A stretch of DNA of 63,022 bases, counting the filler, from Dimargaris cristalligena (lineage: Eukaryota): the NCBI GenBank assembly GCA_003614675.1. It is 12 parts of 12 records of this genome, joined end to end, with 100 filler letters (N's around TTAATTAATTAA, not from the genome) between each part and the next. Parts side by side here need not be neighbours in the genome. Positions count along the whole stretch, not along the records: positions 5,311 to 10,505 come from ML003672.1; 11 more parts are not named here. The stretch is one strand, 5' to 3'. Below are positions 1-63,022 of this stretch, one piece after another. Within the stretch, counting starts at the first letter, position 1. Every line of letters starts with the position of its first letter. Position numbers and translations under genes: made by a program. The notes under the pieces are model-generated. The model saw only the letters and a list, made by a program, of their open reading frames with translations. It made no database searches and was not told where the DNA came from.

Positions 1-351
1 TCCACCTTATTGTTAGCCATTATGTAGTTCCCCCTTCAGGACCTCCCCTTTGGAGGCATCCTCAGCGTATATATAACCGGGCTCCCCTTTGGGACCGGTT
101 AGCAGCTCAGCTTATTCTTACCCCCGTAGTTTACCCCAATAAACTCTATATACGCTCACCCCCTAGTACTGACCAGTAAGTGTGCATCTAGTGCACGGAT
201 CTCGCCTACATCCTACACTTACTTTATTCGGTTAGTCTTGTCCCCCCCCCTAACACTAGTAGCCCGCTTGGCCGTGTCCAACGCCCCGCCTACTGTTAGA
301 AGCCTACCCCCGAGACTCTTGACGGACTAAGAGTGGTTAACTCGGGCGACA
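1..351 (+). mobile_element. LTR family A, 5'-truncated copy
   Basis: 3' part (CCTACTGTTAGAAGCCTA...GACTCTTGACGGACTAAGAGTGGTTAACTCGGGCGACA) aligns with the TSD-flanked solo LTR at 58855-59366. It ends in CA and contains TATATAA and AATAAA. Confidence 0.85.
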
Positions 352-2047
352 TGGGGGATAAAAAAGGTATACCCCGCTTGCGGCCAAACTATCTGTTGCT
401 ATCTACACCTCAACTGGGAATTTTCAAATCGACTTTATTTAATACGTATTTTGAAAAATCCCATCATGAAATCAAACTCTTTTGTTTTATATAATTAGAT
501 CAGGCTATTAAAAAATGATTCTATGGTGGAGGTCAAAGAAGCTATCATTGATAGTGCTACATCTATCCCGGCGGCTGACACTAGCCTTGCCAATTATGAC
601 GAGGTAGTACCCTCGCCAGAGGACAACTTAGCCAAGAATGCAATTAACCAGAGGGCCGACCATTCAGACACCCCGGTCATCGAAGACTGACGAACTCAGC
701 TGCATTTGGTAGAGAACCAATTACATGCAGTCCTCCGGGTTACAAGGCTAGCATTTCAACCTCTACGCGATAGACTTTATCTGACTATATAAAGGGAACT
801 CGGTCGGGAAACTGATATCCTCTTAGTTTACTAGCGTTCATATCACTCATATCCTCCATTACTTATTCCACGCTATACATTTCTAATAAAACTCGCTCCT
901 TTCATCCGCTAATCTATCAATAGAATAGATTAAATGAAAAGAACCCAAGGGTCCCAAATAAGCTGTCGCAATCAACCACTTCCCATATCGAAGATGTATG
1001 AGAATGAACCCATCGGCTTAGAGAATCGCCTTTAAACTATCCAGTGGTGGAAATATAGTCTAGAATCAAGAATCCCTGCCCAAAGAGCTGATGAAGGGTA
1101 AATCGGGCCATAATGAACCGAAGCATCTGGCCCTAGTGAGATATCGGATTCGGTTCAGGTGGGTGCGATGATGCAGATAGATACCCCCGATTTTATAGTA
1201 AGTCAGCGCCCCGGGCTAAGAGCTAGCTTTAGATGGTAAAATAAATGTAGAATGTTGTTTCCAAGGAGATTCACTTCTTTCTTACGTATATCTAATTGGA
1301 GGGGGGCTATTACACAGTGGGCAGGTTGTTAGTTGTGGCCTGGCAATATAATCACTCGTTTGTGGTGGGTACATTTCATATTCAAGGTAGAGAGCCCTTG
1401 AGGTGGAAGGGTTTCCCGATTTATTTTTTAGTGGGACTGGATGGGTTAGGTTATTGAATGCCAAAAAAAAAATTACAATATCCGCCAATTCTTTTACAGG
1501 GAAAGTGGTTAGGGGATGCAATTGGTTTGAAAAGCACGCTTTGCTAATAGAGGGGAAAGAGTAAGAATTTAAGCCGCAAATAGGTTTCGTATTTTTCACC
1601 CTTTTTATTCCTTTCTACAGGTCGGGCCCTATTGAATTTTTGTTTATTTTTACTATCAGAATATATTATTTGCCTTATACAAGTCCGCGGTCTACTATAG
1701 CCGAATAACATCAGGCCTAATAGTAAACAATGAATGGCATAAAACTGCCAATATTTGTTAACAATGCACTAAACCATTGGGCCATCATTAGGAGCAATTC
1801 AAAAGGAAACTTGTCGTAATAGCTATTCAGCTACTTCCAATCCCATCCAAGGCAAGCTGCATTTACATACACCTTAGCGTAATATCAAATTATCTACTTA
1901 AAATCCTGGTTATTTATTATTCACCTAATAAAGACAAGAAAAAGAGCAAATAACCCTTAATCGAACTGACCGACTAATTTTTTGAAAACAAGAGGTAAAG
2001 GTACTATTTGATAAGATATACAAATGGGTGCATACCATTATAGATAT

Positions 2048-3109
2048 TTAGTTCGACAGGACCACGCGATACCGCACCTTGCCGTCACGAACCCGCTGGA
2101 TACCCTCGTTGCACTGATCCATTGGCAGGGTTTCAATCCACGGCCGGACATTGTGCTTGGCCGCGAAATCGAGCGTAGCCCGGACTTCCTTGATACCACC
2201 AATCAACGAGCCCGCGATTCCCACGTTGTTGGCCAAGAAAGAGAAAGGCTTAAGCTTCAGCTCAGTTTCGGGAATGGCTAACAAAACAATCAGCCCGTAG
2301 ACATCCATAAAACTAATCAACTGGGCCCAGTCGGTGTGGGGCGAGTTGGAGGTGACAATCAAGTAGTCGAGGGATTGGGTGGCAGCCTTGCTTTGCTCGG
2401 CGTCGCGTAGGTTAACAACCTGGGTAGCACCGAGTTTGAAACATTCCTCGCGCTTGGCTTCGGAAGAGGTGAAGCTGGTAACATGGGCACCCAAAGCCTT
2501 GGCGAATTGGACGGCCAGATGGCCGAGACCACCGATGCCAACGACTCCCACTCGATCACCCGCCTTCATCTTGTAGTGCAGCATGGGGGTGAATACGGTG
2601 GTACCAGCACACATGAGGGGAGCGGCTTCGCGGGGGTCAATGGCAGCGGGGATATTGAAAGCGTAGTTGGCGTCGACCCGGACGGCATCGGCGTAGCCAC
2701 CCTGGGATAGTTCACCATCGGGGTAAGGCTTGTTATAGGTAAACACTGAGTGGGGGCAGTGCGCATCGTGTCCCCGCTGGCAGTTCTTGCAGTCCGGCTT
2801 CTGGCAAGCGAAGGCCTGGGCGCCTACACCAACCAAATCGCCGACGGCGTGGCCCTGCACCTCGGCACCCTTGGCCACCACACGGCCGATAATTTCGTGA
2901 CCGACAATCACGGGATACTGAGTGGGACCCCAGCCGCTGTCGATGGTGTGGATGTCCGAACCACAAACACCGCAGTGATCAATCTTGATTTCAATGTCGT
3001 TGGGACCCAGGGGACGGGGCTTGTATTGCCAGGGCACCAGTGGCTGGTCCTTGCCCATAGCGGCGTAGCCGCTGATCATGCGAGATTCGGAGGAAGTGGA
3101 AGTGGTCAT
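2048..3109 (-). CDS. Zn-dependent NADPH alcohol dehydrogenase (MDR; ADH6/cinnamyl-alcohol dehydrogenase type), 353 aa
   Basis: Motifs CGSD, GHE, structural Zn Cys cluster, AAPLMCAG, GIGGLG Rossmann and C-terminal VRYRVVL. First ATG is at 3109; the ORF track start at 3193 is a non-ATG codon. Confidence 0.95.
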   Translation of the reverse strand: MTTSTSSESRMISGYAAMGKDQPLVPWQYKPRPLGPNDIEIKIDHCGVCGSDIHTIDSGWGPTQYPVIVGHEIIGRVVAKGAEVQGHAVGDLVGVGAQAFACQKPDCKNCQRGHDAHCPHSVFTYNKPYPDGELSQGGYADAVRVDANYAFNIPAAIDPREAAPLMCAGTTVFTPMLHYKMKAGDRVGVVGIGGLGHLAVQFAKALGAHVTSFTSSEAKREECFKLGATQVVNLRDAEQSKAATQSLDYLIVTSNSPHTDWAQLISFMDVYGLIVLLAIPETELKLKPFSFLANNVGIAGSLIGGIKEVRATLDFAAKHNVRPWIETLPMDQCNEGIQRVRDGKVRYRVVLSN

Positions 3110-5210
3110 GTTATAAGGATTATGCGGGGGTGATAATAAAGTAGAGGGATACTCGAATCTAGACGAGAGTGGATGAATGGTATAATAGAACACTACCTAA
3201 GGACTGATATGGTAGGTGGGGTTGGGTGAGGGACACCAGCCTATTTATATTGAAGTGGTCGGCCCAATTCGACGAGCCTACGTTTGGTTGTTCTGTATCT
3301 AAAGAAGCAACTAGAAGTATCCATGGGCTACTTTTGCTACAAGAGTACGAGGATCCAGCTTGCCTATACCATACTGGCCAATCGACGTTTCTGTCGAATT
3401 ATGGAGAGGTACGGCCTCCTCATGAAACTGGTTGAAAACACTAGTTTATCAACCAAGAGATGTCGCCACACTGGGATTGGCTCGTTCATAGTGGCCAATG
3501 GGGGATTTGGTTGATCTACTATCAGCTCATCGAAGAGAAACAGGTGATACTGGATATTTAAGACTCTGGTCGGTACGGTTTATATGTGAGAAGGGGATAG
3601 ATTAGTTGCTGAATTTATTACTGGTGTATGGCAGGATATTTAGCAGCCGATGAACTTCTATGAAACCAGATCCTCCATTAAAATCCCGTGCGGCCAAGAA
3701 AATCATAATAATTAATATGCAACTGGTTTACGCCACATCGGTCGACATAATTGATTCAATATTCGCAAGTGCGTGTCCATCCAGTTGGCGTAATCGGGAC
3801 ATGTGCGATTACTCTGCAGGCACTGTCGGCGCTGATACCTTTCGGCTATTTCTCGTATATCTCTAACATTACCTTATAGGAGAGAGAGACCCACGTTACC
3901 CATATTTTGTTCATGGAGAACGGGTATTATTATTAGTCAGCTACCGGGGGTTTCATAGTAGATAAGTTGACCGACTGGACTGAAGTGACGACACGTCCAC
4001 GCTCGATCGTCTAATATTATTTCCGTATAGTCTTCCATTATATGAGTACTACAAAACCCCATAATTCTCCGAGTATGAGACTGGTACCCTACACTATAGA
4101 GGATTTTAAACGGCCACAGTAAGGTGTAGTACTCAATTATTACCTTAGAAGGAATATGGCGCTAAAATGAGAGAGATTTTTAGTTCCAGCCTATCAGCTC
4201 CATCAGATATGAATCACAACTTATCCCAGGGAAAAGATAGTACTTAGTGAGCAAACCCATGTGTATCATTTTTCCCATACTACCTTTTAAATTACGTATA
4301 AATGGCCATTTCACTGTTTCCATTGTTGGTCTCTATCCTTCAAGCCTGGACCTTGGTTAAAATCAAATTTAATGTATGCATTTAGATAAGGTTAAGGGCA
4401 GCTACATTGTCCCATTTCCTTTACTGTCGAATAGTACAAGTCCTGTTGCGCCACAATTAATCGGACCCGGTAAAATACTATTGTCGTCATTTACGGCTAA
4501 ACGTTTTGGTATTCTTAATTTACTGGCCATCCAACTTTAATAACGGCGCCCAGATAGATCAGCCATTTTAATTGGTTCTAAAGTGTTGCCTTTGGGGCTA
4601 ACATGAATGAGTGGAAGAGGTTGAAGGTATTATTTCATCAAACCGCTGGTGCCTATGGGGAAGGGGCTTACTAATCTAAACTTCGGTCGAGAATTATCCC
4701 ATAGTCATATAATTTCCTGTGGGGGGGGTATACTGGCCGCAATTTCGGTCTGCTGAATTTCGGCAGTAGGACATGCTACATGCAGGTCCTGGAAAATATC
4801 GCGCGGCTAATTGGTTGGGGTCATAGACTGCTAATTACCCATCTATCTCCTCCTCTACGCATCTTTGACGTTTTACAACATTATCTACCCCCCCACCTAC
4901 AGGCAACTGTGAATATATTTGCTACCCGTACAGCGTATGTATCGCCCATCTATGGTCCCGCCTGCTCGATAGAAATTGCACCAATACTGCTGGGGGTTAC
5001 GTCTACCTTATAACCGCGCTCAGTTGGTTTTGCTCAATGCGAAAAGCTGAATTGCCTACATGCGTAGACCGGGAGTCTGGAGTGGCGAGCCATCATTGGG
5101 GCGAGATAATTCGTTTTTAAAAAACTCATTATGTTAATAGAGGGGAAAGAAAAATTTTTCCGTAAAAATATTACTTTCCCCGAAGTAGAAAGGAAAAATT
5201 TCCATGCGAA

Positions 5211-5310
5211 NNNNNNNNNNNNNNNNNNNNNNNNNNNNNNNNNNNNNNNNNNNNTTAATTAATTAANNNNNNNNNNNNNNNNNNNNNNNNNNNNNNNNNN
5301 NNNNNNNNNN
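5211..5310. other. Artificial contig linker (N44-TTAATTAATTAA-N44), first of 11
   Basis: Identical 100-bp spacer at 5211, 10506, 15781, 21055, 26314, 31568, 36821, 42072, 47320, 52556 and 57791. It has stops in all six frames. Intervening segment lengths fall monotonically from 5210 to 5132 bp. Confidence 0.99.
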
Positions 5311-5402
5311 CAATATTACTAGTTAAAAATACATTTCCCATATATTTTCCCATACACGTATAATGTAAGCCCTTATATAGCTGGGCCGAATTTCACCCAT
5401 AT
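5311..5402 (-). mobile_element. ~144-bp MITE-like repeat, truncated by contig start
   Basis: Reverse complement matches 14848-14925 (ATATGGGTGAAATTCGGCCCAGC...TTTTTAACTAGTAATATT). Confidence 0.8.
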
Positions 5403-6365
5403 GAAGTATTTTATTCAGACAAACGGTGACAGTTGGGCGTCAGGGGCGGTATATTTTATTCCTCTGCGATGAGGTGTTGTTCTTGTGCTGTTGGGATAGG
5501 GTCGACTTATTCTGTCGGGGGGAACAAACGCGCCACACCATAGTCCCGTGGGTTTCCTTCACTTGGGTGGGGAGTACTGTGGTGTGAGCGGGGATCAGCC
5601 CCTCGTTGATGAGTGGCGGCAGCCTCCCTTGATTGTCATATCACCCCTATGGTCTATTCTACCATATCGCCGATCATGTTGGATCGGATCGGTAAATATC
5701 CGTATTAGTTGTCCCTTATTTCCGACCCGTTGAAACTTAATGTCGAGTGTTAAGTAGAAGGGATCAGAGTAGTAAGGGATTGAGCCCAGCCAGTTATCCA
5801 ACTAGGTTAGAGAATGACTAATGGTGCGTCAGGGCCAATTTTTATGGATGAACACGTATCATGGGAGTTGGAGCAAAGGCAACTCAAATTCGATTGACGA
5901 GATCCACCGGAGCATCCTCCAAATAGCTAATTTAGATGCACACTATCCCCTCATGTAGAGCGGAAGGCGGACTATATAGGTGGAAGAAGACGAGATTATC
6001 CAAAGTATCTCTCTTCCCTTTTTCCACTTTTAGGTAGGGGTGCTCAGTACCCTTATTTATCGTGTTTAGCGTTGATCACTTGATATATCAAGGAATTGCG
6101 TTCAAGACAGTTGGCAATTCGTAAGGTTTTAACCCTTTTCGAACCTGGCTGTACGCGTCCCCTGTACATAATTTGATCATTGCTAATTTAGCTTGAAATC
6201 AGGAAGGGGGGATGGAGAGATAGAGGTAATCGTCAATGCAATCGGCATGTTGATTTGCTAGGCCATACGACGCTACTTAAGGCTCATCGAATCTGACCGG
6301 GTCAGATTATTATTAATAGCAGTTTCCTCCTTGACTATACCATCCAACAAACGAGTTAGAACATA

Positions 6366-6414
6366 CCACGCAGAGAATGTATATCCAACGTTAACATCCC
6401 AGGAAATATATAAA
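6366..6414 (+). promoter_or_regulatory. Conserved CCACGCAGAGAATGT motif plus TATATAAA box upstream of peptide gene A
   Basis: TATATAAA at 6407-6414, 197 bp before the ATG. Same arrangement in copy B. Confidence 0.55.
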
Positions 6415-6603
6415 CCGCTCTCCCTTTCCTCTGGTTTTTTACAGTATCTCGTTTTTTATTGTAGCCATTCCATCCTCCGCTTGACTTGTATTTCCCTGCC
6501 TCCTTCACTTTCACTAATTGACTAGATCGTTTTTCTACAATTACAATACTCCTTCCCTCCCAATACCACTTGGTCAAATCACCGTAAAGCTAAATACTCC
6601 ATT

Positions 6604-7014
6604 ATGAAGTGCCTTACCTCCCTCCTTCTGATTACAGCTCTTGTTGCCACCATGGGGATTGCCACCGCGACGATACCTAAAACCCCCCGTGCTGTCACGC
6701 CGATGGACAAGGGCGCACTCGGTCGGCTTTACACCCAATCCCCGGTTGCGTCGCAGAATTCGTTAAACCATCGGGGATATCCCAACTACACCCCTGAGCA
6801 CCGTCGCCGCGCGGCCTTCTCAGCCATCCCCTGCGAGTCTCTGGTTAAGCGGACACCTATTCCAATGCCTAACCCCAAACCATCCGATAGCAACTCTGCT
6901 GCTTTGACCCTCAGCAAAGTGCCGAATTCCTCAGGCGGTACAATTAATCGCCATTATCCGGTGGAATTCGGGAGCACGAATACCAAAGATATAAAATTTG
7001 CCCTTATTTTCTGA
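6604..7014 (+). CDS. Secreted prepropeptide, paralog A (136 aa)
   Basis: Signal peptide MKCLTSLLLITALVATMGIATA; RRR and KR basic sites; KR followed by TP-IP-MP-NP-KP. 77/105 N-terminal residues are identical to paralog B. Confidence 0.8.
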   Translation: MKCLTSLLLITALVATMGIATATIPKTPRAVTPMDKGALGRLYTQSPVASQNSLNHRGYPNYTPEHRRRAAFSAIPCESLVKRTPIPMPNPKPSDSNSAALTLSKVPNSSGGTINRHYPVEFGSTNTKDIKFALIF

Positions 7015-8759
7015 ATAACAGTAATCATTCACTAATTCTTCAGCAAACATATTTACACGCCCCTAATTATCTAATTTATTGTGGTTAGCCACTTGCACAA
7101 TGTACCCTTGCGTCCCTGCTCACTTAATAAATATATACCATTTATCCGTTCTTGGAGAATCCTCATCCGGACATGTCTCGACAATAAATACCATCTATGC
7201 TACAATAACTGTACATAGAGTATAGTCAACTATTTCAATAACAGTGGCATTGCTTGACCATTGGGTGAAATACCCCCCCCCCTCCTATTACATTGATGGC
7301 TTTGGTCGTTTAAGAATTACTTGAAAACTCAAATTATTAGTAAAATATCTGTCAAATGGGAATATTAGAGAGGATATATTAGCCACTTGAACTATACAAA
7401 GTTATTATTTATACTAAATCATACCTGGCGGCCGCTGGCTTCTTCACGGATCCTGATTAGTTGAGTGCTCGCTTGGGGAGAGTGATTGCCACTATTTGGG
7501 AGAATCGGAATGCATTCGGGTAAATAAATATGCCACAGCTGATGCTACCGGTTATTGTTTATCTATTGGTAGGGGATATTTAATAGACACTATTGCCACT
7601 TTATTAAACTCCATTTTTTTAAAGAAAAATTAACGTTAATAAAAACAATTGGCTAGGTAATACGGTTGACTAAAATGGGGCGGCTTTACATAAAATGTAG
7701 TATAAAACCCCGCCCACACTTGTCGAATTTGAAATTCGAGAAGCCTCAAGAGTCTGACTGAACTACCTACTATGTGGGTTTGGCTATAAAATCAACCGTA
7801 GGCTCAATATATTGGGAAAATATAATACTTGTCTTACTAATCAGACGCATTGGAATCGTTTAATACGAACATCCCCCTCCCATCTTTTAAGGCACCAAAA
7901 AACAAATGGAAGGTCCATCTAGGCTATTTAACGAACGATCCATCTCATAAGACCAATACGACTAGTAAAGAAAAATTATCACATTCTTTTATCTACGCAC
8001 ATCATTGCGATCGATATTAGGCTGGGCCAAGTCTCTCCCGTATAGCCTATTCAAATATTACACTGATCATGTTGGATTTAATTGGCAAGTATCTGTATTA
8101 GTTAGCTTCTATTCCTGACCGATTGGGCTGTAGAGTTGGGTATCGGGCAGGAGGAATCAGAGTAGTAGGGAGTTTATCCTAGTCGGCTTGCCACCAAGAC
8201 AAAGTATGGTTAATGGGGGAGGGGGTTTAGGGCAAATGGCTGTGGGTGATCAAGCATCTTGATTAAAGCAGAGATGGCCCAAATGCGATTAATGTGGTGC
8301 GTCGGATTATCCTCCAAAGAACCAAGCTGGATACACATTCTCACCTCGTGTAGCGCGGACATCGGCCGATATAGGCGAGGGCAGGCAAGATTACCCAAAC
8401 CATTTGCCCCCCCCCCTTTTCGCCGCTTTTAGGTAAGGGTGCTCAGTTCCATTGTTTACCGTGATAAGCATCGATCACCCGCTATTACAAAGAGTTAAGC
8501 CCAATTCAACTGGCAATTCCTAAGGCCGTCAACCTCTTCGAAACCGGCTCTAAACGTCCCCTGTACATTAGCTGGGCACCGGCAATTTGGCTGGGAAGCA
8601 GAGCTCGAGGGGTGGAGGCAAGCGTTAATATAGCTATCTGGACGATTTACTCTTGCATGAAACATTCTTTATGGCTCATTGAATCCAAGCATATTAAACC
8701 ATTTGTAATAGTACTTTTCATGTTGTCTATGCCAGCATACAAATGAAGGTTAGATTGGT

Positions 8760-8808
8760 CCACGCAGAGAATGTGTATCCTACTTTTACATCATTGGGAA
8801 TATATAAA
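8760..8808 (+). promoter_or_regulatory. Conserved CCACGCAGAGAATGT motif plus TATATAAA box upstream of peptide gene B
   Basis: TATATAAA at 8801-8808, 197 bp before the ATG. Spacing identical to copy A. Confidence 0.55.
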
Positions 8809-8997
8809 GCAGTATTCTTTTCCTCTTGTTTTTTACAATATACCACATTTTATTCTAGCCATTACATCCTTCGCTTGACTATTATTTCCCCGCACCTTTT
8901 ACATTTACAAATAGACTGGACCTATTCACTCCATTTACATTAACCCTTCAGTCCAAATACCACTCAGCCTAATTACTATAGAGTTTCATACTCAACC

Positions 8998-9414
8998 ATG
9001 AAGTGGCTCATCTCCCTCCTTCTGACCACAGCTCTTGTTGCCATCATGGGAATACACGCCGCGGCGATACCAGAAACCCCCCGTGCTGTCACACCAATGG
9101 CCAAGGGCGCACTTGGTATGCTTCACACTAAACCCCCAGTTGCGTCGCTGGATTTGTTAAACCGTCGGGAATATCCCAACTACACCCCTGAGCACCGTCG
9201 TCGTACGGCCCACTCTGAGATGCCTTACAAGTCTTTGGTCAAGCGGGAACCTATCCCAATGCCTAACCCCAAACCATTTGATAGCAACTCTGTTGCTTTG
9301 ACCCCCAGTAAATCCCGATATGCCCGAGCAAGTAGATCCAAAATCAATATGCCTGCACAAATCGGTAGCAAATATCCTGAGCTATACAATTTATTTATTT
9401 TTCATTTTGAGTAA
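8998..9414 (+). CDS. Secreted prepropeptide, paralog B (138 aa)
   Basis: Signal peptide; RR, RRR and KR sites; KR followed by EP-IP-MP-NP-KP. ORF conserved with paralog A. Confidence 0.8.
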   Translation: MKWLISLLLTTALVAIMGIHAAAIPETPRAVTPMAKGALGMLHTKPPVASLDLLNRREYPNYTPEHRRRTAHSEMPYKSLVKREPIPMPNPKPFDSNSVALTPSKSRYARASRSKINMPAQIGSKYPELYNLFIFHFE

Positions 9415-10329
9415 CGGTAATAGTTAACCGATTAGTCCACCATCGCGATTTTAAGACAATATCTATGTAGTTAATAAATATACTTTTTCGGTGCTCACCG
9501 AGTCCTATTTCGGACATATTCCGACAATAAATACCACCTAAACAACATTCACTGCACAGCGTATATGGTATAGTATTTCAATAAAAGTGAAATAGCTTGA
9601 TTGTAGGGTGAGGTGCCTCCTACTTGCATTGATAGGCTTCATCGGTTACCCATTGCTCGACTACCCGAAGCATCTGTAAAATATTTCCTTAATAGGAATA
9701 TTAGAGGACGTATAAGGGCCGGCTGGTACTGCTGGGTTTCTGGGCATCCATAAGGGGTGATATTTTATCTAGGCTATTGCAGGCTTATCTAACTATCTAT
9801 TTTTTTAACAAAAATATAAGACGATAGAAATATGGGGTCGGGAATTTTGGATGACTAAAAGGACATTCGGCTCAGCCCAGTTTCACTAAATTAACTATAA
9901 TGCGGTGGCTTCATCTCCAAGGTGGTATAAAAACTCCACTCGACATTGTCGAATCTGGAGTTTTAGAAGCCTCGAGAATCCGACTAGACCGCTTACTAGG
10001 TAGGGTTGGCTATAAAATCGGCTGTAGACATAGTGTACTGCAAAAAAATTGATACTTGGCTTACTAATCAGGTTCGTCGAAATCATTAAATACGAGCACC
10101 CCCATATGGCTGGTGGTTAGGCTGGCTTTTTAGCCCTGTCATTCCGAGAAAAAAATAACCTATAAAGTAACACCAGCCTTTTACAGCCAAAAAGGTATTA
10201 TGAAACATTGGTGTGGCGGGTTTCCTCATAGCGACAAGCACTTTTTTCTTCTATTTATGCCTACATTTTCTATATATATTACAGTCTAACCGAGTTCCTC
10301 GTACAACCGTTATTTTTAGTCTAGCAACC

Positions 10330-10505
10330 ATGGGCGACCTTATTGATTGGCATTTACTTTCGGCCTCGGGCAAATCGCAAGAGCTGCCCCCACTTCTGAA
10401 GGAGCATGTCTTACACGAACCCTTAAACTGGCTTTATTCAGGGGAGTACCTCCAGCTACTCCAATCCCCCCTTGGTCAGCGGATCCTCGGAACGACTACT
10501 CCGGC
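10330..10505 (+). CDS. 5' fragment of a protein gene truncated by contig end (possibly TTC27/Emw1-like N-terminus)
   Basis: ACCATGG start context, open to the contig end. SGEYLQLLQSP is only weakly reminiscent of TTC27-family N-termini. Confidence 0.4.
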
Positions 10506-11595
10506 NNNNNNNNNNNNNNNNNNNNNNNNNNNNNNNNNNNNNNNNNNNNTTAATTAATTAANNNNNNNNNNNNNNNNNNNNNNNNNNNNNNNNNNNNNNN
10601 NNNNNTATGTTTAGTATACAAAAAAAATCAGAGGTAGCGGTATAATAGAAATATTCCGGGCTGACCTTTAGTAGAATGAGCCTGAAGTCGGCGACTAGTA
10701 TCAAGAAACGGGCGGGGGTTCCTCCCTGACTAGTCTTAGTTGGAAACCAGTAGAGCTGGGGTCATACTGCGGATGTACTGAAAAAAAGAGAGATGCCTGT
10801 ATTTTTTTGGTTTAGATTTTGGCTGGTGGGATACATACCGTTTCAGTTAATTAAGCCACTTCGTTCCCTTGTTGATAACTGCACAGTTCCAGCGACAGTA
10901 ACTGCCCATGCTGCTTATACGCAAGAGCTACAACGCTAAGCACACCATTTGGCTTCAAAATGCCGAGCATGCAGTGCAGCCCCAAAAGGAAGTTCAAACA
11001 CGCCGGTATGGCTTAAATGTACTGAGGCATGGCCAAATACTGAATTTGGAATTAGAGGACATTAGAGTGGCGCAGTTGCCCGCCGAAATAAAAACAAACG
11101 TACTTTATTTATATTTATATTTATACTTCGGCATAAGAATCCATCGGCGGAGTCAATGGATGTGGTGTTTTACTGCTACCCAATGGCAACCGTTAGAAGG
11201 AGTCGATCACCTTGAGACTAAGCGGGGTCACCTGACCCCCCAGTGAGAATGGGCCACCCAGGAGGCAGCGAACAATTACTAGACTAGTCGGCCATTCAGA
11301 CTAATCTAGGTTACTGGAAACAACACACGCCGTCCTGGGGTTTCTATATTTGAATAATTAACTAGCTATTTATATTCAACCCGGCCGATAATGTCGGGAA
11401 TAATAATGGTCCCCCACAGCGTGAGCGGAGCACAGTGTGCACATGGTTATAAGTCCTAAACCATGAATAAGGCCGGGTATCTCACGAGCCCAAGGACGAG
11501 GAGACCCTAAGTAGTACGCAGGCCATCACAAGCAAATACAGAGAGTGGGTGGTGGTAGAAAGACCGCCGTCACCAAAATCTACCAGCCACTTCTA

Positions 11596-23930: not shown

Positions 23931-26171
23931 GGTAAACTTAATAAACAAGAGGAAGGGGAAGTATGGAGAAGATAAGCGTTGGAGGAATATAACTAGAGTG
24001 TAGCTATAAAAAGGAAGTCGTAAGAAAGGGAAGGTCAGTTTAAGCTAGGCCAAGGTAGGTATGAAGATAAAGCCACACGGAGGTCACAGTGGGAGAGATC
24101 AAAAGACAGAGAAGTAGTGGTGAGAGGCTGATGATTTGGGTAGCCAAGAGATGGGGAGGGAGCGACTATTTATAATTGGGCCTGCGAAAAGCCTGGTAGG
24201 GCGGGGCAAACCAATACGTGGAGAATCCAGTAGCGATCGCTCGGCAATTTACCGGAGGGGCAGCACTACGCGCAGGTTAGAATTGAACGCATCAGCAGGG
24301 GGAAACATGGAGGCAAGAGAAAATAGGTACGGGGGATGCATAGCGGAAAGAGGCCTTGTCCCATTGTAGGCGAGATGGGTCAGGGACACCATTATCCAGC
24401 CCAATCTAGCGAATGACTCGAGTGAACTGGCTATTGTGGGTCTCCAATAGAGCCCCATCAGCCAATAGAGGTGACCCAACCTGCGCGAAGTAAAAGAAAT
24501 ACTGCTATACATCAATAAGCGATGATTACGTTCAAGCGAGTCCCAAAGCACTGTTGAGCCGAGGGACTGTATCGAAGTCGGGGACCCATTACGGCACAGG
24601 GCCCGATGGTCGCTTGAGCAAAATGATTCAACCGATCCCGGCTGGCCTATGATATCCGCCTCTTCCTATCCAATCGGCTTATCGGGAGGTGGCTCATGTT
24701 CATTGAATTTCTCGGTTCCCCGAACAGCCCCTGCACCCCGTTAACCGGAATCTTTCCCTCCCCCCTCTCCTCTCCTCATAAGAGTCGAATGCCTGCATTT
24801 TACTTTGAAGGTGAAATAGGCGGGTAAAAGGTTTAGCGGGACATGCAAGCGGTAGGGACAGGGAAACAGCGAATATTCTTCGCGGAAAACAGAGTATGGG
24901 ACCCCAGCATTACAATCTTTATCATTCGTTAAACCTAGCCGGTGTTATTTACTAGCCGTTGGGCTTCTTTGGCCAATACCACCCCCCTTTCTGTATTTGC
25001 TCCTCCGTCGCCGGATATTACTGTACACCACCACCCAGCTAGCCTTGAAATCCTACCCATACAGACTCCCACTATTTATCAGTTCCATATATCTTGTGGT
25101 GGGTCGTAGTCTAGGGAGCCTGACTACCATCAGAAAGATTGAGAACAAGCCTTTTAACATAAGGCAGTGTGCTGGTAAAACATGTAGACAGGAGATTTGG
25201 CGCAAGTTTAAACATATAGGCACGTAGAACAGATAAACAGAAGATGATGTCTACTAGTAATACATGAGAAGTGAACGATTATAGCATCAAATATTATGTA
25301 TTTTATTAACCAGGGCAGGTGAGCTGTTGGTCTAATAGCGACCGGATTATCACATCCCCGAGCTCAACAAAATGGTATCAAGTTTCTCAAAAAACATTTG
25401 GTTTGAAAGGTGCTTTTAGCAGTGGTGCCCTTATATGGGAGAAAGTATAGTGGTCTACATAAAATTGAATACCGGCTGGTATTACCCCATTTATACACTT
25501 TGCGTTAAATGAACCAAAGCATCGTCCAATTTGTAGTACAGGATAATTTACACCATCCCGACGGTTACCAGCAATCGAGGCTAACCACCCAGAAACCTAG
25601 GTGGAATTTAACCTCGCTGATGAAAACACACCACCAATTGCTCTTGCTATAATCGCCTCCACCAGACAGGCAGCGACCAACTTTGCAGCCCCAATCGACC
25701 AACGGATAGATTCGAGGTATGCAATAAAAACCGGTATATCCTACCCCAAGTTTTTATTATTATAGCAATCAGGTAGACCGTTCCTTCAGAACTCTGGGTT
25801 ACCAAATGGCATACCCTACTATATGTGGGTTACACTAGCCCAGACAAATTACACCTTCCAGTTGGGTAACTAGGATACCCTGGCCCGCTGCTTGGAACTA
25901 CTCATGCATTGGTCTCTGCTCTCTGACATGACTCTTGGAGCTTCCCATTTTACTATACTATATATTAACTATCTTACTAATGTGCACCTAAATGACAATG
26001 TAGTATCCTCCTAAAATAGTCAAAGTATCCAGCTTGCCCACTAGTATTATGGTGTATTTGTCCTCTTCAGCCTACTCCATTAAACGACTAGCTCTTACAC
26101 TAATCATCACCCAAGTTATGCCTTACAAAATTAAAATATACTCTCAGGTCTAAGAAAACAGGACTACTTCA

Positions 26172-26313
26172 TGTTGAAGAATATGTTCCTACATGTTCTT
26201 TATCCTATCCTGGTTTACCTAATTATGTTAGTTTATTCTGCTATCATGAGATCATTTATGTTAGCCACTTATGTTTTACCCTATTGAAATTACAGTTCAA
26301 TAAAACCAACCAC
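26172..26313 (+). mobile_element. Repeat family B (probable LTR, TGTTGAAG start), truncated by contig end
   Basis: Colinear high similarity to 46293-46435; begins TG; contains AATAAA. Confidence 0.7.
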
Positions 26314-27397
26314 NNNNNNNNNNNNNNNNNNNNNNNNNNNNNNNNNNNNNNNNNNNNTTAATTAATTAANNNNNNNNNNNNNNNNNNNNNNNNNNNNNNN
26401 NNNNNNNNNNNNNTGTTCCTACAGCCTTCTTAGTTTTCAGTATTAGGAGCATGTAACTACTCGTTATTATTCTACGCGCTAAAGCTTGCACCCTTTAGAC
26501 TAATGCATTATTACTTGCTGTTTTTATCCAATCACCCATTGATGGCCCAATTAACCACCCACTAGTTTTACATTTCTCCCTGATCGTAACCCTCTGCTTA
26601 TTACCGTCTACCTTTTCCTCAGTTATTTAATTTTCATTACCCTAAGTTTATATGGGTTAGTGACCAATAACTTATATAGATTATTGGCAGGTTTTTATGG
26701 ACACCCACTATCATTTAAAGTGGGCGTGCCTCATAAATCTGTTTTGTAAGAGTACATGGGCTAGACTGACTGCGCAATGTGCTTCATTCGTAAAAATGGT
26801 GGCATTTCGCTGTAAGCAGTCGCGATTCTACCACTGGTGTGACCTTAATCATTCCGAAGCAGCCTTGCGTTGGATTTATTATAAGAGAGAAGCTAGGTCC
26901 ATCGCCTAAAGATAGCAACTGTAACATAAGACGTATATTAAATGGCCAATTTTGGTCATTCCGGCTGGGCCCAGCGTATGGGCTTTTTATTTTAGAGCTG
27001 GGATGAAATTCACCCAAATCCATTTGCCCACCCATCATCCGCCAATCAATACCCTCGATCCTGGTAACATCAACAACAACGGGTCCACAGTCGAAATCAA
27101 AACAACCTCCCTCCTTCCTCAATAAGTCCATTTTATCCTGCCTTTACCCTCCCTCCCCGTGGATACTGTAAATGAACTTCCATAACTTTGGGAGTGTGCT
27201 ATCCCCAGTACTCTATGGTTTAAAGCATAGACAACTGTTAAGACAGCGCTTTCACTTTTCTTTCCTTTACTGGCATCTGTTGAACTTAGCTGCTCCCCTA
27301 TTTCCTTGTATTTTACCCTGTCCAAAGCCCAAATACCTACTCTTTTATTCACCCCCGGCCTACTATAAGAGCTCCCTAACGTTTCTTCTTTGTAAAT

Positions 27398-30300
27398 ATG
27401 GTAGGTTTGATTCGAAGCCACCCTGATTGGCAATATGCCTGAGGCGCAGCCCATTGAAAATCCGACCAGAGAACACTACGATTGCCTCCACTCGACCCGT
27501 ACTCCTCACTCTTTCTCCTTGTGCACCTCGGTAACCTGTACTCTGATCTATTACTACTCTTTACAAACTGACCATGACAGGACCGCAAACGCCAACGCGA
27601 TGAAGGCCCCGCAACCCCGAACCAACCCCCGCCGAGCTCGCCTCTGGCGTCGTCCATCCCCCCTTCCAGTCCCCCTGCCCCATTCTCAGACGATGTCGAC
27701 GATATCCGGCAGGACGCGCAGCTTCTTGATGAAGACGAGGATATCATGCTACTCGACGATGAAGAGGACAACGGCGAGGACCTCTTTGGTCCCGACATGG
27801 ACAAGTAAGTACAGGCCCTTCATTCCGACAATAATTATATTAGCAACCAATAGTTGGTACTGGCATACGTACTCTTAATCATGGATGTACCTTTACGTAG
27901 TATCGTCTATACCTTCAGAGACGGCATGTTTTTCGCCTACGGTGATCCTACTCTTAGCATATATATGTTGAGGCATCCCTAATGTTTATTCCAAGTACTT
28001 GGACCATATATTGCTGATTTTCGGACATTTCATAGTGACTATGGCCAAAACGTCCGCCTAGATCAGTATGACGTCGACGATATCGATGATACTGACTATG
28101 GGAACTACGACCCTGCCCAGCGTGCTGCGGTGGAGGCCAAACTTAATCGCCGTGATGCGGAAGAGGCCCGACTCAACCGGGTTCCCGCTGCGTTTCTCGA
28201 CGATTACGGTAAGTTTTGGAATTAATTCACCGTATTAATGATTCTTATCCTGACCATATTTGACGAGACTGGCATATACCGGAGTTGATTATGCCCATAC
28301 TAATAACTAATCTCTACCCATATCATCCCGCAACCCATGTATATGGTCAATGCAATAATCTAAAATAGACGGCGAAGAGCAGGCCCCTGCTGGTGAACAA
28401 CGTCGCCGCCGTCGCCGAGGCCCTGAACTCCAGTTTGGAATGGGAATGGGAATAGAAGAAGAGGAAAGAGTAAGTATATGTTTATTTTTACCGACCACCT
28501 TGATACTCGATGACAGCATCTATAGCGAAACCCCGTACCTTATTAGCAGTAGTGTATCATTGGTTATATTGACTCAGCCCTGAAACGCGATATTAATCAC
28601 TTTTTGATTCTACTGTACAACCTTTGCTCTATGTATTAGGAAATCACCCTTGACGATCTGAAAGACATGAAAGGCCGGTCTATTGTGGAGTTTATTTCGA
28701 TGCCGGGTCCCCGCCACACCATTCAACGCGAATTCCGCCACTTCTTGCTCTCGTATGTGGACGACAAGGGTTCTTCGGTGTATGGTGAGCGTATCCGCTA
28801 TCTGGGTGAAGTCAACGCGGAGAGTCTTGAAATAAGTTACACCCATTTAGCCGACTCCAAGCCCATCCTGGCCTACTTCCTGGCGAACTCCCCCGCCGAA
28901 ATGCTCCGCCTAATGGACACCGTGGCTTTCGAGGTGGTATTGACGATGTTTCCGGACTACGACCGCATCCACGCCGAGATCCACGTGCGCATCTCCGACC
29001 TCCCTTCCATTTCCAGCCTGCGTGACCTACGCCAGAGCCAGTTAAACTGCCTGGTGCGAATCTACGGTGTAGTTTCCCGGCGCACGGGGGTATTCCCCCA
29101 ACTTAAATATGTCAAGTACGATTGTATGAAGTGCGGTGTTGTACTTGGCCCCTTCTACCAGGACACCCAGAATGAAATCAAGATCGGTTCCTGCTACAAC
29201 TGCCAGTCCAAGGGCCCCTTTTCCATCAATTCTCAGCAAACTGTTTACCGTAACTACCAAAAACTCACTCTCCAGGAATCCCCGGGCACTGTACCGGCGG
29301 GTCGCCTGCCTCGCCACCGCGACATTATTTTGCTTTGGGACATGATCGATTCGGCCAAGCCTGGCGAAGAAATTGAGGTGACGGGTATTTACCGCAACAA
29401 CTTTGACGCCTCCCTGAACACGAAGAATGGATTCCCCGTCTTCGCCACGGTGATTGAAGCCAACCACGTGAGCAAGAAGGAGGATGAATTCGCGGTGTTC
29501 CGTTTGACCGAGGACGACCAACAGATGATTCGGGATTTAGCCCGTGATGAGCGTATCGGCAAGCGCATTGTGAAGAGCATCGCCCCCTCGATCTACGGGC
29601 ACGAAAATATCAAGATGGCCCTGGCCCTAAGCATGTTCGGTGGGGTGCCCAAGGATGTGCGCGGTAAGCTGCGGCTGCGGGGGGATATCAATGTGCTGAT
29701 GCTGGGGGACCCCGGTACCGCCAAATCCCAGTTGCTCAAGTACGTCGAAAAGACGGCCCACCGGGCGGTATTTACAACCGGCCAGGGTGCTTCGGCGGTC
29801 GGACTGACAGCCTCCGTCCGTAAGGATCCCGTCACCCGCGAATGGACTTTGGAAGGTGGGGCCCTGGTGTTGGCCGATAAGGGCGTGTGCCTCATTGACG
29901 AATTCGACAAGATGAATGACTCCGACCGTACGTCCATCCATGAGGCAATGGAGCAGCAAAGTATCTCCATCTCCAAGGCCGGTATCGTCACTTCGCTCCA
30001 GGCCCGCTGTGCGGTAATCGCCGCTGCCAATCCCATCCGGGGTAAATACAACCCCACCATCCCCTTTTCCCAGAACGTGGAACTGACAGAACCCATTCTT
30101 TCCCGGTTCGACGCCCTTTGCGTGGTGCGGGATACGGTGGATCCGGTACGGGATGAACTCTTGGCTAAATTTGTGGTTCAGAGCCATATTCGCTCCCACC
30201 CGGAATACCTGCTGGAACTTAAGGCCCAGGCGCAGGCCCAGCAAATGGCCGCCGAAAACGGGGAGGACGCTGCCATGATCGAAGAGGGTCTGGAGCTCAG

Positions 30301-30928
30301 CAAGGCCCTGGCCTCCATTGTCACTGCGGTGGACCGAGTGGACACCGATGTCATCCCCCAGGACGTGTTACGCAAATACATTATGTTCGCCAAGGACAAG
30401 GTCAGCCCCAAGCTGTACCAGATGGACCAGGACAAGATTGCCCAGTTGTACGCCGAGCTGCGCCGGGAATCCATGAACCACGGCAGTATCCCCATCACGG
30501 TGCGTCACATTGAATCGATGGTGCGGATGTCCGAAGCCCACGCCCGCATGCATTTACGCGATTACGTGCGGAACGACGACATTAACGTGGCGATCCGGGT
30601 GATGCTGGAGAGTTTCATCGGAGCGCAGAAACTCTCGGTCATGAAGGGCCTCCGCCGGTCCTTTGCCAAATACGTCAACCACGGTCGCGATAACGACGAA
30701 TTGCTCTACTACCTCCTGTGCAAAATGCTCAAGGAGAAGCTTACCTTCCACCAGTACCGCAACGACGGATCAATGCCCACTGAACTGACCATTCCGCTCG
30801 TCGAATTCGAGAACCAGGCCAAGGACCTCCAAATCAATGACCCCACCGACTTCTACCAGACGCCTCTGTTCGTCAACAATGGGTTTATACTGGATCGTGA
30901 AGCGGGGACTCTTATTAAGCAATTCTAG
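27398..30928 (+). CDS. MCM2: DNA replication licensing factor MCM2; exons 27398-27400, 27581-27804, 28036-28208, 28369-28469, 28640-30928
   Basis: MCM2 N-terminus (GEDLFG, DY...LDQYD, AVEAKLNRRD), CMKC/CYNC zinc finger, Walker A GDPGTAKSQ, Walker B IDEFDKM, SRFD arginine finger. All four introns are GT-AG with consistent phases. Confidence 0.97.
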
Positions 30929-32161
30929 ATTATACCAAGCCCTGAATACTTATTATTAACCGTGAAATGCTGTAGCATCCGTTTTTATCTGCAACTTAAT
31001 ATAATAAATTAACACTTATACATCTGAACACTACTAGATACCGACCATTATAATTTTTAATCAGAGCTTTACGGTTGAAACCTAATAGCACCCATGTTGC
31101 TTTTTCCAAGAAATTGGCTAGCCAGCCCATGGGACAGCTAGTGAAGTGTATTTGGCAGCATAATAATTGATTGGTATAATGTGTTTACTACATTTAACAG
31201 GCCCCTTATTATTCAATCCAATTATTAGTTTATCCCAACCACACATCCGACTGCTCCATTATGTAATCACAATACAGTAGGTCCATTTTTTTTATAGTGA
31301 TCAGGTGATCATTTCAACCAGCACCCTATCACCTACCTACCCATATACTCGGCTTTACCATTTGGGCTCAAATTACAATGGTTAGTAAGCGGCCACGTTG
31401 TCAGGTTAAAAGCCACACAGTAGCCGATAAGGATTTTCGAGCGACCAAAGGAAATAGGACTTGAAGGGAAAGGTGGCTTTACTGGGTTTTGCTTCTCCAT
31501 TTGCTCATATTTCTTTTATTTATTTTTTTGCTTTTATTCCCCAAGTCATTACCCGGCCCCCCAAGCANNNNNNNNNNNNNNNNNNNNNNNNNNNNNNNNN
31601 NNNNNNNNNNNTTAATTAATTAANNNNNNNNNNNNNNNNNNNNNNNNNNNNNNNNNNNNNNNNNNNNGGGTGGTCCATAAAATGGGGAGGGGGCTAAGTA
31701 GCCAATCACCAATGATCTATAGCCCCCCCCCCCAATCCACCGTTTGACGAGACAGGCAGGGCACGATTGATAAATATTACGAAAAGAGAGGGGGGACTGG
31801 TAAAACAGATTGATCGGGGCAGTTTCCACAAACACTAGTGTGAATTGCACCATATCACTGTCCCCGCACCAATTCCAACGTACCCCCACCGCCGTGCCGG
31901 AGTGATGCCGGGTAGAATGTAGTGCAAAATAGCCCTTACGCACCTCAAGTAATGTAGAGCATTCTATACGACTAGACAACTATTTCACTATATGGCTGCA
32001 CGTACCCAGCTTCTATCATTATATAAACATATCCATTACAGGTAGGGGAGGTCCGCACCGGTACATTCAACGCACAGCATTAGGGGGACGATACTATTAA
32101 ATCAAGCAAAAGAAAACCCAAAAGGGGGCCATCTATTTATAAATTAAGTGATTCACTACTA

Positions 32162-34912
32162 CTAATGCCCATTAAGCCCGGGCGTATCGGAGGGCTGGAC
32201 GGCCAATGGCAGTTGGAAGATACGCTGGTAACCCGGTATCCTGGATTGCATGGCCCCTAGAAGGTAGGTGGCCTTACGGGCGTTGCTCACGTCACTATCC
32301 GGGAGGGTCAGGGACTTGACTCCAATGGCGGGGATGATATGTTCCAGTGCCCCTGTATCAACGTGGCGAATCTCAATGAAGTCCGAATCAAAGGCGTAAA
32401 TGTAAGGGTAGAACACCTGGATATGCTGGGGCCGACCCTCCCACTGAATCACCACATTAGACCGGGAGCGGGACTGGGCCTTGTCCACGAAAAAGGCCAG
32501 GGACTGATAGCAGAGTAGGAATTCGCCCGTGGCCAGTTTGCTCATTAGCAACGGGCGGCCCAGTTCAGCGGGTGGGGGTAAATCAGCGAAGGACGGGTCG
32601 CCGGGGTGGGGTAGGCTATCGTGTCGGCGCAGGTCATTCACATCGATAATCTCAAACGTTTCCTGGCAGGGTACGCTGAGGTGCTGCCGGAACACGGCGA
32701 GGCCGGGGGCGTCGGAGGGGACAAAAAACTCCAATAAACGGACCAGGCCCACCTCGGGCCGGCCCTTCTCCTTGGTGGACCACAGGAGCTTATCGTCCGT
32801 TCGCTTGTTATAATCACTCAGAAATAAGGGACGCGCCAGAATAAATGTGGTTTGCTTGGATTTGGGCTGGCCGAACGCCACCACGGGCCGGCTGGTGGCA
32901 TACCGCCCCACGCTAAAGTGGGCCGCCTTGATGGACAGCTTGCGGCCCTTGAGGCGGTCCCAGAGTTGGGGCTGCTCCAACTCGTGGAGTTGAAACACGT
33001 GGACGTAGCGATCAGATAGAACCAGCAGCTGGTTGAATTCGGCAAAGACATGCATTTGGGTTACGTTCTTAAGTTTGGTGATTTTGAGATAGCCGCCCCG
33101 GCTACGGTCCGAGCCCACAAACAGGCCGTCGTCACAGCCAACCAGAATATACCGCTGTCCCGTGGAAGCGGTAAAGTCGGTGGCACAGTGGACTACACTG
33201 GTGGCCCGGAAGGTATGGTCGCAGATGTGTTGAATCGAGACCTGCTGGGCCAGGGACGATAGTGTCAACTGTTGCTGTCGCCCAATGGATTCGATCCAGG
33301 CCGCCTGTTCCGGCGCACTGGCGGCGTAGAGCGTAAAGAACCCCCCGCATCGGCCCAGACGCTGGAATTGCAACGGGTAGGCCCGACCCACCAGGGGAGT
33401 CAGGGGTGCCGCTGCTTCGCTAAAATCAAACGAGTCGGTGACACCGGAATCACTCTGGGGGGTCACGGTGCCGGGCATAAACGACATGGGCCGGATAGGA
33501 CGACTACAGTCCGTACTTTTGGCGGGCCGGCGGGAAAAAAGAACGCTCGCCCGGTGACTCCGGCCCCCCAGGGGCGGCGACGGGTAGGCCGTAGCACCAT
33601 GGCCGGCGGGGTCGGCGGACGCTCTCGTGGAATCCTCCCCACGCTGCACCGAAAGCAGCGGCAGGGGAATGGGGGGCCGGTAGAGTTGGTAGTAGATCTG
33701 GGTCTGGGACCGGCCCCGCTTGGTGTGCTTACAAACGAGAAGCATATGGTCGAGTAGAAATAGGGTAATTGGACTGCCCGATTTCTTGCGCAGGGTGCCG
33801 ACCTTCAGGACCTGGCGCCGCTTACTGGTGATACCAAGGTACATCCGGTCCGACTCGGCCAGTTGGAGTTGGTTGCGGAGCTTGGTGATAAGAAGTCGCT
33901 CGGAGGCCTGACCCATTTGCAGGTTAACCCGATCCAAGCACCCCTTAACCAACTGGGTCACCTGGGGCAGCAGGGTGCGGTCGGGAGAACTGGCGGGGGC
34001 CCGCTTGACCATCTCTTGAAAGTGCAGCGGGTAACGGGGAAAGCGGGAGGTGGCACGTCCAATAAAATGGCGAATGCCTAGTTTGCGGGCCAGGGGGTTG
34101 TCCTCGCACTCTTTGATAAACGCGGCAAATTGGGGGTTGCGGCCAGTTTCCACCTCGAGAATATAACTGGCCAGTGGTAAATTGGCCGCATAGGTCTCGA
34201 TCGGGACAATGTGCTGGGCCCAGGATAGAAACAAATCCCCCACACCACTCATGATGGGTTGGTTCGCCTGGCGCTCGAGTAGAGCACCCAGGAGCTGCTC
34301 GCTGAGCCGAATGAGCTCGGTGTAATTATGAAAGAGGTGGTCGATGAGGGTATCCAGCTCGGGACGGAGGAAGGTCACGGGGGACCCGCCGTACGCCGCC
34401 GCCAACACGTCAGGGGTCGCATAGAAGCTGACGATACGGGGCCAGGAGGCCCGGAGAGGTTTGATGAAGATGGTGTGAATCAGGCGAAGGTCGGTCAAAT
34501 ACTCCTGTTCTCTGCAAATGGCCTCAAACATCGTTTCCTGCCAATGGATAATTTCGGGCGGGAGGCTTTCCAAAAGCGCGGTCGAAGCGGTTTGGGACCA
34601 GAGGGTGGGGGACCGACTCAGAGACAGGCTGGACTCACTGCCCACCGAAAGGGAGTACGGCATGGCCGGGGCCTGGTTGGCATCCCAAAAGGCCTCGGCC
34701 TCGGTCCGGTCGGACATACTACTGTATAAGGAGCTGCCGCGGTGGCTGGGGGAGTGGTCGGAGTCGGTGGTGCTCCATATGGAGTGGCCGTCGCCCACGG
34801 CCTCGGCCTCCTGCACGGCAGCCTGGAACGCGGCAAAATTGGAGAGGTTCATGTTTTCGCCGGACCCGGCGGAGGGGCCGGACGCTGGGGGGGTCGGAGC
34901 GGCCTGGTTCAT
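32162..34912 (-). CDS. Rho guanine-nucleotide exchange factor, Rom/Rgf type (DH-PH-CNH)
   Basis: DH start QETMFEAICREQEYLTDL and RFPRYPL; PH LFLLDHMLL / YRPPIPLPLL; CNH VGCDDGLF, VTQMHV, EFLLCY, WEGRP, YPYIYAFDSDFIEIRHVDTG. Confidence 0.92.
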   Translation of the reverse strand: MNQAAPTPPASGPSAGSGENMNLSNFAAFQAAVQEAEAVGDGHSIWSTTDSDHSPSHRGSSLYSSMSDRTEAEAFWDANQAPAMPYSLSVGSESSLSLSRSPTLWSQTASTALLESLPPEIIHWQETMFEAICREQEYLTDLRLIHTIFIKPLRASWPRIVSFYATPDVLAAAYGGSPVTFLRPELDTLIDHLFHNYTELIRLSEQLLGALLERQANQPIMSGVGDLFLSWAQHIVPIETYAANLPLASYILEVETGRNPQFAAFIKECEDNPLARKLGIRHFIGRATSRFPRYPLHFQEMVKRAPASSPDRTLLPQVTQLVKGCLDRVNLQMGQASERLLITKLRNQLQLAESDRMYLGITSKRRQVLKVGTLRKKSGSPITLFLLDHMLLVCKHTKRGRSQTQIYYQLYRPPIPLPLLSVQRGEDSTRASADPAGHGATAYPSPPLGGRSHRASVLFSRRPAKSTDCSRPIRPMSFMPGTVTPQSDSGVTDSFDFSEAAAPLTPLVGRAYPLQFQRLGRCGGFFTLYAASAPEQAAWIESIGRQQQLTLSSLAQQVSIQHICDHTFRATSVVHCATDFTASTGQRYILVGCDDGLFVGSDRSRGGYLKITKLKNVTQMHVFAEFNQLLVLSDRYVHVFQLHELEQPQLWDRLKGRKLSIKAAHFSVGRYATSRPVVAFGQPKSKQTTFILARPLFLSDYNKRTDDKLLWSTKEKGRPEVGLVRLLEFFVPSDAPGLAVFRQHLSVPCQETFEIIDVNDLRRHDSLPHPGDPSFADLPPPAELGRPLLMSKLATGEFLLCYQSLAFFVDKAQSRSRSNVVIQWEGRPQHIQVFYPYIYAFDSDFIEIRHVDTGALEHIIPAIGVKSLTLPDSDVSNARKATYLLGAMQSRIPGYQRIFQLPLAVQPSDTPGLNGH

Positions 34913-35801
34913 CGCAGGAGCTTGACGTGTGATTAAGAGCGCGGCACGGGGTGGGGTCCGAAAAGTAGCCTTAGCGGCGGGGGAATAGACACGATGCGGG
35001 GGTCCAACGCCGCAATGATTCAGGGAGAGTTAGGGGGGAATGGTAGTGCGGGGGGCTACGGTATTGGTCAGGTAGCCTACTGAAGTCCAGGGCTCAACAC
35101 GGTGGGCGATTGTGACGTAAGAGATTGGTTGGTTGGTTAAAAGAGAATAAACGGAGGGGGCATTCGAGACATGCTTGGAAAGGGGAATTAGTAAGATACG
35201 GAAGGCTTGGAATAGCACAGAAGGGGGAAGAAAGAGCGGCTGGGAACGGCCCTTTCAATATAGACTGACTCCGCACTTTGCAGTGGGAACCGGCGACCAG
35301 AGAGGGAGGGGCCGCCCTACTGAGTCGATACACGAGCTATAGAGGTTCCTATTGTTGTGCGGGCTGACAATACCATAGAGACAATACTCCACTATATAGT
35401 GTGGTGAAATTGGGCACCACTGCCCCTCGAGTTCCGCCTATATACTTGACTATTGCCGATAAATCAATACATTCCGGGTAATTTCATCCACGCGATCATA
35501 AATAGTTGGCGATAGCACACTGGCCTCGTCACTCGGATCTCCCGCCAGTGTTCGTTGCCTTCCACTCCCGTTGGCGTTGGGGGTGTTTCCCTCGGCCAGC
35601 AATACTCCTTCGGGCTGTCTAACTCAACCGGCCCAAGCGGGGCTCCGTTCGCCACCTGGCCCATTTGTTATCGAGTGATTTAAGGAGGAGCTGAATGGAG
35701 TTGGTTAAAAATTTTGCAGCTGCCATTACCCCTTATCACACACCCATAAATATCCTGTTCCGTTTTTTTCCCTGCAGGAGTCACTTTGTCGTTTAATTTT
35801 C

Positions 35802-36455
35802 TTGACACACAGTTGCTCCCAGCCTTCGCGTTCACGTTTCGGTTCGCCCGGTTCCATTCCGTGTCCCAGCGGTATTTCAATTATATACCCCTCCCTAAAA
35901 TCATCCGGTCCGAACCTCATACATACCCCACTAACTTCTGGTTCACTGCCTCCCGAAACTCTAGCCGAGCTGGCTGCCCATCAAACCAAGCTTACTCGAC
36001 TGGAAACGCGAGTCCGCCGGCGCAATTTATGTGTCGTATTCTGGAGTCTATTGGTACCTCTCTTACTGGCCGGAGCAATCCACTGGGCCCTTTTGCAGAA
36101 CTACGACGCACCTGCGCCGGTTAATGATATGATTTTGAGCTGGGCAAGTAAACGGCAGGCACCCGAGACTATTACCATCACAGTGGTGCCCACCGCCCCG
36201 GCCCTTTCCTGTGAGGTGACTGTGACTGTTCCCGTGACCTCACTATCTTCGCCTGCGGTCGAGTTTGAAGAGGGAAATACCGAAGACTCCGGGGATTTGG
36301 CTAATGAAGCAATGCCTGATGACCACCACGAATATACAAACCCACCGCCACCTGTGGCGAGTAGTATGGGAGCACTTTGGAGCACAGTTTATAGCCTGTG
36401 GTGGCATCAATACCAACAGCTACTGGGCTGGGTAGCCGTACCCCATCCCCAATAA
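35802..36455 (+). CDS. Putative single-pass membrane protein (probably terminal exon; start unresolved)
   Basis: Short coiled-coil, RRR, a hydrophobic stretch VVFWSLLVPLLLAGAIHWAL, then a T/V-rich and acidic tail. No ATG at the ORF start; CAG acceptors nearby. Confidence 0.5.
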   Translation: MTHSCSQPSRSRFGSPGSIPCPSGISIIYPSLKSSGPNLIHTPLTSGSLPPETLAELAAHQTKLTRLETRVRRRNLCVVFWSLLVPLLLAGAIHWALLQNYDAPAPVNDMILSWASKRQAPETITITVVPTAPALSCEVTVTVPVTSLSSPAVEFEEGNTEDSGDLANEAMPDDHHEYTNPPPPVASSMGALWSTVYSLWWHQYQQLLGWVAVPHPQ

Positions 36456-36920
36456 TGGACTTGCCTTGCTTGCGGATGTAGGGTGATGCTCTTTGTTTAT
36501 TTTTATTATATTTCATTTTGCGATTAAAAATGTTTGCGCGATCGGACTTTAATTTAATCCCGCATACGCAAGCGCTTCCCTCTTGCATAATTATTATGAT
36601 GGACAAATGAGAGCCGTATTGTTCCAGGCCCACACCATCCTTATTGCAACCCTCAGAGGGGGCGGACAACCCCGAGTCTGGACGACCCCTCATCTCAACC
36701 AATGAGAACGCTCCATCTAACCCCCTCACTATAGCGGCCCCCTCAGAACAAGCAGCGAACGGCAGTCACTCTACCCAGATACCAGAGATATAGATATAAA
36801 AGAAGTAGCGACTCGCATACNNNNNNNNNNNNNNNNNNNNNNNNNNNNNNNNNNNNNNNNNNNNTTAATTAATTAANNNNNNNNNNNNNNNNNNNNNNNN
36901 NNNNNNNNNNNNNNNNNNNN

Positions 36921-37070
36921 GACACAATTATGGCGTGTTGTGGTTGGGCTGGGGTAACCCGGAGTAATGCAAAGCAGCGATGACTCGAACTGCCGAATGA
37001 TAATTAAGGAGACGCGAAGGGACACGCCAGTAATATTATGTGCGTTAGACAAGGGTCGTAAAACGTCACA
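36921..37070 (-). repeat. Repeat family C terminus (probable LTR end), left copy
   Basis: 150 bp, reverse complement of 41922-42071 with 4 mismatches; inner terminus ...CGTCACA. Confidence 0.9.
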
Positions 37071-37640
37071 GTACGGATTCAACTATTTAAGTTTCGACTT
37101 AATCACTAATAAATAGTTATTTTATAGGGCCGGGCTTCTCTGGTTGAAAGCAAACGGTATGGCCAGTCCCTGTAGCTACCGCTTGACTAACCGTCAACGC
37201 GGTCATGGCATATACTTCCCCTATATACCACCCATTCTCCCACTCAGGTTTTGCACCACAGTAATATGGGCAAAATAGACTCCTTGTCTAGGCTAAAGTA
37301 ACCCATTCGGACTACCCACAACAATACTTCAATATACAATATAGTCCCAGTTCACTACACAATATTAACCTGCCTTCGTTGGCCCAATGCCATTTGCCAT
37401 TCAATACTCATTTACTATACTACTGAATATAAGCCCCCGCCTTCACTGCATTAGTCTTGGACTCTCTAAATTCAATTCTGACATTCCACTTGTTATTGTT
37501 TACTACTGTTCTACTTTTTTTTTAAACCCTCCCCCGTTTTTTTTTGTTTTGGAAACATAGTCGGTCAAAGCTAGGTCAACAACGCCTTCCTTTATCCATA
37601 CTTAGTGCAAGGGCTGGGTATATCCCTTACCCTCGCTGAC

Positions 37641-40600
37641 ATGGCACCAACCAACTTTTCAATCGACCTAGACGATTGGCCAGACGACGAGGAATGCGAA
37701 ACGGCCATGGCGGAGGCCCTGGTGGCTGCTGAACAGCAATTCAGCCGCAGCAATAGTATGCCTGTACCCACCGCTAGCCTACCCCCAACCCCTCCAAGTG
37801 CCCGCGTCAACAACCCACCCGCAGCAGTGTCCGGACCTCAACAGCATTGGAGCTCTGCCAGACCCCTTACTTCGGCAGTCCCAGTAAGTGCCAAGTTGCG
37901 CCAGACCATGCTTTCGTTCGGCTCCTCACAGCCCCCCGGTGGCCGCCGGTCGTTCGATTCTAGCGACTTCCAACAGACTCCCAATTTCAACCCTACCGCG
38001 GTTCCGACGACCAGCTCAGCCTCCTCTTTGGCGCTGCCGCGGACGTCAACTGCTGTCCCCCCTACCAACGCCCCTAAATTGGCCTCCACCACTAGCCAGG
38101 GCGTCCAAATCCAGTTGGTTCCCATCATAGACGGCCCCCACGCTATCGCTCGACTTTGGAACGGCCAAAATGCCGCATCCGGTGAAGACCAGTGTCCCCA
38201 CACCTACGATCCCGAGGCCATTCGAACGTGGATTTTCCCCACCAACTACGCCAAACGCGACTACCAATTCAACATCGTTCAAAAAGCGTTGGCCAAGAAC
38301 ATCCTTGTGGCACTCCCCACCGGTCTCGGTAAAACGCTTATTGCCGCCGTAGTCATGTACAACTTCTACCGCTGGTTCCCCCAGGGCAAAGTTATTTTCA
38401 TGGCCCCTACCAAACCCCTGGTGGCCCAACAGATTGGGGCCTGTTACGAAGTGTGTGGGATACCCCCCGCCGAGACAGTGGAAATGACCGGCTCGCTACC
38501 ACCCAAAACCCGCAAGTCCCTCTGGGATTCCAAGCGGGTGTTTTTTCTCACCCCTCAAGTGCTCCAAAACGACATTCAACGGGAAACGTGCCCATCCAGC
38601 GACGTGGTGTGTTTGGTCGTGGACGAGGCCCATCGGGCATCAGGTAACCACGCTTACTGTGAAGTGGTTCGCGAACTCACGCTCCGGAATCCCCATTTTC
38701 GGATACTGGCACTGACCGCTACCCCCGGGCAGGATAATGACATAGTACAGGCCCTTATCAACAACCTACGTATTTCGATGATTGAATTGCGGACGGAACA
38801 GTCTGCCGATATCGTCAAGTACCTCCACGGTCGGACAGTGGATACCGTTAATGTGCCCTTCGACGACTCCCTTCGCCGTATTCGGAGTGATTTGGCCAGA
38901 CTGATTACTACCTACGTGGCGCAGCTACCCGGTAGCGGTTTACCCACAGATGGGACCCGGGTCTCTCCTTACCAAGTTCAGTTGGCCCGCACTCGCTCCC
39001 GTCAGCGTCTGAGTGGACCCGCCCAAATCAACCAAATGAGGTGGGCTGAAGCCCTTTTCGCCGTTGTGTCTAACCTTAGTCGCGCTATGCAATTGCTTAG
39101 TTACCACGGCGTCCGCTGTGGACACGCCTGCTTGGAAACTGCGCGGACCGAAGCTATGGAAGGCCCCCGACCCCCGTCCAAAACGAAACGGGAACTCTAC
39201 GAAGGTCCCATGTTTCGGGGCCTCATGACCCAGATGCAAGAACACTTGAAAGACCCCGCCCGGTACAGCCATCCCAAGTTGGCCCGACTAGAAAGTATCA
39301 TTCTCGACCACTTTTCCCGTGACGACATTGTCGCATCCTTACCCGCCGGTCAGTCAACGGCTGCCTCTTCGCCTACTACGACGAGCACCACGACTCGGGT
39401 GATGATTTTCTCTCAGTTCCGTGAATCGGTTGAGGAGATCGTATCGCTGCTCTCCCACCACAGCCCCTTGCTACGAGTCATGTCGTTTGTAGGTCAATCA
39501 ACGGGAAAAACCGGTAAAGGTCTATCCCAGAAACAGCAATTGGAAATCATCCGGCAATTCAAGTCGGGTAACTACAACACCTTGGTGGCTACCAGTATTG
39601 GGGAGGAGGGGCTGGACATTGGCGAAGTGGATTTGATCATCTGCTTTGATACCCAGGGCTCGTCTATCCGCCTATTACAACGCATGGGCCGAACAGGTCG
39701 AAAACGCCAGGGTCGAATCGTGGTCCTACTGGCCGAAGACGGGGAGGAGGCTCTGTTCAAGCGGTCCCAACAGACCTACCAAAAAGTTCAGGAGGGCATC
39801 ATGTCCCGTAAATGGGACCTAGCCTTTTGCCGGGATAGTCCCCGGATGCTGCCGGCCCCCGTCATCCCTGAATGCAGTGAACAAGCTCTCGATATCCTCA
39901 AAATAGTAACCCCGCCTCCAAAGAAACGGCGGGCTCGTAATAGGGCCGTGGCAACTACTTCCAGTATATTACCTACTATCGATGAGCCTCTCGGAAGCTC
40001 CGACCTGGATACTATGGAGTGCGAACGTAGGGGCAAGACTGAGCGCCCAAACGGAACGGCCCAGAATGATACCCTTATTCGGTCAGGAAAGGCGGGTACC
40101 ACAACAACGCTACCGGGTAAACGAAGGCGCCAGCCACTGGCTGTTTCGGCCCACAACTCGACTATTCCTTCGGCGTTGGCCCCGAACCGACCAAGTCCAC
40201 CTGCTGCTTTGGATAGTGATGATGACCTGGCTTTTCTGCTGCCCGATGTCGATTTGAATGATTTGACCCTGCACCGAGGTATGTGATTCAAAGGATTCTA
40301 TCTATATATAGTCCACTCGTTTAGCATGCGGCCTCGATTGGCAGCTTTGCACTACTTCATAGTATTTCCTACACCCATTCTGCCACCTTCGTTTTAATAT
40401 AAACCTGGCCAGTTGTACAGTCCTTGGTGCCCTCTAATTTACACTCGTGGTTACTCTTACTATTTTACCATTTAACCACGAATCTTTCATCTATGTCCCC
40501 AGCCTAATTGAACCCCACTCTTTTTTGCAAATTATCTGACCGTGCATCCGACCGCGTTTTTAGGACCACTGGCGGGCTCCCCGGTCGCCCCTACAGTGAA

Positions 40601-41372
40601 AAACGAACCCAATGGTACAATGACCCCGGCCTATGAGTCCCAGCCCATGGATGGACTCAACCTCGGTAGCTGGCCGGAAGATGGTGATGATTGGGACGAC
40701 CTTGTTGATTATGTACCGCCCCTCTCACCTAGCTATAAACCGGCTGATTGCAAAACCGCCAACTCGATGCTGGGCGATTCTAGTATAGTCATTTTAAGTG
40801 ACGACGAACTTCGGTGGGACTATGACGACGATGATGCTGAGGACAGCGAGAGCGCTTTTAGTCGAGTCCCCCAGTATATGGCTGATCCAGCAGTTCCTTG
40901 TAAAAGCCCACCACCAGCTCAGATTGACCCTCACCAATCTCCCTTGGACCATCAGATACAGGGCGACATGGGCACCACTGCTGTCCCACTTGGGAGTCCA
41001 TCTTCGATATCTCGACTTAATAACATCTGGGACCAAATCCACGCGGAATCAAGTAACCAAATGGCAGCTATTCCATCGCCCCTACCTTTGCCATTTGCAG
41101 ATGATCACTTTGTATATTTAGCACCCTACCAATTTTTGACACCCTCATTTCGGTTCCACTCACTTCTTGCTTCTTTACCTTCCCTAAAACTGGACACTTC
41201 TTCTTTGCTGGTTAATGATGCTAATCAAGCCAATATATATCCCCGAAACTTCAGTGACCAGCCAAATGGCCCTACGGAACTGATTCCGTGTATTACTACT
41301 ATAGACCCGGATTGCGAAATAGGTGCACAAGCTGTTCAACCTAACTGCCAAAACGGGGATCCATTTGAATAA
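37641..41372 (+). CDS. MPH1: Mph1/FANCM DEAH-box DNA helicase; exons 37641-40278 and 40564-41372
   Basis: PTNYAKRDYQFNIV, LPTGLGKT, APTKPLVAQQ, DEAHRASG, LTATPG, HPKL, ATSIGEEGLDIGEVD, QRMGRTGRKR. A GTATGT...CTGAC...TTTTAG phase-1 intron joins the low-complexity exon 2 in frame. Confidence 0.95.
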
Positions 41373-41921
41373 CTAAAACATACATCTCATATCCTCTACA
41401 TGGCCAATAACCCATCCCCATTAAACGTTACCATTACTAACAATTGGAACAGGCATGGAACCACCTAATTAATAAAAATGGGCACCCAAAGGTACAAAAT
41501 AATGATGGTGGAAGCAGAACCACATCAATATATATATATATATAATATAAAAATGGGTGGTTTTCTAAGCTGACCTACCCTCTATTATGTTACTGCTATA
41601 TTTTAATAAAGGCAGATGCCTCTCTAAAATGGGATACTAACCCACTACTATGTCTATGTTCATGAGTTTGTTATAGGTGCTACTGATATATCAAAATCAC
41701 ACCTGTTCTATATTACTTAGTACAATTTATGGCTGCCCCTATTTATGTACTCCCAAGAAGTATGCCTGTGTTTAGATCCAATCTATATTTAATCATTATG
41801 GCTCACAAAATGCTGGCAATCCCATAAGTCATTATCCACTATTTGAATCTAATCAGATATAATATATATACAATAATTTAATGTGTAATATGGTAAATAT
41901 AATAAATATTTACAATGTGGA

Positions 41922-42071
41922 TGTGATGTTTTACGACCCTTGTCTAACGCACATAATATTACTGGTGTGTCCCTTCGCGTCTCCTTAATTATCATTCGGC
42001 AGTTCGAGTCATTGCTGCTTTGCATTACTCTGGGTTACCCCAGCCCAACCACAACACGCCATAATTGTGTC
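41922..42071 (+). repeat. Repeat family C terminus (probable LTR end), right copy
   Basis: Begins TGTGATG; inverted copy of 36921-37070. Confidence 0.9.
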
Positions 42072-42449
42072 NNNNNNNNNNNNNNNNNNNNNNNNNNNNN
42101 NNNNNNNNNNNNNNNTTAATTAATTAANNNNNNNNNNNNNNNNNNNNNNNNNNNNNNNNNNNNNNNNNNNNATGACCATACTTGTCAGGGGCAGGGGCAG
42201 GGGCTCATTCACTCATCAGGGGCGTAGTTCCGATAAGTGCGAAAAATGGATTAAAAATAAAAGTAGGTAAAAAATGTGGTAAGTTTACCACACTGGGGCT
42301 TATATGGCCTCTACCCAACTGCCCACGGCAGCACAGCTAACAGGGCCACTGCCCATGGCAAATGTGCTGAGATTACATTTACATCCCCAGTAAGTCTTTA
42401 CACCTCCTTGACTGTTTTTTTTGGGGGGGGTATGTCTTGGAGATCCCAT

Positions 42450-44745
42450 ACCCAATTATTGGGGACCAACCACTTCCCTCCTTGGGACTAGCAGTAGCCT
42501 AGGATTTTGACATCAGTTATCCCCATGAACTCGCTTTTAGGTATATTCATAGTGAGTCCCCAGTCACTTAGGGTTTGTATTGGTCATCCCATGTCTTGTA
42601 TATGTGAGTCCCGATCCCCTGTGATACTCTTGATGTATATGTTATCAATATACTCTAACCACTTTCCCTTTCAGTCTGATACTAATCCCAACACATGTTT
42701 GAGGAGGGCATGGGCTATAGCAGGGCTCTGGCTATTGCCTTGGACCAGCTGAGTGGCATAAACTCTTCTGTGGCTTCCCCTGTCGAAGGTCCAGAAGTCC
42801 CAGGAACTTGGGTTGATCCTAATCTGGGTGAAATATGATGCCAGGTCCATGCTGGTGATGATTATGGCATTGGATGTAAATGCTCACACTTCCAACAGCC
42901 TGGGCAAGTGCGTACCAAGTGAGTACATATTGATGGTACTCCCTAGACTGTCATCTAGGATTACTCATCATACCTCAGTGTTTGGCTTAGGTAGGCTATA
43001 CATGGGAAGGTTAGCATGGGCATATCTGGGCTCATCTATTCCATATTTCAGCCTATCTCTAATGAATATTTCCATGAATGCACAATCAGCCTAGCTACGT
43101 GGGGCCTGCAGCACATAGAGCAGTTGGGCCTCCTCCCTTAGAGGGGGCCAAATGGGTCTTATGTAACATGGTAGTAGGCAGTTAGGGGGGTATTCCTGGA
43201 GTGCTTATACCCCCTTCATGAGTACAGCTAATAATTTATCTCTTTCTATTAATGATGTTCCCTGTGTCTGCAGTCTTGACTTCACACTGCTTTGATCCAG
43301 TGTGGCATATAATTGTTCAGCCTATTTAAACTTATTATCTTCACTTGGGTTGATTCAGGAGAATGTGCTTGGGCTTAGGCCCCGCTACCATCACACCTCA
43401 GTTTGTTTTACACCAGCTTCTTGTTCTGTCCTATGAGACTCACTCACACCTGTTGTCTGTCCCTTTCACAGGGTTTCCCAGTCTATCGGTATCACCTGAA
43501 CCAGGGCTAGTTCTATGCCTTTGAGGTCCCAGCTTCCCACTAACATTTCAATTTCTGATTCAGTATTGAAAACAGTCAGTTTAAGCCAACACTTCCTTGT
43601 TTATTTGTTAGTCAAGAATAGTCCCTGGTAAACACCCTTAGTTGCTAGTCTTGGGGTTCCCCCAAAGGTGTGCAGTGGGGGGTACTTACTGGGGTCAATT
43701 CTCAGCTGCAGTCAGGTAGTGGCTTTCCATGTGATGATGCTAACCACTAATCCCTGATTGGCAGTGGCTATAACTGATTTCTTTCCTAGTGTCACTCCCC
43801 AGAGGAGGCACCAATGGGGGCTTATGTCTTCAGTAGAGTTAAGGTAAGGCATAATAGCATCTTTATTAATATTAACTACAGCCACTTCCTTATGCCTCTC
43901 CTCCACCTCTACTCTTTTCCCTGGTGTTTGTATTTATTGAGCTTTGCTTGGAGCTTAGCCATCATGGTGCAGTCCCGGTCCCAGTGGTGCTTTACTTGTC
44001 CCTCAGGCTTAGGTGCCTGTCGGGGATTAGCAGTGGCCTTCTCTTAGTTTGCTTGATGACCGGTTAGTGGGCTGTCTCATTTGTTGTGGGGCAATTTGAC
44101 TGCCCAGGTGGCCCACTGTTTCCTGGCCTGGGCTAGTTGGTGTGCTTCCCTTTTCTGATTACAGAGGATTTCCTTCTTGATCAGGTTCAGGTGTTCCCAG
44201 AATTGGGCCCTCTCCTTCAGTTTGTTGTATTCCCAAAGGTTGTTTGTGGCTTAGTTCAGCTGGTCCTAGAATTCAGTTATCAGGGTGTTCAGGACCCTAG
44301 TACACCAGGTGCTGCTTCCTCCATAGTGGTTCATGGCCATTTGGGCCCATGCCTTTGCTATGTGAATGTTCATCCTGACAAACAGGGTGCCTTGGTATAC
44401 CTCAGTCATGAAGAAGTTCGCCCAGAGTTCCACTGGGTATTGTGGGGTCATGTATTCCTTGAGGCTCTTATAGTTTCCAATCTCAGCCAGGGGCAGGTCC
44501 CTTTTCAGGTTTGGGTGGAACAGGGTGATTATGATCTAATAGTGGGTAGTTGGTGGACAGTTAGGTTGCAGGTCATCTATGTGCTTGGTGACTGTGGCTA
44601 ACCATACCTCCCAGGTTGGTCCTTCTTGGCTTCCATCAAACATCAGTGTAAGGTGTCAAATTTCTTCTGTCATGTTCATGCTTATGGGTATGAAGACCAG
44701 GGCTGGTTCTACATCCATGTTGACTTTGTTACCAGGTTTACTCAT
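42450..44745 (-). pseudogene. Degenerate LTR-retrotransposon gag-protease-RT (Ty3/Gypsy-like order)
   Basis: Minus-strand translation gives Gag-like FDG...WL..V and a HWDRDC knuckle half, protease-like ATANQGLVVSII, and RT SMDLASYFTQI...LVQGNSQSPAIA...EYIDN (42641-42652)...KSEF...ILG. Many stops. Confidence 0.75.
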
Positions 44746-44798
44746 GATGGATAGATGGACGGGTGATTAAAGCAAATAGGTGTTTTAATAAAAAGTTT

Positions 44799-45066
44799 TG
44801 TAATAGGGTTATGGTAGACCATGGGTTTACCAATTATATTTTGATCTGAGGGGGGATAGGTGGAATTTGAGCAATTCCAAAGGAGGTAAATTAGTTATGA
44901 GTAAAATTAGCATTTTATTGAAACACAATCTTTTCCCAATTCCTGGGTTAGCCTAATTATTTTATACTCTTAGTTCATTTATAGTTTCTGTGATGATGGC
45001 TATTGTGCTCACTTTGCTCAGTATGGGCCCGGATAGGTTTTGGTCACGTGGCAGTAGGGGTTGTCA
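44799..45066 (-). mobile_element. Probable 5' LTR of the Ty3-like element
   Basis: TG...CA bounded (TGACAA...TTACA on minus), with minus-strand TATAAA then AATAAA. It lies just upstream of gag and abuts the truncated DIRS RT. No second LTR on the contig. Confidence 0.5.
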
Positions 45067-46292
45067 AGATGGGGATTCATTGTGCAGTTGCAGTTACTAC
45101 CATTTAGCATTACTATGGCCCCCCAGGTCTTTTCATGCATTATGAAAGTGGCTATCAAATCATTACATACCTGGGGGATTATCCTATCCTATTACCTGGA
45201 TGACATTGCCATCATATCACCCACTCACTCATAGGCCCAGGCTGATCTGGCTATAGTACTTGATCATCTCTAAATACTGAGATTTCCCATTAACTGGAAG
45301 AAGTCAGTCCTTACTCCAGCCTAAGTCATGGAATTTCTGGGTATGACCATCAATACCCAGCAAATAAAGGTTATATTACCTCTAAGGAAATGCAAATTGA
45401 TTCAGTGGGTATGTAGGTACTTGAAAACTAAATCACTACTAGCCCGGAAGGTGGCCTTAGTCCTGGGAACATTGATGTTAACCCTGCCAGCTATTCCCAA
45501 TGGATTAATCTATCTGTGGGAATTACAACAATATCTCATCAGGCAGAACAAAACCTGGAAAGAATTAATCACTCTTACCCTAGTGGCAATCCAGGAACTC
45601 GACTGGTGGTATCACCAGGCCCAGCTCAACATGGGGAAGCCAGTACATCTCCCCAATACAACCACTATGGCCATCTATACCAATGTATTGGACACTGGGT
45701 ATAGAATAGTAGTCCCAGAATTACATCAAGCAGGGCTTTAGAACCCAGAGGAACAGCTGATGTCCAGCAACTGGAAGGAACTGTGGGTAGCCTATTTGGC
45801 CTTAATCCAGTTACCCCCATAGGTCCACTATCAGGCAGTACTATTGAAAACTGACAATACTACTGTCCTGAAATATATTAACTACCAGGGTGGGACCCGG
45901 GTCCCAGCCCTCCAATCTCTAGCCCTCAAAATTAACAACAAACTGGTGTACAAAAATTTAACATTAATGGTGACCCATATTCTGGGGATAATCAACCCCG
46001 AGGCTGATCAATTGAGTCATCAGGTACCAGCATACCATGAAATGCAGCTACCCCACTGGGTATTCCATCCACTAAACCAGTGGTGGGGTCCATTCAACAT
46101 CAACCTGTTTGCCAGTCCCATCAACCACCAGTTGACCAGGTACTACCACTTATACCACACGGATGACAGTTTACCAAAGGACGTGTACCAGTACCCTTGG
46201 CCTCAGGAAAATGGTTATATATTTCTACCCTGGAACCAGGTCCACTGAGTAATTAGTCAGGTCTACCAGGAAAAGACAACCCTAGTCCTCAT
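45067..46292 (+). pseudogene. Degenerate DIRS1-type pol: RT - RNase H - Dam-like methyltransferase domain
   Basis: LPFSITMAPQVF, YLDD (45193-45204), INWKKSVLTP, EFLG, ELDWW, IYTNVLDTG (from TDAS), NWKEL, TDNTTVLKYINYQGGT, HILGIINPEADQLS, WGPFNINLFAS, YIFLPW. In-frame stops. Confidence 0.92.
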
Positions 46293-46514
46293 TATTGAAG
46301 AATATATTCCTATGTGTTCTTTATCCTATCCTATTTTCATCCAATTATGTTAGTTTATTCTGCTATCATGAGATCATTCATATTAGCTACTTACATTTTA
46401 CCCCACAGAAAATTACAGTTCAATAAAACTAACCACCTAGAGGCACCTACTATCCTCTAGCTGCTTTCTTCCCTTTCTTCCAGTTTTATTTCCTTTAAGT
46501 CCTTAGTATTCTAA
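46293..46514 (+). mobile_element. Repeat family B copy (probable LTR) interrupting the DIRS pol
   Basis: Matches 26172-26313; the DIRS frame stops exactly at its left edge. Right end approximate; no TSD seen. Confidence 0.65.
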
Positions 46515-46519
46515 CTGCC

Positions 46520-47100
46520 ATGGCTTCCTGTATTTCCCTGAGCTATTTGGGCCAACAGACACTGTTGGAATTATTGTTCATCTACTCATTCCAACTGTTC
46601 TTCAATAGCTGTACTAAAGAGGAAGTCCTGGTTTTCATTCACAATGAAAGGGACCTACTGTTAGAGTTTGCTAGGGAGTTTAATGGCCTTGACAGCCTGA
46701 CAGTGGCATTCAGTTATACACTCCATGAAAAAGTGGAGCTGGAAGTTGAACAAGTGGGCCAAATGATTACGGATGGATGTAGGGTCTTCCCTTTTATCAA
46801 TTGATTGCACCAGGTTGCTGATGGCTTAGATATTGTGTCCAAAGTATTGCTAGAATCTTGACAGGGTTTTGTCAATGGATATATTAGTTTGTGCCATTTT
46901 AATAGCCACAAAAGGGTTGAGGTGTGGTAGTTTAGTAACCAGTGCTGGGCACCATGGTCCTTATTGAATGGACTGATTAACCCAGTTACTGTTGGCCAGG
47001 TGGAGGATATGGTGTTCCTCAATACATTGTGTAAGGTACTCCAGGATTTGGAACTCCTCCGTGGTATAGGTAAGGACATGGGGGGCCACATTGTCAAGTT
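46520..47100 (-). pseudogene. Degenerate ORF, possibly DIRS gag-like
   Basis: A stop-riddled but protein-like minus frame (IDKTLSRF*QYF...AISNLV...AVKAIKLPSKL...DFLFS..IEEQL). Family assignment is by resemblance only. Confidence 0.4.
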
Positions 47101-47419
47101 ATGTGTTAATCGGATTGTTAATTTAAATATCAGAATCTTCTATATATATATATATAAATAGGTAATGTTTTTATTTTTTGTAAAGAAAGTGTCGCCCCTC
47201 CTAATCCGTCCTAATCCAACCGACATGACCACCGTCATATCAGGCCGTATAGTGCCATAGTGTACCCCCCGGCCCTAACCAGGCCGAACATCATTGATAG
47301 CCCCTTAACCGGCCAGGCCNNNNNNNNNNNNNNNNNNNNNNNNNNNNNNNNNNNNNNNNNNNNTTAATTAATTAANNNNNNNNNNNNNNNNNNNNNNNNN
47401 NNNNNNNNNNNNNNNNNNN

Positions 47420-47537
47420 CTATGGCAGTCTATTATTATAGTTGTAGGCTGTTACTATGACAGTCTGTTATTATGGTTGTAGGTTGTTACTATGACAGTC
47501 TGTTATTATGGTTATAGGCTGTTACTATGGCAGTCTG
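47420..47537 (+). repeat. 35-bp tandem repeat, ~3.4 units, running off the contig start
   Basis: Units begin at 47420, 47455, 47490 and 47525; consensus CTATGRCAGTCTRTTATTATRGTTRTAGGYTGTTA. Confidence 0.9.
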
Positions 47538-48008
47538 AGATTATGTATTTGGATTTGACTAACCTATTTATCATAATCATGACTTTGCTATTCTTTGCTG
47601 TTATTAGAATCACCTATTAACTCCACTCTGCTAAGGTGAGTGACCATAGTAGTTGGTATGATTAGTCATAGGAAATGCTATTACTTTGAAAGTCTTTGGT
47701 TTCTTTTTACAAAAGTCTTATTCTTTGAAAGCCTTTGGTTTTTTTAAAAGGTCTTAATCTTATAATATCTTTAGCTTTTAAAGTCTTAGGCAATTTTTTA
47801 TCATAATGTATTCAATTAGTCTATTATTATTATGATAGTCTATATAATTAGTACTCTTAGTTAGAAATCACCCATCTCTATAATATTTTATTATCATGGT
47901 AGACTAGTACTATGTTAGATTATTTAATAGTAGTCTATTGTAATGATATTCAAATTTAGTAATATTATCTACAATTACCTATACCCTGATATTATTCACT
48001 CTTTTTAG

Positions 48009-49946
48009 ATGTCCAAGTCCAACTCCAAGTCCACCAAGAGGTCCATTGTCAAGAAGAAGCAAGTATCCGAGGCTCAAGTAACCAAACTCAGACTCATCAA
48101 GGCCTGGGTCATAGAGAATAAGCCTGACATTATGTGTCTGAGGTGCAATACCAAGGGGCATATCACTGACCATGGGGGAAACCGCTTTAACTGTACCAGC
48201 TGTAATCAGCGCTACAAGAAGGTTGACCTGTGTGCAGCTCGCAACCCCGAGTTGTTACAGGAGCTGGAGGCCAAGTACCCTGAGACTAGAACTACCACCA
48301 AACAGCCTCCCCCTGCCCAGCCCGCCCCTGTCATTGCCTTATCCACTGCAACTAGCCTTGGAGAAGCCAGTAATATAGAGGTTGTATCAGCTGGAACCAT
48401 CTCCACTGATGTTATTACCCCTGCCACCCAGTCCCCTGAGCCTCCCACCATGACCACCTCCATTACCCAGGGCAAGCGTCCCCACCTGGCCTCTCCTGTG
48501 CATGCCAGCAAGAGGCATTGTTCCATGCTTAGTCGTCCAGCCATTCCCAACAAGGCAACTTATGCGGAGGTAGTTAGACGTCTAGGGCTAAAGGGCAAGG
48601 ACCAGCAGAAGTGTGGCCTGTTGGCCTTGCAGAGGCTGTATGCCAAACCCAAGCCACCCCAGTTTGTCTATGTCCGTGGCATCTCCCGCATGCGAATCCG
48701 TGAACTGAAGGATGTCCTCCACTCCTTAGGGTTCTATTTACCATCTGTCCTCAATATCAGCTTCCTGGGGACTGAGACAGTTGAGTTCCTGGTGGCTGCA
48801 TCCTATGCAGTTATCTTTAAGGGGAAGATCAAGGATGTTGAGCTTACTCTACTGCCCAACTTCTCCACTACTGGTACTATGGACCCTGATGCCTCCCCTG
48901 CTATGAGAGATAGGGTCCAGAAGGCCTTCATCAAGCGATCCCTCAAGATAATTGCTGGTACCAAGAACCCCCTTGTAGCCCAGACCTTCCGAGACATCCT
49001 GGTTGAGAAGAAGCTGTACCAGTTCAGTGCCCCCCCTCTCCTATCTGCCCATTCTATCCCATCAGCAAGTTCCTCTGCCCAGCCCCCCAAGTCCCCTGTC
49101 CCCCCAGCCCAGCCTTTCAGGTTCCCTCCACTGGCTCTTAACCAGCCCCACCAGGATACTGGCATCTCCCTGCAGTGTAGCATACATACCACCATCCCTT
49201 GTACATGTAGCCTGCTCTCCCAGCTACCCAATCCTCCTTCTGTCACTGTTCAAGAGCCTCAGGAGGCCATCAACATCACCAGCAGTTCTACAGATTCACC
49301 CTGCCCTTCCCCCCAGCTTCCCAGTTCCCCCAATATGTGCACCAGCCCCCACTCTGACCAACTTGATCTCTCAGAACAGCCAGTCAGCCCCCTACTCCAT
49401 GCCACTCCAAGTGTCCTTGGATCAAACCCAAATCTCCATGCTAGTCCAGTAGTGTCAGTTGCAAGTTCCCACCATGGGCCTACTCCAAGTCCTGGACTAC
49501 CTACCTCCGACTCAGACTTGCTCCACCTCCTCGTGCACCCAAGTTCCCCAGGAGTACCTACCCCCCAGTCACTCCTTACCCAGGCATCCACACCCCCTCT
49601 CCCCTGGATCATTGAGACACCCTCACCTATTTTAACTCGTGACTACATGAGTAACCCCACCAATACATCCCCCTCTCCCAATCCCATGAGCCCTACCCAG
49701 CACCCATATCTTCCCCAGCAGACATGGAATCTTTGGGACAAGGACCAGCATTACTTTCTGACCCTCACCTCTGATGATGTTGAGAGAAGTCATATTCTCT
49801 TACGGAATGCTGCTACCCCTGATGGCCCACCTGTCCGTACTGTCTCTCAAATGATGGCTGACTTGGACAGACGTGAGGCTGAGGCTGAAAGAGAGTACAA
49901 CCGGTACCTGCTTAGCCAGTATGATGCCCCCCATGACCTCCAATGA
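48009..49946 (+). CDS. Non-LTR retrotransposon ORF1 (645 aa)
   Basis: Directly upstream of APE-RT. N-terminal CLRC-x15-CTSC, a TYAEVV motif, RRM-like FVYVRGI...NISFLG..TVEFLV and a long P/S-rich tail. Confidence 0.85.
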   Translation: MSKSNSKSTKRSIVKKKQVSEAQVTKLRLIKAWVIENKPDIMCLRCNTKGHITDHGGNRFNCTSCNQRYKKVDLCAARNPELLQELEAKYPETRTTTKQPPPAQPAPVIALSTATSLGEASNIEVVSAGTISTDVITPATQSPEPPTMTTSITQGKRPHLASPVHASKRHCSMLSRPAIPNKATYAEVVRRLGLKGKDQQKCGLLALQRLYAKPKPPQFVYVRGISRMRIRELKDVLHSLGFYLPSVLNISFLGTETVEFLVAASYAVIFKGKIKDVELTLLPNFSTTGTMDPDASPAMRDRVQKAFIKRSLKIIAGTKNPLVAQTFRDILVEKKLYQFSAPPLLSAHSIPSASSSAQPPKSPVPPAQPFRFPPLALNQPHQDTGISLQCSIHTTIPCTCSLLSQLPNPPSVTVQEPQEAINITSSSTDSPCPSPQLPSSPNMCTSPHSDQLDLSEQPVSPLLHATPSVLGSNPNLHASPVVSVASSHHGPTPSPGLPTSDSDLLHLLVHPSSPGVPTPQSLLTQASTPPLPWIIETPSPILTRDYMSNPTNTSPSPNPMSPTQHPYLPQQTWNLWDKDQHYFLTLTSDDVERSHILLRNAATPDGPPVRTVSQMMADLDRREAEAEREYNRYLLSQYDAPHDLQ

Positions 49947-52555
49947 TTCCCCCCAACCTGTCCATTGCCTACTTCAATGCCCGAGGCCTGCCCTACTACC
50001 AACTTGAGGCATTCATTCAGTACTATCCCACCCGGTACCACATCATCTTCATTGCAGAAACCTGGCACTGTGACCGTGAGGCTGTCCTCCAACACCCCTG
50101 GACAGTCTGCTATCCCACCTATGACCCCTCCTCTGTCCCCACAGTTGGCCGGCTCCCCCATGGCATTCTTTGTATTGCTCCTCCAGTCTTCCATTCTCAT
50201 ATTCAAATCCTGGCTTTTACACCCTTTACCATCTCTGCCCTTGTCTTTGGCCAGCCCATCCATGCAGCCTACTTCCCCCCCTCCATGACTACTGAGAAGG
50301 TGCAGTCTCTATTAGCTATGCCCAGGGGCTGCACCTGCTTACTGGGGGACCTTAATGTTTCAATAAAGCCTTCCAAGTCTGGCTGGGCTCCCCCTGCCCG
50401 TGCTGAAGTTCTCTCGGCTGCCCTCTCCCGTGAGCACTTACGTTGGAAGGCCCCTCCTCCTCCCCACATCTACCACCTTGACCATGCCTTTGTCCGGGCT
50501 GATCTCTTAGTCCAGGCCCAGGTACACCTTGAGGAATGCCAGGTTCCCTCTGACCACCCTCTGCTCAGTATCAAGCTCCCTACCAAGTCCCCCATATCCC
50601 AACCACCTGGCTCTCTCCGGTTCCATATCCACCGGCTCCAACAACCAATCTACCATCAGGAATTTAGAGCAGCATACAAGGTCCTGTGTCCCACCATCTC
50701 TGAGGTCATGCAGAAGGCCCACCAGGCTATTAAACACAGTGGTCTTGTGACATTATCTGAGATTATTAACTTCTTGGACTCTGTCATAGTGGAGGCCATT
50801 CTGGCTGCTGCTTCTAGTAGTATTGGGGAGTATGATGCTGGTAAGGTGCGTCCTCAGCCTGACCGGTCAATTGAACACATGGTCAAGGCAGGGACTGCTG
50901 TAGATGCCATCCGGCTGATGAAGTCCCAGCAACGGGGTATTACCCAGGCCCCTCTTACCTCACGGGGTGACCTATCAACAGAGGAGGATGTTATGGCCTT
51001 CTTCAGTGAGACATTTGCTGCTCCCAATGAGCTAGCCTTTCCCCATAATCTCCACCTAACTAGTACTGACCCATTGGGTATCCATGTCACAGCTAAGCTC
51101 ATCCGGCAGCTAGTCCAGGAGTATCCTAAGCATAAGGCATGTGGTAGTGATGCCATTCATACCCGAATGCTTTATACTCTGCTTAAGGGTCCCTTCCCCC
51201 ATCACCTAGCTGACTTATTTAATCTCTGCCTTAGGACTGGCTTTACCCCTGCTCGGTGGAATGAGTCTATCATCAACCCCATAGCCAAGGATCCCAAGGC
51301 CAAGCACATTAATGAGTTCCGGCCCATTGCCCTGACAGTCATCTTTCGGCGGTTATTTGAGAAGCTCCTTCTCCCAGCTCTTAAGAATCTCCCCCTGTCT
51401 AAGTTCCAGGCTGGTTTCCGGAACAGGCAAAGCACTCTAGGCCATGTGTTAGTCTCCCATGACACAGCTTCCCGGCCCTTATACCATGCCTACCTGGACC
51501 TTAAGGCAGCATATGACACAGTACCTATTGAGGGAATGTTATCCAAGCTAGCTGGGAAGGGGTGCCCCAGTAGTCTATACTCTCTAGTAGTCTCCCTATT
51601 TACCAACTGCCAGTCCAGGGTGGTAGTTAATGGTCAACTAACACCCTCCTTCAATAGGCATAGAGGATTGTTCCAGGGGTCTCTGCTCTCCCCCACCTTA
51701 TTCAATGTCTTCATTGATGACCTACCAGACAGGCTCCCTATACCTGGTAGGACGGGGGTTCCTCCTATTCTTATGTTTGCAGATGACTTGAAGCTACAGT
51801 ATTCATCAGCTGAGCAGCTCTCTTCTGCATTGGATTGCTGCCACCAGTGGGCTGAGGCTAATGGTATGCAGTTCAATCCAGCCAAGTGTGGTGTCCAATT
51901 CCCAGTAGGGGTACCCGACCCCAAGCTCTCTTTGGGCCCAGTAGTTCTTCCAATTACTCCTACCTACAAGTACCTGGGCTTCCCCCATACTGGCCAGGGA
52001 GTGGACTGGGCTGCCCATCTTCAGAGCAATCTGGCAAAGGCTCAGGCTACCTTCCGGGCCATCAGGTACTCTTCAGTCCATTGGGGACCTGTTATCCGGC
52101 TACATGTCCTCAAGCTGATTATTATGCCCCAGTTGGAGTATGGCCTGGCTCTGGTTATGTATGCACGGAGGTTCAACTCAGCTATTGACCTCTTACCTGC
52201 TACCCGGGAAGTTACCAGTCTTATTCAGTGGGCCATAGGTAGCAGTAGTAAGGGAAGTGTTGCTCATGCCTTGACTGGTATTTCCAAGCTCCCTGACCGT
52301 CTATACCAGCTCCAAGTCAGCTTGCACCAGCACCTTAAGAACATGCCCTCGTATTCCCCCACTCACCAGCTACTCAAGGTTCTTAATATCTCCAGGCAGA
52401 AGGGTTCTCTTCTCCGGTCAGCCATGTCTCATAGAGTCCCTAATAGACTACCAGCTCTGCCTTCTCCTCACCAGCAGATGCAGGAGTATCTCTATACCCG
52501 GATAGACTCAGGTATTCTTAGCCAGCGGATTCACAAGATGGCCCGTGTTCAAAGG
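49943..52555 (+). CDS. Non-LTR retrotransposon ORF2: APE endonuclease + reverse transcriptase, 3'-truncated
   Basis: APE motifs FNARGL, IAETW, GDLN, LDH, SDH; RT motifs FRPIAL, QAGFR, DLKAAYD, GLFQGSLLSP, FADD, YKYLG. Uninterrupted to the contig end. Confidence 0.96.
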
Positions 52556-52668
52556 NNNNNNNNNNNNNNNNNNNNNNNNNNNNNNNNNNNNNNNNNNNNT
52601 TAATTAATTAANNNNNNNNNNNNNNNNNNNNNNNNNNNNNNNNNNNNNNNNNNNNTAAACATCCCACC

Positions 52669-52728
52669 AATTTTCCCATACACATATCGGTTAAACCCTT
52701 ATACAACCAAGCTGAACTTTACCCATAT
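52669..52728 (-). mobile_element. MITE-like repeat, partial copy
   Basis: TTTTCCCATACACATAT...CCCTTATAC...GAACTTTACCCATAT matches the family left arm in reverse. Confidence 0.65.
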
Positions 52729-53006
52729 TCAGCTGGGTCGGATTTCTCCCAAATTGTACCATTAATCGGCCAAAAAACTACAGGCTATTCAATATAATAC
52801 TAGGCGAACCTACCCCTGTTTCCTGCTGTGTTTGTACCGAACCCCTTGAGGTTGAAAGGCAGCGAATAGACCGCCTGCTCAAGAGGGCTGGTGACCATAA
52901 ACTGAAAGTAGCTGAAGCCATTGGTGCAACTAAGTGGTATATTTTCCTCGCATAGTAATATATTTACGTTTCAGTCCTGAGCTATGCCTCCGATTTGCCC
53001 GATTTC

Positions 53007-54253
53007 ATGTTAAACATACAAAGGATACTGTTGTATCCAGGGTTCTCTAATGTCATCAAGGCCTTAGCCCTGCCTAATGCCCTTGGAGCCGAGAAATGTC
53101 TGTCCCATTGTCTATTCCGAACAACATTCAGTGAATCGAGGTTTTGCGCTGATGAAGAACAAAAGCCCCAGTCGTCATTAGCCCTTACATTTACACGCCC
53201 TCAGTCTCTCACAACGTTCACGGCCGTGGACCGACGTAACTGGTGGTGGAATTGGGCTCGCGAAGCCCTCGCCACCTACGTCTGGCCCCGCGAGAAACGT
53301 CGTCAAAAATGGTTTCGTTACAGAGCCTTCATGGATCGCGTCAGCTGGGACCAGCCGGAACCCCTCTTCGATGCCACCCACTTTAAATTTCATGAATCGG
53401 GAAACCTTTTAGACAAGTCGGGTCGAATTAAAATCCAGGGTGTGTCTAAGGAGGACCTAACCCTTTTGCGGCATGACTTTGGGGTTGATCGTTCTCTTAA
53501 GACCAATTCAATGATCGTATTTATGCGAGCGTGGGGGCCTGGGGAAACGCATTACTGTAAGTACAATACCATATTATAATATATAGGCCGGGTGATGGAT
53601 TATGTTTAGGTTAAACTAAGTGAATGGGGAACAAACTGGTGGTCAATTGATCAAGTCTATATAGGAGTATGCGTTTGACTTAGCTCCTATAACCTATATA
53701 TTGTATGATCACCCACCCACTCTACAGATAATCACACGACCGTACCCATTAAAACCTGGCGGGTCTCGATTAGCTGTAACCGCACCAAACTGGCCATCAA
53801 TAATGCCCAAACCAAAGTAGTCGCAAGAGCCGTTCGCGCAGCAGTCCGCCAAATCTTTCCAAACTTGGCCAAACCAGGTAAGTTGACTATTAGCTAATTT
53901 ACTCACAGAATTTCCGCCATCAGCCTGTGGAGAGAACGTGATATGGTCGACTTGAAATGGTATGTCTCTAATATCATTATTGGCTTTATAAAAGCTAATA
54001 AGCAAATACACTAGAGCTGGATACGTTTTTTAATTATATTATTGATTGGGCTTCATTTTTTTTTACTATGGTAACTGATGGCTCTTCAGGTTTCGACTAT
54101 TTGATCCTACCCAAACCTCGGATTATCGATACAACTTGGAACCAACTGGTTTCTGAGATTTACCAAATCGCGGCTGCGTCTAATCAAGATTATTTCCGTC
54201 GAACGGGAAACCGCCAATTGCGGTTCGATCGTCGTGAATCCTCGCGATCCTAA
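53007..54253 (+). CDS. Spliced gene with C-terminal RnpA (bacterial RNase P protein)-like domain; exons ?-53556, 53728-53877, 54090-54253
   Basis: Two GTAAGT...CAG phase-1 introns join in frame to give ...SLKTNSMIVFMRA...WRVSISCNRTKLAINNAQTKVVARAVRAAVRQIFPNLAKPGFDYLILPKPRIIDTTWNQLVSEIYQIA. The 5' end is uncertain (possible extra exon ~52804-52936). Domain call is by visual pattern. Confidence 0.62.
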
Positions 54254-54539
54254 ACTGAAAATGTAATTTTAAACTAGTAAACCAACTATACTCGCTTGAT
54301 TTGGATGGCCAGGATCTCAATAAAGTAATATGCTGTAGTGTTTGCGTAAATACCTACTTTTAAAGGTCAGGGTAGTATATTTTGAAGACTGACTGGTACG
54401 TTAGACTGGTGCTGAAATCAGCAATCTGCTAAACTGAAAAATAGTACACTGCGATTCAATCCAGCTACTAGTACCTGCGCATCCTTACCAGCTAATTAAT
54501 GATACATGGTGTATTATTAGTCACAAGTGTATAATACCA

Positions 54540-55112
54540 TGTTGCCTGGGTTCACCACTCTTAGTCCATCAAGAATCCTGAGGATAGACTTCTAATGGTA
54601 GGCAGGGCTTAGACTTGGCCAAGTGGGCTGCTAGTGTTAGGATAGGGAGTAGTATTAACTAATAAAGGATAAGTGCTGGTATACAAGGGATGTACAGTAG
54701 GTACACTTACTAGTTAGTATGAAGGGATAAGCATATATAGAGTTTATTAGGGGTAAACTATAGGGGTAAGAATAAGCTACCATGTAACTAGTCCCAATGG
54801 GGGCTAGTTATATATATATAGGGGACTACTCCAAAGGGAGGTCCCTGAAGGAAGATATTATTAAACTACTAGTGGATAACTAACTAATCCAGATGGTGTG
54901 GGGGTATGGAAGACTTGGCTAGGAATTGGAAGAGTCATTAGATCAGCCCAGGAGTGAATAGTGGGTTCTGGGGTCAAGAAGGAAAGGGTTATATAATATA
55001 GAAAGATCCTATAGTACTAAGGTGACTATGGGAAGGTAATGTGGCACTATAAGGCCTAATAGGGGTGGATAATTGTGAAGTCTAGATTTAGGTTAGATTA
55101 GGAGGGCTGACA
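54540..55112 (-). mobile_element. Solo LTR, family A, with 5-bp TSD TACCA
   Basis: TG...CA termini; TACCA at 54535-54539 and 55113-55117; homologous to 58226-58808. Confidence 0.92.
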
Positions 55113-58100
55113 TACCATATTTAAGACCCCAACATTTTGGAATTAGAAAGAGCTATGATTGTGGCTCAAAAAGGTAGCTTTTATTTCATAATACAGCACA
55201 TTGAATTATGGTGGCCACTAGGGTTAAATCCACATTCAATTAAAGCATGATGCATGTACTGCCATAGGCAGGGATGGGAATCCACTTTCCCAGTTGGGTA
55301 CAAATTCTAACCACTATTACCCTTACTCGGCATAAAACAAAGTGACAACTTGTGACCTCAGACAGTCTTCCCACCTACATAGCCTAAGGTGTCAATCATT
55401 TTCCTCCTAGTTTAGTTATGGGATTTTACCTTAGTCTAATTTTCCTTATATTTTTACCTTTTTGAAACCCTGGAATTAATCCTATATTACAGCAAGCAAG
55501 AATGGGGAATCATCCCCAGGAAGAGTCAAATAGTGATGTTGTCTTCCATCCCCTCTTGTCTCACCATCTATCCTTATATTGCAAGCACCCCAGTGGATCC
55601 ACAGCCATTTCCATTTCCCAAAGTGTTTTCCAAATATGCTATGGAATTCTAAGTCTTTAGCTATTTGCTAGTTTTCTCCTTCTGTAGTCTTATAGCCAAA
55701 CAGCTTTGACCAAACTCAGTAGTACTCAATATTTTTAGTATATCCTTATTGTTATATATATAGTCCTGTAGCTGGCCCTCCAAGAGCCGGTAAGTTATCT
55801 TCAAGATAAGTTTTTATTACTTAGAATAAATATCTACTTTAGCTTCACCCAGTGCTTACAACTAGTTTTTTCAGCTAATGACTTCTAGAGGAAGTCAAAT
55901 TCTTGTTCTCTTTATTATATCCAGTAATTTTTCTTTTATTGTTTTTACCAGTACACAGCTACTGTGGCTCACCCAACACCTAACTCTGACAATGGGAGTT
56001 TAGGACATATTACTTTGGATTTATTCCCACTATACCCCAGTCCATCTTCTGGCAATGACTCTAACTAAATCCAACTAGCTGAGGGACTGTTTTCTGAGTT
56101 CTCCATATTCCACCCAGGCACCAACCCCCCAAACCTGATGTCCAGTGACGTCACCAGTCCTGAAGAAGGTGAAAGAACCATGCTGAGCCCTGATCCCAGG
56201 ATAGGGATGCCCCAAATCACTGGCAGAACAATGCACATACCCAGTTCAAAACAATTAGCACAGTTATAGTATATAATTTTTTTTTTCCTTAAAAAAAGAT
56301 GTTATAAATTACCCCCAGTACCTCTGCTATTATCTGATACCAATTTTCTCTAGGGAATATTCTTTGAACTTAGGTATTTATAAATATTAGAGTAGATATA
56401 CTATATTGTGTTTGACCTGAAAATAATATAATACTAAACAAATATTGTGCCACCTCCCTAAGAACCACAAAATTCTGCAGAACCTATACCCAGGCCCAGG
56501 TCACCAAGAATTCCTCAGGCTGACTCCTGAATTCCCCCTAATGACCCTACAAGAATCTCCAGCCCCTATGAAAACCTGAAACCTGGTGTCTCCATAACAC
56601 TACCACTAGCTGAACTACTGTTGTACCAAAGGCATCTAAAAAAGGAAATAATACAGAGTTGGGAGAGGAATTACCATTCACCCTATTGGGAGTAGCCAGA
56701 TTATATATAATTGATTACTACTAATTATTACTACTGTGACTACATAGCTCCTCAGTGAAAGATCATTGTGTCATTGACATATGTGGCTAGGAAGTTGGCC
56801 ACTCTAGTTAAATATAAAGAATTGGAAAATTACACTGAGGATAATAATTTGATAACTTAAGGAATTAAAAAAGCTCTTGGAGGTCATCCTCTTTTGGAGG
56901 GAAGGTCTGAGACCAGAGAAAGTTAAATGTATAGATTTATAAGGTTACTTAGGTCATACTAGTCTGGCTACAACACTACCAAGTCAATTGGAACAATCTC
57001 ATTCTGAATATTATTGAATACACTAATGACCCCAAGGTTCCCAGCCACTAATGATGAGGGATCTGGGACCACTGCTAGTCATATCTACAATAGTAGCAAG
57101 GTCAGCTACTACTTTCCCTAGCCCTAGAGTATGTAAACCCATATTGATGTATTCCTGGTGTATATATGGGGATTAATTACTCATCATTAATAAACTAGAC
57201 CCTTGATGACTTGTTACTTGCTTTTGAAACCAATAAACATTCAGTAAAAATTGATAAATAAATCGTTTTTAAAAATCTATCTGTGAATATAATTGTAACA
57301 CTATCAAGGTTTTTGTTATGATATAGCCAAACGGCTATAGTAGTATTGGGCATTGCCCTATTTATTTTTACCCTTTTTATTGAAACCACCGTCCATATTT
57401 AGGTAATTAGTCAAGGAATTGGCGCTGCTAGCCTAAGTATTCCCTTTTTATAGTTGTTATTGTTATACAACGTCTATATATTTATTGTTGATTGGATAAT
57501 TTTCCCGAGTATTACATTTATACCCTTGCTGTACTCTTTCAACGAGTACCAGCCATTCCTTTAACCTATTATAAGTTCGTTTATACCTTTTTTACCCTTG
57601 TTTTTGTTATACCAACGAGTATAACCATTTTTATTCATCCAATGATTATTTCGAAGTCTCCTTTTTTGCCTATTGTTTTGGTAATACCAACGAATGGTTT
57701 ACCATATTTAACCAATGATATTATTTGAAGACCCTTGTCTTTCCTTTTATTTTGGTTATACAAACGAAACTATTTAGCCTGAGTTTTGTTNNNNNNNNNN
57801 NNNNNNNNNNNNNNNNNNNNNNNNNNNNNNNNNNTTAATTAATTAANNNNNNNNNNNNNNNNNNNNNNNNNNNNNNNNNNNNNNNNNNNNGGATATAACT
57901 AACCCTATCGCCTATTTTGACCACTATAATTCAATTATAATCCTATCAGTTTTCATCAATTTTTGGCCTATAGTAATATAGCTATGAAAAGGGTGGGGAT
58001 ATGGTAAGATGCCGGTAGGTGTATTCAGGTAGTTGTTTTTATTGACTGTTATAGCTTGTATGCTGGATTTTTGGTGGTCAAACTAAATCACTATAGTGTA

Positions 58101-58225
58101 TAGGCAGCATCGGGTGGTCCATATTCAAGCCCTAGTGCCTGGCCATCAGTTCAGCCAACAAATAGCATAGCAGAATAGGCATTTATCAATCACTTTGGAT
58201 GTTGGTAATTGATTTCTAAAGGTAT

Positions 58226-58808
58226 TGTTACCCAGGTTAACCACTCTTAGTCTATCAAGAGTCCCAAGGATAGGCTTCTAATGGTAGATAGGGCTTAGGC
58301 TTGGCCAAGCAGGTCCTAGCATTAGGTTGGGGCATAGTACTTATTAATAAAGGCAACTGGACACAGATATATGCAAGGGATGTGTAGTAAGCATGCTTAC
58401 TAGTCAAATATAAGGGGGTGAGTGTATACAGGGTTTATTGGGATAAACTAAGGGGTAAGAATAGGCTAAGGAATCTAACTGGTCCTAATGGGGCCCGGTT
58501 ATATATATACGGGGACAACTCCAGAGGGAAGTCCCAGGGGAAGGATACTACTAAGACTAAGGTGTGATAAATAAGCCCACCAGATAGCTGTGAGGAATTG
58601 GAAGACTCTGTTAGGAACCAGAAGAGTCATCAGATCAGCCTGGGAGTGATTAGTGTAAACTAAGGAGTCCAGAAGGGGAATAGTTATGTAATATAGGGTG
58701 ATCCTATAGTACCAGGGGTGACTATGGGAGGGTTAATATGGCACTATAAGGACTAATAAGGATGGATAATCATTAAGTCCAGATTAAGTTGGATTAGGAG
58801 GGCTGACA
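58226..58808 (-). mobile_element. Solo LTR, family A, no matching TSD
   Basis: TGTTAC...CTGACA termini; colinear with 54540-55112; flanks GGTAT and ATTTG differ. Confidence 0.88.
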
Positions 58809-58854
58809 ATTTGGTTTACTAAAATAAAAAGTAATTCATACACTATGAGACCAC

Positions 58855-59366
58855 TGTCAGCCCACCTAATCCTTCCTAAATATGGAACACTGATCACTCT
58901 ATCCTATTACCTTATAGCACCATATTACCCCTCCCCCAACTATATATCCCACTATGACTGGGTCCCAATGCTTCTCACACCATACGCTACTGGCTGATCC
59001 AATAACCCTCCTCCCTCAGTGAGAGTCTTCTGAAAGCAAGCCCACCTGGTCGAGATGCCAACCCTTACCTCTTCTTTAGTCATCCCATTCCCTTAGGGAC
59101 CCCTCATTATAAGCAGTCCCCACATATAAATAACTGGGCCCCTCTGGGACTGGTTCAGTTCCTTAGCTTATTTCTTACCCCTAGAGTTACCTCAATAAAC
59201 TCCTTATATACTCCCCCATTGCATTAGCCTGCACTCATCCTTTATTAGTTAGTACTGTTCCCTCCCTAATGCTAGTAGCCCGCTTGGCTGAGCCTAAGCC
59301 CCACCTACTGTTAGAAGCCTATCCTTGGGACTCTTGATGGGCTAAGTGTGGTTAACCCAGGTGACA
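58855..59366 (+). mobile_element. Solo LTR, family A, with 5-bp TSD ACCAC
   Basis: TGTCA...TGACA terminal inverted repeat; ACCAC at 58850-58854 and 59367-59371; internal TATAAA and AATAAA. Confidence 0.93.
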
Positions 59367-62300
59367 ACCACCCTCCCCAAATACTCCTAGGTTTATGATC
59401 CGGGGTTCTAATTATAACCACAGTAATATTGTTGCTTTTAGATCCTGCATCTACCATTTTATGACTATTTTATGTACTGGGGCTGATACCACCAGGCTAT
59501 TGTCCTAAATTATTCCTTTACTGTATATGATTGCAGTATCTAATCCCCCAATTTCTAAACAGTGTTATGGATGGTACATTTATCTATCATGATAATAGGC
59601 CAAGCAGGAATGCCAATTTTAGAATGATTCATGCATGTCTGTGAAAGTAAGGTAGGAAGACATCACTGTTATCACCCACCACACAAGCATATGGTGGTGT
59701 GCTAATAGGGAGAATTGTTGGAACAAACAAATAAATTTGACCTTATCTAATAAGGAAGTCACCATTCTTTTGGAATAAGTGTACTCCTGACTCTGGGATT
59801 TACAGGAATATTGAATAGGTGACATCCACAATGTAACCAAGCTGTAAAACTGGATATAGTGGCATTAACAGGTACTAATAGACAATTCCAAATTAGCTAC
59901 AATAAGGACCTAAATGAAATCCAACAATGCTTCTGCCATATGCCCCTTTTAGATGACTTGGCTTTCAAATGTGAAGGGACAACATGTTCCATTATATCCA
60001 TAGGGTGTGGGAAAATTATTTGCCAACTGGCCTGGGGTGGTCAAGGGTGCTATGGCCCTTTCATCCTATCAATAATGTCCACCTTTTCTACAGTAGGTGA
60101 TTCCCATTTAAATTCGCAGTCTTCAAACACAATGAAAAATCTTTGTTTAAAAATGAATACTAAAAAATCTACATTTCATATGACCATTTGGCTATCTTGA
60201 CCTTGCATTGATGCTGTTTGGTGTTTTTCAGTATAGTATAACCTTTATCCTGCCTGTGATGGCTGTTCTACTGGTCTGGGCAGTGTAAGTATCCAAGGCT
60301 ATAAGAATGGATGCTGCCCCACCTCCTATGATCTTCAATTTACTTATTTACAGACATTATCAACTAGACTAATGGCTGGAATCAACTTTAATACTGGGAA
60401 CAAGGATCAGCTTAACAGGGACTACCCTGTTGCTGATCCAAGAGCTCCCATTGTCAAGCCTATTAAATGGCTTCTTGGGAAGGTAAGTTATGTCACTCAT
60501 TTGTTTTTATATTTGTCTGTATATTTTTGTTTTCTCCTATATAGGTGGGGGGAACTACTGCTTATATATGTTTATGGGATACACACTTTGCAATATTAAA
60601 GTGATCTAGATGACCATATCCTTTTTTTTTGCTTTGACAACTTCATCAGTGTCGGTAATGGGGTGGTGGCTTATACTATCAATGAAATTGAAATAGCCAC
60701 TCTCCATTATGTTAGTTTTTTTCTAATTTTCTTTCAAGCAAAAATATGTACTACATTTTAGATGTTCTTTTTACTAATCTAGAGTTTATTGAATATTTAT
60801 TGTATACCTATTATTTATATTTTTTATATTATTCCCTAACAGATTAAACACCTCTTTGTCTCCTGTAAATGAGCAGTGTGCTTAATCATCCACATCCAAC
60901 CCTGAAAATACACCATTCAAATTACAGCCCATATCCACCCGTATTCTGACTAGGCTTTTTACCAGAACAATACCTCCACTGTATTGCTATAGCAATGAAT
61001 TATTATGCAATAAAAGATTACCTAAGTATTATCCACATCAACCCTCCAACCACAATTGCCGATATCTCAATCTAAGAGGAAATATTGCTCTTCATATCAT
61101 GCTATTGTTACTTCTAACCCAGTGACTGGGTGCAGTTCTATTGGGACTAATGTGACACCACCCTTGCCTGATGATAGCATGCTCTGGAACCACAATATCC
61201 AGAGTGCCGGCTATCCAGAAACCCTGGTCATGGATGAAGAATAACCACTTCCTAAAAAGCCATATATGTGCCAAGGCCTTCCAACACTAACCTGTATCCC
61301 TTCCTTGCCAACCCAAATCATTAACCTTGCTTGTAACTAATGTTCCCTCAAACAACCCTGGTTGTTCTACACCAATGCCCACTGCAGATGCATTCATCTC
61401 CTAGACATCAACATTCTTGGTTGGCTCATTTGATTTCAACTGGAATTACCTTTCTGACTCATCTATAACATCACCACCTATTAGTCATGATGATATTCAC
61501 TGTTGTATTATTTCCCACTTCTGTCAGATCACATCCCTCCATATCAAAAATCCCAACCTTCCATTTTCCCTCTGGGTGGGCTAGAAAATTCAAGTTGCTA
61601 TCCAATTTGGCAAGCCAGGGGCTTCATAATTCGCTGTTATTGAACTATATTTTGATTAATTATAAAAATCATATTATCTACTTATTTTTTTACTGGAATC
61701 ATAATAAATCCTATTTTTTAAAGCAAAATAAACTTTTTTTCCATATAGGATACTTTTATTATCAACAATTAGCATATGTTAATAGTATTTACTAACCAGT
61801 ACCCTGCTAGTTGGAAGAGTAAATGTATTTATTGCTTACTTGGTACTGTGGATCCTCTGTAATTATCCTGATGCTGACCACTGAAACCACACTATGGCCA
61901 ATTTGGTGAACATGCCAATGGTGGTTGTAAATGGCTCACCAGAGGCAGCCCTCTTGATAATAGCTACTGGTGCGTTATTTTAGGTGCAAAGAGTAGTAGG
62001 TTAATACCATAGTTCTGGTCCCTACAAATAATATCTGAAGTCTCCACAGACAACCCCAGATATGGCCTGGGTACCCATACAATCAAAATTTTGACAATGA
62101 CACTAAATGGGGACACACCAACATTAGATGACACAACTGAAGATTCCTCCACAGGGGCACCAAGTATTGCCTGTCATACTATTACTACTCCAAGTTGCAT
62201 CTAAACAAGGCCCCTAAATGCTCCAATATACAAGGAGCAACTGGCTCACCTTCAGATAGGTCCTTAGATGACTATTGCTCCTACCCACACATTCATTCTA

Positions 62301-62487
62301 TAGCTGCTTAAACCCATTATCCCACTTCTTAATAATAGTAATCATTAATAAACCACCACTTATCATTATATCAAATACTCACATATATTCACATTTAATA
62401 TTTACTTCACAGGCTATAAAATATACTGCTTCAAAGTACTAAGGTGGCTGAAAAAAATATGTGGGACTACTGAGATATGTATGTAGT

Positions 62488-62631
62488 ATATGGGTGAATT
62501 TCAAAACTGCTGTGTAAGGTTTTACATAATATGTATATGGGCAAATATATGTGAGAATAGCTTTTAACCAGTAATATTGGCCTCATCTAATGGATTTTTC
62601 ATTATACAGACTAAATGAACTGCTCCCATAT
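62488..62631 (+). mobile_element. MITE-like repeat, full 144-bp copy
   Basis: ATATGGGTGAATTTC...GAACTGCTCCCATAT; colinear with 16764-16907. Confidence 0.85.
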
Positions 62632-63022
62632 GTAAGTAGCAGGAAGGCAGGGGCAGGCCTGGAAAGATATAATAAATGGTCCCATGGTACTAGGTAGAGC
62701 CATTGGGAACTGTAATATAGCCTAATAAACCCTTGTAGAGTTATGGCTAACTCAGCTAGATTAATCTGGGTTAACAGGTATAACATTAGATATTAGAAAC
62801 CAAGAAATAGACCATTCCAAATAGTTAGAAATAAATAGAAGGTACCAATATCCTGGGGATAGCTTCAGTATAGGTACCCTTACCTAATGTTAGTCAGGGG
62901 CCTCAGGGGTGGCATACACATGTTTTAAATTATTATGATATAGCCAAATGGCCATAGTAGTATTAGTGTGGTGAACTTACTACATTTTTTTCCTACTTTT
63001 ATTTTTAATCCATTTTCCTCTT

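Follow-up and report, generated by a model that had tools for sequence, protein, structure and literature searches.

Two small genes in tandem

The window, i.e., the whole stretch of 63,022 nucleotides that was analysed (filler included), carries two small open reading frames (ORFs) on the plus strand that are tandem paralogs of 136 and 138 residues (genes A and B, Table 1). BLASTP aligns their products without gaps at 80/124 identities (65%, E = 1e-52), and a blastn comparison of the window with itself places both within a tandem duplication whose units recur every 2,394 bp and in which 5641-6918 matches 8034-9312 at 70.8% nucleotide identity and further 3′ blocks pair 7124-7370 with 9471-9706 and 7666-7876 with 9891-10103. 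The source organism, Dimargaris cristalligena, is a haustorial mycoparasite of the Kickxellomycotina whose hosts are Mucorales.

Table 1 Positions of the two genes, their flanking signals and the segments of the encoded precursors
Feature	Position	Strand	Basis or remark
Duplication unit A (promoter, gene A, 3′ flank)	5641..8033	+	blastn self-comparison
TATA box TATATAAA, gene A	6407..6414	+	197 nt 5′ of ATG; block conserved between copies
Gene A, single-exon ORF, 136 aa and stop	6604..7014	+	First ATG of open frame
Gene A signal-peptide-like segment, codons 1-22	6604..6669	+	AlphaFold2 helix, N-terminal heuristics
Gene A GYPNYTPEH (codons 58-66), then RRR (67-69)	6775..6810	+	Family alignment
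Gene A L-V-K-R (codons 80-83), candidate kexin site	6841..6852	+	Motif, family alignment
Gene A five X-Pro dipeptides, TPIPMPNPKP (codons 84-93)	6853..6882	+	Motif scan
Gene A C-terminal tail, 43 aa, ends KFALIF	6883..7011	+	First ~11 aa weakly conserved, rest unconstrained
AATAAA, candidate polyadenylation signal, gene A	7183..7188	+	3′ block conserved between copies
Duplication unit B (promoter, gene B, 3′ flank)	8034..10103	+	End is last aligned block
TATA box TATATAAA, gene B	8801..8808	+	197 nt 5′ of ATG
Gene B, single-exon ORF, 138 aa and stop	8998..9414	+	ORF, BLASTP
Gene B RR (codons 56-57), EYPNYTPEH (58-66), RRR (67-69)	9163..9204	+	Family alignment
Gene B L-V-K-R (codons 80-83), then EPIPMPNPKP (84-93)	9235..9276	+	Motif scan
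Gene B C-terminal tail, 45 aa, ends NLFIFHFE	9277..9411	+	ORF translation
Intron GT..AG implied by deposited model P0001 (H4R33_001487)	9308..9635	+	P0001 mapped onto gene B
AATAAA, gene B	9526..9531	+	Conserved 3′ block; inside intron of model P0001

The start codon of gene A has an A at -3, and the deposited or predicted model for this gene, P0003, begins at Met17 and is therefore without the signal peptide. The intron of P0001 would swap the gene B tail for 13 different residues; we rejected it and its second exon because copy A lacks both the GT donor and the AG acceptor at the equivalent sites. A conserved downstream exon was not found, peptide comparison of the 3′ flanks yielding short matches in several frames and on both strands, some with stops. 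Two gene models are thus corrected, one that lacks the signal peptide and one whose intron is without support from the paralog.

Searches of 5.8 and 1.84 billion proteins recovered four loci, all of them either named as D. cristalligena or encoded in the window, and we regard these as one small gene family, with no member seen to date outside D. cristalligena, its size and taxonomic range being those of annotated proteins, among which small ORFs are often missed. Neither paralog has a Pfam match, a profile search of the Protein Data Bank returned no relative (only a chance match at E = 0.5), and the ESM Atlas gave no feature match of at least 0.8 and no structural match with TM above 0.30, in keeping with the earlier note, whose author did not recognise the family. 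No further member came from a profile search restricted to lengths of 243-2000 aa, which is weak evidence, and the 2,321-aa repeat protein P0005 (E = 2.4e-5) was excluded from alignments and counts as a low-complexity match. No Rfam family of structured RNA matches the window at gathering score. A Pfam scan of 41 ORFs, comprising the two paralogs and 39 distinct stop-to-stop ORFs of at least 100 aa, found no kexin encoded in the window; the 39 were chosen from 80 listed at this length, and nearly all of the 39 omitted overlap a longer ORF. The same window contains one weak, sub-threshold methyltransferase-like match at a distance of 36 kb.

Precursor layout and a candidate maturation pathway

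By a heuristic test, all three full-length family members begin with a signal-peptide-like segment, having Lys2, a hydrophobic core with Kyte-Doolittle values of 2.4-2.5 (2.48 over 12 residues in the paralogs), and small residues at -3/-1 (ATA before T in copy A, AAA before I in copy B). AlphaFold2 models this region as the only long helix (residues 2-20), the one other helix spanning four residues at 65-68, with a mean pLDDT of 57 and a pTM of 0.17 for the whole chain, and in the ESM Atlas this protein is modelled at a pLDDT of 0.48. The best-modelled segment outside the signal peptide is the X-Pro run (mean pLDDT 78 for residues 81-90), and the part behind the KR site is without secondary structure at pLDDT 40-45; the precursor is predicted to be disordered. 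A GPI anchor or tail anchor calls for a hydrophobic C-terminus of some 15 residues or longer. Within the final 25 residues A has at most five hydrophobic residues in a row and B four, neither C-terminus is transmembrane, and an anchored wall protein was rejected on these grounds.

The features described in the earlier note, namely L-V-K-R, five X-Pro dipeptides and tails of 43 and 45 residues with their distinctive ends, are all present in both ORFs, and the cassette is kept throughout the family. The KR pair is invariant in all four members, as is Leu at P4, and the dipeptide run starts exactly at P1′ in each, extending over 5, 5, 4 and 5 dipeptides. Proline is kept in 19/20 cells of this run and the X columns are invariant in only two of five. 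The pattern exceeds chance expectation: translated in all six frames, the window yields five X-Pro in a row three times, and composition-matched shuffles yield 0.1 each; two of the three are the paralogs and the third, at 27651-27680, is unrelated. Two further basic sites, which the earlier note did not mention, flank the best-conserved block of the family, the nonapeptide (G/E)Y(P/H)NY(T/I)PEH: RRR67-69 is found in 4/4 members and RR56-57 in 3/4, copy A having HR. An N-x-T sequon lies within the nonapeptide in three of the four. Neither paralog contains internal repeats (no repeated 3-mer or 4-mer and no off-diagonal BLASTP self-match), which bears out the earlier description of a single rather than a repeated core.

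The proposal that KR followed by X-Pro marks Kex2 and then Ste13 processing agrees with the motifs as given in PMC8528282, PMC6339444 and PMC9769878. The Kex2 motif described in PMC8528282 has Arg at P1, Lys or Arg at P2 and a preference for an aliphatic P4, Leu above all, and the pro-domains treated there are usually disordered; the STE13 signature consists of XA/XP repeats directly after a Kex2 site (PMC6339444; PMC9769878). According to PMC9769878, peptidomics has demonstrated the removal of such repeats in Pichia, and for basidiomycetes it is inferred. For D. cristalligena GCA_003614675.1, 11 predicted Kex2-processed repeat proteins (KEPs) are given in Supplementary Table S1 of PMC7329392, which lends indirect support to the existence of kexin substrates in this fungus.

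The reading we consider most likely, though at no more than about even odds, is that the two tandem paralogs encode multi-site, kexin-processed secreted propeptides in the form of short, disordered pre-pro-proteins. In such a scheme the signal peptide would be removed at about residue 22/23, and a kexin (Kex2-type convertase) of the late Golgi would cut after RR/HR 56-57, RRR 67-69 and L-V-K-R 80-83, the basic residues left at the new C-termini being trimmed by a Kex1-type carboxypeptidase. The N-terminus generated behind KR, with its four to five X-Pro, would be a substrate for a Ste13/DPP-IV-type dipeptidyl aminopeptidase, proceeding stepwise and halting at S/F-D-S-N-S. Processing of this kind is predicted to yield an N-terminal pro-piece, the nonapeptide, a 12-mer ending in S/T-L-V and a C-terminal peptide of ~40-45 aa.

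Constraint along the precursor

Constraint is unevenly distributed between codons 1-104 and the tail. Over the first 104 codons, which are free of indels between the paralogs, there are 20 synonymous and 32 nonsynonymous differences (14/17/21 by codon position), giving an omega of 0.50 with dS 0.31 and pS 0.25, a value that suggests only weak purifying selection. Nucleotide identity in this part is 83%, against ~55-78% across 960 bp upstream, and lies 15 points above the flanks; for the 5′ part of the coding sequence it is 80-87%. Gene conversion was rejected as the source of this higher identity because the synonymous divergence is near that of the flanks. Composition follows the same division, with GC of 0.54-0.57 in codons 1-104 and 0.38-0.41 in the flanks, and a GC3 of 0.56-0.62 in codons 1-104 that drops to a flank-like 0.29-0.44 from codon 105 to the end; five housekeeping ORFs measured in the window resemble codons 1-104, with a GC3 of 0.61-0.72. 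Although all conservation statistics rest on four sequences and are hence thin, the best-kept parts across the family are RRR and KR (each 100%) and the nonapeptide (81% mean pairwise identity), together with the signal peptide and the X-Pro run, and identity from codon 105 to the end is 16%.

These differences bear most directly on the reading of the earlier note, in which the C-terminal peptide of 43/45 aa is a single bioactive core (toxin, effector or signal) freed by Kex2 and Ste13 and the N-terminal 83 residues are its leader. Amphibian antimicrobial peptides and cone-snail toxins do combine a conserved prepro part with a hypervariable mature peptide, and the variability of the tail could on this account be the product of an arms race. 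The conserved cassette directly precedes the tail, an open tail of similar length is kept in all three complete C-termini (43, 45 and 40 aa), the genes sit in an AT-rich stretch of ~8.4 kb without any other Pfam-recognisable ORF, and the host-dependent mycoparasitism described for D. cristalligena (PMC9866270) makes fast-evolving secreted factors plausible. However, omega over the 20 alignable tail codons (105-124) is ~1.0 and not above 1, nothing favours a hypervariable product over relaxed constraint, and tail identity (~61%) and base composition are indistinguishable from those of the flanking noncoding DNA. The tails share no charge, pI (8.2, 9.7, 5.4 and 5.8) or hydrophobic pattern, none has a cysteine framework, AlphaFold2 predicts no helix in them (pLDDT <50), and the hydrophobic end amounts to 4-5 residues and is missing in P0002. 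Nor does the open frame argue for a translated tail: in noncoding DNA nearby, 15.5% of codon positions picked at random are followed by at least 32 open codons, and under simulated neutral change the tails stay open in 23-58% of trials, which makes an open frame uninformative on translation. While the layout, the cassette and the unrecognised family of the earlier note stand, its C-terminal peptide thus turns out to be the least constrained part of the precursor, and we consider it unlikely that the tail is the selected core.

Selection would instead act on residues 1-104, which comprise signal peptide, basic sites, nonapeptide, X-Pro run and the very beginning of the tail, leaving the last ~32 residues free to drift. 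We therefore read the processing cassette as maintained together with the internal nonapeptide, or with the N-terminal part of the last fragment, and the tail as having no defined core. Since the sequon is present in three of the four members, conservation of the nonapeptide could reflect glycosylation of the pro-region rather than a bioactive peptide. It would be a bolder step, and one we think rather improbable, to take the nonapeptide excised at RR/RRR, or else the fragment left after trimming of the X-Pro run, as a diffusible signal or host-directed factor. This would be the first ribosomal peptide signal or effector system described in the Kickxellomycotina/Zoopagomycota, and its precursor would be non-repetitive and matured by a multi-site Kex2/Kex1/Ste13 cassette.

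The same motifs could also belong to a small, disordered secreted or wall-associated protein that is never matured, with (X-Pro)5 serving as a stiff spacer akin to polyproline and the clusters of Arg/Lys as binding patches. Runs of (X-Pro)n do act as rigid spacers in unprocessed proteins; disorder is predicted throughout these proline-rich chains (10-12% Pro), with the dipeptide run standing out for its higher pLDDT, and motif matches by themselves do not demonstrate cleavage. Against this account, conservation in the family is highest at the basic residues, the preferred Leu recurs at P4 of the KR site, the X-Pro run is in every member placed at P1′, and a C-terminus of GPI or transmembrane type is absent; we find it doubtful.

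It is less probable still, and in our view very unlikely, that the two are not functional genes but ORFs due to chance or decay within duplicated noncoding DNA, which only ab initio callers have annotated. The lack of homologues outside one species, the weak constraint and the inconsistency of the gene models (P0003 starting late, P0001 splicing off the tail) would fit such an origin, but the coding-like composition of codons 1-104 falls sharply at both ends, identity there rises above the flanks, four loci share an indel-free reading frame in which the signal peptide and motifs are conserved, and the TATA box TATATAAA is equidistant from the ATG in both copies. We give hardly any credence to a precursor of the RiPP type, in which the Tyr-rich YPNYTPEH between basic sites would be a core cross-linked or otherwise altered by tailoring enzymes as in dikaritins, whose precursors have repeated cores: the best-conserved non-basic block does have two invariant Tyr between kexin-type sites, and PMC9866270 describes the predicted secondary metabolism of D. 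cristalligena as relatively rich for a member of the Zoopagomycota, but the core is present once only and no Pfam match to DUF3328/UstYa, tyrosinase or P450 was found among the 41 ORFs scanned.

Comparison with known precursor systems

The paralogs belong to an orphan family, and the maturation design proposed for it looks ordinary. For maturation by kexin and dipeptidyl aminopeptidase, PMC9769878 describes demonstrations in yeast and Pichia and an inference for basidiomycetes; if processing is confirmed, an early-diverging lineage of mycoparasitic fungi would join them. Confirmation would equally mean that KEP surveys based on repeats (PMC6339444, PMC7329392) miss precursors that have none.

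The nearest counterparts in design are the alpha-factor-type pheromone precursors and KEPs with a STE13 signature, likewise read as giving rise to short linear peptides that are secreted (PMC6339444; PMC9769878; PMC7329392). They differ from the Dimargaris paralogs in having several near-identical repeated cores, each flanked by KR/RR/KK; the absence of such cores from this family means that KEP screens could not have detected it. The dipeptides of alpha-factor-type KEPs are mostly Glu/Asp-Ala, whereas those of Dimargaris are all X-Pro with a mostly non-acidic X, and behind the cassette KEPs have a conserved peptide of 9-24 aa, the paralogs an unconstrained fragment of 40-45 aa. There is no sequence similarity between the two groups.

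A single-copy layout with a disordered N-terminal pro-domain ending in L-x-K-R is shared with the Kex2-processed pro-domain (K2PP) effectors of plant-pathogenic fungi described in PMC8528282, such as SnTox3 and ToxA, which are also secreted by a fungus living on another organism. In these effectors a folded domain lies behind the site, in contrast to the disordered and least conserved segment of Dimargaris, whose site, at residue 83/136, falls outside the first half of the protein. The accessible text of PMC8528282 does not describe an X-Pro run for them. The XPR2 and LIP2 leaders of Yarrowia lipolytica do combine an X-Ala/X-Pro run with a KR site in one secretory leader, the run being removed by a dipeptidyl aminopeptidase and KR cut by kexin (PMC9252082). 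Their cargo is a folded enzyme. In these leaders the dipeptide run comes after the signal peptide and before the pro-region, while in Dimargaris it follows KR.

Outside the fungi, promelittin and the antimicrobial-peptide precursors of insects and amphibians are animal proteins unrelated in sequence, and their mature peptides have a cationic, amphipathic character that the Dimargaris tails lack. In these precursors X-Pro/X-Ala dipeptides are removed stepwise to activate the peptide, as may happen in the Dimargaris paralogs, and a conserved prepro part is likewise paired with a variable mature peptide.

Two paralogs, their setting and their family

Genes A and B belong to a tandem duplication whose units repeat every 2,394 bp, in which 5641-6918 and 8034-9312 share 70.8% nucleotide identity and two further matching blocks follow on the 3' side. 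The encoded proteins align over 124 residues with no gap, at 65% identity (E = 1e-52). In both ORFs the start codon is the first ATG of the open frame, the TATA-box element TATATAAA stands exactly 197 nt before the ATG in both genes, and AATAAA is found within the conserved 3' block of both copies. The features that the earlier note had listed for the pair were all confirmed, namely LVKR, exactly five X-Pro dipeptides, and tails of 43 and 45 aa ending in KFALIF and NLFIFHFE. Pairs of 44-N runs, with 12 bases between them, recur about every 5,250 bases in the window (5211-5310, 10506-10605, 15781-15880 and onward; 11 pairs, 968 N in all), and they resemble deliberate masking or an artefact of how the window was built more than they do assembly gaps. 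One such pair comes shortly after the second duplication unit, so that the far end of this unit is unreadable.

The window is eukaryotic; Pfam identifies an MCM helicase, a Rom2-like RhoGEF with a CNH domain, a LYC1-like GNAT, HemD and a zinc ADH in the window. Both paralogs sit inside an AT-rich stretch of ~8.4 kb (3200-11500, GC 0.41-0.45), with the ADH on one side and the GNAT on the other; the housekeeping genes adjoining this interval have a GC of 0.55-0.60, and no other ORF within it has a Pfam match. Elsewhere, 48009-52603 (+) has the appearance of a non-LTR (LINE-like) retrotransposon: a 645-aa ORF without a Pfam match comes first, and the 888-aa ORF behind it, which overlaps it, has RVT_1 and a weak endonuclease/exonuclease/phosphatase domain under the Pfam cut-off. 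A 141-aa ORF at 45823-46248 (+), perhaps one exon of a longer gene, gave weak sub-threshold matches to the N6-adenine methyltransferase-like domains PCIF1_WW and Dam (E = 1e-3 to 5e-3).

Coordinates of genes and precursor segments, with mean pairwise identity over the four family sequences
Feature	Position	Strand	Length or basis	Identity
Gene A ORF	6604..7014	+	136 aa	
Gene B ORF	8998..9414	+	138 aa	
Zinc ADH	2048-3196		Pfam	
LYC1-like GNAT	11596-12840		Pfam	
Signal peptide				77%
N-terminal pro-piece				55%
Block (G/E)Y(P/H)NY(T/I)PEH	residues 58-66			81%
RRR	residues 67-69			100%
Spacer	residues 70-81			53%
KR	residues 82-83			100%
X-Pro run				73%
Tail, first part	residues 94-104			35%
Tail, remainder	residues 105 to end			16%

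A single-sequence search of 5.8 billion proteins gave three matches, exhaustive phmmer against 1.84 billion representatives gave four, of which P0005 was judged spurious, and a profile search of the 5.8 billion gave four at near lengths and none among longer proteins. The nearest database proteins, H4R33_001487, BJ085DRAFT_32461 and H4R33_007139, are all named Dimargaris cristalligena. The family therefore comprises gene A (P0003), gene B (P0001), P0004, an incomplete third locus from this assembly (78 aa; contig of 1,892 bp), and P0002, from the other sequenced strain. The paralogs have no Pfam family, PDB relative or ESM Atlas look-alike. AlphaFold2, run on the four-sequence alignment, returned a mean pLDDT of 57 and a pTM of 0.17, with helices only at residues 2-20 and, over four residues, at 65-68, and pLDDT < 50 for residues 102-136; from this model the protein is best described as a predicted signal peptide with a disordered chain behind it. 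P0002 looks mosaic in sequence: residues 1-15 equal gene B exactly and residues 23-55 are nearer gene B, and the stretch PCESLVKRTPIPMP is the gene A version. Either recombination between paralogs or the retention of ancestral states could explain this pattern.

The processing cassette

At the KR site, all four family sequences have Leu at P4. Their X-Pro runs hold 5, 5, 4 and 5 dipeptides, with Pro retained in 19 of 20 cells and two of the five X columns invariant. Kex2 requires Arg at P1 and Lys or Arg at P2 and prefers Leu at P4, and the pro-domains it removes are disordered as a rule (PMC8528282), the STE13 signature consists of XA/XP repeats immediately after a Kex2 site (PMC6339444), and loss of such repeats has been observed by peptidomics (PMC9769878). 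The Kex2-then-Ste13 signature claimed previously agrees, as a sequence pattern, with the motifs described in these three papers. Six-frame translation of the window contains three (X-Pro)5 runs, against 0.1 per shuffle; two belong to the paralogs, and the remaining one, RPSPLPVPLP at 27651-27680 (+), lies inside a 155-aa ORF (27411-27878) that Pfam does not match and that has no relation to this family.

A precursor processed at several sites, any of whose fragments may be the active one, is the best explanation, and we hold it with moderate confidence. The protein would enter the ER and lose its signal peptide near residue 22/23, kexin would cleave after RR/HR57, RRR69 and KR83, a carboxypeptidase would trim the basic residues, and a Ste13-type aminopeptidase would take off the X-Pro dipeptides stepwise as far as S/F94. 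Three products are predicted: the conserved nonapeptide, a 12-mer and a C-terminal peptide that varies. Because an N-Y-T sequon occurs in three of the four nonapeptides, this block may instead be no more than a glycosylated portion of a pro-region.

The tail and the competing explanations

The earlier note took the tail to be the single core, a reading that was not supported. Over codons 105-124 omega is 1.0 (pS 0.48, pN 0.48), the differences are spread evenly over codon positions (11/9/9), and nucleotide identity in the MAFFT alignment, at ~61%, is not above that of noncoding DNA. Tail GC3 is 0.44 for A and 0.29 for B. Neither charge nor pI is shared among the tails, which also lack a cysteine framework and any predicted structure, and their hydrophobic ending is 4-5 residues long and absent from P0002. 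The frame stays open for 32-34 further codons, which means little, since it is equally open at 15.5% of random positions in neighbouring noncoding DNA and in 23-58% of trials of simulated neutral change. By these comparisons the proposed core appears to be the very part that selection ignores, and that it is instead a hypervariable active peptide seems unlikely to us.

We consider similarly doubtful an unprocessed, disordered secreted protein in which the prolines serve as a spacer.

That neither ORF is a functional gene is highly improbable, and codons 1-104 are most likely coding. There nucleotide identity is 80-87% (upstream 55-78%, downstream 57-71%), Nei-Gojobori omega is 0.50 with dS 0.31, GC is 0.54-0.57 against 0.38-0.41 in the flanks, and GC3 is 0.56-0.62, the five housekeeping ORFs measured in the window having 0.61-0.72; one reading frame is common to all four loci, with no indels. 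The deposited models conflict with the plain ORFs and with one another. That of gene B, P0001 (region 8998-9679), has an intron at 9308-9635, splicing from donor 9308, where A/B conservation ends, to 9636. Both the GT and the AG are missing from copy A, and no exon further downstream shows conservation, so the single-exon ORFs were retained; the gene A model begins at Met17 and thereby loses the signal peptide.

Least probable of all, and barely to be entertained, is a RiPP core: repeats are absent from both paralogs, and tailoring enzymes are absent among the 41 ORFs scanned with Pfam (39 of the 80 listed ORFs of at least 100 aa plus the two paralogs, those left out nearly all overlapping a longer ORF).

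Relation to known precursors

D. cristalligena, which lives as a mycoparasite, belongs to the Dimargaritales within the Kickxellomycotina (PMC9866270). For this species, 11 Kex2-processed repeat proteins are given in Supplementary Table S1 of PMC7329392; repeats are a prerequisite in the screens of PMC7329392 and PMC6339444, and the latter screen does not include this species. No description of the family was found in the accessible portions of literature on D. cristalligena, fungal Kex2/Ste13 peptide processing, Kex2-processed pro-domains, dipeptidyl aminopeptidases acting on X-Pro propeptides or Zoopagomycota Kex2. The overall design is already known, and the family itself is an orphan one, from a lineage that has been little studied. 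Since a conserved peptide lies between conserved basic sites, its conservation profile looks more like that of a hormone-type than of a toxin-type precursor.
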